DNA from: Candidatus Latescibacterota bacterium
GTDB lineage: Bacteria; Latescibacterota; UBA2968; GCA-2709665
NCBI GenBank assembly: GCA_963667175.2
Contig: CAXXXF010000006.1
Span: 288,001 to 352,000, forward strand
Direction: 5' to 3'
DNA: 64,000 bases
Positions 1 to 64,000 of the stretch are shown here, in pieces. The position numbers and the translations under genes are program-made. The notes beneath the pieces were generated by a model. The model was given only the letters and a program-made list of their open reading frames with translations, was not told where the DNA came from and did not search any database. Numbering within the stretch: position 1 is the stretch's first letter; each line of letters begins with the position of its first letter.

Positions 1-1320
1 CTGTTTCGCCCTTCCGGAAACGGCATCCCACACCCGGATCGAGCCATCGTCCGCGGCGCTTACGACGTCGTGGGGCCCGGCGAAGACCACCGCCCGGACG
101 TATCCGAGATGCCCGTGCAGCGCGCGCACGCAGTTTCCGCTATTGCTCTCGACAATGCGGACGCTGCCGTCTTTGCACCCCGCCGCAACCCGGGCGCCGT
201 CGGGGGAAACCGCCAGCGCGTGGACCTCGCCGCCAGGGCACTCGACCGTTCGCGTTGACGTCCATCCCCCCGTCTCCCACCATCGGATGGTCTTGTCCGC
301 AGCGCCGGAAATCGCCAGGGACCCGTCGGGCGTCAGGGCAAGCGCACGCACGCCGGCCATGTGCCGCTCCCACAGCAGGCGAGGCCGCCCCGTGGCCATG
401 GCGGTCTCCGCCAGCAGCCCATCGCTACCGTGGGAAAGCACCCGGTCACCATCGGGTGAAACCCGGATTCGGTTGACGTGGCTCTGGTGGGGGCGCCACC
501 TTTTCACGACCGCGGCCGTCTTCCGGTCCCACAGCCGGATCGACCCGTCCCGGGAACCGGTCAGGATATGCCGGTCGTCCCCGGCGTATGCCACGGAAGG
601 CACCGCGTGCCCCAGATGCCCGGTATAGGTCTCCAGACACTCGTAGTCCCGCAGGCGCCATTCGTTCGACTTGTGGCGGGTGCCCACCAGCAGCCGCTCC
701 CCGTCCGCGGACAGGCACATATCGTAACAGACGTAATCCTCCACGAAGACCTTCAGCCGCGCGCCGGTCGACAGGTCGTAGTGGTAGACGTTGTGGCCTG
801 GCTGATGGGCCACCAGCGCCGTCCGGCCGTCCGGAGCGTACAGGCAGAGGTTGAAGTGCTCGCCGGCATCCGAAATCGCGATGCGCCGCCCGCCCGTCTC
901 CCGGTCCCACTCCTCCAACGTGCACGAACCCTGGTCCAGGGTCAGCACCCGGTTCTCGTCCGGCGAATACCGCACCGAGACGAGCGACGTCCGCCCCGTG
1001 TCGAATCCGCCTACCTCGCGCGGATTTTCGGTCAGGCGCCATTCGCGCAGCACGCCAGCCTCATCGGCGAACAGCGCTCTTGACACGCTTCGGTTCCAGG
1101 CCGCGGCCGTGAGGTGATGGTCCGACACCCGGCGCCGCGCAATGCACTCGCCTTCCGTCAGATCCCAGACGCAAAGGGTCTTCTCCGATAGTACGAGCGC
1201 CTGCCGGCCGTCGGCGGAGTAGACCACGTCGGTGACCGACCCCCGCATCCGGCGGGTTCCCAGCCGCCCGACCGCGCCTTCGGGCAACGGATCGCCCAGA
1301 TGGTCCTTGCGACCGTTCAT
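1..1320 (-). CDS. WD40-repeat protein (3' end outside window)
   Basis: Not in ORF track because it runs off the edge. Hand translation from ATG 1320 (ATGA overlap with upstream stop) gives MNGRKDHLGDPLPEGAVGRLG...LCVWDL. Positions 60..1 read in frame SAADDGSIRVWDAVSG, a WD40 repeat. Confidence 0.85.
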   Translation of the reverse strand, partial: MNGRKDHLGDPLPEGAVGRLGTRRMRGSVTDVVYSADGRQALVLSEKTLCVWDLTEGECIARRRVSDHHLTAAAWNRSVSRALFADEAGVLREWRLTENPREVGGFDTGRTSLVSVRYSPDENRVLTLDQGSCTLEEWDRETGGRRIAISDAGEHFNLCLYAPDGRTALVAHQPGHNVYHYDLSTGARLKVFVEDYVCYDMCLSADGERLLVGTRHKSNEWRLRDYECLETYTGHLGHAVPSVAYAGDDRHILTGSRDGSIRLWDRKTAAVVKRWRPHQSHVNRIRVSPDGDRVLSHGSDGLLAETAMATGRPRLLWERHMAGVRALALTPDGSLAISGAADKTIRWWETGGWTSTRTVECPGGEVHALAVSPDGARVAAGCKDGSVRIVESNSGNCVRALHGHLGYVRAVVFAGPHDVVSAADDGSIRVWDAVSGRAKQ

Positions 1321-2372
1321 GGCTCTACCCTCTGTTTCGCAACCAACCGGCCGTCGGAACCAAGGACGTTCCGGAACGCCCGTGTATTTCCCCCGGCTCG
1401 CACCACGTTTTCGGGCACGGGGCTGAGACAGCGGTTGTGGTGAATGCCGGCATCCTGGCAGGGGGCGCCCCGGATCACCACGCTGCGCACGTGCTGCGCG
1501 ATAAACGTGTTGTGGTGAACGTCCATCCAGTCGCCGGAGATCTCGGTCGCGTCTCCCCGGTCCTGCCCGCCGTGCATGTCGAAGAGGTGACCGTTGGCGT
1601 GTTCCAGGCAGATATTGTAACGCGCTTCGTATCCCGACCCCGGTAATCCGCTGGATGCGACGTGGTGTCTGCACCAGTCGAACAGATTCGCTTCAACCAG
1701 AACCGTGGCGCCGTTGATGCTGACGCCGTACCCCAGGCCGCCCTTCTGATTGTGGTGGATGAAGTTGTGGTGCACGTATCCCCGGGTGGCGCCCTCGTCG
1801 AACCGGGTCGCCGCGACGCTGAATCCGCTGATTTCGCAATTGTCGATCTCCAGCGCAAAATGGGACGTGATGATGCCGTAAGACGAATGCGCGGCCCGTT
1901 CGCGGTGCGGATAGGGTCCCCGGATGCGCAAACCGGTGACTCGGGCGTGGTCCCCCGCCGTCTTGAACAGAAACGGCGTTTCCGGCGCGTTGGTATAGAT
2001 CAGCCCACCCGCGGACCCGCCGGCGCCCCGGTCTCCGGCCAGCGTCACAGCTTCCGGAATCGTCAGACCGGGCCGTCCGCCCATATCGATCTCGGCATCA
2101 CGCGGAACGAACACCACGTCTCCCGCCGCAGCTTTATCCAGCGCCAGCGCCAGTTCTCCGTAGCCGCGCACGGAACGGATGCCGCCTGTGAATCGGTCCG
2201 CGTAGCCCTCGCCCCCGCCAATCGGATTTCCCGTGGGGTTGTGTTCGGCGCCGAACGCCTCCGTATCGCCCTCAAGGTCCGTCTCGCCCCGCCAGCGCGC
2301 CGTTCGCGCCGTGCGGATCCCGCCACCCGATGCCCGTTCGATCGAAATCAAGAGTTCACCTCCGACGTTCAA
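1317..2372 (-). CDS. Right-handed beta-helix (pectin lyase-like fold) protein
   Basis: 351-aa ORF with repeated IDNCEI / VHHNFIHHN / VEANLF / VHHNTF beta-helix rungs; start codon uncertain. Confidence 0.65.
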   Translation of the reverse strand: MNVGGELLISIERASGGGIRTARTARWRGETDLEGDTEAFGAEHNPTGNPIGGGEGYADRFTGGIRSVRGYGELALALDKAAAGDVVFVPRDAEIDMGGRPGLTIPEAVTLAGDRGAGGSAGGLIYTNAPETPFLFKTAGDHARVTGLRIRGPYPHRERAAHSSYGIITSHFALEIDNCEISGFSVAATRFDEGATRGYVHHNFIHHNQKGGLGYGVSINGATVLVEANLFDWCRHHVASSGLPGSGYEARYNICLEHANGHLFDMHGGQDRGDATEISGDWMDVHHNTFIAQHVRSVVIRGAPCQDAGIHHNRCLSPVPENVVRAGGNTRAFRNVLGSDGRLVAKQRVEP

Positions 2373-2386
2373 CGCCCGGCGGTCAA

Positions 2387-3568
2387 TCAGTCCGCCACGC
2401 CGCAGTAATTCATCGCGGTGAGCGCGTATACTCTCGCGGCGGCTTCAATACGCGCTACCGACACCCACTCGTCGTCGGAATGGGCCGTCTCATTCGACGG
2501 CCCGTAGTAGAACGTGGGTACCCCCGTCTCGTTCATATAGATGTTGGCGTCGCCAACCAGCCGTCGTCCCACGTAGCTGACGTCCTCGCCCGCCACTTCC
2601 CGGTGGGCCGCGGCAGCCGCCCGGACGGCCGGATCGTCCCGCCGTGTCTCGAACGGCTCCCGCTGCAGCGCCACGTCGATGGAAAGCCCCATGTTCCCGG
2701 CCCTCGCGAAGGGCTCAGCCATCGATTCCAGTTCGATCAGTACCGAAGATTTGGTCTTGCCCGGCAGCCACCGCCGCGTCCCGGTAAGCACGCACCGGCC
2801 CGGCGTCCGGTTGAAGTAGTCGCCGGCCCGAACGATGCCCAGATCGATCCGCTCCGGTCCGGCCAGCGGATGCGCGTCACCGGCATCCAGTTCTCGCTGC
2901 CTCTCCGTTATTCTCCGGATCAGGTCTCCCACGTGGCGGATGGGGTTTTCAGAAAACGGCACGTAATTCGTATGGGCGCCGCCCCGTCCGGACGTCAGCG
3001 TGATCGTGAACACCATCGACCCCATGCTCATCACCCAGAGTTCATCGCCGCCCTCCACGATGAGAATACGGTCGCATCTCAGCCGTCCGCTGTTCACGTC
3101 CGCCACGAGCGCCAGGGGGCCGTCTTTCTCGGCCTCAGGTTCCTCGTGGCCGACCACACCGGTGACCAGCAGGTCGCCCTTGAGTCGCACCCCCGAATCC
3201 TGAAGTGCCTTTGCGGCGCCCAGCATGGCGGCCACGCCACCCTTCATGTCCGTCGTGCCGCGCCCGAAGATTCGGTCGCCCTCCCGCCGGACCGGGGTGC
3301 AGTCGCCGATGGGAATCGTATCCAGGTGCCCGTTCAGCAGCAACGCGGGCCCGTCGCCGGCGCCCCCGATTCCCGCGTACAGATTTCTCCGTCCCGGCGT
3401 CACCTCGTGCGCGTCCACGTCCAGTCCCAGATCGGCCAGTTGCGCCTCGAAACACGCACAGACGTCGGCTTCCTCGCCCGTGACGCTGGGAATCTCGACA
3501 AGCCTGAGCGCCTGTTCGGCCATCCACTCCACGTCAATCGCATTCAGAACCGCCTCTCGCGCGCTCAT
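2387..3568 (-). CDS. M20 family metallopeptidase/deacylase (ArgE/DapE-like)
   Basis: NGHLDT, GRGTTDMKGG, HEE and AHSDDE metal-binding motifs; ATG 3568 lies 1 nt after the upstream TGA. Confidence 0.9.
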   Translation of the reverse strand: MSAREAVLNAIDVEWMAEQALRLVEIPSVTGEEADVCACFEAQLADLGLDVDAHEVTPGRRNLYAGIGGAGDGPALLLNGHLDTIPIGDCTPVRREGDRIFGRGTTDMKGGVAAMLGAAKALQDSGVRLKGDLLVTGVVGHEEPEAEKDGPLALVADVNSGRLRCDRILIVEGGDELWVMSMGSMVFTITLTSGRGGAHTNYVPFSENPIRHVGDLIRRITERQRELDAGDAHPLAGPERIDLGIVRAGDYFNRTPGRCVLTGTRRWLPGKTKSSVLIELESMAEPFARAGNMGLSIDVALQREPFETRRDDPAVRAAAAAHREVAGEDVSYVGRRLVGDANIYMNETGVPTFYYGPSNETAHSDDEWVSVARIEAAARVYALTAMNYCGVAD

Positions 3569-3569
3569 T

Positions 3570-4301
3570 TCAGACCTCACCGCAGGCACGAACAAACGCG
3601 TCCGACGTGGATGTATAGCCGACGTTGGCTTCGATGAAGCGGATCCCGAAGAGACTCGCCAGTCCGTCAGCCTCGGTTTCCGGGTATTCCAGGGTGCTGC
3701 AACAATCCCGAAGCACGATCACGCGGTAATTGCGGTACATGGCCTCGGTTACCGTCGTCCCGAGGCAGATCCGCGTGTCGAACCCGACAGTCACCAGGTT
3801 GTAGATCCCCAGGCTGCGCAGCAGCGAGTCCAGGTGCGTCTCGAAGAATCCGCTGTACATCTGTTTCTTTACCACGTAATCGCCGGCTTCCGGAGCGATC
3901 ACGTCCGAAAACGCAAGGATATCGTTCGGTTCCGGCCACGCCTCCAGCACGTCCACGCCGCACGTCCGGATGGACATCCGGCGCCACTCCGTCCGTTCGT
4001 TGGTTGAGGGCGCCAGGTAATTCGTTACGTAGACGACGGGCAGCCCGAGGCGCTTTGCGGCGTCTTTGGCGGGACGGATGTGATTCACCACGATCTCACG
4101 GTTTTTTATCACGGCAGCGCGATACAACTCCGGTACGTCTCCCACGTCGTTGTCGGGATCATAACCCTTTCCGTAGACGTCCACCAGAAAGAACGCCGTA
4201 TTGTCCAGACCCAGTTCGAGTTCCTCCTCGGCATGGCCCAGATGGCGGCCGGGCGGATGCTGCCGGTAGTACCTGCCTCTCAGACCGATCTTTTTCGACA
4301 T
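3570..4301 (-). CDS. Isochorismatase-family cysteine hydrolase
   Basis: LVDVY (Asp), KKQMYSGF (Lys), GFDTRIC (Cys) triad. Confidence 0.85.
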   Translation of the reverse strand: MSKKIGLRGRYYRQHPPGRHLGHAEEELELGLDNTAFFLVDVYGKGYDPDNDVGDVPELYRAAVIKNREIVVNHIRPAKDAAKRLGLPVVYVTNYLAPSTNERTEWRRMSIRTCGVDVLEAWPEPNDILAFSDVIAPEAGDYVVKKQMYSGFFETHLDSLLRSLGIYNLVTVGFDTRICLGTTVTEAMYRNYRVIVLRDCCSTLEYPETEADGLASLFGIRFIEANVGYTSTSDAFVRACGEV

Positions 4302-4316
4302 CGACGCCTCCAGCGA

Positions 4317-5300
4317 TCAGTGTGTCTCCACCGTAACCGGCGCCCTGCGTTCCAGCGACCTGTAGGCCGCCTCGGAAAGCCGTGCGACCTGCAGGGCAAA
4401 GTCCGGGGCTTCGTATCCCACTCCGCCGCTCCGGATCCAGCCGAAGAACGCCGCGTCGGGTGTGGTCTCGCGAACCCGATCGGGAATCGTCATGGGTTCG
4501 TCGTTCACCAGCACCGCCTTTACGTCCCACTTGTAGAGGTGGAAGACGATGCACCCTTCGGCGCCATGGATGGCAATGCGCTCGTCGTGTTCCCTGGCGT
4601 TGCCGAACGTGCTGATCGTGCCCACGGCCCCTCCGTCAAACCGCACGTTCAGTACGGCGTTGACGTCCACGTCCAACCTGCCGCGGTCCATAAACGCCGA
4701 GACCTCCACCGGCGCCAGCCCGGTAATCCACAACGTGGACGCAACCAGGTGGCTGCCCGTGTCCATGAACATACCGCCGCCGGAGAGCTCGGGATCCAGG
4801 CGCCAACCCTTCACGCCGCCCCAGTTCTGCGTCACGTAGGAAACCACGCCGCGCAATTCCCCGATTCGTCCATCACGCACCAGCTCCCGGGCGTACACGT
4901 GCGGGGCGAAGTAGTTCCGCTGGTAGCTCACCTGCAGAAACCGCTCTCTCTCCGCCGCCAGGTCGATCAGCGCCCGCGTGTGCGCCGATGACACCGTCAG
5001 CGGCTTTTCCACCAGCACGTGCAGTCCCGCCTCGAGGCCGAGCTTCGCCTGCTCGAAGTGCATCGAATGCGGCGAACTGATGAAAATCGCGTCGAGCGCC
5101 TCCTCCTGAATCATGCGGCGATAGTCCTCGTAACAGGGCACGTCGCGCCCGTATCGATCCATCAGCAGCCGGGCCTGGTCGGATACCGGATCCGCCACGC
5201 AAACCAGCGTTACATCCTGCTCAGCCTGAATCCGCGGCACGTGCGCGCCGCGCATATTGCCGCCGCAACCGACCAGGCCCAGACGAATCGCTTCGGCCAT
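4317..5300 (-). CDS. Gfo/Idh/MocA family oxidoreductase
   Basis: GLVGCG Rossmann motif, VLVEKP, GGGMFMDTGSH; ATG 5300 with GGAGG RBS. Confidence 0.9.
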   Translation of the reverse strand: MAEAIRLGLVGCGGNMRGAHVPRIQAEQDVTLVCVADPVSDQARLLMDRYGRDVPCYEDYRRMIQEEALDAIFISSPHSMHFEQAKLGLEAGLHVLVEKPLTVSSAHTRALIDLAAERERFLQVSYQRNYFAPHVYARELVRDGRIGELRGVVSYVTQNWGGVKGWRLDPELSGGGMFMDTGSHLVASTLWITGLAPVEVSAFMDRGRLDVDVNAVLNVRFDGGAVGTISTFGNAREHDERIAIHGAEGCIVFHLYKWDVKAVLVNDEPMTIPDRVRETTPDAAFFGWIRSGGVGYEAPDFALQVARLSEAAYRSLERRAPVTVETH

Positions 5301-5316
5301 TCCTCCCTCCATCGTG

Positions 5317-6162
5317 TCATTTGTTATCGCCCCCGGACATGCCCAAACACGATCTGACGTATTCAAGATTCCTGAGACTGTTCGCTGCCAGACCGCTAAA
5401 CGCCGGATCGGCCACTTCGAACGCATCCGGACTGATGTCCAGGTGTGTTTCTACCACCACGAAGCCCTTGTACCCGTCGGCGCAAAGGGCATCCAGCTGC
5501 CCCGGCCAGTCCACGATGCCCTCCTCTGCCGGACACCAGGCGCCCGTGTCCGGGTTGAAATTCTTCACGTGTACGTGGGTAACCAGTTCTTTCAGATCCA
5601 CGTATTCGTCAGGATAGGGCGAACCTGTGCCCGCTCGGGCGGAATTGCCGGGGTCCCAGCAAAGCGAGATACGGTCCTCGTCCACCTGTCGTATCAGCGA
5701 GGCCGCCTCGGCGCCGGTTGCCCCCCAGCAGACCGCCTCGTTCTCCAGCGCCAGACGACATCCTTCCCGCTCCGCAACGTCCACCATCTGTCCCAGCCTG
5801 TCCACAACCGCCGCCGGAGGTCGCGGCGCCTCCGTTCGCGCGAAGGCGAAGCAGGACACCCGATCGGTACCCAGTCGTTGCGCCCACTCGCATGCCCTGG
5901 GCAGCGAGTTGTCGAGCTGCTCATCGACGCCGGGGTCGTCCAGCGGTCCCTTGAATAAACCCGGGGATACTCCGGAAACGCCCAGACCGGCATCGCTGAT
6001 CAGCTCATGAAAGCCGGTCAGTTCCCTGTCGCTAACAGCTGGAAACCGTCCACCCGCCAGCTGGCGCACCTCCACGTGCGAAACCCCCCAGTCCGCGGCG
6101 AGGGAGACCGCCCGCTTCGGATCGTACCGATCGATTTCATCCGCGAAAATCGAGATCTTCAC
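5317..6162 (-). CDS. Sugar phosphate isomerase/epimerase (AP endonuclease 2 TIM barrel)
   Basis: ISIFADEI, LALENE, WDPGN, HVHVK, VETH motifs; GTG 6162 overlaps the upstream stop (GTGA). Confidence 0.85.
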   Translation of the reverse strand: MKISIFADEIDRYDPKRAVSLAADWGVSHVEVRQLAGGRFPAVSDRELTGFHELISDAGLGVSGVSPGLFKGPLDDPGVDEQLDNSLPRACEWAQRLGTDRVSCFAFARTEAPRPPAAVVDRLGQMVDVAEREGCRLALENEAVCWGATGAEAASLIRQVDEDRISLCWDPGNSARAGTGSPYPDEYVDLKELVTHVHVKNFNPDTGAWCPAEEGIVDWPGQLDALCADGYKGFVVVETHLDISPDAFEVADPAFSGLAANSLRNLEYVRSCLGMSGGDNK

Positions 6163-6941
6163 GTTTCCCTCCCTGGCAGCCCCGCGATCATCTCCGTGGA
6201 CGTGATCGAGTACTTTCCGAACATCTCCAGAAACAGGATGGCGCCGCGCGTCTGCCACAACCCGTCCTGCGTTTCGAACGACTCCATGCCTGTCCCGCAG
6301 TCCCGAAGGATGATGACCTCGTATCCGCGCTTGCTCATTTCGACCGTGCCGTAGTCCCGCAACAGGATACACGCGTTGGTGTTGAACCCCAGGAAGAACA
6401 GAAACAGGATCCCCTCGCGTTTGCAATACCGGTGCAGCTCCTCCCCGTTGTAGATGACAGCCTCGCCGTCTTCCACGCGCACCAGCGGATGCATCCGCCG
6501 CCTGGAACGCATTTCGACAATTTCCGGCTCTCTCGGCTCCTCGGGTCTGGCAAAGGCGGCATAGTCGCCGGTCCTGGACCTGAACTCTCGGGGCGGCCAC
6601 GTTTCACCCGTACCGGTCGACTCCGAAGGATCGTCGATCAACTTCACCCATGCCGGATGACGTTCGGCCAGTCCCGGCGCGGGCGCGTGGATCAGCCGCA
6701 TTCCGGCGCTGCGGCACGCCTCGAGCAGCGGCACGATACGCGCCGCAATGATCGCGTCCGCCCGATCCGCCGGCTCCTTCAGGTAGTGCTCCTCCCACAC
6801 GTCCACCAGCACCAGCGCGGACTGTGAAAGCGGCACGCGCCAGTCCAAATGTTCGTAGTCCGTGTTCTTTTCCTCCCAGGGCACGCCGGGGTCCACGTGC
6901 CACCGGTAGTACCTGGGTCTGATATGCAGTTCCTTTTCCAT
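6159..6941 (-). CDS. Isochorismatase-family protein
   Basis: LVLVDVW, GFNTNAC and ILRDC motifs; paralogous to 3570-4301; ATG 6941. Confidence 0.75.
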   Translation of the reverse strand: MEKELHIRPRYYRWHVDPGVPWEEKNTDYEHLDWRVPLSQSALVLVDVWEEHYLKEPADRADAIIAARIVPLLEACRSAGMRLIHAPAPGLAERHPAWVKLIDDPSESTGTGETWPPREFRSRTGDYAAFARPEEPREPEIVEMRSRRRMHPLVRVEDGEAVIYNGEELHRYCKREGILFLFFLGFNTNACILLRDYGTVEMSKRGYEVIILRDCGTGMESFETQDGLWQTRGAILFLEMFGKYSITSTEMIAGLPGRET

Positions 6942-7022
6942 AATTGCTCCACGGTGAAAGGACGCCGGAGAACGCAGCATCTCTCGTCTTCCTTACCAGT
7001 CGCCTGAAATTGTCTCCTGAAG

Positions 7023-7841
7023 TTACGAGTCCGCCGTCAGCGTCAGGGTGTCTTTGCCTTCCAGACCGGCAACCACCGGAAACGTCATTCGGTGAGGCCC
7101 CTTCCTGCCCGGCACGTACCGCACCGACGGTGGAAAGTAGGCATACAGCGCGGTGTGGCGCGGAAACGGCGACGGATTCGGGCCGGACCCGTGAACCGTC
7201 ATTGAGTGAAAGAACACGGCATCGCCCGCGGCCAGCGGCACGTCTGTTCTTTCGGACAGATCCACGTCATCCCGATCGGTCAGCGCCTCGTACTGGCGGC
7301 GGGCGATTCGTCCCCAGGACTGCAGCCCCCACCCGTGGCTGCCGGGCAGCACCTGGATGCACCCGTTTTCGGGGTTGGCATCGGTCAGCGCGATGCTGAC
7401 CGTGACGAGCGCCGGGGGGTTCATCGGCCAGTACGCCGAATCCTGGTGCAACCCATGCGACGACCCATGGAACGCCGGCTTCAGCATCAGCGTACTGCGG
7501 AACAGGAGCAGGTCGGGGCCCAAAAGAGATCCGACGAGGCGAATGAGCCGCGGATGCGCGGCCAGATTCCCGAAGACCTTCGAAAAGACCCGCGTCTGCT
7601 CGATTTTGCGCAGAACCGGCAATCCTTCCCGTGCGGCCGTATCCGCATACGGCTCGAGTTGAAAGTGACGCGCCCCGGGATCGCCGCGGTCCTGCAGATC
7701 GACCGCCAGTCGATGCAGGCGCTCGATCTCCCGCTCACACGCGGCCACTTCGTGGGCGGAAAGCAACGCCCGCGCTACGAGATAGCCGTCTTCTTCGAAT
7801 CGGGTCTTCTGTGCCTGCGGATCCATCTTGACCACGCTCAA
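7023..7841 (-). CDS. Phytanoyl-CoA dioxygenase (PhyH) family 2OG-Fe(II) oxygenase
   Basis: FEEDGYL, HQDSAYW, NGCIQVLPGSH, VHGSGPN (HxD...H); alternative start at ATG 7826. Confidence 0.9.
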   Translation of the reverse strand: MSVVKMDPQAQKTRFEEDGYLVARALLSAHEVAACEREIERLHRLAVDLQDRGDPGARHFQLEPYADTAAREGLPVLRKIEQTRVFSKVFGNLAAHPRLIRLVGSLLGPDLLLFRSTLMLKPAFHGSSHGLHQDSAYWPMNPPALVTVSIALTDANPENGCIQVLPGSHGWGLQSWGRIARRQYEALTDRDDVDLSERTDVPLAAGDAVFFHSMTVHGSGPNPSPFPRHTALYAYFPPSVRYVPGRKGPHRMTFPVVAGLEGKDTLTLTADS

Positions 7842-7867
7842 TTGGGGTTGCGGGCTGCGTCAACAGA

Positions 7868-7896
7868 ACCGTACAAAACGAAACCGCCTCTGTCAA
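7868..7896 (-). promoter_or_regulatory. Putative sigma70 promoter for the leftward operon
   Basis: Minus strand TTGACA-17 bp-TACGGT. Confidence 0.45.
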
Positions 7897-8020
7897 ACAC
7901 AAAACCGGGAGACGGTCAGCGAATCCGGATACCTTGTCCATTTTCGGAACCCGGTTTCAGGACCGGGAGTTCCAATCTGACACCTCACGCGTCGTCGCGT
8001 TCTCAATCCCGTGTGTCTTG

Positions 8021-8055
8021 TTGACACTTGTTGTTCAGGTGTGTATATTACACAC
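8021..8055 (+). promoter_or_regulatory. hicAB promoter with overlapping inverted-repeat operator
   Basis: TTGACA(8021-8026)-17 bp-TATATT(8044-8049); palindrome GTGTGTA-TAT-TACACAC at 8039-8055 covers the -10. Confidence 0.75.
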
Positions 8056-8056
8056 T

Positions 8057-8251
8057 ATGACGAGTGCCGATATCATTCGGAAGTTGAAGCAGGACGGGTG
8101 GGTACTCAGGAATACGAAGGGAAGCCACCATCAGTTCACACATTCCGAGAAGCATGGCCGGGTAACCGTCAAGCATCCAAGCAAAGACATTCCCATCGGA
8201 ACATTGCGTAACATCTACAGACAAGCCAGGTGGCAATGGGAGGACCGCTGA
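8057..8251 (+). CDS. hicA: HicA family toxin (mRNA interferase)
   Basis: MTSADIIRKLKQDGW...KGSHHQF...VTVKHP.KDIPIGTLRNI, 64 aa, GSH motif. Confidence 0.93.
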   Translation: MTSADIIRKLKQDGWVLRNTKGSHHQFTHSEKHGRVTVKHPSKDIPIGTLRNIYRQARWQWEDR

Positions 8252-8673
8252 TGCAATTTCCAGTTGCAATTCACAAGGATTCCGGCGCCGGATATGGCGT
8301 TACGGTGCCGGACCTGCCGGGCTGCTTCTCGGCGGGAGATACCCTCGAAGAAGCGATATATTCTGCAAAAGAGGCCATCGCCTGTCACGTCGAGGGTCTG
8401 TTGTTGGACGGGGCGCCCATACCGGAGCGAGCACCCATCGAGACCCATCGGGCTCGGGAGGGCAATGACGCGACGTGGGCACTCGTGGCCGTCGACGTAT
8501 CCAGGCTATCGGGCGCAACCCGGAGAGTCAACATTACCATGCCCGCGCGCGTGCTGGCGATTGTCGACGAGGCCGCGGCACGGGAGGGGGAATCTCGATC
8601 CGGCCTGATCGCTCGCGCCGCCCTCAGCTATATTCAGCAACGACCGGTTGGCGTCGAACAACCCGAATCCTGA
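8251..8673 (+). CDS. hicB: HicB family antitoxin with C-terminal RHH domain
   Basis: YGVTVPDLPGCFSAGDTLEEA; RVNITMP...SRSGLIARAA; TGATG coupling to hicA. Confidence 0.93.
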   Translation: MQFPVAIHKDSGAGYGVTVPDLPGCFSAGDTLEEAIYSAKEAIACHVEGLLLDGAPIPERAPIETHRAREGNDATWALVAVDVSRLSGATRRVNITMPARVLAIVDEAAAREGESRSGLIARAALSYIQQRPVGVEQPES

Positions 8674-8714
8674 GTTTCGACCAAGAAAGGGCTCCAATCC
8701 TTTCGCATGCGGCC

Positions 8715-10907
8715 TCAACCCGGATTCAGGGCAAGCCAGGATCTCAACGCCGGCGCCTGCGGGTGGTTCGGCGCCAGGTCCAGCACTTTTCTGAAATTGA
8801 CGCGGGTCTTCCGCACGTCCCCTAACGTGTGGTAGACAACGCCCAGGTTGTAATATCCCTCCGCGTACCTGGGGTCCAGGTCCACGGCTTTCTCGTACGC
8901 GGATATCGCCCGCTGATGGTCCCCCAGGCCGTGGTATGCGTTTCCAAGATTCGCATGCGCCCTGGAATAATCCGGCTTCAGCGTTATGGCTTTTCGATAG
9001 GCCGCCACGGCCGCGTCGAACCGTCCCGTTCTGTAGTAAAGATCGCCGACGTTGTAGTAGGCCGCCACGAACCGCGGATTCAATCGGATCGCAGTCTCGA
9101 AAAATCCCGCCGCTTTTTCATATTCCCTCAGGCCGTACCAGGCGTTGCCTGCCTGGAAGTGGGCTTCCGCGAAGTCCGGCTTAAGGGCGATCACCCTCTC
9201 GAAGTTGGCGATTGCCCGATTGTAGTTTCCGGTATCGTAATATACGTTGCCCAGGTTGTAGTAGGCCTCCGCGAAATCCGGCTTCAGCGCAATGACCTTG
9301 TCGAAGTAAGAAACCGCTCGATCATACCGTTTCATTTCATAGTTCAAATTGCCGAGATTGTAATATCCGCCCGAGAATTCCGAATCGACTTCAATAACCT
9401 TTTCGTACGCGCGAATCGCCTGGGCGCTTCTCCCGTGGTCCCTGTGGTAGACCGCGAGCGTTTCCCATCCGTGGGACCTGGCGTGCGCCGATAGATGCCT
9501 CCCTTCCAGGTGGGTCGAAAACCGCGTTTCGGCGGATGAAACTTCCGCGTTGGCGCCAATCCATAACAGCGTGTGCAGGGCCGCGGCCGCGCAGACCAAT
9601 CCCGCGGAATTGGCGGAGATCCGCCGGTCTCGAAGCTCACGGACAACCGTGAGCGCGGTCCAAAGCGTAAGAGGCAAGGCAGAAAAGGCGAACACGTCCC
9701 AATCCCTGAAAGCGCCGAGTTCCGGATTGGCGACAACGGTGAACAAAACCGGAAACAGCGCGGCAACCAGAACAAACTGCCGATCGGACCCGCGAGGCCA
9801 ACCTCTGTTCCGGCACAGAAGCAGGACCATCAGAAAAGACGGCGCAACGAGGACGTATTGATTCACGAAATCGGACAGCTTGCCAATCGAGAACAACCTG
9901 TAGTGCTGCTTGGGGCCGGGTTCCGCAAACAGGTTCAGAATATAGAACCCCTGTCGTTTCTGCAGATACGCGACCAGATCGAATTGGATCAACAGAAGCG
10001 CGCCGAAGAAGACGATCCCGCTCAACAGAACGGCGAGCGCCGCATTCGCGGCCGACCGGCCGCGCGTTGCCGAACCGGAGGTCCCGTCCGCCCGGACTTT
10101 GAGTATTGCCAGCGCCAGCAGGGAGGGCGCGAGCGTCATCATCGTAATGTGGAGCGCCATCAGCACGCCGAGCAACGCCGCGGGCGCCCACAACGCCGCC
10201 CGGCCTTCGATCGCCCGGATGCCCAGGAGCAGGTACAGCAGCATGAACGGGAACAGGAACGCGTAATTTTCGACGTACGCGAAAAAAAGCTGCATGTATC
10301 CGGCCCCGAGCAGAAAAGCCACGATCAGAAATCGCTCAAGGGCGTCCTTTCCCAGGACCCTCGCGGCATACCTGACGGCAACCAGATACAGGATTCCGGA
10401 CGCGCAGCTGAATACCCGATACGTGGTCTCGGCGGAATCCCAGATCGGCGCGCCCGCTCTATGGAGTCCGCGGATGATCCGGAACGTCAGCGGCGCGCGG
10501 TCCGTTCTTGGGATTTCCGACCAGAAATCATCCAGTTCCCGCATCAGCATGATCCCGTCGCCGAGCAAATGCACCGCGGAACGCATGCCCCAGAAAACCA
10601 GAAGCCCACCGAACAGCAGGAGGCACCAGGACGTCGCGGTTTTCAAGAGGCCGTTACCGCGTCCGCATAACCGGGCGAGCGCCGACGTCCACCGCCCCAG
10701 CCGGTTCCGGGCGGCCAGGGATAGCAGGGCCACACTCAACAGAACGAATATCGTCCGGGCCCCGCCGCCCTGAAACCGCAGAAAGTCGGCGCCCCAGACC
10801 GGCACGGGCTGCCAGTAGGCGAACAGCACGTGCATGCCCAGAAAGAGCCCCACCACAGCGATGGACTTAGCGGATTCCGTTCGGCCTTCTTCGCGTCGCA
10901 TATCCAC
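8715..10907 (-). CDS. Polytopic membrane protein (GT-C-like) with C-terminal TPR array
   Basis: Many hydrophobic segments, LLGDG and YVENY loops, several AYYNLG-type TPR repeats. Confidence 0.75.
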   Translation of the reverse strand: MDMRREEGRTESAKSIAVVGLFLGMHVLFAYWQPVPVWGADFLRFQGGGARTIFVLLSVALLSLAARNRLGRWTSALARLCGRGNGLLKTATSWCLLLFGGLLVFWGMRSAVHLLGDGIMLMRELDDFWSEIPRTDRAPLTFRIIRGLHRAGAPIWDSAETTYRVFSCASGILYLVAVRYAARVLGKDALERFLIVAFLLGAGYMQLFFAYVENYAFLFPFMLLYLLLGIRAIEGRAALWAPAALLGVLMALHITMMTLAPSLLALAILKVRADGTSGSATRGRSAANAALAVLLSGIVFFGALLLIQFDLVAYLQKRQGFYILNLFAEPGPKQHYRLFSIGKLSDFVNQYVLVAPSFLMVLLLCRNRGWPRGSDRQFVLVAALFPVLFTVVANPELGAFRDWDVFAFSALPLTLWTALTVVRELRDRRISANSAGLVCAAAALHTLLWIGANAEVSSAETRFSTHLEGRHLSAHARSHGWETLAVYHRDHGRSAQAIRAYEKVIEVDSEFSGGYYNLGNLNYEMKRYDRAVSYFDKVIALKPDFAEAYYNLGNVYYDTGNYNRAIANFERVIALKPDFAEAHFQAGNAWYGLREYEKAAGFFETAIRLNPRFVAAYYNVGDLYYRTGRFDAAVAAYRKAITLKPDYSRAHANLGNAYHGLGDHQRAISAYEKAVDLDPRYAEGYYNLGVVYHTLGDVRKTRVNFRKVLDLAPNHPQAPALRSWLALNPG

Positions 10908-10929
10908 CCACTCTCAAGCCAGGTCGAAG

Positions 10930-11070
10930 CAACTGAAAAAAACATCAGAAACTACGAAACACGCGAAAAAGCGCGAAAAAAACACGAGAAAAACCGAAAA
11001 GCACGTCAAAGGCGCGAGAAAACGAGTAACGGCAGAGAATCAATTCACCATAGACCGTACGTCGTCACTC
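10930..11070 (+). repeat. A-rich modular repeat, locus R1
   Basis: Exact 24-mer TCAGAAACTACGAAACACGCGAAA at 10945-10968; 11011-11070 matches 24511-24570 at 50/60. Confidence 0.85.
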
Positions 11071-13596
11071 CCGCCACCGAACGAACCGTGGACCGACCAA
11101 TACCGCCGCCGCGGCCAGCAATAACGTCACGTCGACGATCAGAAGGGAGAATCTCAGCGTCGACAGCCTGGGCTCCAGTACGATCCGGCTCTCGCCAGGA
11201 TCGAGTTTCAGCGCCACAAAGTGACCGGCTGTCGTATACGCCCGCGCGTCGCGTCCGTTTACGGTAACCCGCTGGTGGGGATAGGCCGTGTATGCCAGCC
11301 GCGCAAAACAGGCTTCGCTGGTATGCACGACCAGTTCGACCCGCTGATTCCAAACCCGATGGGCGAGGACCTTCACCCGCGGCGACGTGCCCAGGTCTTC
11401 CGTCGCGTCTGCGTCGGCGAGAAGAATCTGCCCGCACGTTCGGTTCTGCGTATCGACTTCCATGGCCTGAATCAACTTCACAAAATCGCTCAGCGCACGG
11501 CTCTGCATCCTGCGCGCTTCACGTTCATCGACGTCCGAGCCGGACCGGGCGCGCGCCCTGTCCAGCTCCCGGACGGGATAGGACCATCCCGAGATCTTCG
11601 ACGACACGACGACGGGACTGGCTTCAGGAAATTCCCTGTGGAAAATGCGGTCCTGCTCCGAAGCGGAATACAGCAGGTGGCGCGTGTTCATCAGGAAGAG
11701 CCCAACTTGGATCACGTCGAACCCCGGCATTTCACTCAGGGCCGCGTTCTCTTCCAGGCGCTGCAGCGACAGGTGAAGCACGTCCTGGAAACGCCGGACA
11801 AAGGCCGGTATCGACAGCGGGTACTGCGTGAACGTATCCAGAGGCGTCGCGAAGCCAGTCTGAAGCGCCAGCCATGGAATGATGAAGTGGTAGTAGATCT
11901 TATTCGTCGTATGGAAAAGGCGGTAACCGGGAAGCTGCCCGTCGCCGTAGGCTTCAAGCTCTTCCCGGAACCGTTCGTATACGGGATGGTGTTGTAAAGG
12001 AAGCGGTTTCACAAGCGGCCAGGCGTTCGGATCCCGCCGCAGGTCCTGCAAGGCGCGAGGGCCGACGTTCAAAACCGAGCCAGCGGACCGGTACGGCTGT
12101 TGAAAGGTGGTTGGCCCCAGGTCCGCCAGGATCACCACGAGAACGGCCACGAAGACCCCGACGGGGCGTTTCCGTCCCATTGCGCGCGCGGCCGCAAACA
12201 ACCCCACGAGCACGGCGACGAAGAACACCACAAACAGCAGGTAGCGTGAGGCGTTCATCGCCTGCACCACCCCCATGGACGTGAGCACAGGCCATCGGTA
12301 CCCGAAAACCAGCAACAGCGATCCGGCCAGGCAAAGGCCAACCGGAATTCCCGCAGCGCGCACTCCCGCGCGTTCGCTCCGGACAATCCGTACCAGCGCC
12401 CACAACGCAATCGCGACCAGACTTACCCCGAGATATCCTCCGTACCAGTGGTCCTGGGCCTGAAAGAGCCGGAACCGGTAGTTGGACCAGAACAGCAGAT
12501 GCCGCCAGGTGGGCATGGGAAACTCGGACATGTAGAATCCCGCGTGAAGTCCCGTCAATCCCCGTTCCAGGTACATCGGTACCGTCAGATAAGTCCCCAG
12601 CAACGCGCCCCCCCCGAAGAGCAGCAGACCGTGTCGAATCGAGAACGGCGTGTCTTCGCGAGGGGTCATTCGGTACCTGGCGATTGCATACACCCCGAGA
12701 AACGCGGTTGCCCAGAAGCCGTAACCCGGATGGGTAAAATGAAGACAGCTCAGCGCCAGGCCGCCGCCCACGCCCTGGGCCAGCCGGTTCGGATGATTCC
12801 GCAGTCCCTCCCAGAAGTAGAACGGCAACGGCAGAAGGGCATAGAACAACGACAGCGGCAGCCTGCCCATAATGAGGACCTGCTGCGTATGCCAGAAACT
12901 CAATACGTACGCAATCCCCGCCGCGAAACCGGCCGGGCGCGAACCCGTCAGCCGCCGGACGAAGAGGTACGCTGCGAGCCCGGACAGGGCGTGGGCGGCG
13001 CCGAGCACGAACTTGATCGACGAAAACGGCGCCTGGAAGGCCAGATTCACCAGCCCGACCAGGTAGTAGAACAGGAAGCCGTAGAATTGCAGGTAGGGCG
13101 TGCCGTTGCAGAAGTAGTGGGTCCAGATCGGGACCTCGCCCTGTGCCATCGACGTTGCCGCCAGCCAGGCGTAGGTCACGTGCAGATAGGTGTCGGCGCC
13201 ATGGGCGAATTCCCCTTCAGCAAAATAAAAACGAACCAGAATCAGACTCCCCGCAACGAGGAGCAGGACCGTTCGCTTTTCGCTTGCGAAAATATGGTCG
13301 AAAAACACCGAGAGCCGCCGCTTGCGCCACTCCAGAAAGACCAGCAGCGATCCCACCGCCAGGATCAGAAACAGCAGCGACGCGTCCATCGCGTTGAACT
13401 TCACGAACCGCGAAACGACTGCGAGAAAGCCCTGAAGACTCTGATACCTGAGTCCCGGTCGAAGAACACTGAATTTATCCAGCGTCACGTACTGAAAGAT
13501 AATCAGCAGCCCCGCCAGCAACGCCAGCAGGGCCGACACGTCCACGGGCCATCCGGTGTTTTTGCGTCCCTCAGGCCGTTTCAATTCGTACTCCAC
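11065..13596 (-). CDS. YfhO / 6-pyruvoyl-tetrahydropterin-synthase-related membrane protein (GT-C fold)
   Basis: GADTYLH...PIWTHYFCNGTPYLQFYG N-terminal motif, multiple TM segments, YfhO-like C-terminus (AYPHQRVTVNG...LDPGESRIVL). Confidence 0.7.
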   Translation of the reverse strand: MEYELKRPEGRKNTGWPVDVSALLALLAGLLIIFQYVTLDKFSVLRPGLRYQSLQGFLAVVSRFVKFNAMDASLLFLILAVGSLLVFLEWRKRRLSVFFDHIFASEKRTVLLLVAGSLILVRFYFAEGEFAHGADTYLHVTYAWLAATSMAQGEVPIWTHYFCNGTPYLQFYGFLFYYLVGLVNLAFQAPFSSIKFVLGAAHALSGLAAYLFVRRLTGSRPAGFAAGIAYVLSFWHTQQVLIMGRLPLSLFYALLPLPFYFWEGLRNHPNRLAQGVGGGLALSCLHFTHPGYGFWATAFLGVYAIARYRMTPREDTPFSIRHGLLLFGGGALLGTYLTVPMYLERGLTGLHAGFYMSEFPMPTWRHLLFWSNYRFRLFQAQDHWYGGYLGVSLVAIALWALVRIVRSERAGVRAAGIPVGLCLAGSLLLVFGYRWPVLTSMGVVQAMNASRYLLFVVFFVAVLVGLFAAARAMGRKRPVGVFVAVLVVILADLGPTTFQQPYRSAGSVLNVGPRALQDLRRDPNAWPLVKPLPLQHHPVYERFREELEAYGDGQLPGYRLFHTTNKIYYHFIIPWLALQTGFATPLDTFTQYPLSIPAFVRRFQDVLHLSLQRLEENAALSEMPGFDVIQVGLFLMNTRHLLYSASEQDRIFHREFPEASPVVVSSKISGWSYPVRELDRARARSGSDVDEREARRMQSRALSDFVKLIQAMEVDTQNRTCGQILLADADATEDLGTSPRVKVLAHRVWNQRVELVVHTSEACFARLAYTAYPHQRVTVNGRDARAYTTAGHFVALKLDPGESRIVLEPRLSTLRFSLLIVDVTLLLAAAAVLVGPRFVRWRE

Positions 13597-13667
13597 GTTT
13601 GTCTGCCAGGTATCCGCCGAGGCGAGTTAAGAACGCAATCGATGTTCGCCGGCTCACGACGTGGACT

Positions 13668-14306
13668 CTATTCGAAAGAGATCCCCACTCGAGCTGGGAA
13701 GAGTTGCGTGCTTCCCCGCTCTCCTGTTGTAAAACCCACTTCAAAGCGACCTTCAAAAAACAGATGCACCCGGTCCGTCAACCTGATATCGATGCCCGCG
13801 CCCGCGTTGACCGCAAACCCGGTGGCGGACAACCCGTCAACCTGAAATACCTGGCCGCCAACCTCGAAAACTTCGATGTCGACTTCGGAATAGGACAGAA
13901 TTCCCAGTCCGGCAACCCCATAAGGCACGGCTCTGACGTCCAGATCGTCCGAATCGATGGTCTTGGTATATTTCATACTGGCGAACGCGCTGAAGAGATG
14001 TTTCTCCCCGCCTTTTGTATCTGCGACCACGCCGAGGGCATCGTTTTCCGCCTTGAATTTGCCTTCATCGAATCCGAAACGGGCGTAGCCCAACCGGCCC
14101 TGAACGGCCAGGCTGGGATGAATGAAGTACTCCGCTCCCACGCCCACGCCGAGGCCGGGATACCAGACCTCCGACAGTGAACCGGATGCGGGCGCAGCGA
14201 TTCCTGCCGTCACAAAATAGATCGGCTTCTGCTGCGCCGTCGCGTCGCCCGCCCACCCGCCGGCCAATAACTGTGCTGCAACAAGAACCGAAAGCCCTCT
14301 AATCAC
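13668..14306 (-). CDS. Outer-membrane beta-barrel protein (OmpA/OMP_b-brl type)
   Basis: GTG 14306 with AAGGAG RBS, signal peptide ending ATA-QQ, alternating beta strands, PYGVAGLG, C-terminal GISFE. Confidence 0.8.
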   Translation of the reverse strand: MIRGLSVLVAAQLLAGGWAGDATAQQKPIYFVTAGIAAPASGSLSEVWYPGLGVGVGAEYFIHPSLAVQGRLGYARFGFDEGKFKAENDALGVVADTKGGEKHLFSAFASMKYTKTIDSDDLDVRAVPYGVAGLGILSYSEVDIEVFEVGGQVFQVDGLSATGFAVNAGAGIDIRLTDRVHLFFEGRFEVGFTTGERGSTQLFPARVGISFE

Positions 14307-14410
14307 AAAGGCCCTCCTTTTTTCCGGCGTCCATCTACCAACATCAAAAAGCGAAGTTTGCTTTGTGTCGCAAATCATGCCGCACGGTTTCCGCGACCAT
14401 GGGTGAGCAT

Positions 14411-14435
14411 GGGCAGGTTTGAAACCTGCCCCTAC
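14411..14435 (-). repeat. GTAG-type REP palindrome
   Basis: Minus strand GTAG-GGGCAGGTTT-C-AAACCTGCCC. Confidence 0.7.
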
Positions 14436-14486
14436 GGATTGTGCATCCAACCGAAATTCGATCGTTCATCAAGACAGACTACGTGA

Positions 14487-14510
14487 GCAGACAAGAATGT
14501 CTGCCCCACC
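14487..14510 (-). repeat. GTGG-type REP-like palindrome
   Basis: Minus strand GGTGGG-GCAGACA-TTCT-TGTCTGC. Confidence 0.6.
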
Positions 14511-14634
14511 CTCGTGTTCTGTCCGGGATCGAATTCTTCCTGGCGATGAACAGACGGCGCCTGGCTATTGGCTTACGGCCCCCAGTTCCCCTGTATCAGA
14601 GGACCAAGAATAGCCACAGAAGGGCCGTCATCTC

Positions 14635-14660
14635 CGTCTCACGTCTCACGTCTCCCGTCT
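14635..14660. repeat. Heptamer tandem repeat (CGTCTCA/C) x3.7
   Basis: cgtctca cgtctca cgtctcc cgtct, directly after the stop of 14659-15993. Confidence 0.6.
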
Positions 14661-15993
14661 AACCGCTTTCCTGCAGCCTGCGCCAACCCTGGAGGATGGA
14701 CGGGATCATCTCTACGGGTTGCCCTGCCTTGCAGAACACGGCCCACAGCACGTCCCACACCCGCGGATGCCATTGGCACAGATCGATCCAGTCCGCGCAC
14801 GGCGTGCTGTCCCCTTCCTTCCGGTCCACGCGCCCGCCGATGACCGGGTCATCCAGCGACCCGTTCCACATCTGATCCAGCAGGGTATGCGCGAACCGCT
14901 TCATATCGGCGATATTGAATACCACGCCGCGCCGGCAGGCGTCGACGGCGAATCCGACGTCGATCCGCCCGTGACTCGTATCTTCGATGGCGCTGTGACC
15001 GTGTTCGCCGGCCTCGAACCAGTCCCAATAGTACCAGGTATAGGCCCTGCCCGTCTTCCAGAGATGCCGCTTGAAATTCCTCGCCATCCGCTGCGCCCGA
15101 TCCGCAAACAGGGGTTTCCGCGACACGCTCTGAAGCGACAGGTACGCCCGGGCCAGCGAGAGATACTGATTGTGCGGCATCATCCGGTTCGGAAACCGTT
15201 CCGTCATCCAGGGAGAAAACCGGTACCCGCCGGACGCGGGAGATGCATCCACCCAGTCCCGCTCGTGCTTGTCGGCGATCTGCTGCCCGATAAAACGCAG
15301 GTACTCGCGTGCGCTGTCTCCGAACGTCGCCTTCAACTCCGCATGCTTCAAGGCGTGCTCGACAAAGCGGCTCACCGGATGCAGAAACATCCCCTGGTGG
15401 ACGATATACTCCAGCGGCTCGCCGGCGAAGACCTGAACCCAGAACCGGTCTCCCGCGCGCGCCGCGCCCTCGATGCTGATCTTGAACGGCGCGAAACCGT
15501 CCAGCGTCGATCCGGGCCGAAAGCGGCCGCCGGCCAACTCCTTCCTCGTTCCGTATTCCTGCACGGCGTACCGCCGCCCGGGGAGAATCTCCACCACGCG
15601 AAGCGTATCCCGCGCCATGTCGCCGCCCCGGATCACCCACACCCGTTCCTCCTCGGGTGTGATGCGCGCCGTACCCCGGTTGTGCATCGACCCCGTTCTC
15701 ACCAGCGCCACGGAATAGGTCGGCGTGACCCAGGTCGCGTGATCGTCGGCAAAGTGGTCCTGCCTTGTGGCAATCATCCGGTCGAAATGGTCCACGATTC
15801 TTTCCAGCCATCCCGAATCGCCGGTTGATTCGTAGAGCTTCACGTACGCATCCAGAAATCCGCTCTCACCCCATCCCAGGCTCCCGGAATCCGGATTATC
15901 GGACTGGCCCTTGCCTTGGTTGTGTGATCGGTCATAAGCTGCGAATCTCTCGACCAGTTCGTCGCGATCATACGGAGCGGCACTCCCGCTCAT
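14659..15993 (-). CDS. Hypothetical protein, possible alpha/alpha-toroid enzyme
   Basis: 444-aa ORF with GGAGG RBS; aromatic-rich helical repeats (YVKLYESTGD..WL, WYYWDW, EDTSHG). Confidence 0.6.
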   Translation of the reverse strand: MSGSAAPYDRDELVERFAAYDRSHNQGKGQSDNPDSGSLGWGESGFLDAYVKLYESTGDSGWLERIVDHFDRMIATRQDHFADDHATWVTPTYSVALVRTGSMHNRGTARITPEEERVWVIRGGDMARDTLRVVEILPGRRYAVQEYGTRKELAGGRFRPGSTLDGFAPFKISIEGAARAGDRFWVQVFAGEPLEYIVHQGMFLHPVSRFVEHALKHAELKATFGDSAREYLRFIGQQIADKHERDWVDASPASGGYRFSPWMTERFPNRMMPHNQYLSLARAYLSLQSVSRKPLFADRAQRMARNFKRHLWKTGRAYTWYYWDWFEAGEHGHSAIEDTSHGRIDVGFAVDACRRGVVFNIADMKRFAHTLLDQMWNGSLDDPVIGGRVDRKEGDSTPCADWIDLCQWHPRVWDVLWAVFCKAGQPVEMIPSILQGWRRLQESG

Positions 15994-16064
15994 ATCTGCC
16001 TCCAGTTCTTGCGCTCTTCAGCGACTCGTCCGCAGCTGCCAGATCAAACCTGTCGTGAAATGAG

Positions 16065-16091
16065 AATGGACGCGCCTGACGCACGTCCATT
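16065..16091 (-). terminator. Hairpin downstream of the protease
   Basis: AATGGACG-11 nt-CGTCCATT. Confidence 0.4.
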
Positions 16092-16147
16092 GCGTATCTG
16101 AGAACACGTTAAATTACTGCGGATTTTTAGCGTTCCAAACACGGCTG

Positions 16148-17089
16148 TCAATCAACAGTCTTGACCATGTCGTACAGATTCAAAAATCCATCGCCGAAGT
16201 ACGGCGAGTACATCGACCCGGGTTCAGTATCGCACCTGAAACTGTTCATGCCATTCGCATAGCTTTTCCGATTATTCGTAACAATCCAGGGCCCACCACT
16301 GCAGCCACGGGTCATGTTGTTGCGCATACAAATGGGATTCGTTCCGTTTATATAACCCCCGAGAGATTGCCACATGTGTCTTCCGTCGAACGCGTGTCCA
16401 GGAACCGGTTCACGTGGGTAGCCGAGGGACCTGTACGGACCCTGGTCAGGCGGGTAATTCGCCATCCAGCCAAGTGATCCGGTTGCCGGTCGAATGGGGA
16501 GGTGAGTCACGAATGCCCCCATATCGTACCTGAAGTCTCGATTCTGTGTCCATCCGTTGAGAGAAAAAATCTCCGTCGAACTCCATTTCCCGACCGCATC
16601 ATCCGAAGCATCGTACTGCGGCACGAACAGTATGTTGTCGGCCCAGCCGCCATTTTTCCAGTCGTATACGCAATGGCCGGCGGTAAAGACGCCCTTCTCC
16701 GCGATTACCCATCCAGTCCCGACGTAGGGTTTGCCATTGAACGTCATGAACATCTTGCCGACTGTGCTGTAGGGCACGTCGTTTCGGGCATCCGCCGGCA
16801 CTCGTGTGGTTTTGAAGGTGTTTGGGACGTCGACGGCTTCTTCGTGGTCACTAACGCCGGCGCCGTCAGGAGGCTGGCTCTCCATGACCGTTATAGTGGC
16901 TTCCTGTGTCCAGATATCAGCCGCCATAAATGACAACACTTGCTCTTCAGAAACGTCGGCTTCTTTCGGTTGTGCCATCTCCATTTTTTCGTGAGTCCAG
17001 TACGACTCAATGTCGCTTGCGGATCTATCTGCCCCATTCTCGGCGCTTGTTACGGCTATATCTTCCGGTTGAATTTGCACTGTTGTCAC
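16148..17089 (-). CDS. Trypsin-like (S1, V8/glutamyl endopeptidase-like) serine protease
   Basis: TAGHCV (His), YDMG (Asp), GCSGGPW (Ser); N-terminal YWTHEKMEMAQP propeptide motif. Confidence 0.9.
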   Translation of the reverse strand: MTTVQIQPEDIAVTSAENGADRSASDIESYWTHEKMEMAQPKEADVSEEQVLSFMAADIWTQEATITVMESQPPDGAGVSDHEEAVDVPNTFKTTRVPADARNDVPYSTVGKMFMTFNGKPYVGTGWVIAEKGVFTAGHCVYDWKNGGWADNILFVPQYDASDDAVGKWSSTEIFSLNGWTQNRDFRYDMGAFVTHLPIRPATGSLGWMANYPPDQGPYRSLGYPREPVPGHAFDGRHMWQSLGGYINGTNPICMRNNMTRGCSGGPWIVTNNRKSYANGMNSFRCDTEPGSMYSPYFGDGFLNLYDMVKTVD

Positions 17090-17113
17090 ATCAATCTGGT
17101 TTGCAGTTCAATC

Positions 17114-17299
17114 TCAGGAGTCGGCGGGTTTACCCGTTTCGCCTGGTGCTGGCCGTTCCAAACCCACGGGGACGGCGGAACGCATTCGCTCGGGTGTCCA
17201 ATAGGCCATTACATCTTCGCTCGATTCCATGTTCCGTTTAGAGGTAACAGACGTCGATTCCGCTGGCTTGCTGTCCTTACCGCCATCAAGACTCTTCAT
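17114..17299 (-). CDS. Small protein resembling a protease propeptide
   Basis: 61 aa, GGGGGT RBS, contains YWTPERMRSAVP, similar to the downstream protease N-terminus. Confidence 0.6.
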   Translation of the reverse strand: MKSLDGGKDSKPAESTSVTSKRNMESSEDVMAYWTPERMRSAVPVGLERPAPGETGKPADS

Positions 17300-17718
17300 C
17301 TTACACCCCCTGATGTCTTAACAGGCTCAATACGCTACACGACGATTACCATTAAAGACAATCGGCACAACTTTGACGCTTATACCGATCCCCCGGGGGA
17401 CGGAATAGAGTAAGACGTTCTAAAAAAATCGGACATAGTTGGAATAAAACTTACGGTGGAAAAGATCGCGAGTCAATGGGTTTTTATCTTCGGCTCTTCT
17501 GGTAGGTTTACACGCCACGACCTTTCCGCCTGCTGACGTTCGCTCTTCGTTGCGTAAAAAAGCGCTCAGCCATCACACTTCCAGAGACTAGCAGTCCAGT
17601 CCAATGCAAGACGCGAGACGAAAAATCAAAGGACAGACGGGACTGGGGGGATGCCGGGGTCCTCTTCCGTCTTGCGTCTAACCTCTCCCCGGCGGGAGAC
17701 GGGCGGAGGCGGGTTCGC

Positions 17719-20700
17719 TTATTGAACGTAGAAACCGGTCTGTCTGTTTGAAGTCAGACCGCTGTTCAGATCGGTGACGTCGATTTCGAGGATATACTGG
17801 CCCGGTCTGGTCGACTTCAGATCCAGCTCCATGTATATTTCTTCCGACTCCGAGTTTCCGATCTGCTCGTAGCCCACCGCCAGTTCCTGTTTTCTGCCGG
17901 TGAATACGCGCACCAACTGGGAGATAACCCCGCTGGCCGAGCGCCCCTGGACGCCTTTGGGCCGAATGGTATACGCCACCTTGTACCGGGTCTGTCCGAA
18001 TGCGTCTTTTTTCAGGCGGTAAATCTCATAGTAGACGAAAACACCCTGGTCCCGTCCGAACGTGCGGGTGGGAATCGGAATGACGCGGAGTCCGCCTTTC
18101 TTGAACTTCCCCGGTTCGTCCGACTCGACAACAGAGTAGGCCAATTGCAACTCGCTCAGCTGCAGGAAGTTCCTGTCGTAGTTGTCGATCACGACTTCCT
18201 GCCGGTACCGGCCCTGCCGCCCGGACAACCTGTCCTTGACCTGCACCTCCATCCGGTACGTGCCGGGAGGCGCCCCCAGATCCACCAGATCGGGCACAAA
18301 GCCGCCGCGCGCGCCGGTCAGGTCGCCGCCGCCGCTGAATTCCAGATTGCCCTGCCGGCGGTACACCGCCCCGTTGCGCGGGTTGTTCAATGCTACGGAT
18401 CGCTGCAGAAACATCTCGGTTGCGTCGCGATCCGGCAGATACTTGCCTAACTTATATGGCGCTCCGAAATAGACCTCCAGTATCGACCCCAGGCCCCGAT
18501 CATCCTCACGGAAGTTGGCCAGGTCGTAATAGAACTCCAGCGGCAATTTGCCCTCTGGCGGCTTGTAGTAGTCCGGCGTTACCCGGGCTGCCTGCTGGGC
18601 CACGAACCGCGGATTGAACTGGTTGAACCTGGTCATCTGCTGCAGGGGAATGCGCACGTCCATCGGCGGCGGTGCGTACTCGAATTCGCCGCGCATATGC
18701 TCATCGGTAAACGTGATTTCGATGCCTCCGTTCACGTCGGTATAAACCCAGACTTCCCAGGGGACCATCGACGCGTCGTCCTGTGAGGAGACGGCCTTGA
18801 ATGCGAAATCGTTTGGAGAGTCGCCCAGCGCCAGCGCGCCCTGATTCATCTGTACGCTTTCGAACCGGAGCAATTCAAGGGATGTTCCCGTCAGTTCATT
18901 TTCCGCCGTAAGACCTGAACCGTAGGTGATGCCAGTACGTTGCGCCTCTCCCTCGGTTGTCCCGCGAGCGACCCTGTTGTCCCCGTAAGTGGCAGAGGAC
19001 AGATCCTCCACCCGCCGTTCTGCACCGAACCCTTCGCCCATGTTCGCGCCGCCGCTGAGATTCGACTTCAGGCTGCGCACCGCGTACACGGGCCCGCCCA
19101 TAAACGTCATCTGGAGGGCGGCCTGGCCGTACATCTGCCGGGCAATGCGCTCCCTGACCCGCTGCACCTTCAGGCTCTGGTCGTAATTCTTCATATCGGA
19201 GGTTGACCGGTATTCGGGTTCCCCGAATCGAATATAGACCTCACCCCGCCGGTCCCAAGGCTGCCTGCCCGACGAATACGCCCCGAGCGCGTACCAGACC
19301 CGCCGGTAGTGCTCAAGCAGGCGCTCGTTGATCGCCGTGGTCAGGTCCGGGTCGTGCGCCGTCCAGAACCGTTTGACCAGTTCGACGCGCGCCGGACCGT
19401 CGGCCATTTCGTACGCACCGCGCTCCTCCGGAGACATCAGAAGGACAGGATCGCGATACAGCGCCTGCTCTTCCGCCGTCGCCGCCTGCAGGTACTCCCT
19501 GAAATACCGGTCCGCCCACTCGAGCCGTCCCAACCCCACGCAGGCCTGCGCCAGGACGGCCATCACACCCGTTTCGTCCGGATGTTGCCGGACGTAGTCA
19601 GTCAGCAGGTTCACGATCCGTTCGTAGTTCCGGGACCGGAGGTACACCGCGGCCAGCCGCTGCCGGCCCCTGGGATCTTCGGGTTCAAGCGTCATGTATC
19701 GCGCGTAGAGCAGGGCCGCCCGCTCGAAATCCTCCTCATGCACCTCGTACCACTCTCCTAAAAGCAGATACGCGGGCGCATACGTTGGATCGATGTCGAG
19801 CACTTTCTCGATATCGTACTTGGCGTCGTGCTCCTGCAGTTTGCGCCTCAGCCTCGCGATATTGTAGCGCGCTTCCAGGTAGTCACGGTTGTATTGAAGC
19901 GCCTTCGTATAGTACCGGATGGCGTCGTACCGGGCTTTGGGCCGCGTTTCGAACACCTGACCGAGTCCGTTGTACGCTTCCGCCATCCTGTGGTCCAGTC
20001 GAACCGCGCGTTCGAAAGAACGTAGCGCAGCGTCAGGATTCTTCGACTTCAAATAGGCATAGCCCAACTTCGAATGCCCGCGCGCGGACTTCGGCGCCAT
20101 CAGCGTGACCACCTGCAGCACCGGCACGGACGCTTGCGGATCCACGTCCAGCACCCGTCTGCCGACGTCCAGCAACGAATCGATCTGGGCCTTTCCCGCC
20201 ACCCTGTCCACCACCCGGAACCCGTCGTCGTGTCGAACCAGTTCCAGCAGCCGCCCGCGGTGGTAGGGACTGATCACCATCGCCTCGCCGGGGGCAGCGC
20301 CCGACCGGTAGAAATAACTGATCGGGCTCTTCTTTCGATCTTCGGGCGACCTGAACAACCGGTCGAGAATCCGCTCCTCCGAGTCATCCAACCCCCCTGC
20401 CCGGACGGAAGCCTTCAGCGCCTCCAGGTTCACGGGCGAACTGCCGTTATGGAGCCGGCGGTATTCAAGTATCATCTCCCCGATCGCGGACAGGTTCTCC
20501 CTGCCAACCCATCGGGCGCCCTGGGCCCCGGCCATCTGCGATCTGCCCGCCAGCAGTTTCGCGTACGCCATTGCAGGTTTGGAGTAAAGAAGGTGATTCC
20601 GCGCAAGCGCTTCGAACTGCTGAGCCGCATCGCGGTAGAAACGTCGCGCGTGCCGAAATTCCCATTGACGGAGCGCCCCGTACGCCAGTTTTACCGTCAT

Positions 20701-21219
20701 CATCGCCTTTTCGACGCCAGCGAGCGAACGGTTGGGTCCGTTGCGCGGACCCCCGTTTTGCGCCTGCCTGCCGCCTGCCTGCAGGCAGGCGGAACCCCAC
20801 TCGACGTCCAGGCGTTCAAGTTCAAATTTGCCGGCTCGCCGCACAACCGTGCCGTTTACCATCACCTCCCAGACCTGGCTCTCAACCATCGGCGCCGCCG
20901 CCTGCCCCACCCCGGAGAGGCGATAGTCCCGCAACGGGCGATCCCTGTAGAATACCCGCCGGCCGTCCGCGGATCTGCCCAGTTGACCGGGACGGCCCGG
21001 GAAAGCGCCCAGCCTGTGTTCGGTCCCGCTTGCGTCCACGGACCACAATTCCGTCAACGCCGCCTGTCCGTTTTCGTAGAAAGCGGTCCGTATCCGCTGG
21101 CCGTTGGACTCCGCCGGAACTGGAAGCGCGGTCCCGGCCAGCAACCCGCAGGCGGAGAGCAGACGAAGGGCGAGTGAACTCATGAAGAACTTTCCAAGAG
21201 CCGACACAACCGGCTTCAC
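17719..21219 (-). CDS. TPR + GWxTD-domain exported protein
   Basis: Signal peptide, TPRs, FWTAHDPDLTTAINERLLEHYRRVWYA...WDRRGEVYIRFGEP, EVWVY, C-terminal Ig-like domains; alternative start at ATG 21183. Confidence 0.85.
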   Translation of the reverse strand: MKPVVSALGKFFMSSLALRLLSACGLLAGTALPVPAESNGQRIRTAFYENGQAALTELWSVDASGTEHRLGAFPGRPGQLGRSADGRRVFYRDRPLRDYRLSGVGQAAAPMVESQVWEVMVNGTVVRRAGKFELERLDVEWGSACLQAGGRQAQNGGPRNGPNRSLAGVEKAMMTVKLAYGALRQWEFRHARRFYRDAAQQFEALARNHLLYSKPAMAYAKLLAGRSQMAGAQGARWVGRENLSAIGEMILEYRRLHNGSSPVNLEALKASVRAGGLDDSEERILDRLFRSPEDRKKSPISYFYRSGAAPGEAMVISPYHRGRLLELVRHDDGFRVVDRVAGKAQIDSLLDVGRRVLDVDPQASVPVLQVVTLMAPKSARGHSKLGYAYLKSKNPDAALRSFERAVRLDHRMAEAYNGLGQVFETRPKARYDAIRYYTKALQYNRDYLEARYNIARLRRKLQEHDAKYDIEKVLDIDPTYAPAYLLLGEWYEVHEEDFERAALLYARYMTLEPEDPRGRQRLAAVYLRSRNYERIVNLLTDYVRQHPDETGVMAVLAQACVGLGRLEWADRYFREYLQAATAEEQALYRDPVLLMSPEERGAYEMADGPARVELVKRFWTAHDPDLTTAINERLLEHYRRVWYALGAYSSGRQPWDRRGEVYIRFGEPEYRSTSDMKNYDQSLKVQRVRERIARQMYGQAALQMTFMGGPVYAVRSLKSNLSGGANMGEGFGAERRVEDLSSATYGDNRVARGTTEGEAQRTGITYGSGLTAENELTGTSLELLRFESVQMNQGALALGDSPNDFAFKAVSSQDDASMVPWEVWVYTDVNGGIEITFTDEHMRGEFEYAPPPMDVRIPLQQMTRFNQFNPRFVAQQAARVTPDYYKPPEGKLPLEFYYDLANFREDDRGLGSILEVYFGAPYKLGKYLPDRDATEMFLQRSVALNNPRNGAVYRRQGNLEFSGGGDLTGARGGFVPDLVDLGAPPGTYRMEVQVKDRLSGRQGRYRQEVVIDNYDRNFLQLSELQLAYSVVESDEPGKFKKGGLRVIPIPTRTFGRDQGVFVYYEIYRLKKDAFGQTRYKVAYTIRPKGVQGRSASGVISQLVRVFTGRKQELAVGYEQIGNSESEEIYMELDLKSTRPGQYILEIDVTDLNSGLTSNRQTGFYVQ
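20763..20789. repeat. CCTG...CAGG palindromic mini-insertion, in frame in CDS
   Basis: CCTGCCTGCCGCCTGCCTGCAGGCAGG (27 bp) between G and CG. Confidence 0.65.
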
Positions 21220-21243
21220 CGAAAGGTTTCGGGTTGATGTAAA

Positions 21244-21641
21244 CCCATTAAATCAAAAACCACAACTCACATGGATGGACAGGATAGACAGGATGAAAAC
21301 CAAAAAGGCGCGACAAACACACGAAAAAAACAAACATCAGAAACTACGAAACACGCGAAACACACGAAAAAAACAAACAGCGCAAACGACAAAACACGCG
21401 AGATAAGCGAACAATGCCTGGCTGGACCCTTGAACTCATCTCATTTAAAAAAACAAAACTCACATGGATAGACAGGATGAACAGGATAAAAACAAAAAAC
21501 GCGACAAAGGCACGAGAAAACGAGGAAAAGCAAAATGCACGACCAAAAACAAACATCGAAAACTACGAAAATAACGAAAAATATCTGGCTGACCCCGTTA
21601 ATCCCATTAAATCATAAACCAGAACTCACATGGATAAACAG
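21244..21641 (+). repeat. A-rich modular repeat array, locus R2 (two tandem units, three cores)
   Basis: ACTCA^CATGGAT cores at 21270, 21463 and 21629; 24-mer at 21337-21360; bounded by a 33-bp direct repeat (31/33). Confidence 0.92.
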
Positions 21642-21673
21642 ATCTTATTCGTGAGAAATTCGATTCCATCCTC

Positions 21674-21699
21674 TGCGGGCAGGATGCCCGCGCTCCCAG
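21674..21699 (-). repeat. GGAG-type REP-like palindrome
   Basis: Minus strand CTGGGAGC-GCGGGCA-TCC-TGCCCGC-A; second copy at 23896-23949. Confidence 0.7.
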
Positions 21700-21823
21700 G
21701 GGAGTGATGCCGAAATACGGCGGGGCAGCAAAGTTAACCTTCTGCCACTCTATTTAATAGAATAAGGAAAATGAAAGAAAAATCAAAGCGGAACCTGGTC
21801 TTGACGCGGTGGTTGAGGTCATG

Positions 21824-23812
21824 TCATTTCCCCTGCAGCGCGCGAATCCGTCGACGGGCTTCGGCCGAAACCTCTACGTCGCCGCGCCACTGTTTCAGAA
21901 ACGCCTCGTAGGCCGCGGCCGCATCCCCGGGTCTGCCCTGGCTCTCCAGCACCTGGCCCAGGTTGAAATACGCCCTCGATTCTCCCAACGATGCGGATCT
22001 GCGATACGCCTGCGCCGCTTCTTCGGGGCGCCCGGTTTCCTCCAGCGCCACGCCGAGGTTGAATTGGGTTTCCCCGTCTCCCGGCAGCAGAACCGCGGCC
22101 TGCCTGAATCCCTCCGCGGCCATCGCCGGCTCCCCGGCCCGCATGGCCGTGACACCCAGATTCATCCAGGCCTCCGCGAATTTCGGATCCAGACCCACGG
22201 CTTTTCGGTATGCCTCGGTCGCCTGCGCGAAAGCCCCCTTCACGCCGTACGCATTGCCCAGGTTGTTGTAGGTCATGGCTTCTTCGCGGATCGACAGGGC
22301 CCGACGAAACGCCAGAATCGCCCGGTCCATCAGGCCCCGCTCGGCAAGCACCTGCCCCACCGCGTGATGCATCTTCGCACTCGTCGGATACGCTCGCGAC
22401 GCGCTGGAAAACAGGCTGAAGTCATCCTTCCAATCACCGTTCCGAACCACCGTTCGCCCGGCGTACGCCGCCACCACAAGGGCAATCGCGATGACGACGC
22501 TGACGCCGTAGCGCCTGAACAACCTGTCAACCCCGATTCCTGCCAGAGCGAACACGCCGAGAACCGGGATATAGAGGAAGCGTTCCTGCACCATTGAATT
22601 CAGAAGCAACACGGTCTGCGACACCCCGGCATAGGGCGCCCAAAAAAGCGCGCCACAAAAAAACAGCCGCGGCCATCTCGCCAGCGATCGTATCCACAGG
22701 CACAGCCCGCCGAGTCCGAGCGCCACCCCCGCAATCACCCCGGGCTCCAGAAGGGATAGCGAGACCGGTATCGCATTGTACGAGTAATCCACGGACAGGC
22801 GCGATGGAAATGCAAGAAGGGAAACGTAGTGCCAGAAAATCTTCCCGGCGGTCAGGACCCGCACTTCCAGTGAGGCCCCATAGAGCGGATTTACCAGTTC
22901 GGTCATCCCGCCGGGCGAAAATCCAAGGCCCGCCGCGGTGTTGCGCACCACCAGACAGACCCCGAATACCCCCGCAAATCCCAGCCACCACGGCCATCGT
23001 GTCCTTGTCACGCCCGCAACCCGGCGCAGAACCTCGGCCCAAACGGATCTCCCTGCGGACCAGGACAAAGCTGTCTCCGGCGGACCTTCCCCGCGCTTTC
23101 TTCGACGCTCCCCGTTCTGAATCGTATTGCCCTCTGCAACCTCAATCCCCGACGCCAGGTCATATACGATTATGAGGCCCATCAACGCGAGTGCGCTTTC
23201 CTTGCTGATCAGGCCGCAGAAGAAGGCGACGAGCGCAAGCGCGTAGGTCCCCCGCGAACGCGACGGATGCATGTACGCCGTCATACCCGCCAGTAAGAAA
23301 GCGCCGGCCAGCAGGTCGGACCGTCCGAAGGTCACGCCCGCCGCCACTTCCGAATGGATCGGATGCACGGCGAATAACAGGCCCGCAACACCCGCGGCGA
23401 AACGGCTCAGACCCGCGCGCCTGCACAACCCCCACGCCAGCAGACTGCAACACACGTGAAGAAGCACGTTGGTCAGGTGATACCGAAACGGCCGAATGCC
23501 GCCCATCGCGTCCAGCAGAAACGTGAGCACCGTCAGGGGCCGGTAATGACCGGTTTCGTTCCCCGGGTATCCAGCCCAATAGTGGGTCGTGAACACGCTC
23601 CTGAAATCCAGTCGTTCCACGAGCCAGCTTCGAACGATCAGGAATTGGTCGTCGTAGACCAGCCCGTTGCCCAGCGCGTTGAGGTATACCCCGAACGCCG
23701 CCATACCCACGAGAACCGGCCACGCCCACGGGTACGTTACTTCCTTTCCTACGTCCGACACCGAACGATCCTTACGCCTTCGGGAGATGCGTTTCGCCAT
23801 ACCCACCGCCAT
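21824..23812 (-). CDS. TMTC-like membrane glycosyltransferase (DUF1736) with TPRs
   Basis: LVYDD, YRPLT, YHLTNVLLH, LFAVHPIHSEVAA..GRSDLL, SKE, LSVDY, ERFLYIP, RNGDW, C-terminal TPRs. Confidence 0.88.
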   Translation of the reverse strand: MAVGMAKRISRRRKDRSVSDVGKEVTYPWAWPVLVGMAAFGVYLNALGNGLVYDDQFLIVRSWLVERLDFRSVFTTHYWAGYPGNETGHYRPLTVLTFLLDAMGGIRPFRYHLTNVLLHVCCSLLAWGLCRRAGLSRFAAGVAGLLFAVHPIHSEVAAGVTFGRSDLLAGAFLLAGMTAYMHPSRSRGTYALALVAFFCGLISKESALALMGLIIVYDLASGIEVAEGNTIQNGERRRKRGEGPPETALSWSAGRSVWAEVLRRVAGVTRTRWPWWLGFAGVFGVCLVVRNTAAGLGFSPGGMTELVNPLYGASLEVRVLTAGKIFWHYVSLLAFPSRLSVDYSYNAIPVSLSLLEPGVIAGVALGLGGLCLWIRSLARWPRLFFCGALFWAPYAGVSQTVLLLNSMVQERFLYIPVLGVFALAGIGVDRLFRRYGVSVVIAIALVVAAYAGRTVVRNGDWKDDFSLFSSASRAYPTSAKMHHAVGQVLAERGLMDRAILAFRRALSIREEAMTYNNLGNAYGVKGAFAQATEAYRKAVGLDPKFAEAWMNLGVTAMRAGEPAMAAEGFRQAAVLLPGDGETQFNLGVALEETGRPEEAAQAYRRSASLGESRAYFNLGQVLESQGRPGDAAAAYEAFLKQWRGDVEVSAEARRRIRALQGK

Positions 23813-23895
23813 TTTAGACCCTTGTTGAGGCTATTCAACAGAGGAGGTATTTCGCGCCGTTCAGTTTGATTCAACGAAATTCCGAAGCATAACCA

Positions 23896-23949
23896 TGCGG
23901 GCAGGATGCCCGCCTGTCTGCCGTGCCATGCGCAGGCAGGCGCTCCCAG
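23896..23949 (-). repeat. GGAG-type REP interrupted by a 28-bp CCTG...CAGG element
   Basis: Identical to 21674-21699 once 23913-23940 is removed. Confidence 0.75.
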
Positions 23950-23991
23950 TTCGGAAGGGCGAAATGTCACTGTTGGTTCGTCCCCAAAAGG

Positions 23992-24022
23992 AAAAGCCTC
24001 CCGCATCACGTGGAGGCTTTTT
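23992..24022. terminator. Bidirectional intrinsic terminator
   Basis: AAAAGCCTCC-10 nt-GGAGGCTTTTT. Confidence 0.7.
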
Positions 24023-24048
24023 ACAGGGAACGCGTCGAGCGAATTGGG

Positions 24049-24210
24049 TCATTTCTTTTCAGGAGAATATGGAGGAGGGTCTTTAAACTGCACCCCTGCT
24101 TCCTCCTGTTCTCTGATCCACTGGAATACTTCCTTTCGCCCCTCTTCCCGCCCCTCTTCCCGCCCCTCCTCTCGCTGTTTGCGCCGTATTTCCGCAAGGA
24201 CACCTAACAT
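24049..24210 (-). CDS. 53-aa small protein with (REEG)x3 repeat, below the ORF-track cutoff
   Basis: AGGAGGT RBS 6 nt before ATG; MLGVLAEIRRKQREEGREEGREEGRKEVFQWIREQEEAGVQFKDPPPYSPEKK*; followed by a terminator. Confidence 0.75.
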   Translation of the reverse strand: MLGVLAEIRRKQREEGREEGREEGRKEVFQWIREQEEAGVQFKDPPPYSPEKK

Positions 24211-24250
24211 GGCCTCACCTCCTGCAAGAATAACAAACGCTCCGGTTACC

Positions 24251-24570
24251 GATCAGGATTTGCAGGATTAAGCAGGATTAGATACCAGGAGCAGGATGAA
24301 AACCGAAGAGCGCGAGAAAGGCACGAGAAAACCAACATCAGAAACTACGAAACACGCGAAACACACGAAATAAACAAACAACGCAAACGACAAGACACGC
24401 GAGATAAGCGAACAATGCCTGGCTGGGCCCTTGAACTCATCTCATTTAAAAAACAAAACTCACATGGATAGACAGGATGAACAGGATAAAAAAACAAAGA
24501 GCACGAGAAAGGCACGAGAAAACGAGTAACTGCAATAAATCAATACACCATAGACCGCACGACAACACTC
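24251..24570 (+). repeat. A-rich modular repeat array, locus R3
   Basis: CAGGAT runs from 24251, 24-mer at 24338-24361, core at 24463; about 160 bp nearly identical to 21333-21492. Confidence 0.92.
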
Positions 24571-24776
24571 CGGGCGCCGCGGTCCCGGAATTCTAACGGT
24601 TCTCCTTATTTGTACGCTGAATATTCGAAAAACAACAGGTTATTCAAAAAACAAGACATTTTCGTGATTTATTAACGATAAATGTATCAAATCTGAACCC
24701 TGCAAACAAGTAGATTTGGAGCTGTCAGGCAGTACATGCGACCGGTACTTGAAACTCAGTTTATTCCGGCATTTGA

Positions 24777-24811
24777 CCACTGAACACTATCCACTATCCA
24801 CTGACCACTGC
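24777..24811. repeat. Heptamer tandem repeat (CCACTGA/CCACTAT) x5
   Basis: ccactga acactat ccactat ccactga ccactgc; related tract at 37193-37220. Confidence 0.6.
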
Positions 24812-24821
24812 CTTTAAATTT

Positions 24822-24866
24822 AAAAACGGGCGGCGACCGGGCTTTAGAGTCCCGGGCGCCGCCCGT
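24822..24866 (-). terminator. Intrinsic terminator after the PorV-family gene
   Basis: ACGGGCGGCG...CGCCGCCCGT stem followed by a T-run on the minus strand. Confidence 0.65.
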
Positions 24867-24936
24867 CGGTTCATTCGCCGACAAAGCGCCGGATTAAATT
24901 ACACTTGAATCCACTCCGCCGCTTTGCGGGGTGGAC

Positions 24937-25929
24937 TTAGAACGTACCGCCGACGGAAACGCGGATCGGCGGATCGAACATGACGACACCGTCGTTCTTC
25001 TGCAGGAGCGAAACCGCCACGTCCGCCGTGATGGTACGGCCCCCGAAGGTCTGCTTCAGGCCCGCGCCCACGGCAATGCTCTCGAGGTCGTAGTTCCACT
25101 TCCAGCCTGCGCGCAACGCGAGCGCGTTCTGCAGCCACAACTCGGCGCCGAAATGCCAGCGCTGCTCAAAGTCCACGAAAAACGCGCTTTCCACGGACGC
25201 CGTAAGGTAGGACGGATCGCCCTTTTCACCATAGATTTCCGCGGCAACGCCGATATTGTAGACAAGCGGCAACAGGTATGCGTTGTCGCCCGACTTGCGG
25301 TCAGGGCCGAAATTCCTGAACGCCATCGCGATACGAAGGCTCCGGAAGCCCGTATAGAAGAAACTGCCCACGTCCACCGTAAAGCCCGTGGTCTTCACCG
25401 TGTAGAGTTTCTCCTGGACGTAATTCGCTTTCGCGCTGAAAGAAAACTTGTCGGTGAATTTGATCGCATAGAGCAAACCGACGGAGATATTGTGTACCAC
25501 CACGTCCTGCCCGGTGCCGGTGGGCTGATAGATTGTGGTCTCCTTGGAGGGCTTCGGGTTGTGGGACACGACCGTGAGCCCAAGGACCTCGCCCCGAGCG
25601 GACCGCGTGTTCCATACGGCGGCAGCCGAGTACAACTGGGTGTCGAGCAGAAAGCGCGTCCAGTTCGCCTGGTAGGCCACGCGCTCCACATGCACAAGCC
25701 CGGAACCGTTCCAGAAGATCGCATTGATGTCGTCGGCGACGGCGGTAAACGCATCGCCCATGGCCACGGCCCGGGCGCCCTGGCCGATCTTCAGGAACTG
25801 CATCCCGGAAATGTTAACTTTCTTGACACCGTACTCTCCGGTCACCCCGCCCCACTTCACTGCCAAAGCCGGTGAAGCGGCAAGCATCAGGGCCAAGACC
25901 GACGTAATGATGAACATACTTCTTTTCAC
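24937..25929 (-). CDS. PorV/PorQ family outer-membrane barrel
   Basis: QFLKIGQGARAVAMGDAFTAVADDINAIFWNGSGL signature, signal peptide, terminal Phe. Confidence 0.88.
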   Translation of the reverse strand: MKRSMFIITSVLALMLAASPALAVKWGGVTGEYGVKKVNISGMQFLKIGQGARAVAMGDAFTAVADDINAIFWNGSGLVHVERVAYQANWTRFLLDTQLYSAAAVWNTRSARGEVLGLTVVSHNPKPSKETTIYQPTGTGQDVVVHNISVGLLYAIKFTDKFSFSAKANYVQEKLYTVKTTGFTVDVGSFFYTGFRSLRIAMAFRNFGPDRKSGDNAYLLPLVYNIGVAAEIYGEKGDPSYLTASVESAFFVDFEQRWHFGAELWLQNALALRAGWKWNYDLESIAVGAGLKQTFGGRTITADVAVSLLQKNDGVVMFDPPIRVSVGGTF

Positions 25930-25954
25930 GTCATTTCCTCCTTGTTTGAGCCCG

Positions 25955-28444
25955 CTACTTGATCAGCACGAAGCTGCCTCGTCGGGTCTCTCCGCCGGAT
26001 ACGACGACGAAATAATACAGACCGGTCTGCACCTGGCCGGCGATATTGAATGAGGTCTGACGAAACTCGGTCTCACCCTTTGTGAGCGGGGTCCGGTCCG
26101 TGGTTTCCACACGGTCGCCGGAGGCCGAGTAAATGTGAATGACCGCGTCCGCAGTCAGACCCACGACGCGAATGTTGATGGAGTTGGGATACTGGTGAAC
26201 GCCGTCCACGTAGTACGGATTCGGTACGATGAGCACCTCTTCCGGGAGGCTGGACAGCAGGGCCTGGAAGGGCTTGCGGTTGTCGCCGTCGTACGTCCTG
26301 GCTGTCGCCGGCCCCCAGCCGCTTTCATACCCCCTCCGGATATTGGCCTGCACGCGTTCGCTGGGGATATCGTCGATGGTCATCCCGCTGTTCCACGTGT
26401 AGGACTCCACGCCGCTCGCGTACGGGCGCGCCGAATAGAAGTACGAAAAGCCTGCCGTCGTCTCCAGGTCTTCAAATTCATAGACGCCATCCGCATTGAT
26501 GCCCCATTCTGCACGATCCAGGCCCGCCGGATTCTTGGAGGACCCACTGGAACCGTTCTCGATGATCCCGTACAGCTCCCACGGGCCCCAGGAGAACCAC
26601 TCGGACTTATAGACGCGATAGCCGAGGATATCCTGCTCGCCCGTGTACGGATTGACCGCAGACTCGGACTCCCTTCCCCACCTGATCAATTGCTTGGCCC
26701 GGGTGGAGGAGGTGAGATTGTTGGCGGAAATATAGGCCTCAGTGGGCGAGGCGGGCACCTGGTAGTTGTTGTCGTAGACCCAGTGGGCCAGCTTCAGGTT
26801 CTCCAGGGCGGCCTTCTCGCCGTTGGTCTTGACCTTCTGTATCTTGGCCTCAGGGCTCTCACTCCCCCGGTCCCATTTGATCAGGCCGACGTCCTGCTCG
26901 TTGGCGGGAATCGGCTCGAGCAGCGACGGGTGGCCGGCGCCCCAGGAAAAAACGAGCTTTACGGACTCATCCACACCCACGTTATATGGCCCGTAAACCG
27001 TCATATCATGGAACACCTTGCGCGTGGAAACGTCGCCTTCGTCCGGATTGGCCTGAAAACCGGTGGTCGTTATGACGCCGGCGAGTTGCGCAGCGGTGTG
27101 GGTGGTGTACGTCGGGTCGTCAAAGTCGCCCGTGGAACGCGCCAGCCACCACTGGAACGAACGCGGCTGCATGGCTTCACCCGGCTGCACGTATTTGCCA
27201 CGGTCGGCCTCGTTGAACGAGAACTTCCCGGCGTCGTCCGCATACGCGAGAGGCGCCATGAAATAGGTGCTTGGCGCTCTCGGCTGGCCTTCCGTCTGCT
27301 GGATATTGTAGCTCGAAGGCACGATCGCCTTGTAGAACGGATCGCCGGTATCGTCATGCGAGGAAAACGGATTGTCGGAGTCCCTGCGGATGACCGCGCG
27401 CATGTCCTCGCCCGCGAACGCGCCGTTCGCCGAGTAGGCATTCGGATATCCGTCGGCCTCGGTATACCACATCGTGTCGTCCATCCCGCGGGCATTCGAG
27501 GCGTAGAAGTTCCACCCGAATTCCTCGAGAATGCCCATCGCCGTCATAGCGGCCACGTTCTTGAACGCGATGTAGAGGTTGTTGATGGGGCCCGGCGCCT
27601 CGCCGACGCCGTCACCGTTGAAGTCGCCGGTGTTGGTGAAGGTGAGGTCCACGATGTAGAAGTCATCGAAATCCGGATTGGACCAGCTGTACACTCGCCG
27701 CGTGACGCGAATGCCGTTCTGCATGTCCACCCACTGGGCGATGATGGTCTCTTCCGGAATGGTCACGTCCACCAGGTTATGCGCACCCAGATTGTAATTG
27801 GCGATGTGGATGGGAGGGGTGCTAATAGGGTCGAATGTTCCAGTCTCCGGATTCACATTGTCATAAATGCTCCCATCATCTTCGCGGGTCAGCCCCGCCC
27901 AATAGTTGGACAGGGAACCCCCCGAGCCCTGTTCGCCCGGAGAGATGGCGCTGTTCGGCGACAATGTGAGTTCACTCAACGGATTGGGCTGGCCCCAATT
28001 TTCTTCGGGCTGGCCGATCGGATCGTAGGGAAGCGGCGTGTTATGTTCGGCAATCTGTGTATTCTCCCGAGGGCCGGTTACCGTGACGGTACCACGATCG
28101 GCGTTCAGAATCCAGATGCCCTCGCCGCCCGAGACCTTGTAGTCATTGTACATTTGCGACTTCTGATTGGACGTGAACTGCGAGAGCACACCGCCGAACG
28201 AACCCGGCCCGTTGCCGTTCCAGGGATAGGCGTTTCGCCTGTTGCCGCGCCCCCACTCCTGGTTGCCGCCCATCCCGCCGATGTTGTTGTAACTGTTGGA
28301 AATCAACGACCGCAGGTTATACCTGCTGGATACGTTGTCGGGCGTGGGCTGCGCATCGGCCGACTCCACCCAGAACCCGATCGCAAACAGGGCAAGGCAG
28401 GTAATTCCAGCCAACCCCTCAGTGATGAATTTCAGACGTTTCAT
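25955..28444 (-). CDS. Large exported protein with FN3-like and T9SS/FlgD-Ig-like C-terminal domains
   Basis: Signal peptide from ATG 28444; GYRVYKS and YFYSARPY (FN3-like); VPNPY...IHIYSASGDRV...TGLYYFVV C-terminus. Confidence 0.75.
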   Translation of the reverse strand: MKRLKFITEGLAGITCLALFAIGFWVESADAQPTPDNVSSRYNLRSLISNSYNNIGGMGGNQEWGRGNRRNAYPWNGNGPGSFGGVLSQFTSNQKSQMYNDYKVSGGEGIWILNADRGTVTVTGPRENTQIAEHNTPLPYDPIGQPEENWGQPNPLSELTLSPNSAISPGEQGSGGSLSNYWAGLTREDDGSIYDNVNPETGTFDPISTPPIHIANYNLGAHNLVDVTIPEETIIAQWVDMQNGIRVTRRVYSWSNPDFDDFYIVDLTFTNTGDFNGDGVGEAPGPINNLYIAFKNVAAMTAMGILEEFGWNFYASNARGMDDTMWYTEADGYPNAYSANGAFAGEDMRAVIRRDSDNPFSSHDDTGDPFYKAIVPSSYNIQQTEGQPRAPSTYFMAPLAYADDAGKFSFNEADRGKYVQPGEAMQPRSFQWWLARSTGDFDDPTYTTHTAAQLAGVITTTGFQANPDEGDVSTRKVFHDMTVYGPYNVGVDESVKLVFSWGAGHPSLLEPIPANEQDVGLIKWDRGSESPEAKIQKVKTNGEKAALENLKLAHWVYDNNYQVPASPTEAYISANNLTSSTRAKQLIRWGRESESAVNPYTGEQDILGYRVYKSEWFSWGPWELYGIIENGSSGSSKNPAGLDRAEWGINADGVYEFEDLETTAGFSYFYSARPYASGVESYTWNSGMTIDDIPSERVQANIRRGYESGWGPATARTYDGDNRKPFQALLSSLPEEVLIVPNPYYVDGVHQYPNSINIRVVGLTADAVIHIYSASGDRVETTDRTPLTKGETEFRQTSFNIAGQVQTGLYYFVVVSGGETRRGSFVLIK

Positions 28445-28524
28445 ATCCTTCTCTGCCTCCATTCGAAAGCACTCATCATGAGCAGGCGCGCGGGAAACGA
28501 CATCGCTTCCCGCGCGCCAGATTC

Positions 28525-31500
28525 TCACCAGTTAATGCGCAGCCCGAACTGGGCGAGACGCGGCGAATGCGCGTACGAACGATCCCGGCTGTCGCCGTAA
28601 TTCAGGTAATTCTTGTCGTCCGGCGCAGGCCCGTCCAATCCGATATACGTCCACATGCTCGCATTGGACGGGCTGGTACGGTCCTTCTGATTGAATACGT
28701 TCCGGATATCGGCGAAGAGCGTGGGCTGCACCCGACCGGTCACATTGAAAGTCTTCTCAATGGCGAAGTCGGTACGCGAATCCATCACGCGGTCACGCCA
28801 GTACCAATTGCCGCCTTCAGGCGGGTAGTATCTGAAGTTCCCGCCCGTCTGGATGCGGGAGGTGACGTTCATGCGGAGATTCTTGAGAACGGTACCGACA
28901 AAGGAATGACCGAACTCGAAATCGTCCGGGAACGACGCCAGAAGCGAGAAACTCCCGAAGTTCCGGCGGTCTCCGCTTTTGGGCCTCAGGAAATGCGTGT
29001 GATAACTGCCCGAGTTGATCTGAACGGAGCAGTTGGGGCCACAGTTGGCAAGGGCGGGGCTATCGACCGGACGCAAACCGTCCCAAATGCCCGGTCCCAA
29101 TTGACCGCCTTTCGCACGGGTGGAATTGATACGACGCTGGCCACCGAATTTGTACTCAGTCCCTGCGAATTTAACCAGATCGTCCCCGGTGAGCCGACGC
29201 GGCGCTTCGCTGCCGTCTGGAAGCGGGTCAAAATATACCCAGAAATTGGGGACGGTGATGCCACGGTCGGTGTACGCGTTGGTTGTGGCCAGATGCACCA
29301 CTGTAGCCGAGTCCATGTACACGTTGCGGATCACGTTGCCCAGCTTGCCCGTGGCGACCTGCGACCACTGGTAGTTGTAGGATACGTTGAACGAAAAATT
29401 GTGCGAGAAGGACTTGCGGATGGACATCTCCACGCCGCGGGTGTCGCCGTACGCGCCGTTGTCCAGGGTCCGCGAGTAGGAAATAGCGAAGTCCACGGGG
29501 CCGACCCACGTCTCGTTGGGATAGTGCGTGAAGTGGTCCACTTCGCTCTTGTAGTAGGCCGTTAACGTGGCGGTGTAGTCGCTCACGAAGTTCCAGTCGG
29601 CGCCCACCTCAAAGGCCGTGGTCTTGGCGGGTTGCAGCAGGTGCAGCCCGTTCTGACCCGAATAGGTGGTGCGGAAGTTGTTCAGCCGTTCCGTGGCGTC
29701 GACGCGACCGTTTTCGTTCACGTCCCGTTCACCGGCATCGCCGGAGGTCCAGTAGTCCTCCCCGAAATAGTACCAGAGATCGGCCCACTGCAGGAACACA
29801 CCCGTGGAGAACCGCATCTGCGACCGCTCCGTGATCGGATGCGACACACCGATCCGGGGGCTGAACTTCACGTGCCAGGGCGCGTCAGTGACCCACAGGG
29901 AGCCCTCCTGGTACGCCCAATCGCGCGCACGGGTGTAATAGCGGAACATGTCACTGCCCCGGAACGCGCCGAACGTCAACTGTCGGGAGTTCGGGTTGAA
30001 CGTGTCGAGGCGGATGCCCAGGTTCACGATCATCCCCTGGAACTCCATCTTATCCTGGAGGTAGGCGTTGAGGAAGAACGGCTTCACCTTCTCGCCCATC
30101 TGGCCTTCGTTCACGATCAGCCGCAGATTCCTGTGGGCCGGGGTCGAATCGTAGCGCAGAATCATCGTGATGGCGCTGGTCTGGTACTCAACCCCCGCCT
30201 TTATGAAGTTTCCTTTGGTTATCTGAGAGGACAGATCGACCTTGGCACCGATGCGCTGGCGGTCATACTGACCATATCGGGCGGCCTGGCGGCCGAGGCT
30301 GAACCACCCCGCCTGATCCCGGTAGATCTCCTTGGTCACTTCGTGGGTGCCGCTGAGGGTGTCCATCTTCGAACGGGAGTGCGAAATTCGCACTTCGTAG
30401 AACGTCCTGGGGGAAAGCGTGTGCGTGAACACCGCGTACTGCAGTTCTTCCCTGAGGTCGTGCAGTCCCGCCGCGGACCACTTCTCGGGCAGAAACAGGT
30501 CGCGGCCGGTGCCGCGCCGCATCGCGCCGCCGCCGCTGCCGTGACGCCCGCCGAAGAGATCCGGATTGCCGTTCGAATACCAGTCCCAACCCAGGTACAT
30601 GCCCCCCAACTTCAACTTGAGGTTGGCGGTCGGCTTGATGGTGAGACTTCCCGATACGTTAATATTGCCCGGATCGTCCTGGAAGCTTCCCCGGTCATCG
30701 TAGAAACCGACGCGCTCAGCCCGCGGCGTCACGGCCGCGTAACGCTCGTGTTTGGCCGTGGCCACGAACGAAGCCTTCTCTCCGATCGGGCCGGAAAGGT
30801 TGCCTTCGACGCCGAAACCGACCCATTCCGTGTAGTTCGTCCGGACGTGAACCAGTTCCCCCGCGATTTCCTCGAAAATGGGGTTGTTGATGTCACCGGA
30901 CAGGTCTGGAAATTTTTCGTTAGTCCACGTGGGGTCGTCCCACATCACCTTGTCCTGGTGCTGCGGCGAATCGTACACGTTCTCGCCCCAGTGCTTCTTG
31001 CCGGCGGGTTCGTAGCGGAACTCGCCCCAGCCGTTCAACTCACCACCGCCTTCTTTGGTTATGATCTGAACAACGCCGCCCTGGGCATTGCCGTATTCGG
31101 CGGGGGTGACCCCCGTGAGCACGGACAGTTCCTGGACGGCGCCGCGGTTCACCTGACGGTAGCGCCCGCCACGGCCGCGGCCGTCGTTGTGGTTCATCCG
31201 CACGCCGTCTACAATGTAGGCCACGTCACTGGCGTAATGGCCGGCGTCAACGTACGCGCCGCGAATCCGGTTGGATCCGTCGACCGCCACGCCCGGCTGC
31301 AGCTGCAGCAACTCGGACGTCCTGCGGGCCGACGCCAGGTTGCGCTCGGTTTCTTCGAGCGTAACCGTGTACTTGCTGGTGGTCTTGTCCGGCTCCACCA
31401 GGGGACGGCCGGCCGTCACGACCAGCTCGCCCAGCTCGAGGGCGGTCTCGTTGAGGTTGTAATTGATGGTGGTGGTATGGTCGGACGTTACATCCACTCC

Positions 31501-31767
31501 CGTCTGCGACACCGTCTCGTACCCGATCAGGGACGCGGAGAGGGTGTAGACGCCCGGCGAGATGTTGATGATGACGTAGTACCCGTCGGCATCGGCCGTG
31601 GAACCCAGATTCAGTTCCTTGATCACGACGTTGGCGCCGGGCAGCACTTCTCCGGCCTGATCGCGCACCACGCCGTTGATCTTGCCGGTGACGCCCGCCT
31701 GCAGGTCGCCAGTGACGAAGCAGGCTACCGCGACCGCGACTCCGAAAAACAGAAGCTTACGCTTCAT
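28525..31767 (-). CDS. TonB-dependent receptor with CarboxypepD_reg domain
   Basis: GKINGVVRD..GEVLPGANV, plug motif AEYGNAQGGVVQIITKEG, YLQDKMEF, FSPRIGVSHPIT, terminal W. Confidence 0.92.
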   Translation of the reverse strand: MKRKLLFFGVAVAVACFVTGDLQAGVTGKINGVVRDQAGEVLPGANVVIKELNLGSTADADGYYVIINISPGVYTLSASLIGYETVSQTGVDVTSDHTTTINYNLNETALELGELVVTAGRPLVEPDKTTSKYTVTLEETERNLASARRTSELLQLQPGVAVDGSNRIRGAYVDAGHYASDVAYIVDGVRMNHNDGRGRGGRYRQVNRGAVQELSVLTGVTPAEYGNAQGGVVQIITKEGGGELNGWGEFRYEPAGKKHWGENVYDSPQHQDKVMWDDPTWTNEKFPDLSGDINNPIFEEIAGELVHVRTNYTEWVGFGVEGNLSGPIGEKASFVATAKHERYAAVTPRAERVGFYDDRGSFQDDPGNINVSGSLTIKPTANLKLKLGGMYLGWDWYSNGNPDLFGGRHGSGGGAMRRGTGRDLFLPEKWSAAGLHDLREELQYAVFTHTLSPRTFYEVRISHSRSKMDTLSGTHEVTKEIYRDQAGWFSLGRQAARYGQYDRQRIGAKVDLSSQITKGNFIKAGVEYQTSAITMILRYDSTPAHRNLRLIVNEGQMGEKVKPFFLNAYLQDKMEFQGMIVNLGIRLDTFNPNSRQLTFGAFRGSDMFRYYTRARDWAYQEGSLWVTDAPWHVKFSPRIGVSHPITERSQMRFSTGVFLQWADLWYYFGEDYWTSGDAGERDVNENGRVDATERLNNFRTTYSGQNGLHLLQPAKTTAFEVGADWNFVSDYTATLTAYYKSEVDHFTHYPNETWVGPVDFAISYSRTLDNGAYGDTRGVEMSIRKSFSHNFSFNVSYNYQWSQVATGKLGNVIRNVYMDSATVVHLATTNAYTDRGITVPNFWVYFDPLPDGSEAPRRLTGDDLVKFAGTEYKFGGQRRINSTRAKGGQLGPGIWDGLRPVDSPALANCGPNCSVQINSGSYHTHFLRPKSGDRRNFGSFSLLASFPDDFEFGHSFVGTVLKNLRMNVTSRIQTGGNFRYYPPEGGNWYWRDRVMDSRTDFAIEKTFNVTGRVQPTLFADIRNVFNQKDRTSPSNASMWTYIGLDGPAPDDKNYLNYGDSRDRSYAHSPRLAQFGLRINW

Positions 31768-31810
31768 TTTGAACCCTCCTTCGTTGAGTTGTTACCCCGG
31801 CTGCGGTGGA

Positions 31811-32530
31811 TTAGCGCCAGAAGTAGAACTTCATCTGTGCGCCGACGTCGACCATGTGAATCGGGCGCACTTTCTCCAGGCCATAGAACAACATATTGCG
31901 CAACTCACCCACGACGAAGTTGTAGCGAGCGCGCAGGTCAATGGCCAGGTTCTGCGTGACGAAACCCTCGACGCCCACGCCCGCGTTTGCGCCGATGGTG
32001 TACCGCTGGTCAACCTGATCTTCCATGACGAATTCCAGGTCTATCGGATCGTTTGTCTGGCGGGAATAAACCAGGTTGCTGTTGATCGCGTAGTAGCGAT
32101 AGAGACCGCCACCGACCAGGATGTAATACCTGTAATCCTTTGCCTTGAATCCGTGCGTGGCGTTCTCTTCGCCGACGAAAAGCAGGCCGTTCACGATCAG
32201 GTTGTTCCACGTAATCTCCGACTTGCCGTTCGGGTGGGTGTACTCCTGCTCGTCGATCGCGTATACCCACGGATCGGATGCCGGCTTCCCGTCGGTGAAC
32301 TTCGAGTAATTGTACTCGATTTCAACAACGGTGCGCTGGCTCGCCACATAGCTCAAGGTTGCTCCGAATTTGCCGGTGGCGCCCCAGCGCTCGCCGAGCC
32401 GATGCATCGGGATGTTGTAATCGGCGATCCCGCCGACGGCCCATCTGCCTTCCTGGGCCCATGCGCCGTCTGCAAGACCCGCTGCGGTCAGCGCAAAAAC
32501 AGCCAGAAAAGCAAAACGCACAACTTTCAT
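31811..32530 (-). CDS. Outer-membrane beta-barrel protein
   Basis: GGAGG/GAGGT RBS, signal peptide AWA-Q, alternating strands, terminal KFYFWR. Confidence 0.8.
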   Translation of the reverse strand: MKVVRFAFLAVFALTAAGLADGAWAQEGRWAVGGIADYNIPMHRLGERWGATGKFGATLSYVASQRTVVEIEYNYSKFTDGKPASDPWVYAIDEQEYTHPNGKSEITWNNLIVNGLLFVGEENATHGFKAKDYRYYILVGGGLYRYYAINSNLVYSRQTNDPIDLEFVMEDQVDQRYTIGANAGVGVEGFVTQNLAIDLRARYNFVVGELRNMLFYGLEKVRPIHMVDVGAQMKFYFWR

Positions 32531-32674
32531 CTACTCACCTCCCTCATGAGAGTGAATGATGCGGAAACTCCCTTCCTCCCGTCCCTGCGTCCCACGTACG
32601 AAAATTGCGAAACTGTCTTCTCTTCGTTCGATAGACGACCTCCTTTCGTCAGGATACCGCGATAATTACGGTGA

Positions 32675-32765
32675 AAAACTCTATGGATACATGGATACAC
32701 AGAATAGACAGGATTAAGTCAAAACCGGATAAACAAAAAGGGCGTATTGATAGCACGAGAAAGCA
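32675..32765 (+). repeat. Degenerate A-rich repeat, locus R4
   Basis: aaaactctatggatacatggatacacagaatagacaggatt...gcacgagaaa; A^CATGGAT at 32690. Confidence 0.65.
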
Positions 32766-32880
32766 TCATGCCATTACGCCCGGGCGTTCAGCAAATATCG
32801 ACCTGTTAAATAAATGGAACATACAAAACCTTCAGCAGTTGACGTATAGCACACTTCCCCCGTTTTTGCTAATCCCACGA

Positions 32881-32909
32881 AATTTAGCTGGCGCAAACGA
32901 ATTTGTCAA
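32881..32909 (-). promoter_or_regulatory. Putative sigma70 promoter of the barrel-TBDR-PorV operon
   Basis: Minus strand TTGACA-17 bp-TAAATT. Confidence 0.55.
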
Positions 32910-32927
32910 GTTTTTTTTATCCTCATT

Positions 32928-34737
32928 GAGTCCCCTCCGAAAACGGTGTCACAAGAGTCTGGTGTAAGTGGTCAGCGTTGGAGCTTGTGATTTAGTGTGT
33001 GGCGCCGAGATAAGGTGTAGGTGCGGCGTACCCACTCAGGGGCGACCTTCGAAGGTGCTGTGGGTCTGTGGTAAGGGGGTTTTGGGCAAGAAAGCCCCTC
33101 TTATGCGGGGAGCATCGAGGGTGTTGTGAGGTAGTTCTGGATGCGAACGAGGTTGACCCAAAGGCTACGACAGCGCGCCCACAATTGGTGTGGCCTTTCT
33201 CCGCGATAGCGCGTCTTGCCATCTTTGGTGTAGTAGCTCAACTGAAAGATGCTGGCTTCGACGTTATTGCGTCGTTTTCTGATGTAGTCAGGCAGGGCTT
33301 CAATCTGTTTGCGTTTGAGGTAAGTGTCGATGTGATGTTCCTGAAAGTATCGGGCTTTGCCATCGATGATGATTTTGTATTTTCCCGGTTTGTATTCCTG
33401 GGCGATGTGAACCTCTCCGGTTTGTTGATCGGTGACGGCGACGCCTTTTGCTGTGCGTTCATAACGGAAACGCCCTGGCTTTCCTTGCAGGCCACTGTAA
33501 AAGAATCGCTTGTCGTTTTCGTCGGCATACTCGGTGTTGGATTGATCATTATAGGCCCCATCCATTGACACTTCCGCGACGTCATTCACCACCTGTAGCG
33601 TCCGCTGTATGGCATCTTGGACAAACGCGTTGTCGGGATGCGTCGCGGGTTTGACGTCAACGTCCGTGATCAAATTGAGGCCCTCTTCATCGCAGGTCTC
33701 GGTGAGGTTGACACTATATCCTTTCACCTTGTCCTTCCCTTTCTTGCGAAAGGCCGCCTCTTCATCATGGGCAGACTGCAACGAGGATGAGGTGATCTCC
33801 TTGGGAGGCTTGGGCAGCACCTCCTCGGGGGAAGATGAAACCGTATAGTGGTCGCCAAAAACACGCACGATCAGATCGTATTGGTCGCTGTCTTTCTCGG
33901 TATAGGTCTCTTGTAGCCTGCTCAACAACAGCCCCAATTCCCGCAGCTTCTCGCCTTTTTCAGTCGGAGTGAGACGGTAGACAACCTGATGAGGCTTCGC
34001 CTGAATCAGAGCCTCCAAAATCTGCTGATCCGTTGCCGATGATCGTTGTTTTTGGTCCTGGTCCAAGGACCTCCAGAACCCTTGTACGCAACCCACCACC
34101 AACTGCAACCGACAACACAAGGCAATGTTCGAGCCGATCAACTTACTGTCCATTCGTATCTGCTGACCCAACACACCAAAGGCGTTGGCCTGCGTCTTCG
34201 TTAAGCTGGCAAAGGCCTCGCCGATCAGATCGCGACCCGTTTTTAGTTGATACGCATACAACGCCTGCTTGAACAGATAATACGTGGACTCGACAGGCAC
34301 TTCATCCGTAAGATTCATCAACCCCAATGCCCCCATCACCAACACGTTGAATCGACATTGATCGAAAAGGTCGGCATCGCTCCACCCAAAACCCTCCTTG
34401 ACGATCATCATCGACACCAACTGACGAATCGGCGCATTGGGACGACCTACGTCAGCGGCAAACATCACACGGAATAGATCCTCATCCACCTTTGACGTGA
34501 TGTGCTCGTAAAACAGATTATGCCAGCACAACGGATCATTGAGCCGGTTCAGCTTACGACCTTCGAAATGAGACTCAAAACTGCGAAACAGATCCGGCGG
34601 ACTTGAAGGGGCACTCCTTCTAAACATATCGCCCTCGCCTTCTTTTCGATTCTACGTCAGGGACTCTGAAACCTGTCGATACCTCCAATTTAGTACTTTT
34701 TCGCCAATAAGTAAACTCGACTTTTCGGAGTGGACTC
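32928..34737 (-). mobile_element. Complete insertion sequence (IS5/IS1182-like DDE), 1810 bp
   Basis: TIRs GAGTCCCCTCCGAAAA (32928-32943) and GAGTCCACTCCGAAAA (rc of 34722-34737), 15/16; TSD CTCATT at 32922-32927 and 34738-34743. Confidence 0.92.
33101..34627 (-). CDS. DDE transposase (DUF772 N-terminus)
   Basis: GRPNAP, RMDS, MDGAY, RNNVEASI motifs. Confidence 0.9.
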   Translation of the reverse strand: MFRRSAPSSPPDLFRSFESHFEGRKLNRLNDPLCWHNLFYEHITSKVDEDLFRVMFAADVGRPNAPIRQLVSMMIVKEGFGWSDADLFDQCRFNVLVMGALGLMNLTDEVPVESTYYLFKQALYAYQLKTGRDLIGEAFASLTKTQANAFGVLGQQIRMDSKLIGSNIALCCRLQLVVGCVQGFWRSLDQDQKQRSSATDQQILEALIQAKPHQVVYRLTPTEKGEKLRELGLLLSRLQETYTEKDSDQYDLIVRVFGDHYTVSSSPEEVLPKPPKEITSSSLQSAHDEEAAFRKKGKDKVKGYSVNLTETCDEEGLNLITDVDVKPATHPDNAFVQDAIQRTLQVVNDVAEVSMDGAYNDQSNTEYADENDKRFFYSGLQGKPGRFRYERTAKGVAVTDQQTGEVHIAQEYKPGKYKIIIDGKARYFQEHHIDTYLKRKQIEALPDYIRKRRNNVEASIFQLSYYTKDGKTRYRGERPHQLWARCRSLWVNLVRIQNYLTTPSMLPA

Positions 34738-34774
34738 CTCATTTATTGCATAACCTGAATAATTCGCCCTAAAG

Positions 34775-34951
34775 CATGAATTTACATGGATGGACAGGAT
34801 GAGCAGGATAAAGACCAAAAGGCGCGAGAACGGCACGAGAAAACGAGAAATACCGAAAAGCACGACAAATCGTACATCAGAAACTACGAAACACGCGAAA
34901 AATCACGAAAAATCCGCGGTTGAACCCCTTTCATTCAAAACACAAAACTCA
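34775..34951 (+). repeat. A-rich modular repeat, locus R5 (3' exon side of the intron)
   Basis: Core at 34785, 24-mer at 34877-34900, ends AAAACTCA at the intron boundary. Confidence 0.92.
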
Positions 34952-36930
34952 GTAGAGTCGAGATGTGGCGCGGTGGTTTAGGAGTGGCCTATCTGTTTCC
35001 GCCCCTTTCGTCTGGCGGTGCCTCAATAGCCGCTCCGTGCTCCGTTTCCACGTCCCGCTCATCGAACCGGACGTGCGGATTTACCGCATCCGGCTCTCGG
35101 ACAAGGAGTCATGCGTTCGCCCACGGAAGGTTGCGCGCCTGTACTTCCAGCCGGGTCAGGCCCAACGTGTTGTAGAGGACCTGGTCATGGAAGCGTGACC
35201 TTCCCTTTCCCGGTATTCGGTACTTGTTGCACAACCACCAGCGGAGCCGTTTCCGGGTGTGGCTGTCCACACTCCGATAGGCTTTGCTGGCCAGACCAAG
35301 ACGGAAGTAGTTGCCCCACCCTGCCAGCTTTCGGTTCAGGTGGGCAATCCGTTCTTGATGGTCTTTCAGCAACCACCGTCGCGCCGTTGCCTCGCTGATG
35401 GCCCGGCAGATGTGCCGGATGGCCTTCTTTGACGGGCGCGTGCCGATATAGGCCTTTCCCGTCTTTGGCGAGTAACAGCGGCCGATGGTGTAGCCCAGAA
35501 AGTCAAATCGTCCTTCCGGGAGCGTGCATATGCCCGTCTTCTGCTCGTTCACCGTCAACTTAAGCGCTTTCATGATGGATCGCATCGCACGCATCGCTTC
35601 TTCTGCACTGCCGCGACAGCAGATCACAAAATCATCCGCGTAGTTGACAATATGAGCCTCCAGACGTTGCTGATGTCCCCGAAATTTCCATCCCAGAATG
35701 AACCGCCGCATATACAGGTTCGCCAACAGCGGGGAGATTGGGGCGCCTTGCGGTGTCCCCCTTCCCTGATCCTTGTTCGGCGTCGCTCGACGTTTGCGGC
35801 CCCGCTTGTCGGTCTCCTCAATCGGCGCGGTCAGCCACAGCTTGATCAGGCGCAGCATTCGCCCGTCACTGATGCGTCGCGCCACCGATTTCATCAACTC
35901 GGCATGCGGGATCGTGTCGAAGTAGCCGCTCAAGTCGGCGTCGATCACCTGCGTATGGCCGCGGCTCACCAGACTGTGAACCGCATTGATGGCGTCGTGC
36001 GCACTCCGTTTCGGGCGATACGCATACTGTTCCGCTGGCAGGTCCGCCTCAAAGATCGGCTCCAAGACCAGCATCGCCGCGGTTTGCACCACCCGATCCT
36101 TCACCGTCGGGATGCCCAACGGCCTTTGCTTCCCGTTCGGCTTGGGGATATATACCCGACGGATCGGAGACACCCGATACGATTTGCTCCTTACGGCTTC
36201 CGACAGTTCGCCTAACCACCGCTTTTGCCCGTATGACTCGATATCCGCAAACGTCTCGCCGTCCACGCCCGCCGCGCCGCCGTTGGCCTTGCAGCAGCGG
36301 TACGCATAAAGCAGGATGTCCTCGCGATACACTTTGTCATACAGCGCGTAGAATCGGTAGCCGGGCGATTCCTTCGCTTTGGCATGCAACGTCTTCCGCA
36401 ACTTCCGAACCTTCTCCGGAGGTCTTAGGCTCATACCAATCTCCAGGCTCTCGCTCCTTTGACGTTGCCCTTGAACCAAGGCCCCTTCCCTCCACCGGCA
36501 TTACCCGGCTTCCCGGGTACTACGGGCCTCTCCGCCACCCCACACGGCCCGGCCTGACCCTCACGGGCGTCCGGTTGGTGTCTATACACCACCGAGGGGG
36601 GCTTCCCGTGTTGCGTCGGAACTCCTTGTATACGTGCCTTCGCCATTACCCCGGCGGGACCGTTGGATGCGCGCGTTGCTCTCTTTTTCCAACGACGGCG
36701 GCCTTCCCCGATCCATGGGCGGGTCGGCTCCCGCATTACCTTTTTCGAGGCCTGCTCAGCGTTCACTCACGTTTCGGCCCGCATACTCGCCAGGTCGCCT
36801 TGCGACCCTCTACACCGGAGGCTTCGGAGATGTCGTTGCCTACGTCCCCGCTCCGGTTGCTACCGACCGCAGCAACATTTGTCGGGTGGGACTCTCACCC
36901 ACTGAAGTTCCGCGCCTTTTCACGGCGCAC
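34952..36930 (-). mobile_element. Complete group II intron (1979 nt)
   Basis: 5' GTGCGCCG at 36930; domain V GAGCCGGATGCGGTAAATCCGCACGTCCGGTTC (rc of 35064-35096); 3' end ...CTCTAC at 34952; EBS1 CATGGAT (rc of 36711-36717) pairs with exon ATCCATG. Confidence 0.95.
35109..36434 (-). CDS. ltrA: Group II intron reverse transcriptase/maturase, no endonuclease domain
   Basis: RPLGIPTVKDR, DADLSGYFD, GTPQGAPISPLLAN, YADD, FDFLGY, GWGNYF; ATG 36434; no HNH tail. Confidence 0.95.
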   Translation of the reverse strand: MSLRPPEKVRKLRKTLHAKAKESPGYRFYALYDKVYREDILLYAYRCCKANGGAAGVDGETFADIESYGQKRWLGELSEAVRSKSYRVSPIRRVYIPKPNGKQRPLGIPTVKDRVVQTAAMLVLEPIFEADLPAEQYAYRPKRSAHDAINAVHSLVSRGHTQVIDADLSGYFDTIPHAELMKSVARRISDGRMLRLIKLWLTAPIEETDKRGRKRRATPNKDQGRGTPQGAPISPLLANLYMRRFILGWKFRGHQQRLEAHIVNYADDFVICCRGSAEEAMRAMRSIMKALKLTVNEQKTGICTLPEGRFDFLGYTIGRCYSPKTGKAYIGTRPSKKAIRHICRAISEATARRWLLKDHQERIAHLNRKLAGWGNYFRLGLASKAYRSVDSHTRKRLRWWLCNKYRIPGKGRSRFHDQVLYNTLGLTRLEVQARNLPWANA

Positions 36931-36955
36931 CATGGATGGACAGGATGAGCAGGAT
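36931..36955 (+). repeat. Remainder of the interrupted repeat core (5' exon)
   Basis: CATGGATGGACAGGATGAGCAGGAT, identical to 34785-34809. Confidence 0.92.
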
Positions 36956-37192
36956 CATAACATGATGCAGGAAAAAGCCTGGAGCGGGATAAATGCTCAC
37001 AATTCCGGGCCAAAGCGATGGATCCTTAACCCCTTTAGTTCGCCTGGCGCGGCTCTGCTATGCCCAGCCGCAACCAAATATCACGGGGAGCACGGTATTG
37101 TTTACATCCTCCCACTCTTCTGTGGTGGGGCCTGAATGTCGACTATTTGCTGCTTCTGAAAATAAATGGAAGCTGACAACTGTTCTTCCTGA

Positions 37193-37220
37193 CCACTGGC
37201 CACTGGCCACTATTTACTGC
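37193..37220. repeat. Heptamer tandem repeat (CCACTGG/CCACTAT) x4
   Basis: ccactgg ccactgg ccactat ttactgc. Confidence 0.55.
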
Positions 37221-37323
37221 TCCTGGTAATGACATTTCCCTTGACACGTTGGACATTGCACGCTTCCTTTACATAAATGGATCAATGTTAAAGTAAAGCC
37301 GAAATTCAACCGGAAAGTGCGCA

Positions 37324-37593
37324 ATGTTACGGAAAATTCTCAGGAATGATTACTTCCAGATGCTCACCTTTCTGGTGGCCCTCGCTGGTACAGTCTGGGG
37401 CGCTGTATGGACGCTTAACACGAGACTCGAAGACAGGCTGACTCAACTAATAAACAATCTCGAAAGCAGAGTTACACAACGGATAGACAGACTCGAAGAC
37501 AATATGAATAATCGCTTCGGGGAAATCGAAAAACGCCTGGATTCCTTCGGCGAGCGTATTGCCAGAAACGAAGCCAGATTAGACGCACAGTAA
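37324..37593 (+). CDS. Small protein with N-terminal TM segment and coiled coil
   Basis: 89 aa; hydrophobic FLVALAGTVWGAVW followed by RLEDRL/RIDRLE/RIARNEARL repeats. Confidence 0.7.
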   Translation: MLRKILRNDYFQMLTFLVALAGTVWGAVWTLNTRLEDRLTQLINNLESRVTQRIDRLEDNMNNRFGEIEKRLDSFGERIARNEARLDAQ

Positions 37594-37613
37594 ACGCCTA
37601 CCGAATGCCAGTC

Positions 37614-37697
37614 CGTTGATAGAGTCCATCCGGGCTGCCTGCCTTGCCGGCAGACAGGCGTCCGATCCTTGTGACTAGATGGCGCCGTTGCGCTTCC
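37614..37697 (+). repeat. About 65-bp dispersed repeat carrying a 21-bp CCTG...CAGG insertion (37638-37658)
   Basis: Aligns with 44089-44170 (CGTTGATARAGTCCATCC...CGTCCG..CCTTGTGAC...CGTTGCGCT). Confidence 0.7.
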
Positions 37698-37840
37698 CCC
37701 CTGCATTTCAACCAACGCAGCCACGACGTTTCGATCCCTCGCCCTTGCCCGACTTCAAAACGGGAGGGACGCCAGTAATCAACGCGCTGGCGACCTCTTT
37801 CCAATTCACGTACCCCCTTGCGGCAATTGACTTCTGCCAC

Positions 37841-37883
37841 GTATTTTTTCGTGTTTTTCGCGTGTTTCGTAGTTTCTGACGTT
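37841..37883 (-). repeat. A-rich repeat module, locus R6 (inverted)
   Basis: Reverse complement of the exact 24-mer at 37856-37879. Confidence 0.85.
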
Positions 37884-37900
37884 ATCTTCCAGTTCGCTTC

Positions 37901-40312
37901 CTACTTCTCCAGTATCTGAAACCGCCCCTCGCGAACCGTCTGCTGACCGCTCACCAGGTCCTTTACCGTCATTTTCACCCGGTAGCGCCCGGGCTTGCCC
38001 TTTCGCAGGTCCAATTCGACGTAATCGGATTCGTCAGGCGAAGTACCCGCCTGCTGATAGCTTACCGTAACCATTTCACCCGATCCCTTACGGGCCAGCG
38101 TTTTCAGTTTCTTACGCCCGCGGCGCACCTCGTACCCCACTTCGTACCGGGTGTTGCCGAAGGAATCCCTCGCCAGGTTGTAAATCTCGAAATACACGTA
38201 AACCGGATCGCCGGCGCGAAACGCCCTGGACGGCGCCGCGGCAATCTGCCAGTTCCCCCGGACCGATTTCGGGTCTGCGTCCGGGCGCGCCTCGACGACG
38301 CGGTACGCCACCTGGAGATCGCTCAGGAGCAGCCGCCCGCTATCGTAGTCGGGCACCTCGACCTCCTGGTGATACGCCTGCAGCCGGTTCGTATTCAGCC
38401 TGGACATCTGCAATGCAAGCCGATAGGCGCCCGGCGGCGCGGTCAGGTCGACCCGGTCGACGGCCAGAAGCCCCTTACCCTTTGCCGAAGGCGATAATCG
38501 CACCTCCAGCCGGTCCCGCGTTGTCCGCGCCTGCTCCGTCCGGTTTTCGATCAGGGCGATGCGCCGGTCGAGCGTGACCGTGGTGTCAGTGTCTCCCTTC
38601 ACCAGGACGTTGTCCAGCGGCAGTCCCAGATTCAGCTGAAGATCCGCCTCTCCGTTGCGGCCCCGGAACGTCAGGGCTTCGTAGTAGAACTCCATGGGAT
38701 CCAGGTGAGAAAGATCGTACCGCTCCGGCAGATCCTTCGAGATTCGCGCCACCCGGGCGCCCGGCGCCAGGTTGGGCAACCGCGTCATCAGGCGGCGCAT
38801 GGGGCCCTGGCGCTGCATGGAGAGTTCGTCCAGATCGTACCCGTCCGGGGTAGGCTCCGGAGCGAAATCGTAGATGCCGCTGTATAATTCGTCCGTAAAT
38901 ACCACTTCGAGGCCATTCCCGACGTCGGTATAGATCCAGACTTCCCATCCCACTTTCGAGTAATCCATCGCCGTGGTCACCGGCTTGTAATACGTGAGCC
39001 CCACGTCGATTTCTTCCGGGCCCGGCACGGGCTGATGGCTGGTCCGCCAGTCGGTGTTGGAAAGCGTCCGTTCTGCCGATCGGTCCGACCGGATGGGGTA
39101 CACCGGACCTATGAAGTTCATGTTGTGCCCGCGTTTTCCGTACAGCTGAAACGCCAGCTTTTCCTGCACGCGCTGCACCTTGAGCGGCACCTGCGCGTTG
39201 ATCTTCCTCCAGTTCGACTTCCAGTCGGGCTTGCCGTACCTGACGAACACCCGGCCCCTGGCGTCGAAGGGCCACTTGATTTCACCGTAAAGGGTCATCG
39301 CCCGCCAGACGCGGCGGTAGTGCTCCACGCGCCGCATCGCGCCGCCGGACGTCTGGAACGGGTCGCGCGTCAGCCAGAACCGCCGCAGGAAGGCTTCCCT
39401 CTCTTCAGGCGGTGTATTCCGGAAGGCCTGGACGTCGTCCGGCCCGGCCACGATGGAAACGTCGTGAAAGACCGACCGCGTCTTTGCCGGTTGAAGTAAG
39501 ATATACTGCTCAAACGCCGCAAGGGCCTCTTCGTGATCGCCCCAGGCGGCCAGGACCTGCGATTCGAGGGGCAGCCCCCGCCGCGGACCCATCAGCGCCG
39601 CCAGCTGCATCACCTCGTCGTACCGGCCGATTTCCAGAAGGTACAGCGCAAAGTCAAACGCGGATTCCTCGTCGTCCGGGTCGCGAGCGAGGAACTCCTG
39701 AAAATACTTGATCGCCTCGCGCGAATTTCCCTGCGATAGATGGTAATCGGCAAGCAGCATGTAGGAAGGCGCATGGTCCGGGTCGTATCGGAGCGCTTCC
39801 CGGGCCGCGGCCAGGACCTCTTTCTTCTTTCGCAATTTCAGATATGCCCGTCCCATCAGGTGATGGGCGTCGACGTAGGCGGAGTCGGCGCCGATGGCGC
39901 GTTCCAGGTTACTCAGCGCACGTTTTGGGTTGTTCATCAACTCGAGATAAACGCGACCCAGCCCGTATCGCGCCGCCACCAGCGTGGAATCCTCAATGAG
40001 CGCGTCGCGAAAACGCGCCCTCGCCCGCTGTGCGTCCCTTGCCTTGAGATAGAGCATGCCCAGGCGCACGCGCAGCAGGGCGGGGCTGGGGTACGCTTTC
40101 AGGGCGCCCTCCAGCTGACCGATCGCCACCCTGATGGAGTCCGGGTGCTCGGACTTCATCGCGCGGACGTAGACCGCGTTCACCTCGGCGGGCGAAAGCG
40201 CGTCCGCCCGCGCCGATGCGGCGCCCCAACCGAAGATGCAGAGGACCAGAACCGAAAGAAACGCCTGCCGGCGCCGGTACCCGCGGTCGTCTACCAAGTA
40301 ATGCATCTTCAC
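37901..40312 (-). CDS. TPR + GWxTD-domain exported protein (paralog of 17719-21219)
   Basis: FWLTRDP...EHYRRVWRA...FDARGRVFVRYGKP, WEVWIY, LLSDLQVA, VYFEIYNL. Confidence 0.85.
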   Translation of the reverse strand: MKMHYLVDDRGYRRRQAFLSVLVLCIFGWGAASARADALSPAEVNAVYVRAMKSEHPDSIRVAIGQLEGALKAYPSPALLRVRLGMLYLKARDAQRARARFRDALIEDSTLVAARYGLGRVYLELMNNPKRALSNLERAIGADSAYVDAHHLMGRAYLKLRKKKEVLAAAREALRYDPDHAPSYMLLADYHLSQGNSREAIKYFQEFLARDPDDEESAFDFALYLLEIGRYDEVMQLAALMGPRRGLPLESQVLAAWGDHEEALAAFEQYILLQPAKTRSVFHDVSIVAGPDDVQAFRNTPPEEREAFLRRFWLTRDPFQTSGGAMRRVEHYRRVWRAMTLYGEIKWPFDARGRVFVRYGKPDWKSNWRKINAQVPLKVQRVQEKLAFQLYGKRGHNMNFIGPVYPIRSDRSAERTLSNTDWRTSHQPVPGPEEIDVGLTYYKPVTTAMDYSKVGWEVWIYTDVGNGLEVVFTDELYSGIYDFAPEPTPDGYDLDELSMQRQGPMRRLMTRLPNLAPGARVARISKDLPERYDLSHLDPMEFYYEALTFRGRNGEADLQLNLGLPLDNVLVKGDTDTTVTLDRRIALIENRTEQARTTRDRLEVRLSPSAKGKGLLAVDRVDLTAPPGAYRLALQMSRLNTNRLQAYHQEVEVPDYDSGRLLLSDLQVAYRVVEARPDADPKSVRGNWQIAAAPSRAFRAGDPVYVYFEIYNLARDSFGNTRYEVGYEVRRGRKKLKTLARKGSGEMVTVSYQQAGTSPDESDYVELDLRKGKPGRYRVKMTVKDLVSGQQTVREGRFQILEK

Positions 40313-40346
40313 AATCCTCCCGCGCCAATTTGATACATCAGATATG

Positions 40347-40365
40347 TTGGTAAACGCGTTACCAA
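40347..40365. promoter_or_regulatory. Possible operator palindrome
   Basis: TTGGTAA-ACGCG-TTACCAA, 35 bp upstream of the GWxTD start. Confidence 0.35.
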
Positions 40366-40657
40366 AACGTTCAACTCCGCGACGTCGTAAACGTAACTGG
40401 CTGATCGAACGACGTTCCGCCCCATCCGTCGCACCCGCGCCGGCGTCGCGGCGAGTGCCGCGTCAGCGACGGTAAAATGGAAACCCTGCCCGTGTCTGCC
40501 ATTTTAACGAATCAGCGCCTGAAAAGATCACGTGAATTTACGACATTTCCGACAGATCGCAAACGACGTCGCCAAAAAGCCCCCGGAAGTCCTCCGAAGG
40601 CGTTTCGCTGGTAGGTACATCCATCTGGAAGCGGCCTGCAAGCGGCAGACCCCTTAC

Positions 40658-41881
40658 TCAGTGAATGCCCAGGTTCTGCCAGAACGTGCCCCATGCGAAC
40701 CAGAACCCATTGTGCGAGGGCAACTGGGTCAGCTTCCTGCCCTGGTGCGTGCCGGCGACGCCCACTCCCTTCAGGTTCCAGGTGGTTCCGGTCTCCTCGT
40801 CTTGCAGCAGGAACGGATAGGCGGGCAGCGTCGAATCCATCTTCTCGAACGTGAGCGTGGTTGACTGGCCGTTGACGCTGATCTCACGCGAGAAGGGAAT
40901 GGCCAGCTGCGCATCCCGATAGTGGACGACGACGATGGGATGTTGTATCGGGCCTTCAGATATCACGTCGTTGATGACGTCTTGGGCGTGCATGGCCTGG
41001 AAGGGATAGGCCTTGACCAACTCGCCGAAGCGGACGCCCATCGCCAGGTCCTTGGCGCCGAACAGGGCCGACGTGGATGTGTCCATATTCGGAAATATGA
41101 TATACGAGTGCGACATCCGATAGTCCTGGGCGCCTGAAATATATGGATACTGGGTGTATTGGTTGAGGGGGTAGCTGGTCGAGTTCCCGTCGATGACCCT
41201 GGTGTCGGGGTGGATCCGTTTCCAGTACCCCCACATGCACTCGGTCATTGGCAGCAACTCCAGTTCCTCGCCCTGTCGCGGCCCGAGTACCGCCTTGTAG
41301 ATCATCTGCGGGTAAAGCGACTGCCTGTCACGCCGGTCGTACATGATCAGGTTGTTGTTGAAAAGCAGGCCGGACACGCCCAGGTGTATGCGTTCGCCAT
41401 CGTCGGCGACACCGTTGAATACCATCCCGGTGCCGGTCAGGGGGCACAGCGTCACGATCACGCTTTCGTCGCCGGCCGTATCGTTGATGATCTCGTGCCA
41501 CCAGCCGATATTGTGGGGATAGGCCCTGGGCTCCCCGTTGATCACGATCCCCATGACGATGTCGTCGTCCCGAAGATACCCCGCGCCCGAAGCGCCGGCG
41601 CTGACGAAATCGGGATCGGTGACCGCCGGAATACAATCGGCGCCGTTGCATCCGATGGCGATGTCATCAATCGGAAACGACGACACGTCCAGGAAGTTAC
41701 CACCGGCCATCGGGGGGCGGGCATGCTCGCTGCGGCTGTCCGATGAAGCCGACCCGCCCGTGCCCGAACCCGATCCACCGCCTCCGGTACCGCCGGATGG
41801 GCCGCTAACGGTGTTCCCGCCGCTTCCGCACGCCGCGAATGCAAGAGCGACGATCAAGGGTAACGAATAGAGACGGTTCAT
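40658..41881 (-). CDS. DUF3179-domain lipoprotein
   Basis: Lipobox FAAC, G/S linker, CIPAV.DP.F, RAYP....WHEIIND, TLCPLTG, GVSGLL..NLIMYDR, FWFAW. Confidence 0.85.
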   Translation of the reverse strand: MNRLYSLPLIVALAFAACGSGGNTVSGPSGGTGGGGSGSGTGGSASSDSRSEHARPPMAGGNFLDVSSFPIDDIAIGCNGADCIPAVTDPDFVSAGASGAGYLRDDDIVMGIVINGEPRAYPHNIGWWHEIINDTAGDESVIVTLCPLTGTGMVFNGVADDGERIHLGVSGLLFNNNLIMYDRRDRQSLYPQMIYKAVLGPRQGEELELLPMTECMWGYWKRIHPDTRVIDGNSTSYPLNQYTQYPYISGAQDYRMSHSYIIFPNMDTSTSALFGAKDLAMGVRFGELVKAYPFQAMHAQDVINDVISEGPIQHPIVVVHYRDAQLAIPFSREISVNGQSTTLTFEKMDSTLPAYPFLLQDEETGTTWNLKGVGVAGTHQGRKLTQLPSHNGFWFAWGTFWQNLGIH

Positions 41882-42007
41882 TCCTGGCCTCAGTCGGGTC
41901 GCGTAAAGGACTTGAGCGTTCAGGGCGAACTTAATGGATTCCGATTTCCGGGAATAAATATACCGGATACGGGATGTAATGTAAACAGTACAAAGTTAGC
42001 GCGTTCC

Positions 42008-42036
42008 TTGACTAAATTCCAACTTCCATATATTTT
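42008..42036 (+). promoter_or_regulatory. Putative sigma70 promoter
   Basis: TTGACT-17 bp-TATTTT. Confidence 0.45.
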
Positions 42037-42091
42037 ATGCCTCGCCCGCAGAGCGACTTTATCAACGGACTGCCAACAACGTTCCCGCCAG

Positions 42092-44083
42092 ATGGCACTG
42101 CCAAAACCGCAAGCGACTTCCCCTGAATCGGAAGCCGGCCTCCAGGATCGGGGAATTACCCTCCGTTCCGTGGGGATGGGCGTGCTCGTGTCGGCCCTGA
42201 CCAGCGGCTGGGTCGCCTATTCCCGCACGGCCGCGGACACGTCGTCGGTCAATATCACCCACCTGCCCGTTTCCTTTCTCGGCGTCTTCCTCGTTGTCCT
42301 CACGATCAACCTGATCCTCCGCGCGCGGCCCGGGTCGACCGGTCTGGGTCCATCCGAGATGCTTGTGATCATGGCCATGGGCCTCGTCGCCGCGATGATC
42401 CCGGCACGCGGGCTGACCGGCATCTGGCTGGGACTGATGGCCGTCCCGTACTACCGCAGCACCCCCGAAAACGGCTGGATCGACTATATCCAGCCCCATC
42501 TTCCGGACTATCTGTTCCCGACCAACGACGGCCGGCAGACGTCTCTGCTCTACGAGGGCCTGCCGCCGGGCGCCGATATTCCCTGGAACGTCTGGTACCT
42601 CCCGCTGTTCTGGTGGCTCACGCTCATTCTGGCGGGATTCACGGTTTGCGCGTGCATCGCGGCGATCCTCCGAAAACAGTGGGTTGAGTACGAACGCCTC
42701 GACTATCCCCTCCTGGCGCCGATTCTGGAAACCATCGACGACGTCCGCGACCCTTCGGGTAAGAACAAGTGGCCGGACTACTTCAAGGGGCGCCTCTTCT
42801 GGATCGGATTCGGAATCGCCTTCGGAATCATTGGCTGGAACATGATCTCCTATTTCCAGCCCACGTGGCCGCGCATCAGCATGAGCCCGAACAAGGGCCT
42901 GTTCTACTTCGCGCGGGTCTTTCCGCCCCTGCTCACGCATATCAATACGTACACGATCGGCTTCGGGTATTTCGTGAAGCTGGAAATCCTCTTCTCCATC
43001 TGGTTCTTCCACTTCCTGCTGATGTCCGAGATCGCCCTGATCAGAAAAACCGGCTTTCAGTTCGGCCGGATGCACAAGTCCGGCGGCGGATGGGGCGATC
43101 CGCTCGTGCAGTGGCAGTGTCTCGGCGCGCTCTTCGTCTTCGTCGCGTGGGGGTTCTGGGCCGCGCGGCGCCATCTCAGAGACGTGATCCGCAAGGCATT
43201 CTTCAATGAACCCGGCGTGGATGATTCCAACGAAATTCTCTCGTACCGCACGGCCGTCATCGGGTTTATCGCGGGAAACCTCTACATTGTCGCCTGGCTG
43301 CACCAGGCGGGTATCGAACTCGCATTGATGGCCATCACCGTTCCGGCGTCGATCATCATCTATATCGCGCTGGCGAGATTCGTGTGCGAGTCCGGCACGC
43401 TCTACCTGGGCCTGCCCACCAGCCCCCTGGATATGGGCTATCAGATCCTGGGCACCGAGACCATTTCCGCAAGGGTGCTGACCGCATCGGCCACGTCGCA
43501 CGCGCTCCGGTGGATGTATTTCATGCCGGCGCTTTCCCAGGGCGTCAAGGCCATCGACCGCGCGCGGGGCAACCGCCGCATGTTGTTCTGGGCCGTGCTG
43601 GGCGGACTCCTCACCGCGTTGGCCGTGAACGTCTGGATGGTGCTCTATCTCGGATATAAATACGGGGCGTTCAACTTCACGGAATATCCCTTCACGAGGT
43701 ATGCGCCCCGCCTTTACGATGCCGTCGTGTCGAACATAAAATCGCCGGAACCGGCCTCGTGGGAACGACTCGTGCTGTTCGGATTCGGCGGACTCATCAT
43801 GGCCGCGCTCACGCTTTTGCGATACCGTCTGCCGTGGTGGCCGCTGCACCCCGTGGGATTCATCGTGACCACGACCAGCCTGCTTCACGAAATCACCGCC
43901 ATCCTCATCGTCTGGCTGTTCAAAGCCATTGTCATGCGCGTTGGCGGCGTGGGACTGTATCGCTATTTCCTTCCGCTCTTCTTCGGAATCATCGTCGGCC
44001 GGGCCACGGGTGTCCTGGTCTCGTTTCTGGTGGATCTGATCTGGTTTCCCGGAGGGGGCCACCACGTCCATGGATGGGCTTAA
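42092..44083 (+). CDS. Polytopic membrane protein, DUF6785/DUF6784 putative peptide-transporter type
   Basis: ILRKQWVEYERLDYPL, ARFVCESG, WWPLHPVG, PLFFGIIVG motifs; ATG 42092. Confidence 0.75.
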   Translation: MALPKPQATSPESEAGLQDRGITLRSVGMGVLVSALTSGWVAYSRTAADTSSVNITHLPVSFLGVFLVVLTINLILRARPGSTGLGPSEMLVIMAMGLVAAMIPARGLTGIWLGLMAVPYYRSTPENGWIDYIQPHLPDYLFPTNDGRQTSLLYEGLPPGADIPWNVWYLPLFWWLTLILAGFTVCACIAAILRKQWVEYERLDYPLLAPILETIDDVRDPSGKNKWPDYFKGRLFWIGFGIAFGIIGWNMISYFQPTWPRISMSPNKGLFYFARVFPPLLTHINTYTIGFGYFVKLEILFSIWFFHFLLMSEIALIRKTGFQFGRMHKSGGGWGDPLVQWQCLGALFVFVAWGFWAARRHLRDVIRKAFFNEPGVDDSNEILSYRTAVIGFIAGNLYIVAWLHQAGIELALMAITVPASIIIYIALARFVCESGTLYLGLPTSPLDMGYQILGTETISARVLTASATSHALRWMYFMPALSQGVKAIDRARGNRRMLFWAVLGGLLTALAVNVWMVLYLGYKYGAFNFTEYPFTRYAPRLYDAVVSNIKSPEPASWERLVLFGFGGLIMAALTLLRYRLPWWPLHPVGFIVTTTSLLHEITAILIVWLFKAIVMRVGGVGLYRYFLPLFFGIIVGRATGVLVSFLVDLIWFPGGGHHVHGWA

Positions 44084-44088
44084 CAGCC

Positions 44089-44170
44089 CGTTGATAAAGT
44101 CCATCCTGCCAGCGTCCGGCCCTTGTGACCGAACTACGGCGTTGCCTGCCTGCAGCAGGCAGGCGCTCCC
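44089..44170 (+). repeat. Second copy of the about 65-bp repeat, with a 19-bp CCTG...CAGG insertion (44145-44163)
   Basis: See 37614-37697; the insertion is at a different position. Confidence 0.7.
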
Positions 44171-44243
44171 TTGACAGGTCTCCTCGTTTCCGCGTTATTT
44201 TTCATTCAACCTGCACCGTGTCGTCTCTCCGGAGGAATTGCCC

Positions 44244-46016
44244 ATGACAAGATGCGTATTGATTTCAATTGCTGGTGTCGTGATTTTCAGTTCTGTCGCC
44301 GCCGCGCAGGATGGGACCCTGCTGTACAGTTTTCCCCATGAATTCACTCCATTTGACGAAATGGGCGGGTTGCCGGGCGCCGCGATGTTCGACTACGACA
44401 ACGACGGCGACCTGGATATCTACGTGGCGAACGGACATGGCTATCGCAACTACCTTCTCGAGAACGACGGGGAAGGCGATTTCAGGGACGTGAGCAGGGA
44501 GGCGGGGGTGGCCGTCACGGTTGAAACACACGGCGTGGCGAGCGCCGATATCGACAACGACGGCGACGCCGACCTGTTTGCGGCCACGGACGGCCGGAAT
44601 TATCTCTTCCTGAACAACGGCGACGGGACGTTTGACGACATCACGGAATCCGCGGGCATCGTCTCCCGCTATTTTTCGTCGACCGTTGCGTTTGCGGACG
44701 TCGACAACGACGGGTACGTGGACGTTTACGTGGGCGGCGCAGGCGGCGAGGACGGCGTGGAGCGTAACAGAATCGTGGGCACGGGCGAACTCTATCTCAA
44801 CAACGGCGATCTCACTTTCAGGGACATTACCGATGAAACCGGCACCGAAGCGACTTACACATGGTCCGTCCGCTTCTGCGACTACGACGACGACGGAGAC
44901 CCCGACCTGTTTACCGCAAACGACCAGGGGATTGCGCTTGCAGGTGAATGGTCTCCGATCCGATTATATCGTAATGACGGCAACCTGAGGTTCACCGACG
45001 TCACCCGGGAGGCCGGCCTAGGCATCACCGGAAGCTGGATGGGGCTCGCGTTCGGAGACTACGACCAGGACGGCGACTTCGACTTCTTCGCGACCAACGT
45101 GGGCGGCTCCTTCGTGGACAAGAAGGGGCACCAGGAGTACGATCTGCACGGGTTCTTCCGCAACGACGGCGGCGTATTCAGAAATATCGCGGAGGAACTG
45201 GAAGTCTCGGAGAACCTTACACTGGCCAAGCTGGAGTTCGGATGGGGCACGGTCTTTACGGATTTCGACAACGACGGCGACCTGGACCTGTACTACGTGG
45301 GAAACTACGATATGCTCCAGGCGTATAACAACCCCGGACACCTTCTGATCAACGACGGCGCCGGAGCGTTCAGGGATTCCACGGCCCGCTATGGTCTGAG
45401 GACGATCGATGGTACGGGCACACCCTCCATTGCGGTGGGCGTTGCTACCGGCGACGTCAACAACGACGGCCACGTGGACATTTTCGTCGCCAACGCCGGG
45501 ACGAATTTCCGAACGGGCTATCCAATGCTGTTTACGAAAAAATTCGACGACAACAACTGGATTCGCCTGAAACTCGAAGGCGCCGAAAGCAACCGGTCGG
45601 CCATCGGCGCCAGGATCCGGCTTACAGCCGGCGGAAAGACCCAGATCCGCGACGTGGCCAGCGGAGGCAGCAGTTTCTCTCAGAACAGCCTGTGGCCCAC
45701 GTTCGGCATCGGCGAGAGCACGGTGATCGACGACATCGAAATCCGCTGGCCCAGCGGGATCGTACAGACGTTCAAGGAGGTCGAGCCCAACCAGACGCTG
45801 GAGATCCTGGAGGAGCGTCCGCTCCCCGTCGTCGTCTACGCCAACCCCCGTGCCGACTTCAACGGCGACGGCGCGGTCGACTTCGGCGATTTCATCGCCA
45901 TCGCCGGCGCGTTCAATACGAATGATTCAATCTATGATCTGAACGGGAACGGCGTGGTTGACTTCAACGATTTCATCGAATTCGCGAAGTCGTTCGGGCG
46001 ACCGCTGCCACCATGA
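44244..46016 (+). CDS. CRTAC1-family protein (FG-GAP repeats, ASPIC/UnbV, dockerin/EF-hand tail)
   Basis: Seven DxDxDG/D(V)NNDG-type repeats, NRSAIGARI, IRWPSG, C-terminal ADFNGDGAVDFGDF and DLNGNGVVDFNDF. Confidence 0.9.
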   Translation: MTRCVLISIAGVVIFSSVAAAQDGTLLYSFPHEFTPFDEMGGLPGAAMFDYDNDGDLDIYVANGHGYRNYLLENDGEGDFRDVSREAGVAVTVETHGVASADIDNDGDADLFAATDGRNYLFLNNGDGTFDDITESAGIVSRYFSSTVAFADVDNDGYVDVYVGGAGGEDGVERNRIVGTGELYLNNGDLTFRDITDETGTEATYTWSVRFCDYDDDGDPDLFTANDQGIALAGEWSPIRLYRNDGNLRFTDVTREAGLGITGSWMGLAFGDYDQDGDFDFFATNVGGSFVDKKGHQEYDLHGFFRNDGGVFRNIAEELEVSENLTLAKLEFGWGTVFTDFDNDGDLDLYYVGNYDMLQAYNNPGHLLINDGAGAFRDSTARYGLRTIDGTGTPSIAVGVATGDVNNDGHVDIFVANAGTNFRTGYPMLFTKKFDDNNWIRLKLEGAESNRSAIGARIRLTAGGKTQIRDVASGGSSFSQNSLWPTFGIGESTVIDDIEIRWPSGIVQTFKEVEPNQTLEILEERPLPVVVYANPRADFNGDGAVDFGDFIAIAGAFNTNDSIYDLNGNGVVDFNDFIEFAKSFGRPLPP

Positions 46017-46044
46017 AAGAGCCCGGCGGAGCTTTCGCCGGGCC
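46017..46044. terminator. Terminator between convergent genes
   Basis: GCCCGGCG-7 nt-CGCCGGGC with flanking AAAGA. Confidence 0.6.
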
Positions 46045-46073
46045 TCGCCTGTCGTGTCCACCTCGTCAACGTC

Positions 46074-47003
46074 TCAGGGTTCCTCCACCACGACGAAACC
46101 CAGGGAGTCCACGGATGCGGACCCGAAGAGGCCGATCCCTCCCTCCACGTGGAAGAGCGGCCGCCGGAAGTTCTCGCCGGCCAGCCCGCCGAACCAGCCC
46201 TCCTGTGCCTGTGGCCCCGAGCGGACGTAGTCGTACCAATTCCGGTCCACCGCGTAAATCCGCATCAGGTGACGCCCGGTGAAATAGATCGCAAACCACG
46301 GCAGCCTGACGCTTCCTTCGGTAGACTCGATCGCCGGCGAACTTCCCGTGCGGTCCGGGCTTCCTTCAGATAGTTCTCTGTCGACCTCATCGGCTTCCCC
46401 GTCCAGACTCACGATACCGACCTGATAGCCCGGTACGTCGATCGGATCGAACCTGGCCTCGAGAAATCCAGTCTTGTAAACCACCCTGTTCTCCGGCGCA
46501 AGAAAGACCCCGTCCGCCGCTTCGGCAAACGTCTTCAGTTTCTGCAGCACCTGCTCGGTCTCCTGATTCAGAACGAGGCCCTCACGCAAACGGAACGGGC
46601 CGGGGGTGACCGTCGTCGCGCGCGCCGTCCTCCCCTTTGCGGTGACGACGAGGGCATACTGCGTTTCGGGGGTGACGAAAGGAGGGTCGGGCGGCGGCGC
46701 ATACTGAAACGGACTTGCATCCGGATCCCGGACGTACCGGAAGACGCGGTCGCCCTGATGGATCTCCACGACGGCGTCCGATACCACGACGTGTCTGAGG
46801 CTGTCGCGGTCGCCTGCAGCCACGGTCCGCGTCACGAAGACCGGGGGAAGCGGCCGTCCCACAATCAGCAGTCCGTCCAGCACCAGTTCGCCGCCGGCAT
46901 CCGGGCCGAACAACGATTCGGGCGTCCGTTCGGCCTGACATGCCGCCGTCAGCAGGCCGAAAACGACAGCCAGGATCTTTCGGACGGTAATCGGCGATTT
47001 CAT
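46074..47003 (-). CDS. DUF4249-like lipoprotein partner of the TBDR
   Basis: Lipobox TAAC, C-terminal HVEGGIGLFGS, directly downstream of a TBDR. Confidence 0.75.
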   Translation of the reverse strand: MKSPITVRKILAVVFGLLTAACQAERTPESLFGPDAGGELVLDGLLIVGRPLPPVFVTRTVAAGDRDSLRHVVVSDAVVEIHQGDRVFRYVRDPDASPFQYAPPPDPPFVTPETQYALVVTAKGRTARATTVTPGPFRLREGLVLNQETEQVLQKLKTFAEAADGVFLAPENRVVYKTGFLEARFDPIDVPGYQVGIVSLDGEADEVDRELSEGSPDRTGSSPAIESTEGSVRLPWFAIYFTGRHLMRIYAVDRNWYDYVRSGPQAQEGWFGGLAGENFRRPLFHVEGGIGLFGSASVDSLGFVVVEEP

Positions 47004-47087
47004 CAAAGGGATCTCCCGGAACGGGATGCCGGAAGCCGTGACAAGCGCATCGAAGGCACATCCGGACGGGTCAGAGCCGTTGGGATA

Positions 47088-49325
47088 TCAAAATGCATAG
47101 TTGATGCCCAGCGTGGGCACGACCGGCAGCATCTTCACGACCTCGGGATCGGCATGGACGGCATCCGGATCGAACTGGACGAACCACTCGTTGCGGCGGC
47201 TGTAGACGTTGAACACCTGGATATAGGCCTCCGCGTCGGTTCCGAAAACCCGGAATCCACGTTTGATACTCACGTCCAGCCTGTGATACGGCAGCAGCCG
47301 CGCGCTGTTCCGGTCGGCCGGCAGCGCATAGTTCTCGATTCCCGCGTCCGGCTCGGCGGGCGTCCTCAGCCTGTATACCGCCGAGGCCGGCGTAAACGCC
47401 TGCCCCGTCGCGTACAGCAGATTGGCGCCGAAGGTCCACCTGCCCACCCGCCAGTTGCTCACGAAAGAGAGATCGTGCCGCCTGTCGTACTTGGGCGGAA
47501 ACGTCTTGCCGCCGTTCAATTCCGCGAACCGCCGCCGCGTCCATCCCAGCGTATATCCGATCCATCCGGTGACCGACCCGGTGCGCCTCTGCAGGAAGAA
47601 TTCAACGCCGGCGGCGACGCCGGTCCCGCCGCTCACGAAGGTGTCTTCGGAGGTGCCCGCATCGGCGCCGACGGCAACGTTGTTGTCGAACAGCACCAGG
47701 TTCGCAAAGTCCGTACAGTACCCTTCCAACGTCAGTTGATACCGCTTCGAGGGTTCCCATTCCACGCCGGCGACGCCCTGCCAGGAACGGCCCGGCGCCA
47801 CGGTCCGGTCGAGAGGGACCCAGACGTCTCCGCCGCTGAAAACCTCCGTGGTCACCAGCTGGATGTACTGCCTGTATGATCCGACGCCCAGCTTCAGCTT
47901 CAACGCCGGCGTGAACCCGTGGCTGAGGGCGAACCGGGGTTCGGCGTGAAACCGGTTTCCCTCGCTGAAATAGCTGGCGCGCGCGCCCAGCCTGACGCTG
48001 GTCTCCGCGCGCGGCTGCCACAGGTCCTGCGCATACGCCGACAACAGGATCGGCCTTTCGCGGATATCCAGCTGATCGACCCGATTGAAACTCTGCCGGT
48101 AAGCAAAGTCGTACCAGGTGGCAAGGAATCCGGAATTCAGGGAATGCCGGCTGCTCGCGAAAAAGTCCAGATCCCCTTTTATGGTCATATCCCGGATCCC
48201 GTTGGAAAACAGGATCGGGGTCTCGATTGCGCGCACTTCAGTGTAACTGTCGTATTTGCTTCCCGACACCACGAGATTTCCGAACACGGCAGGAGAAAAC
48301 ACGTGGGTCCATCGTCCCGTGAAGGCCGTATTTCCCCACCGTACGTTGAAAAAACTCCCATCCTCGAATTCGAAATTCAAGTCGTCGCGTCCGAAGTATC
48401 CACTGAGCATCAGCCTGTCGCCGTCCGCGAAATCCTGGTTGAACTTTGCATTCGTATCGTAGAAATAGTAGGACGGCACTTCGGTGTCTTCGTCCTCGAT
48501 CAACGAGAGTACCGGTTCCAGATACGTCCGCCTTCCGGAGACCATCCAGGAACCCCTCCCGGCCGGTCCCTCCAGGGTCATTCGGGCGGAAATCAGGCTG
48601 ATCCCTCCCGTTCCCTCGAACCCCTTCCGGTTGCCGTCGCGGTTGCGCACGTCCAGAACGGCCCCCAGCCTTCCACCGTATTGTGCAGGGTAGGCGCCCT
48701 TGTGCAGGCTCATATCCTTGATGGCGTCGGGATTGAACGTGGAAAAGAAGCCGAACGCGTGCGTCGGGTTGTACAGGGGGATCTGATCCAGCAGGATCAG
48801 CGTCTGGTCCGGTCCGCCGCCCCGGATATACAACCCGCTGCTGAAATCCGAAGCCGCCTGGATTCCCGGCAGCAGCTGAAGGCTGCGAAGGAGGTCGGTC
48901 TCACCGACGGCGGGCAACTCCTGCAGCTGCGCGGTTTCCAGCGTCACAAAACCCGTCTGCACGTTCCGCTCCGCCTCGTACGGGTCCGCTTCAACCACGA
49001 TCTCCCGGGTCAGAATCGGTTCGGGGACCAGCTGCACGTTCAACTCCCGAAGCTCTGTCCCGGAAAACCGAAGTGTGTCAGCGTAACTCCGGTATCCGAT
49101 GTAGGAGACGATGAATAGGTACTCGCCGGGGGGGATATGCCGAATCGCGTAGTAAGCGTCCACGTTGCTCAGCGCGCCCAGCGGCGAGTCGCCCCCTTTG
49201 AGAACCACGTTCGAGTAGGGGAGCGACTCGCCGCTCGTGCCGTCCGTGACGAATCCGCTCAACGTGGCGGCCCACAAGCTACCGGGAAAGAGAAGAGCCA
49301 GTATCAGAATGCGCATTGTGTACAC
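47088..49325 (-). CDS. TonB-dependent receptor
   Basis: GETDLLRSLQLLPGI, IRGGGPDQ, PAQYGGRLGAVLDV, YHRLDVS, terminal F. Confidence 0.92.
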   Translation of the reverse strand: MYTMRILILALLFPGSLWAATLSGFVTDGTSGESLPYSNVVLKGGDSPLGALSNVDAYYAIRHIPPGEYLFIVSYIGYRSYADTLRFSGTELRELNVQLVPEPILTREIVVEADPYEAERNVQTGFVTLETAQLQELPAVGETDLLRSLQLLPGIQAASDFSSGLYIRGGGPDQTLILLDQIPLYNPTHAFGFFSTFNPDAIKDMSLHKGAYPAQYGGRLGAVLDVRNRDGNRKGFEGTGGISLISARMTLEGPAGRGSWMVSGRRTYLEPVLSLIEDEDTEVPSYYFYDTNAKFNQDFADGDRLMLSGYFGRDDLNFEFEDGSFFNVRWGNTAFTGRWTHVFSPAVFGNLVVSGSKYDSYTEVRAIETPILFSNGIRDMTIKGDLDFFASSRHSLNSGFLATWYDFAYRQSFNRVDQLDIRERPILLSAYAQDLWQPRAETSVRLGARASYFSEGNRFHAEPRFALSHGFTPALKLKLGVGSYRQYIQLVTTEVFSGGDVWVPLDRTVAPGRSWQGVAGVEWEPSKRYQLTLEGYCTDFANLVLFDNNVAVGADAGTSEDTFVSGGTGVAAGVEFFLQRRTGSVTGWIGYTLGWTRRRFAELNGGKTFPPKYDRRHDLSFVSNWRVGRWTFGANLLYATGQAFTPASAVYRLRTPAEPDAGIENYALPADRNSARLLPYHRLDVSIKRGFRVFGTDAEAYIQVFNVYSRRNEWFVQFDPDAVHADPEVVKMLPVVPTLGINYAF

Positions 49326-49500
49326 CAGGAGGCCTCCATGCGCGTTTTACTGCCGAGCACCTGCAGGACCGGGACCGCTCAGACCGAATCCCGGCTTCGT
49401 GCGTGTTCATTCAGCACTTCACGGGCTGAATTGATTTCTTTTGTGTTTTCGTGCCTGTTGCGGCAATTGCATTTTGCGCGTCAAACGGGTTCAGGCGCAG

Positions 49501-49527
49501 AAAAGCCCGGCGTTTTCGCCGGGCTTT
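49501..49527. terminator. Intrinsic terminator
   Basis: AAAGCCCGGCG-TTTT-CGCCGGGCTTT. Confidence 0.75.
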
Positions 49528-49651
49528 GTATTTCGGAACCCGTGCGCAGTCCGTCAGGTCCGCTTCTGGAACGACCGGATCCCGATTGGAGTTCCCGAAT
49601 TCCGCGTCCACGCCGCCCCTTCGGATTCCTTTGCGGCAGACATGGCCATGG

Positions 49652-50683
49652 TCAGGACAACCACTTCAGCAGGCGTAGCACGCCCTGTTTCACGGGATCC
49701 CGGTGGAGAGACCTCGCGCGCGCCGGGCCCGCCTGAGATCCGTGCTCGATAAACCAGTCGTAAGCCTCGATCAACGTCTCCACGTTGCCGTACCTGGGTC
49801 TCCAGCCAAGCTGTTTCTCGGACTCTGAGAGGTCGAAATAAAACGGCTTGTGGTACGTCAGGTAATGCCACGGGGCGAGCGGGCAGATTCTCAGAACATC
49901 CAGGACCTTCAGGGCAGACACGGTCAAGCCAACCGGCAGCCCCACGATTCCGGTCCTGCTGCCGGCATGCATGACGGTTGCGGCCAGGTCCTCGCGCAGC
50001 GTCGAATACCTCTCGGCGCCGACGTTGAATACCCCCTGCGTCTCCCGCTCCGCGCCCAGCAACGCGGCCGTCACGAGGTCGTCGACGTGAATGAACTGGA
50101 ACGGATTGTCACCCTTGCCGATGACGTAGATATTCCGGTTGTCGCGAATCCATTCGAACAGGATCTGAAAAATGCCCAGCCTGCCCGGTCCGAGGATGGT
50201 CCGCGGGCGAAGAATCAGGCTGGGCAACCCCTTTCGCGCGGCTCTCAGGACCACCTGCTCCGCGGCGAGCTTCGCACGGCCGTAAACCTCGACCGGCGCC
50301 GGCGGCGTGGCGCTTGTAATCGGACACGCGTCGGGGATGCCGAAGACCGCCGAGGACGACATGTGGATGAAAAGCCGGACACCGGCGTCGAGCGCGGCGT
50401 TTGCGGCGATCCTCGTGCCATTGACGTTGACGCCCCGGAATGCCGCGCCCGCCTTCGCCAGAGGCACCAGGGCGACGTTGTGGTGCACAAAGCGCACGCC
50501 CTTCATTGCGTCTCGCACGCCGCGCTCATCGCGTACGTCGCACGCCACAAACTCCGTGCCGGGCGGACGGTCCGGAGAATCGATGACGTCCAGAACCCGT
50601 ACGCTCTCACCCTCGGCGCGAAGCCGGCGGACGACGTGGCTTCCCAGAAAGCCCGAGCCGCCCGTTACCAGATGCATCGCCAT
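49652..50683 (-). CDS. NAD-dependent epimerase/dehydratase (extended SDR)
   Basis: TGGSGFLG, YGRAK. Confidence 0.9.
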   Translation of the reverse strand: MAMHLVTGGSGFLGSHVVRRLRAEGESVRVLDVIDSPDRPPGTEFVACDVRDERGVRDAMKGVRFVHHNVALVPLAKAGAAFRGVNVNGTRIAANAALDAGVRLFIHMSSSAVFGIPDACPITSATPPAPVEVYGRAKLAAEQVVLRAARKGLPSLILRPRTILGPGRLGIFQILFEWIRDNRNIYVIGKGDNPFQFIHVDDLVTAALLGAERETQGVFNVGAERYSTLREDLAATVMHAGSRTGIVGLPVGLTVSALKVLDVLRICPLAPWHYLTYHKPFYFDLSESEKQLGWRPRYGNVETLIEAYDWFIEHGSQAGPARARSLHRDPVKQGVLRLLKWLS

Positions 50684-51243
50684 GCGCCAGACCTGCCTGT
50701 GCCGACGCCGCGAACGACCTCCCGCGCCAGCGCGAAAATTTCGTAGACCACGTGCGCGGGTTTGATCCTGTAGTACCAGAGGCGGTCGACGATTCGTTCA
50801 TTGAAAAAAACCTTGAAGGGAACCCGGTGGACTCGAGCAATTCTGAAGCCCGACCTGGCGAAGCAGTAACGCGCCCGGTACGAGTGGATATCGGCGCAAA
50901 TCAGGTCGATGGGGCCCAGCGGCCATCGCCTGCGGTCGAGAAGGTACCTGCGCAGCAACTGCGCATTGCCGAACGTATCGACGTAGGCGGGTGACGCATA
51001 GACGGGACAGTGAATCTGCAGGCAATCCGACCTGGCGTTCAGATAATCTCGCGCGGCCTCCTGCTCATGGACGTCGCCGCCGAACCGGTTCGCCGGCGCC
51101 AGATACACGACGGAGCCCGACGCCGCAATCGACGCGACGTAGTCCAGCACCTGGCGAAAGAGAAAACTCGGCTCGGGAAGGGTCCTTCCATGGGCGTCTT
51201 TGGCCAGGCCTTCCGGCACGACAACCAGGGGCCTTCCCGTCAA
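50665..51243 (-). CDS. Hypothetical protein, YdcF/DUF218-like
   Basis: DTFGNA, ICADIHSYRA..F and YEI motifs recall DUF218; TTG 51243 overlaps the upstream stop (alternative ATG 51270). Confidence 0.55.
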   Translation of the reverse strand: MTGRPLVVVPEGLAKDAHGRTLPEPSFLFRQVLDYVASIAASGSVVYLAPANRFGGDVHEQEAARDYLNARSDCLQIHCPVYASPAYVDTFGNAQLLRRYLLDRRRWPLGPIDLICADIHSYRARYCFARSGFRIARVHRVPFKVFFNERIVDRLWYYRIKPAHVVYEIFALAREVVRGVGTGRSGAWRCIW

Positions 51244-52283
51244 GGCAGGAATCCCCGTTCGATACACCATTTGATGGACCGTCGCATGCCCTCCTCCAGG
51301 CCGATCCGCGGACAATAACCGAGTTCCCTTTCGGCCTTTTCGATCGAACACGCAATCGTCTTGTTCATCTCGGACAGGACGTGCACCTCCTGCCAGTAGA
51401 ATCCGGCGCGCTGTATCATCCAGTCGCAGACGGCGGCAACCTCACTGGCGATGGCGGGCAACCTCATCCGCCTGTGCGCCACGGGCAGATTGAATTCATG
51501 CTCCAGAAGGGTTTCAATCGTGTCAACCGTCTGGTTCATCGTGTAGGGCGTCCGGTCCGCGATCCAGTAGGTCTGACCGTTCGCTTCATCGATGCGGCCG
51601 GCGAGCAGAATGGCCTGGCAGAGATTGTCAATATAGGTCATCGAACGCCGGTTCTCTCCCCCGCCGACGACGGGAACACGCCCGTCCCGGATCATCTTGA
51701 AGAACCGCGTCTGACGCGGCGGCTGTCCCGGGCCGTAGAACCAGCAGGGACGGAGAACCGTGGTTTCCAGTTTTCCCGACGCGTGCGCCGCATTGACGAT
51801 ATCCTCGGCCAGCTTCTTCGACTTGCCATAGCTCAAGTATGGTCGATTCGGCGAATTTTCGTCGAACAGGCGATCGTTATCGGAGTGATGACCCGCCGGG
51901 CTGTTGGACGAAATCATCACCAGCCGTTTCACGCCCCGCTCCAGGGCGCCGTTGACGACGTTGCGTGCGCCGTCCGTATTCACGTCGTAAAAATCCCTGG
52001 CCCGCCTGGGATGAATGACACCGATGAGGTGAAAAAGCGTGGCGCCTTCGCATTCGGAAATAAACGGTTCGAGAGATTTCGCGTCGCGCACGTCACCCTC
52101 GACCACGCTGACCCTCCGGGAAAATCCTCGAAGCTCGTCCGAGTTCACGCCGTTCAATACCAGACATCGGACGTGGCGATCAGAATAGGGTTCCGTCAGC
52201 GACGGCATGCACGGCAGTCCATTGACGATCGCATCGACCAGACGCGTGCCCAGCCATCCGGGGGCGCCGGTAATCAGGATCAT
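51240..52283 (-). CDS. NAD-dependent epimerase/dehydratase (extended SDR)
   Basis: TGAPGWLG, YGKSK, LRPCWFYGPG. Confidence 0.9.
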   Translation of the reverse strand: MILITGAPGWLGTRLVDAIVNGLPCMPSLTEPYSDRHVRCLVLNGVNSDELRGFSRRVSVVEGDVRDAKSLEPFISECEGATLFHLIGVIHPRRARDFYDVNTDGARNVVNGALERGVKRLVMISSNSPAGHHSDNDRLFDENSPNRPYLSYGKSKKLAEDIVNAAHASGKLETTVLRPCWFYGPGQPPRQTRFFKMIRDGRVPVVGGGENRRSMTYIDNLCQAILLAGRIDEANGQTYWIADRTPYTMNQTVDTIETLLEHEFNLPVAHRRMRLPAIASEVAAVCDWMIQRAGFYWQEVHVLSEMNKTIACSIEKAERELGYCPRIGLEEGMRRSIKWCIERGFLP

Positions 52284-52349
52284 GCGCGAGACTTCCTTCC
52301 ATCCTTCACGTCCGGACCGTCCGATTTCACGGTCGGGCGGCAGGAGGCG

Positions 52350-52766
52350 TCAATCAACACGGGTCCCCACCCACTCGCTCCTGTTGCCGGTGATGTCCAC
52401 GACGTTTCCATCGGGATCAAGCACCTTGAACGAGACCGGCGGACGCACGTCGGGGTCGAACGGGTTGCGTTCCTTCACGTTTTCTCTCACGACTTCAGCG
52501 CCCCACGCCAGAATGCGTTCCCAGGTCGCGTCCAGGTCTTCCACGACCACGCCGAAATGGATATACTCATCTCCTTCCCGGAGCATGGGCCGATTCGAGC
52601 CGTCCGGCTGCTGGATCAGGGTGACGTTGTTCGTTCCGTCGCTCATATCCAGCGCGTCGCCGTGTGCGCGCCGCGCGATGAAACGCCAGCCGATCACTTC
52701 CTCGTAAAACCGCTTGGACCGTTCCATATCGGCGCAACGGAGCGCCAGGTGTCTCAACAGACCCAT
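52350..52766 (-). CDS. VOC/glyoxalase family protein
   Basis: LRHLAL, SKRFYE, HFGVVV, DPDGN; GGAGG RBS. Confidence 0.9.
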   Translation of the reverse strand: MGLLRHLALRCADMERSKRFYEEVIGWRFIARRAHGDALDMSDGTNNVTLIQQPDGSNRPMLREGDEYIHFGVVVEDLDATWERILAWGAEVVRENVKERNPFDPDVRPPVSFKVLDPDGNVVDITGNRSEWVGTRVD

Positions 52767-52828
52767 GGTATCCTCCTGATTGGCAATTAGCGGGTCGAAT
52801 TTTCCGTGCGCTCGTGGCCGGGCGCCGC

Positions 52829-53821
52829 TCACCGGGCATCCGGAAGTACGCCCGCCGCCCTGAGAACGGTTTCCTGAACGATCAATTCATGGTCCAGTGA
52901 CCGGACCCTCGGTTTCCGGCCCCTGATCTCGGCAACCATCGAGCGCAGGCTTCCCACGTACCTCGGTTCGTTCGCCACGGGTACCGACTGCCATCCCTCG
53001 CTGAAGCCGTCGCGGGCCCGGTCCAGACAGAGGCGGACCTCGGGATCGGGCTCGAGCGGCTCCATGACGATGCTCCCGCGCGTGCCGTAGACTTCGAACC
53101 GGCGCGACGGAAAGGCGGACACTTCCAACGAGGACGACTCGACGATCGCCATCGCGTTGTCATATTCGAAAACCGCCGCCGTATTGTCCCTGAAAGCGGG
53201 CACGGCCCCCCGCTCGTTCCTGAGGAACGACGTGACCCTGTCGGGCCGTCCCAACACCGCCACGACGATATCCATGAGATGGCACAATAACTCGAACAGT
53301 ATGCCACCCTTGTGTACCGCCAGCGCCTCGCGTCTGTCATCGTCAACCAGCGTGGACATCCGCCCCCGAACGGAGAAAACGTCCCCGAGTCTGCCGGATT
53401 TCACGCAGTCCAGGATGAACTGAAACCCGGCGTTGTACCGGAACATATACCCCAGCTGCAGCAGCAGTCCCTTCTTCCGGGCCAGGGCGACCAGCCCCTG
53501 GAACGCCTCCCAGTCGTCACCCGCCGGTTTATCCAGCCAGACGTGCTTGCCGTGCTCCAACGCCTCCCGGGCGAATCCCAGATTCTGTGCGATCGCCCCT
53601 TCCACCGCAATCGCCGCGATCGAGTCGTCCTCGAGCATGTCCTCGCGGGTGGGGTACCAGTTGACATCCGCGTACGCCTCCCGCGCGCCTCTCGCGGCCG
53701 TTACGGTCGGGTCCGGCTCATAGACGCCGCAGAAATCCACGGCCGGATTCGCCTTCAGTACCGCCGCCTTTCCCGCGGCGTGCGAGTGCTGAATTCCGTA
53801 TTGCGCAAACCTGATTTTCAT
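52829..53821 (-). CDS. Gfo/Idh/MocA family oxidoreductase
   Basis: HVWLDKPAG, GYMFRYN, GGILFELLCHLMD. Confidence 0.88.
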   Translation of the reverse strand: MKIRFAQYGIQHSHAAGKAAVLKANPAVDFCGVYEPDPTVTAARGAREAYADVNWYPTREDMLEDDSIAAIAVEGAIAQNLGFAREALEHGKHVWLDKPAGDDWEAFQGLVALARKKGLLLQLGYMFRYNAGFQFILDCVKSGRLGDVFSVRGRMSTLVDDDRREALAVHKGGILFELLCHLMDIVVAVLGRPDRVTSFLRNERGAVPAFRDNTAAVFEYDNAMAIVESSSLEVSAFPSRRFEVYGTRGSIVMEPLEPDPEVRLCLDRARDGFSEGWQSVPVANEPRYVGSLRSMVAEIRGRKPRVRSLDHELIVQETVLRAAGVLPDAR

Positions 53822-53944
53822 GGTTCCCCCTGCCCCGTCAAATCGACTCGATTTCCGAAATGCTCCGCGCAGCTTGCTCCGGGAGCACCGGGACGTTCCA
53901 GCGTGTTGGATCCCGGCGGAACGGCAACGGCCCCGGAAGCCGTT

Positions 53945-54919
53945 TCAAAACGGCGTCTCCACGCCCAGTTCCGCCGCAATCCTCGCCAGATCCCTCTGGT
54001 GGTCCGGACCGATAGGAATCCCCTCCACGGCCCAGCTGTGCTCCCGTTCCCATTCCAGCGCCCCCGGAAGCAACGCGCGGTCCTCACCGGGAAACGGCCG
54101 GAGTCCTCGCACGCCAGCGATAAAGTCATCCATCTGCCGTTGAAACGCTTCCGTCGGCGCAAAACCGGAAATATCCACGGCCAGGATGAACGACCCCTGG
54201 TTCACGGCCGGCCATTCCGCGCCCTGCTCGTCGAACGTCTGAATTCCGGCCAGCAGGCCTCCCAGTGCGTGGCAGACGGCGCCCAGACCGAGACTCTTGA
54301 AGAACGACGAGGGCATGCGTTGAAAAACCGTTTCGAAGTCCGCGTCTCCGCCCAGCGCGACACCGGTTGACATATCCAGCACGAGCGGATGCTCCCCGCC
54401 CGATGGAATCGCAAAACTCATCGGCGACGCGCCATTGGCCAACATGATTCCCTGTCCGGACGGGAGGCGCCGGACGTGCGACGACACCACAAAGCCGGCC
54501 ATTCCTGCGGCTGAAATGACCCGGGAGTACTTGCCCGCAGCCCCGAAATGGAAATGGTTGCGCGTGACCACCGCCGCCAGTCCCGAGGCTCGAGCCTTTT
54601 CCACGGCGAGGTGCGCCGCCCGCCAGGAAGCAAAATGACCCATCCCGCCGTCGCCGTCGATCGTGCCCGTGGCCGGGGTCTGGCACACGACGGACACGTC
54701 CGGGTTCGGATTCAGGTCTCCATCGCGCAGGAGAGGCAGGTAGCGCGCGGACTGCCGCGTGCCGTGGCTGAACACGCCGCGAATATCCGTACCCACAAGA
54801 AGCGCCGCCATCAGCCGCGCCCGGTCCACGGACATCTCCACCTGCCGATACATCTCGAACACGAACTCGCGCATGCGCTCCGGCATCACCCGTACGAATT
54901 CCGCGGGAACGACGTTCAC
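53945..54919 (-). CDS. Ldh_2 family (malate/lactate/ureidoglycolate-type) dehydrogenase
   Basis: DIRGVFSHG, IDGDGGMG, NHFHFGAAG, VLDMST, LPGALE. Confidence 0.88.
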   Translation of the reverse strand: MNVVPAEFVRVMPERMREFVFEMYRQVEMSVDRARLMAALLVGTDIRGVFSHGTRQSARYLPLLRDGDLNPNPDVSVVCQTPATGTIDGDGGMGHFASWRAAHLAVEKARASGLAAVVTRNHFHFGAAGKYSRVISAAGMAGFVVSSHVRRLPSGQGIMLANGASPMSFAIPSGGEHPLVLDMSTGVALGGDADFETVFQRMPSSFFKSLGLGAVCHALGGLLAGIQTFDEQGAEWPAVNQGSFILAVDISGFAPTEAFQRQMDDFIAGVRGLRPFPGEDRALLPGALEWEREHSWAVEGIPIGPDHQRDLARIAAELGVETPF

Positions 54920-54967
54920 GCCATCTCCCTCCTGGTAGCAGCCGCGAGAGCAGGCGGAGACTGAACA

Positions 54968-55654
54968 CTACATGATTCCGAACCGGTCGAACGCTTCTCT
55001 CGAGGACATCCCGCCTTCAATCGCCTCCCGGACCCGGTTCTCACCCCTCACCTTGTCCAGCGCCCGGTGAATGACGTCGGGCACGGAACCGGACGGGACG
55101 ATCACCACGCCGTCCAGGTCGCCGAATACGATATCGCCGGGTGAGACCGCGGCTCCGTTTGAAAACTCAAGTGTACAGCGGTAGTCGACCACGCGCCCCC
55201 GAACCCGCTGGTCCTGCGCGTACCGACCGGCGCAGAACGTCGGAAAGTTCAATTCCAGGATGCCCCTGGTATCGCGGCTGAATCCGTCCAAGACGGCGCC
55301 CGCCGCGCCCAGCTTCAACGCTCTCGTACTCAACAGTTCACCCCAGAGCGCGTAGGTGGGCGACGCCCCCGTACAGATATAGACGTCGTTCGCGCCCAGA
55401 TCGTCGAGCGCCTCGAACATCAGGCCGAACGCCCGGTTGCCTTCCGCGGAACGGTCGTCCGGGTCCGTATAATCGGCCTCCAGGACCGGCATCGCGCGCC
55501 CCGCCACGACCATATCTTCTCGCAACGGCTGAATCTCCGGCGGCAGGAACTGCCTGACCAGGCCCGCCTTGTCCATCACGTCGCCGACCACGGCGGTGAA
55601 CAACTCCCGCTTCATCAACTCGAAAAGACCGGCGTCGTCGCGCCACTCCGCCAT
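54968..55654 (-). CDS. RraA/HMG aldolase family protein
   Basis: VVGDVMD, ALWGELLS, DGFSRD, PGDIVFGDLDGVV. Confidence 0.9.
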   Translation of the reverse strand: MAEWRDDAGLFELMKRELFTAVVGDVMDKAGLVRQFLPPEIQPLREDMVVAGRAMPVLEADYTDPDDRSAEGNRAFGLMFEALDDLGANDVYICTGASPTYALWGELLSTRALKLGAAGAVLDGFSRDTRGILELNFPTFCAGRYAQDQRVRGRVVDYRCTLEFSNGAAVSPGDIVFGDLDGVVIVPSGSVPDVIHRALDKVRGENRVREAIEGGMSSREAFDRFGIM

Positions 55655-55802
55655 AACGTGTCTTCCTTTACTCCGCGTTTACTCAAGCTTGCCGCACGGG
55701 GACCGAATGATCCGGCGATTGGAAGATACGCGCCACCGGCCCGATGATCAACGGTTTTGTGACCGCGCGCATCGTGACGGCCCACGTCCCCGTTGATAGG
55801 GG

Positions 55803-55831
55803 TTGACTTGCGGTTCCGGCCCGCCTATCAT
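55803..55831 (+). promoter_or_regulatory. Putative sigma70 promoter
   Basis: TTGACT-17 bp-TATCAT. Confidence 0.55.
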
Positions 55832-55869
55832 ATCGCCCGTCGGTCGCCCCCGCCACAGAGGAACACCCC

Positions 55870-57276
55870 ATGTCCCACAGCAGCCTCTTCACGTACCGTA
55901 CCCACGGCGGTGTCTGCGCCGGCGAGACATGGATTTACGATCACGACGAGCCCATCGCGCGCCTTGAAGACAAAGTGATCGAACAGCCGGAACAGAACCT
56001 GCGTTATTTCAACGGAAACGCCAAACCCGTCAATTTGCGGGACCTGAAGCTGGCCCCCGGCGGGCGTCCTCTCGTGTGCGGCGTGCAGATGTTCTGGGTA
56101 TTCCAGCACCGTGTGCTTGCCACCACGAATCTCATCGATATCCGGGTGGCGGGCCAGGAAACCGACCGCCTCGTCCTCACGGTGATCACCGCGGACCCGG
56201 GCGGCGTGGCCACCTCGCGCCGTGTGCTCACGTTAACCTACGACGCCGAACTGGCATCGTATATCTACGACTTCAAAGCCCATCTGGATATCCACAGTCC
56301 GGAAGCGCTGGACGGTGACGAGAACGTCCATTTCGAGTATTGCGACCCCTGGTACAACGACGTCCCCGGACCGACCGTCGAGTTCCCGGGGATGTGGCGG
56401 AAACGATACTCGCGTCTCCTGGCGGAAACAGGAGACGGGTCCATCTGGCAGATGCCGCTCAACCACATGGCGACCGGCATTCCGGGCCCCCGATCGCTCA
56501 AGCCGGACGGGGTTCTCGTTCTGGCCGACGATCCGGGAAACAATCCGGCGTTCGAGTTTTCGGGCGACACCGCCGCACGCACGACGGTTGGCGTGTGCAA
56601 CTGGGGATACGACGTCCATTTCGCCGGTCACTACACGCGCGACGAACTCTACGCGCCTCTGTGTGAGCGCTTTCGCATCCGACTCTGTCCGGACAGGAAC
56701 GTGGCGCAGATGATGGCTCGGGCGGAACCCGTTCCCAAAGTCGCGTACAACGGCTTCGAGGAACTTCCCCTTTACGAGCGCAAAACCAGTTTCTCCAACG
56801 GACTGCAACTCAACAGACCCACCACGGGCGACACCGATCCCTGGCCCTGGCTTCCGGAGGGAGAGGGCGCGGAATGGTGCAGGGATCACGGCCGCGCCGA
56901 CCTTTTCTCACTTAAAGTCAGCAAACGGTCGGACGGGCCCACCGAGTGGGTCATGGACCGCGAAAGCGACGGCGCCTGGACCGATCGATGGACCCTTTCA
57001 ACCGGCTTTCGCGTAACCGTGTACATCAAAACCGAAAACGTCCGGGGGCGCGGCGCCTTTCTGGCCTTGCGCTGGGGCATCTTCAACGAACCCGAAAAAT
57101 ATCCGTACGTCTGCTCGCGTAAGCTCACCGGTACCCATGACTGGACGCGGGTCAGCGTAGAGATCCGCGGACCTTCACCGCCGGACAGCGGCGCCGTCTA
57201 CCTCATCCTGCGCCAGGACGGCAGGGGCACAAGCTGGTTCGACGATCTGGAAGTCGAACCCCTGCGGGCCCGTTGA
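55870..57276 (+). CDS. Hypothetical protein with C-terminal CBM-like jelly-roll
   Basis: 468 aa; YIKTENV, LTGTHDWTRVSV, GTSWFDDLEV. Confidence 0.65.
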   Translation: MSHSSLFTYRTHGGVCAGETWIYDHDEPIARLEDKVIEQPEQNLRYFNGNAKPVNLRDLKLAPGGRPLVCGVQMFWVFQHRVLATTNLIDIRVAGQETDRLVLTVITADPGGVATSRRVLTLTYDAELASYIYDFKAHLDIHSPEALDGDENVHFEYCDPWYNDVPGPTVEFPGMWRKRYSRLLAETGDGSIWQMPLNHMATGIPGPRSLKPDGVLVLADDPGNNPAFEFSGDTAARTTVGVCNWGYDVHFAGHYTRDELYAPLCERFRIRLCPDRNVAQMMARAEPVPKVAYNGFEELPLYERKTSFSNGLQLNRPTTGDTDPWPWLPEGEGAEWCRDHGRADLFSLKVSKRSDGPTEWVMDRESDGAWTDRWTLSTGFRVTVYIKTENVRGRGAFLALRWGIFNEPEKYPYVCSRKLTGTHDWTRVSVEIRGPSPPDSGAVYLILRQDGRGTSWFDDLEVEPLRAR

Positions 57277-57376
57277 AAGCTCCAAACGGGGCTGCGGCCG
57301 GCATTGGGCGTCGGAGTCCGGAAGGATTCCCGGCGCCGAACCCGGGCAGTCCGACGGCAAGGGAACCTTCAATCCC

Positions 57377-58645
57377 ATGAAGACCAGCACCGACGTCCTC
57401 ATTATCGGCGGCGGCTCCATCGGCGTCTGCACCGCCCACTATCTGTCGGAAGTGGGAAGGGACGTAGTCCTCGTCGACAAAACCGACGTCTGCGCGGGCA
57501 GTTCTTACGGCAACCAGGGCCTGATCGTTCCCAGTCACAGCATTCCGCTTGCCGCCCCCGGGGTTATCGGGAAAGCGCTCAAGTGGATGTTCGATCCCGG
57601 GAGCCCGTTCTACGTCAAGCCACGGCTGGACCCGGACCTTATCGCATGGCTGTGGCAGTTTCAAGCCGCCTGTACCCCGGCGCGGATGCAGCCGTCCCTG
57701 GCCGCCTTGAGAGACCTCAACCTGGCCAGCGTACAGCTCTTCGCGGAAATCGCCGCCATCGACGGCCTGGATTTCAGCTTCAGGGAAAATGGCGGCCTTA
57801 TGGTTTACGGGACCGAAAAGGGACTTGAGGGTGGCATCCGGGAGGCCGGCCTCCTGTCTGAAAGAGGCATCCGTACGGAAATCCTCGACACGGACGGCCT
57901 CCGAAGGCTGGACCCCGCGGCCAACTACAATGCCGCGGGCGCCGTGTACTATCCGCAGGACGCCCACCTCGTTCCCTCAAAATTCGTTACGGAACTCGCC
58001 CGGCACGTTGCCGAAGACGGCAAGCGCGTCAGGATTCATCCTTCGACGGAGGTCATCGGCTTCCAGGGACGAAACCGCAGGATCCGGACGGTCATAACCA
58101 CGCGGGGCGAGTTCAGCACGAAGGAAGTCGTACTCGCCGGCGGCGCGTGGTCGCCGGGCATCGCCTCGGAACTCGGCATTAAACTGCCGATCCAGGCGGC
58201 CAAAGGCTACAGCGTCACTTTCGAACGACCGGACCGGTGCCCCTCGATTCCGGCCTCGCTCTCAGAAGCCAAGGTTGCCGTCACGCCCATGGGCGACATG
58301 CTGCGGTTTGGCGGCACCCTGGAACTGGCCGGGATGGACATGTCCATCAACAAACGGCGCGTGGCGGCCATCCTCGACGCCGTACCACGCTATCTGCCCG
58401 ACCTGAATCCGAACAGACTGAAACACATCGAAACATGGCGCGGCCTCCGGCCCTGCACCCCGGACGGCCTGCCTTTTCTGGGACGCAGTCCGACGTACGA
58501 TAACCTCACCATTGCGGCCGGACACGCCATGATTGGAATCTCGCTGGGACCCATTACCGGAAAACTCGTCTCGCAGGTGGTCACAGGCCGGACGCCCTCC
58601 ATCGACCTGGCACCCCTGCGGGTGGACAGATTCGCCAATTATTAG
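57377..58645 (+). CDS. FAD-dependent D-amino acid dehydrogenase-like oxidoreductase
   Basis: IIGGGSIG, SYGNQG, AKGYS, GLRPCTPDGLP, GHAMIG. Confidence 0.9.
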   Translation: MKTSTDVLIIGGGSIGVCTAHYLSEVGRDVVLVDKTDVCAGSSYGNQGLIVPSHSIPLAAPGVIGKALKWMFDPGSPFYVKPRLDPDLIAWLWQFQAACTPARMQPSLAALRDLNLASVQLFAEIAAIDGLDFSFRENGGLMVYGTEKGLEGGIREAGLLSERGIRTEILDTDGLRRLDPAANYNAAGAVYYPQDAHLVPSKFVTELARHVAEDGKRVRIHPSTEVIGFQGRNRRIRTVITTRGEFSTKEVVLAGGAWSPGIASELGIKLPIQAAKGYSVTFERPDRCPSIPASLSEAKVAVTPMGDMLRFGGTLELAGMDMSINKRRVAAILDAVPRYLPDLNPNRLKHIETWRGLRPCTPDGLPFLGRSPTYDNLTIAAGHAMIGISLGPITGKLVSQVVTGRTPSIDLAPLRVDRFANY

Positions 58646-58756
58646 ACCTGCGGGGGAGAACAAGGGCACACAGACGCAGGCGCCCCGCAACCGGCACAGC
58701 GCCCGCGCGATCGCTGAATCGCCCGTCCGAACCGGAAAACCAACGAAAGGTCGCGT

Positions 58757-60235
58757 ATGCCCGATTTCATCCGTTCCGACAAACCCAATGTACTGCTGAT
58801 CTGTACCGATCACTGGAGCGGGATGCTCACCGGCGAGGCGGGCCATCCCGTCGTCTCCACGCCGACGATCGACCATCTGGCCAGGTGCGGAGTCTCCTAC
58901 ACGAATGCCTATTCCGCATGCCCCTCCTGTATACCCGCCCGCCGCTCCCTGTTCACCGGCATGAGCCCGAAGGCAAACGGCATGCGCTCGTTTGTCGACG
59001 GCGTTGACTTTCCCGATGCGCCCACGCTCGCTCAGTGCTTTCGCGACGCGGGATATCAGGCCTACGCCGTGGGGAAACTGCACGTCTATCCTCAGCGCCA
59101 CCGGATCGGCTTCGACGACGTCCTCGTGGAGGAGCAGGGCCGCCACATTCATCACGACGTTCCGGATGGCATGGCCGACGACTATGAGCTCTTCCTGGCC
59201 GAACAGGGGTACGGAGGACAGGAGTACGCCAGCGGGATGACACAGAACGAATACATCGCCCGCGCCTGGCACCTGCCCGAGTACTGCCATCCGATAAACT
59301 GGGCGGCCAGGGAAATGTGCAAGACCATCCGCAGGCGGGATCCGCGAAAGCCCGGCTTCTGGTACCTCTCCTTTTCGGCGCCGCATCCGCCCACGACGCC
59401 GCTGCAAACCTACCTGGATCTCTACCGGGATGCGACCCTCGACGAACCGGCCAACGGTAACTGGTCGGAGAACTTCGATGACCTTCCCTACCATATCAAG
59501 ACACTCAGCAACCCGGACAACCTTGCGATGGCGCGCGCCAAGCGCCATGAGTGGGAATTCTCGCGCCGCGCCTATTACGCAACGCTCACCCATATCGACC
59601 ATCAGATCCGGATCGTCATCGGATACCTGCGGGAATGCGGGCTCCTTGACAACACGATCGTCGTCTTTACGAGCGACCACGGCCACATGGTCGGAGAACA
59701 CGGACTGTGGTGTATGACGCCGTTTTACGAAATGTCCGCCAAAATACCGCTGGTCGTCATGCCCGTGAAGGGAGACGCTCGTCTTCCCGCCGGAACACGT
59801 GACGGCCGCCTGGCCGAGTTCGCCGATATCATGCCGACCCTGCTGGACCTGACGGGCGTTCCCATCCCGGACCAGGTCGACCGGCAGAGTCTGGCAGGCG
59901 ACCGGCGCCGCGACGAACTCTACGGCGAACACGGAGAAGGGTCAGCGGCGATGCGCATGGTACACGATGGACGATTCAAACTCATTTACTATCCCGTAGG
60001 AAACCAGGCTCAGCTTTTCGACGTCGAAAATGACCCGCGGGAAACGCGGGACCTCGCCGGGGATGCCGGCCACGCCGGCATCCTTGTCCGATTAAAGAAT
60101 CGTCTCGTCGGGAACCTCTACGGCGAAGATCTCAACTGGCTCGAGGACGGCGAACTCGTCGGCCTTCCCGCCAGGGAATACGTACCCTCGGCCAAGCGTG
60201 CGATGCGCGGCCAGCGCGGCCTTCGGTATATGTGA
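58757..60235 (+). CDS. Sulfatase (formylglycine-dependent)
   Basis: PNVLLICTD, CIPAR (CxPxR), GKLH, PHPP, SDHG. Confidence 0.92.
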   Translation: MPDFIRSDKPNVLLICTDHWSGMLTGEAGHPVVSTPTIDHLARCGVSYTNAYSACPSCIPARRSLFTGMSPKANGMRSFVDGVDFPDAPTLAQCFRDAGYQAYAVGKLHVYPQRHRIGFDDVLVEEQGRHIHHDVPDGMADDYELFLAEQGYGGQEYASGMTQNEYIARAWHLPEYCHPINWAAREMCKTIRRRDPRKPGFWYLSFSAPHPPTTPLQTYLDLYRDATLDEPANGNWSENFDDLPYHIKTLSNPDNLAMARAKRHEWEFSRRAYYATLTHIDHQIRIVIGYLRECGLLDNTIVVFTSDHGHMVGEHGLWCMTPFYEMSAKIPLVVMPVKGDARLPAGTRDGRLAEFADIMPTLLDLTGVPIPDQVDRQSLAGDRRRDELYGEHGEGSAAMRMVHDGRFKLIYYPVGNQAQLFDVENDPRETRDLAGDAGHAGILVRLKNRLVGNLYGEDLNWLEDGELVGLPAREYVPSAKRAMRGQRGLRYM

Positions 60236-60289
60236 CCGGCTTCGCCGCGAGACGCACACAACGCGGTCGCCCACCGGAAGGAGCCCTGC

Positions 60290-62650
60290 ATGCCTTCATC
60301 CGCAGCCGAAACGTCCGCCCGTGCGGTCACGGTGATGATCTACACCCGTTACGAATATCGCAAGGTGTACGCCCGGGTCCACCTGCTCGGCGAAACCCAT
60401 CTCGCGCCAGGGGGCAAAGTGGAACTGGTTCTGTACAGCACGCGTTCCGGGGAGACAAGAGAAAGCAGAGACGTCGGCGCTGTCGGACACGACGAAGTCG
60501 CCTTCGACACCGGGGAAATCCCGTCGGGCTGCTGCGACTTCAAAGCCACGTTTATCGACCGGTTCGGTACCCGCTTTACCACCCGTACGCTGCAGGACAA
60601 GTGGCCGGGCGACTTTCCGTGGCTGGGGTCCCGCGAGGGCATCACCCGTCGGGTACCCGGACCATGGACGCCGCTGAATGCGACCGAAACCGGAGACGGC
60701 CTGGAAATCACCTGCTGGGGCAGAACGTACACCTTTTCGACAACCGCCTTCGCGGCGCAGGCGACGTCAGCCGGCAGCCAGCTGCTTGCCGGTCCCCTGA
60801 GGCCGGTCGCCCGTGTCAACGGCAAAAAGGTCCGCTGGACCGGCGGCCGTCTCGAACTGATCTCGGCGGAGAAAGACCAGGCGGTGTTTAACGTACGTTT
60901 CGAATCCTCCTCCAGCCTGACCGTGTCGGCCAGACTCGAGGTCGACTTCGACGGGACGGCGCGAGTCGACTGGTCCGTCACCGCCGGCACGATCCTGCGC
61001 CTCGACGCGCTCTCGGTTGAAATGCCCGTTGTGAAGGACCACGCGAGATACCTGTACCACTTTCCCGGAAGCTGGGGTGAAGCCAGAAACGTCGGCGCGC
61101 TGCCGAAGCGCGATCTCAAGCTGGGCTTTCGCCCGTACATCTGGCTGGGGGACGAGGACCGCGGCATCTCGCTGTTTGCGGAATCAGACGCGGGCTTTCA
61201 CGTCCGTAATCCGGGGAAAGTGACAGAAATCGTCCGCCGCAAGAACCGGGTACGGCTGCGCGTCAACTGCGTCTCGACGCCAATAAAGCTTCTTCCCGGC
61301 AGCCGCCGGGGCGGGCAGTTTACAGGCTTCGGAACCGAAGACCTCAAGCCGCTCACGCCCGGTGGGGTCGTCACGGACAACCTTCGCTACACCTTCGGAT
61401 TCCAGGCCACGCCCGTCAAGCCCGTTACGGAGGACGCCTGGGACCAACGCGTCTTCTGCATCGGCCAGTCCACAACAGGTTTCAGTTTCCGATTGGACGT
61501 GTCCGACGCCCTCCTGGACAGGTGCGTCGAGTCCGGCGTCCGGGCCGTCGTCCTCTTCGAACACTGGGCCGACGCCGAAGCGTACACCCGAACGCCCCAC
61601 GCCGCCGAAGTCCGGAAGATCGTCAGGGCCTGCAAGGAACGCGGACTTCAGATTCTGCTCTACTTCGGTTTCCTGATCTCGGACATCATCGACGAATGGC
61701 AGGCCGTGGGCAAGGACGCGCTCATCCTGCCCAAGGGCGGATATCCCGTCTTCCACTACCAGCCGCAACCCGAACAATCCGCCTGGCGGGTCTGCCTCAA
61801 CAGCCCTTGGCAGGACCTGCTCGCCGACGGCATGGCGAAGATCATGGATGAATTCGACGTCGACGGCGTCTACCTGGACGGGACCGAATATCCGTTCGGC
61901 TGCTGCAACACCGAGCACGGATGCGGGCACGTAAGGGCTGACGGCAGCATCGCCCAGACCTATCCGATCTTCAGTACGCGATCGGCGATGCGGCGCATCT
62001 ACGACGTCGTAAAGTCCCGCAAGAAAGACGGCCACGTCAACGTGCACAACTCCACCTGCATGACCATGCCCACCCTCGGATGGGCGACCGGCTACTGGGA
62101 CGGCGAGCAATTCCAGGGTGTCGGCGGCGGGGTCGACGTTGCCAAACTTCTGCCTCTGGATGCCTTCCGCGCCGAATTCATGGGCCGGCAGTGGGGCGTT
62201 CCCGCCGAATTCCTCCACGCGGGCGCCGCCTACACGTATGAACAGGCCTGGGCGTTCACGCTTCTGCACGACGTTCCCGTCCGGCCGCACAATGCGGACG
62301 ACGACCTGGATCTCGCCGCCCGGATCTGGAGGGTCATGGACGCATTCGACCGCAGAGCCGCCGATTGGATTCCCTATTGGCGAAACAAGGACCGGATCGG
62401 CGTTTCTCCAGGGAACGCACACGCCAGCATCTATCGCCACCCGGAAAACGGCGTCCTTGCGGCGATCTCCAATATGAGCGGCAAACGCCGGACCGTCACC
62501 GTCAGGTTAGACCGGAAAAAGCTGGGACTCGGGGGAACCTTGAGCGCAATGGATACACTGAAAGAAAAAACCGTCCCGATCCGGGACGGTGTCTTGGAAT
62601 TTTCTCTTTCCAGCCTGGAGTGGAAACTCATCCGGGTGGTCGATGGCTGA
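60290..62650 (+). CDS. Putative glycoside hydrolase (DUF6067-like)
   Basis: VPGPWTPL, PYIWLGDEDRG, DGVYLDG, WDGEQ, FRAEFMGRQWG. Confidence 0.7.
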   Translation: MPSSAAETSARAVTVMIYTRYEYRKVYARVHLLGETHLAPGGKVELVLYSTRSGETRESRDVGAVGHDEVAFDTGEIPSGCCDFKATFIDRFGTRFTTRTLQDKWPGDFPWLGSREGITRRVPGPWTPLNATETGDGLEITCWGRTYTFSTTAFAAQATSAGSQLLAGPLRPVARVNGKKVRWTGGRLELISAEKDQAVFNVRFESSSSLTVSARLEVDFDGTARVDWSVTAGTILRLDALSVEMPVVKDHARYLYHFPGSWGEARNVGALPKRDLKLGFRPYIWLGDEDRGISLFAESDAGFHVRNPGKVTEIVRRKNRVRLRVNCVSTPIKLLPGSRRGGQFTGFGTEDLKPLTPGGVVTDNLRYTFGFQATPVKPVTEDAWDQRVFCIGQSTTGFSFRLDVSDALLDRCVESGVRAVVLFEHWADAEAYTRTPHAAEVRKIVRACKERGLQILLYFGFLISDIIDEWQAVGKDALILPKGGYPVFHYQPQPEQSAWRVCLNSPWQDLLADGMAKIMDEFDVDGVYLDGTEYPFGCCNTEHGCGHVRADGSIAQTYPIFSTRSAMRRIYDVVKSRKKDGHVNVHNSTCMTMPTLGWATGYWDGEQFQGVGGGVDVAKLLPLDAFRAEFMGRQWGVPAEFLHAGAAYTYEQAWAFTLLHDVPVRPHNADDDLDLAARIWRVMDAFDRRAADWIPYWRNKDRIGVSPGNAHASIYRHPENGVLAAISNMSGKRRTVTVRLDRKKLGLGGTLSAMDTLKEKTVPIRDGVLEFSLSSLEWKLIRVVDG

Positions 62651-62658
62651 ACGGCGTT

Positions 62659-63639
62659 TCAGGATTCATTGACTGCCTGCAACAGGGCGTGGATGTACCC
62701 GTAGGTATAGGCGAATGCGACTTGAGCCGATGCCTCGCCCGATATTCCGGGGACGTGATCCGGCATGATCATATACTCGTAACCCACCTCCCTGAACGTC
62801 CGCAACGCTTTCAGCATGTCCACGTCGCCTTCGTCGGGAAATACCTCCACAAAGTCCCGGAATCCGCCCCGTATATTTCGAAAGTGCAGGTTGAAGATTT
62901 TCTTGCGGCGGCCGAACCAGCGGATAATCTCGTAGATTTCCTCGCCGGGGTCTTCGAGGCTCTCCGAAATCGTGCCGAGACAGAAATTCAGACCATTGTA
63001 AGGGCTGTCGTATGTCTCGACGAACCTCTTCAACCCGTCCACCATGCCCATCACCCGGGCGACGCCCCGGTACGTGACGTCCCCTATTCCCGGGTCGGAT
63101 GGATGACAGGCCATCTGGATCCGGTATTCTTCGGCCACCGGCATTATACGTCCGAGCCAGTATTCGATACGTTCCCACATCGTATCGGCATCGGCCGCCC
63201 CGCCTTCGAACGCTCCCAGCGTCTGGTCCAGTTTTGTGTATTCAAACGAGGATAGCCGCGCCCCGCCGCGGCCGGTTCTGGACCCGGTCCGGAGGTGACC
63301 GAGTATGGTTACGTTGTAGTTCAAGCCGCGAAGCCCCGCTTTCGAGGCCATCCTCACGATTTCGCACAGGCGGTCGATCTGCCGTTCCCGTTCATCGCTC
63401 GGGCCCAGGAAGACGGCGCCCGCCGGATTCCTGAAGGCGCTGCCCGATCCGAGCGGGATGTGAATCATCTCGAGATTGATGCCGTACCTGTCAAATCGCT
63501 CGCGCATCCGGATGAGCATCTCCGCCGACCAGTCGGTCCATGGCGCCGACGGCGTCTGGTCTACGTGATACACACCCAGTTGCGACAGGACTTCGATGTC
63601 GGTATCATGCCGGCATCCGACTTGCGTCCCTATGTACAT
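62659..63639 (-). CDS. Mannonate dehydratase (UxuA-like)
   Basis: ACHPSDP, NGLNFCLG, LHFRNI, FPDEGDVDM, PDHVP; ATG 63639. Confidence 0.85.
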   Translation of the reverse strand: MYIGTQVGCRHDTDIEVLSQLGVYHVDQTPSAPWTDWSAEMLIRMRERFDRYGINLEMIHIPLGSGSAFRNPAGAVFLGPSDERERQIDRLCEIVRMASKAGLRGLNYNVTILGHLRTGSRTGRGGARLSSFEYTKLDQTLGAFEGGAADADTMWERIEYWLGRIMPVAEEYRIQMACHPSDPGIGDVTYRGVARVMGMVDGLKRFVETYDSPYNGLNFCLGTISESLEDPGEEIYEIIRWFGRRKKIFNLHFRNIRGGFRDFVEVFPDEGDVDMLKALRTFREVGYEYMIMPDHVPGISGEASAQVAFAYTYGYIHALLQAVNES

Positions 63640-63676
63640 TCTTGAATCCTCTCGATGGAATCCACAGAACCTGGCA

Positions 63677-64000
63677 TTACAGCACGCCGATCGTCGGGCG
63701 GGACGGCATCGCAGCGGCAAACTGCGCCACGCTCTCCCATGGCGGTTTCAGCGCATGCCGGGAGGCGACGGGCTCGGGCTGCCGATAGCGCACGTGCACG
63801 GTGTGTCGTGGACGGGACGTGTGCCTGACGGATCCGCAGTGGTAGCTGCAATTGTTGAACAACACAGCCGTTCCCGCGCGACCGTATATATCGACACGAC
63901 CCGTGCGCCGGGTCAGTTCGCGTCCGAAAGCATCCACCCAGACGGGACGCTCCGGATCGACGTAACTCACGTCGGCGTCGTCGATGCGCAGCCGATCCCG
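63677..64000 (-). CDS. PhyH-family dioxygenase, 3' part (start outside window)
   Basis: GRAGTAVLFNNCSYHCG...RHTVHVRY. Confidence 0.65.
   Translation of the reverse strand, partial: RDRLRIDDADVSYVDPERPVWVDAFGRELTRRTGRVDIYGRAGTAVLFNNCSYHCGSVRHTSRPRHTVHVRYRQPEPVASRHALKPPWESVAQFAAAMPSRPTIGVL

What the first reader, a model, noticed from the sequence alone, without database searches (positions are those of the whole stretch)
34775..36955. Group II intron that appears to target a dispersed repeat family: EBS1 matches the repeat core
Seen: removing 34952-36930 rejoins AAAACTCA|CATGGATGGACAGGAT, which is the conserved core of the A-rich repeats at 21270, 21463, 21629 and 24463. The intron has a CCCG-CCCATGGAT-CGGG stem-loop (rc of 36707-36723). 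Its loop CAUGGAU is perfectly complementary over 7 bp to the last exon bases ATCCATG. Six unoccupied A^CATGGAT cores (21270, 21463, 21629, 24463, 32690, 34785) lie within 14 kb in the same orientation. Known: group II introns pick targets by EBS1-IBS1 pairing, and class C introns exploit repeated sites such as terminators and attC. Inference: this endonuclease-less intron uses a multicopy intergenic repeat as a renewable safe harbour. I do not recognise this pairing as described.
Basis: partly seen in the sequence, partly recalled or inferred. Interest (0 to 1): 0.85.

Follow-up and report, generated by a model that had tools for sequence, protein, structure and literature searches.

The report
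Group II intron homing into dispersed repeats
A mobile self-splicing intron in an uncultured bacterium has multiplied to 26 copies by aiming its short RNA guide sequences at the conserved cores of small repeats scattered between genes, and sister lineages of the intron have re-aimed their guides at other repeat families.

Summary
Window 34952-36930 (minus strand) is a complete 1979-nt group II intron. It has Rfam D1-D4 and D5/D6 matches and an intact RT+maturase ORF without an endonuclease domain.

- **EBS1:** the loop CAUGGAU (36711-36717) is the real EBS1. In 65 non-redundant homologues this loop co-varies with exon positions -1 to -6 (mean 5.55 of 6 paired, against 2.62 when permuted).
- **EBS3:** intron position 285 co-varies with exon +1.
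- **Copies:** the host genome holds 26 complete copies in three subfamilies with different EBS1/EBS3, and 16 copies are ORF-less.
 - A (CAUGGAU): 9 of 12 copies sit in the ...ATCCTGTCCATCCATG| repeat.
 - B (UGAAUUU): 4 of 6 sit at the start of a ~300-nt composite repeat unit.
 - C (UGUCAGC): 8 of 8 sit in a third repeat that looks like a miniature transposon.
- **Sister genomes:** one has 7 of 7 A-type copies in the same repeat. Two other relatives carry the empty repeat core (34 and 10 sites), and no A-type intron was found among the copies read, so the repeat probably predates subfamily A.

The mechanism is ordinary EBS/IBS-guided retrohoming, with ORF-less copies probably mobilised in trans. 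The closest analogue is Thermosynechococcus elongatus. The new aspect is the target niche. "Renewable" remains untested.

The parts
34952..36930 (-). Complete group II intron, subfamily A, 1979 nt (5' GUGCGCC ... CUCUAC 3')
   Evidence: Rfam RF02003 at 102 bits (gathering score 49) and RF00029 at 41.6 bits (gathering score 40). Three other copies in the genome are 99-100% identical.
35109..36479 (-). Intron-encoded protein: reverse transcriptase plus maturase, no endonuclease. The longest ORF is 456 aa from a TTG; the likely ATG start is at 36434.
   Evidence: Pfam RVT_1 E 2.7e-36 and GIIM E 3e-13. YADD is at residue 280, and the ORF is intact in 10 of 10 full-length copies. The nearest solved relatives are group II RTs such as GsI-IIC RT, E 1e-53.
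36711..36717 (-). EBS1 (CAUGGAU, intron positions 214-220), in the loop of hairpin 36707-36723
   Evidence: Co-varies with exon -1 to -6 in 65 homologues. It differs between subfamilies A, B and C in step with their targets.
36931..36937 (-). IBS1 (AUCCAUG), the last 7 bases of the 5' exon and the end of the repeat core
36646..36646 (-). EBS3 (A, intron position 285), which pairs with the first 3'-exon base
   Evidence: MI 1.23 and 94% paired in 53 homologues. The pairs are A-U in subfamily A, G-C/U in B and U-A in C.
34951..34951 (-). IBS3 (U), the first base of the 3' exon
36738..36741 (-). Tentative EBS2 (AGGU in A, GGGU in B, CGUU in C; intron positions 190-193)
   Evidence: Weak covariation with exon -10 to -13: MI 0.46-0.60, 66-78% paired. 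In subfamily A only about 3 bp can form.
35064..35096 (-). Domain V (GAGCCGGAUGCGG-UAAAU-CCGCACGUCCGGUUC), followed by an unusually long domain VI that runs to 34952
   Evidence: Alignment to RF00029
36931..36992 (-). 5'-exon part of the occupied repeat copy
   Evidence: nhmmer hit C6:324992-324931
34918..34951 (-). 3'-exon part of the occupied repeat copy (UGAGUUUUGUGUUUUGAAUGAAAGGGGUUCAACC)
   Evidence: Same downstream consensus as the empty copies
34744..34930 (-). Neighbouring empty copy of the repeat; its target point lies after 34785
   Evidence: nhmmer E 6.2e-28
21212..21641 (-). Three tandem empty copies of the repeat (cores at 21270, 21463, 21629)
   Evidence: nhmmer hits
24289..24558 (-). 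Empty repeat copies (core at 24463)
32688..32841 (-). Diverged empty repeat copy (core at 32690)
37130..37230 (+). Empty copy of the third repeat family, the target of subfamily C (...GGAAGCUGACA|A, target point between 37178 and 37179)

Best explanation
This is an active, or very recently active, bacterial group II intron of IIB-like structure whose protein has reverse transcriptase and maturase but no endonuclease.

The excised intron RNA, bound to its protein, recognises DNA by base pairing. EBS1 (CAUGGAU) pairs with AUCCAUG and EBS3 (A) pairs with the next base, U. There is probably some help from a short EBS2 pairing or from protein contacts with the ATCCTG motif at -16 to -11. This target is the conserved core of a small intergenic repeat present in about 100 copies, so the intron has many equivalent homing sites outside genes.

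Related intron lineages in the same genome changed almost every base of the EBS1 loop, plus EBS3, and now occupy two other repeat families. Most copies have lost the ORF and must be mobilised by protein from the full-length copies.

Shown here:
- the anatomy of the intron;
- the EBS1 and EBS3 pairings, by covariation;
- the insertion pattern in two genomes;
- the intact ORFs.

Inferred:
- that insertion happens by reverse splicing, primed without an endonuclease;
- trans-mobilisation of the ORF-less copies;
- that re-aiming followed saturation of the older target.
For: **Anatomy**
- Rfam D1-D4-4 scores 102 bits and D5/D6 scores 41.6 bits.
- The ORF carries RVT_1+GIIM and nothing else.
- YADD is present and the ORF is intact in 10 of 10 full-length copies.

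**Pairings**
- EBS1: 41 of 65 homologues pair 6 of 6, 19 pair 5 of 6 and 5 pair 4 of 6. The mean is 5.55 against 2.62 in 2000 permutations, whose maximum was 3.2.
- EBS3: 94% paired in 53 homologues.
- Within the genome, the loops CAUGGAU, UGAAUUU and UGUCAGC match the targets AUCCAUG, (U)AUUCA and GCUGACA.

**Insertion pattern**
- 26 complete copies and 2 fragments were found.
- A: 9 of 12 in the repeat. C: 8 of 8 in its repeat. B: 4 of 6 at the start of the composite unit.
- The four full-length A copies are 99-100% identical, while the repeat copies around them differ. These are therefore separate insertions, not duplicated segments.
- Among sites with a perfect AUCCAUG|U, 9 of 10 occupied sites lie in the repeat, against 59 of 166 empty ones (Fisher odds ratio 16, p 9e-4).
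- By a crude gene call, 25 of 26 copies are intergenic.

**Relatives**
- In sister genome G001, 7 of 7 A-type copies are in the same repeat. In G003, 7 of 7 ORF-less copies with EBS1 UUGCGAA sit at TAACCTTGATTCGCAA|.
- The empty core ATCCTGNNNATCCATGT occurs 39, 23, 34 and 10 times in G000-G003. The reversed control occurs 0 times.

**RNA**
- RNA-library contigs cover the intron. One contig joins its last base to its first base.
Against: - No spliced-exon junction or empty allele of this site was seen, so splicing and mobility are not shown directly.
- The head-to-tail joint is one Logan contig (depth 11.9), laid at 90% likeness. It could come from a related strain, from contaminating DNA or from a tandem copy.
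- EBS2 pairing in subfamily A is weak, about 3 bp. What distinguishes repeat sites from the 107 other perfect AUCCAUG|U sites is therefore not identified, and selection against insertions in genes would give the same picture.
- Orientation relative to GC skew, which is expected to be biased for endonuclease-less introns, is 17 of 26 and not significant, p 0.17.
- No promoter-like site lies upstream on the intron strand.
- Gene calls were made with a home-made caller.
Confidence: 0.85

Rival explanations
1. There is no preference for the repeat. The intron inserts at any AUCCAUG|U, and only insertions in harmless intergenic repeats survive purifying selection. The association would then be a survivorship pattern, not a targeting adaptation.
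For: - The genome has 107 perfect AUCCAUG|U sites outside the repeat, of which 1 is occupied. Two further ORF-less copies sit at GUCCAUG sites outside it, so ectopic insertion does occur.
- The EBS2 pairing is weak in subfamily A.
- In T. elongatus most copies are also intergenic, and the authors name purifying selection as a possible reason (PMC2882425, section 10).
Against: - The repeat core carries ATCCTG at -16 to -11. This is nearly the same as the AACCTG at -15 to -10 of the older B-type target, which suggests a recognised distal motif.
- The repeats hold 68 of 176 perfect sites while making up 0.27% of the genome. Whatever the filter, the repeat is the main supply of targets.
- 7 of 7 A-type copies lie in the repeat in a second genome.
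Confidence: 0.25
2. The copies are relics. The intron spread in the past and is now immobile, so the pattern says nothing about present function.
For: - Mobility and splicing were not observed directly.
- 16 of 26 copies lack the ORF.
- Subfamily C has no full-length member in the assembly.
Against: - Three A copies are 100% identical over 1979 nt, and the copies within each subfamily are nearly identical to each other.
- 10 of 10 ORFs are intact and carry YADD.
- Copies within G001 are identical to each other in the first 460 nt but 95.7% identical to those of G000, which points to separate recent bursts.
- Intron sequence is present in RNA libraries.
Confidence: 0.1
3. The association arose by duplication or transposition of repeat-plus-intron segments, or by gene conversion between repeat copies, not by intron homing.
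For: - The repeats may themselves be mobile. They have weak terminal inverted repeats.
- The same 25-mer flanks the window's intron at 34785 and 36931.
Against: - The flanks of the nine occupied copies differ from each other within 20-40 nt of the junction on both sides, while the introns are 95-100% identical.
- The junction is at exactly the same nucleotide in all copies, and it is the one predicted by EBS1 and EBS3.
Confidence: 0.03

Closest known systems
Thermosynechococcus elongatus TeI3/TeI4 group II introns (Mohr, Ghanem and Lambowitz 2010, PMC2882425; sections 7 and 10 read)
   Same: - Dozens of closely related copies: 28 there, at 85-100% identity; 26 plus 2 fragments here, at 87-100%.
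- ORF-less derivatives outnumber ORF-containing ones.
- The ORF-less copies descend from one ORF deletion. Here they share one deletion junction.
- Families are defined by different EBS1/2/3.
- Most copies sit at sites with good IBS matches, mostly intergenic.
- One family there targets a repeated element (an IS200-family IS).
   Different: - Those introns are CL/IIB1 with an endonuclease domain. This one has none.
- There the multicopy targets are an insertion sequence and the intron's own ORF (twintrons). Here all three subfamilies sit in short non-coding dispersed repeats.
- Mobility was shown experimentally there and not here.
RmInt1 and relatives of Sinorhizobium (class D, endonuclease-less; PMC4615759 abstract; PMC1802570 and PMC4181065 abstracts in the listings)
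   Same: - Endonuclease-less RT-maturase.
- The homing site lies in a multicopy element (ISRm2011-2).
- Related introns have diverged in target specificity.
- IEPs can act on related intron RNAs.
- Divergence of specificity has been proposed as a way round target-site saturation.
   Different: - The target there is a protein-coding insertion sequence, not a short non-coding repeat.
- The IEP class was not tested here. The RNA features point to class E/F rather than class D.
Class C (IIC) introns after terminators and at attC sites (review PMC4424553, passages)
   Same: They exploit a motif that recurs many times in a genome and lies outside coding sequence.
   Different: - IIC introns recognise a DNA stem-loop plus a very short EBS1 and lack EBS2.
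- This intron uses a 6-7 bp EBS1 plus EBS3.
- Its target (ATCCTGTCCATCCATG) is not a hairpin.
Group IIE/IIF ribozymes (Nagy et al. 2013, PMC3753933, passages)
   Same: - Small IIB-like ribozyme: about 608 nt without the ORF here, 450-700 nt there.
- 5-nt loop in domain V.
- Long structured domain VI, a IIF trait.
- Endonuclease-less IEP.
- One IIF intron forms circles, which may be echoed by the head-to-tail contig.
   Different: - Membership was not tested by phylogeny.
- The position of the alpha' motif was not examined.

Membership tests
Mobile bacterial group II intron | Conserved boundaries: 5' GUGYG and 3' AY | tested here: met
   GUGCG ... UAC
Mobile bacterial group II intron | Ribozyme domains, including domain V with the AGC triad | tested here: met
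   RF02003 at 102 bits (gathering score 49). RF00029 at 41.6 bits (gathering score 40), with the D5 alignment GAGCCGGAUGCGG...CCGGUUC
Mobile bacterial group II intron | RT with YADD plus maturase (X) domain, encoded in domain IV | tested here: met
   RVT_1 and GIIM. YADD at residue 280 in 10 of 10 copies
Mobile bacterial group II intron | EBS1-IBS1 pairing at the 5' splice site | tested here: met
   65 homologues with 38 distinct EBS1 hexamers. Mean 5.55 of 6 paired against 2.62 permuted
Mobile bacterial group II intron | Splicing and mobility in vivo | not testable with these tools
   Only indirect signs: identical copies, and RNA-library contigs including one head-to-tail joint
IIB-type exon recognition | EBS3-IBS3 pair with the first 3'-exon base | tested here: met
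   Intron position 285 against exon +1: MI 1.23, 94% paired, 53 homologues
IIB-type exon recognition | EBS2-IBS2 pairing | tested here: inconclusive
   Positions 190-193 against exon -10 to -13: MI 0.46-0.60. By eye, 4-5 bp can form in subfamilies B and C and about 3 bp in A
Endonuclease-less IEP lineages (classes C, D, E, F) | No H-N-H endonuclease domain after the maturase domain | tested here: met
   Only 32 residues follow GIIM, and there is no further Pfam match
Class C (IIC) | Insertion after a terminator-like or attC stem-loop; short EBS1; no EBS2 | tested here: not met
   EBS1 pairs over 6-7 bp. The target is the non-palindromic ATCCTGTCCATCCATG
Class F (or E) as described in PMC3753933 | 5-nt loop in domain V; long domain VI (IIF); ribozyme of 450-700 nt | tested here: met
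   D5 loop UAAAU and about 110 nt of D6. 1979 minus 1371 leaves 608 nt, and the ORF-less copies are 758-762 nt
Class F (or E) as described in PMC3753933 | IEP falls in lineage F or E in a phylogeny with reference sequences; alpha' lies in a terminal loop of DId3 | not tested
T. elongatus-type genomic proliferation | Many near-identical copies, ORF-less derivatives, and families with different EBS at matching sites | tested here: met

The most novel reading that the evidence does not exclude

- The ancestral B-type target (TAR-CC-N-G-N-TATTCA|) is shared with homologues in other phyla.
- In this genome that target is nearly exhausted. Four unit starts are occupied. Four are empty, and three of those carry changed IBS1 bases.
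- The derived A guide opened about 60 fresh sites, which lie in the same composite units 250-300 nt downstream.

Repeats and intron would then be in a continuing arms race or partnership. The set of natural guide-target pairs (38 EBS1 variants) would be a ready-made map of the targeting rules for an endonuclease-less IIB-like intron.
Probability: 0.3. Interest if true: 0.65.

Novelty: new variant of a known kind. Interest (0 to 1): 0.55.

Why it matters
How group II introns multiply without damaging their host is central to the idea that they gave rise to spliceosomal introns and retroelements. This genome and its sisters offer several things:

- **A second natural case of large-scale proliferation with guide re-aiming**, after T. 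elongatus. It comes from an uncultured phylum (the closest relatives are Candidatus Latescibacterota MAGs) and involves an endonuclease-less intron.
- **A different kind of landing site.** All the targets are short non-coding repeats rather than genes or insertion sequences.
- **Target-recognition rules without an experiment.** The covariation data (EBS1 with exon -1 to -6, EBS3 with exon +1, a conserved TAR motif at about -16) give the rules for this lineage. These could help design compact gene-targeting introns.
- **A consequence for the host genome.** Small intergenic repeats can act as sinks that keep retroelements out of genes.

Tried and rejected
- **Stop-codon idea.** Many homologues carry TAG/TAA at about -16, so I tested whether the intron inserts a fixed distance after gene ends. 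44 of 65 have a stop triplet at -10 to -20, but only 9 of those 44 close an open frame of 100 codons or more. Rejected; the motif is more likely a recognition element.
- **Orientation relative to replication.** GC skew on the intron strand is positive for 17 of 26 copies (p 0.17). Gene-strand bias is 14 of 26. No conclusion.
- **Orientation relative to neighbouring genes.** Of 50 intergenic A-type sites, the downstream gene has the same orientation in 32 and the opposite in 18 (crude gene calls). No rule.
- **Promoter scan.** 3 promoter-like sites against 1.5 expected, none on the intron strand. 6 terminator-like sites against 4.1 expected. Nothing usable.
- **Rfam at permissive threshold** on two composite units, one C-type repeat and one C-type intron. 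Only the intron models matched, and the repeats match no known RNA family.
- **Protein-coding reading of the A-rich strand of the repeat** (MDGQDEQD...). Rejected by eye, because copies differ at first and second codon positions.
- **Mosaic origin of the ORF-less A copies.** They differ from full-length A at 21 positions and from C at 45 positions out of 455. The sites shared with C are scattered, with no clear recombination block.
- **Reads.** No contig in the four runs joins 34951 to 36931, so neither a spliced RNA nor an empty allele of this site was seen. With contigs and a multicopy intron this says nothing either way.
- **Run listing.** Runs labelled sponge metagenome hold up to 0.73 of the sampled words. 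The best holder may be the source sample, so I draw no habitat conclusion beyond that listing.
- **Literature.**
 - Searches for group II introns together with REP, MITE, intergenic repeat or repeated sequence, and with Latescibacteria, found no description of EBS-guided homing into short non-coding dispersed repeats.
 - The one paper that held both kinds of term (PMC1590033) only cites a group II review in its reference list.
 - The library lacks most subscription journals.
 - I did not open any supplements, and the supplementary figures of PMC2882425 may hold target details that I did not see.
- **Recalled, not seen in any call:** that RmInt1 needs T at -15 of its target.
Full report
**What is at the site**

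Window 34952-36930 on the minus strand is a 1979-nt group II intron. It begins GUGCGCC and ends CUCUAC.
- Rfam places the D1-D4-4 model at 36767-36904 (102 bits, gathering score 49) and the D5/D6 model at 34952-35098 (41.6 bits, gathering score 40).
- Domain V reads GAGCCGGAUGCGG-UAAAU-CCGCACGUCCGGUUC. It is followed by about 110 nt of domain VI.
- The ORF 35109-36479 has an RVT_1 and a GIIM domain and nothing after them, so there is no endonuclease.
- Among solved structures it is nearest to group II intron reverse transcriptases, with GsI-IIC RT at E 1e-53.

**Is the loop really EBS1?**

I fetched 80 loci encoding relatives of the protein and found the intron ends in them.
- For 65 non-redundant introns with at least 25 nt of 5' exon, intron positions 214-219 give the six highest mutual-information values against exon positions -1 to -6. 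MI is 0.85-1.65 and 78-98% of sequences are paired.
- The set has 38 different EBS1 hexamers. 41 of 65 pair at 6 of 6 positions, 19 at 5 and 5 at 4.
- The mean is 5.55, against 2.62 when introns and exons are permuted. The maximum in 2000 permutations was 3.2.
- RNAalifold puts the segment in the loop of a hairpin whose two inner pairs show compensatory changes: C-G to U-A in 10 sequences and to G-C in 4.
- Intron position 285 co-varies with the first 3'-exon base (MI 1.23, 94% paired, 53 homologues). This is an EBS3-IBS3 pair of the IIB type.
- An EBS2 at about 190-193 is only weakly supported.

**The genome-wide picture**

The window is C6:288001-352000 of a 5.52-Mb, 18-contig genome. It holds 26 complete copies and 2 5' fragments. 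They fall into three subfamilies that differ at nearly every base of the EBS1 loop and at EBS3, while the flanking hairpin is identical.

| Subfamily | EBS1 / EBS3 | Copies | Target | Occupancy |
|---|---|---|---|---|
| A | CAUGGAU / A | 4 full-length (99-100% identical); 8 ORF-less of 758-762 nt | ...ATCCTGTCCATCCATG\|T | 9 of 12 in the repeat core, at the same nucleotide |
| B | UGAAUUU / G | 6 full-length (94.5% identical to A) | AACCTGAATTATTCA\|YGAAAACCGGTGG | 4 of 6 at the start of the composite unit |
| C | UGUCAGC / U | 7 ORF-less of 761 nt; 1 of 1059 nt | ...AAATGGAAGCTGACA\|ACTGCTCTTCCTGACCACTG | 8 of 8 in the repeat |

- **Subfamily A:** the other 3 copies, all ORF-less, lie at unrelated sites ending (A/G)TCCATG.
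- **Subfamily B:** the target is the first 15 nt of a ~300-nt composite repeat unit. The A-type core lies 250-300 nt downstream in the same orientation. Four further unit starts are empty, and only one of them keeps an intact ATTCA.
- **Subfamily C:** the repeat has 7 more empty copies, one of them in the window at about 37130-37230.

Several further points bear on how the copies arose.
- The introns are near-identical, but the repeat copies around them differ within 20-40 nt of the junctions. These are independent insertions.
- All 10 full-length copies keep an intact ORF with YADD. The A and B proteins are 95% identical.
- The ORF-less A and C copies share one deletion junction. A single ORF loss probably preceded the A-to-C guide change.

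**How strong is the link to the repeat?**

- A profile of the A-type repeat finds 103 hits, together 14.7 kb or 0.27% of the genome.
- The genome has 699 ATCCATG heptamers, about the number expected by chance. Ten of them are occupied, 9 of these in the repeat.
- Of 166 empty heptamers followed by T, 59 are in the repeat and 107 are not (Fisher odds ratio 16, p 9e-4).
- The repeat therefore supplies 68 of 176 perfect targets and takes 9 of 10 insertions.
- With a home-made gene caller (3731 genes, 79% of the genome), 25 of 26 intron copies and 50 of 56 A-type cores are intergenic. There is no consistent orientation to neighbouring genes.

Whether the excess reflects recognition of more than IBS1+IBS3 or loss of harmful insertions cannot be decided here. 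The repeat carries ATCCTG at -16 to -11, close to the AACCTG at -15 to -10 of the B target.

**Relatives**

The nearest relatives are in Candidatus Latescibacterota MAGs, at 82-91% protein identity.
- In G001, all 7 copies with the CAUGGAU loop lie in the same repeat core. They are identical to each other in the first 460 nt but 95.7% identical to those of this genome, which suggests separate recent bursts.
- In G003, 7 of 7 ORF-less 756-nt copies with the loop UUGCGAA lie at TAACCTTGATTCGCAA|TTCTTCGGGG. This is yet another guide and repeat pair.
- The empty core ATCCTGNNNATCCATGT occurs 39, 23, 34 and 10 times in G000, G001, G002 and G003. The reversed control occurs 0 times.
- I saw no A-type intron among the copies read in G002 and G003: 7 and 10 copies with a 5' end, out of 12 and 13 matches. 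The repeat therefore appears to be older than subfamily A, and the intron adapted to it.
- Homologues in Gemmatimonadota, Acidobacteriota and Eisenbacteria MAGs sit at TAGCCCGGAYTATTCA|-like sites. The B-type specificity is probably ancestral.

**Expression**

Runs labelled sponge metagenome hold the stretch.
- Laying contigs of two DNA and two RNA runs showed intron sequence in the RNA libraries.
- Joints corresponding to the ORF-less form appear in one DNA run and one RNA run.
- In RNA run X16, one contig (depth 11.9, at least 54 nt on each side) joins 34952 directly to 36930, that is, the last intron base to the first. This is what an excised circular intron would give. A tandem DNA copy or a relative's sequence cannot be excluded.
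- No spliced-exon or empty-site joint was seen.

**Comparison with what is known**

- The mechanism is standard retrohoming by EBS/IBS pairing. A review lists three target specificities for bacterial introns: homing sites, terminators and attC (PMC4424553, passages). This intron belongs to the first.
- The closest analogue is T. elongatus: 28 copies, six EBS families, 17 ORF-less copies, and one family in an IS200-type element (PMC2882425, sections 7 and 10).
- RmInt1 and its relatives are endonuclease-less and home to a multicopy insertion sequence. Their proteins can act on related introns (PMC4615759, abstract).
- It is not class C, because EBS1 is 6-7 bp and the target is not a hairpin.
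- The 5-nt D5 loop, the long D6 and the small ribozyme fit the description of classes E/F, and F in particular (PMC3753933, passages). No phylogeny was made.
- What I did not find described is a IIB-like lineage whose subfamilies each occupy a different family of short non-coding dispersed repeats.

**Verdict**

This is a new variant in target niche of a known kind of element that works by a known mechanism. Interest is moderate.

Noticed in passing
window 37130-37230 (+); also G000 C17:9100-9500 (L113): The third repeat family, the target of subfamily C, is about 155 nt long. It is bounded by 15-nt inverted arms (TTATTACGGGGAGCA / TGCTCCTGGTAATAA, 87% complementary), like a miniature inverted-repeat element. 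The intron target lies near its centre. The copy in the window is empty.
   Followed up: partly
L111 (G000 C15:289800-290500), L112 (G000 C6:668300-668900); window 34755-34800: The ~300-nt composite unit starts AACCTGAATTATTC and often ends GAATTAATGGGGTT. This is an imperfect inverted repeat (10 of 14 by eye). In the window the sequence GAATTATTCAGGTT follows the empty core at 34785 on the minus strand. The unit may be a small non-autonomous transposon. No target-site duplication was identified.
   Followed up: partly
L111 211-222 with 495-506; L112 162-173 with 384-395: Inside the composite unit, the segment AACATGA(A/G)TGGA is complementary to the A-type core TCCATCCATGTT 210-270 nt downstream (92% and 83%). 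It is unknown whether this is a real long-range helix of a transcript. Pairs of this strength are common by chance in such a stretch.
   Followed up: no
65 homologous introns (L001-L080), exon positions -16 to -14: About half of the homologues, from several phyla, carry TAG or TAA about 16 nt upstream of the insertion point. It is mostly not a gene's stop codon: 9 of 44 candidate stops close an open frame of 100 codons or more. It may be a position read by the intron protein or by EBS2.
   Followed up: yes
L083, L086, L088 (genome G003): Three full-length copies sit at sites that do not match their own EBS1 but match each other's. The loop AAUCGAA sits at ...TTCGGAA|, and the loop UUUUGGA sits at ...TTCGATT|. 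This is what recombination between intron copies at different loci would produce.
   Followed up: no
window 44069-44100 (+): CTTAACAGCCCGTTGATA|AAGTCC resembles the target TAACAGTCCGTTGATA|AAGT of a further subfamily (EBS1 UAUCAGC) seen in G001 and G002 but not in this genome. It lies at the stop codon of the ORF 41912-44083.
   Followed up: no
G000 C13:174459-175517: One subfamily-C copy is 1059 nt instead of 761 nt, so it carries about 300 extra bases of unknown nature.
   Followed up: no
genome G002, e.g. C1:2188099-2188168, 2191510-2191579, 4005296-4005366: The A-type cores occur there as outward-facing inverted pairs about 36 nt apart. This again suggests that the core is the terminal repeat of a small mobile element.
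   Followed up: no
window 21270-21300, 34785-34810 and other copies (+ strand): The A-rich strand of the repeat carries two or three CAGGATG / GGA motifs at 9-nt spacing. From memory this resembles binding motifs of CsrA-type RNA-binding proteins. Not tested in any way.
   Followed up: no
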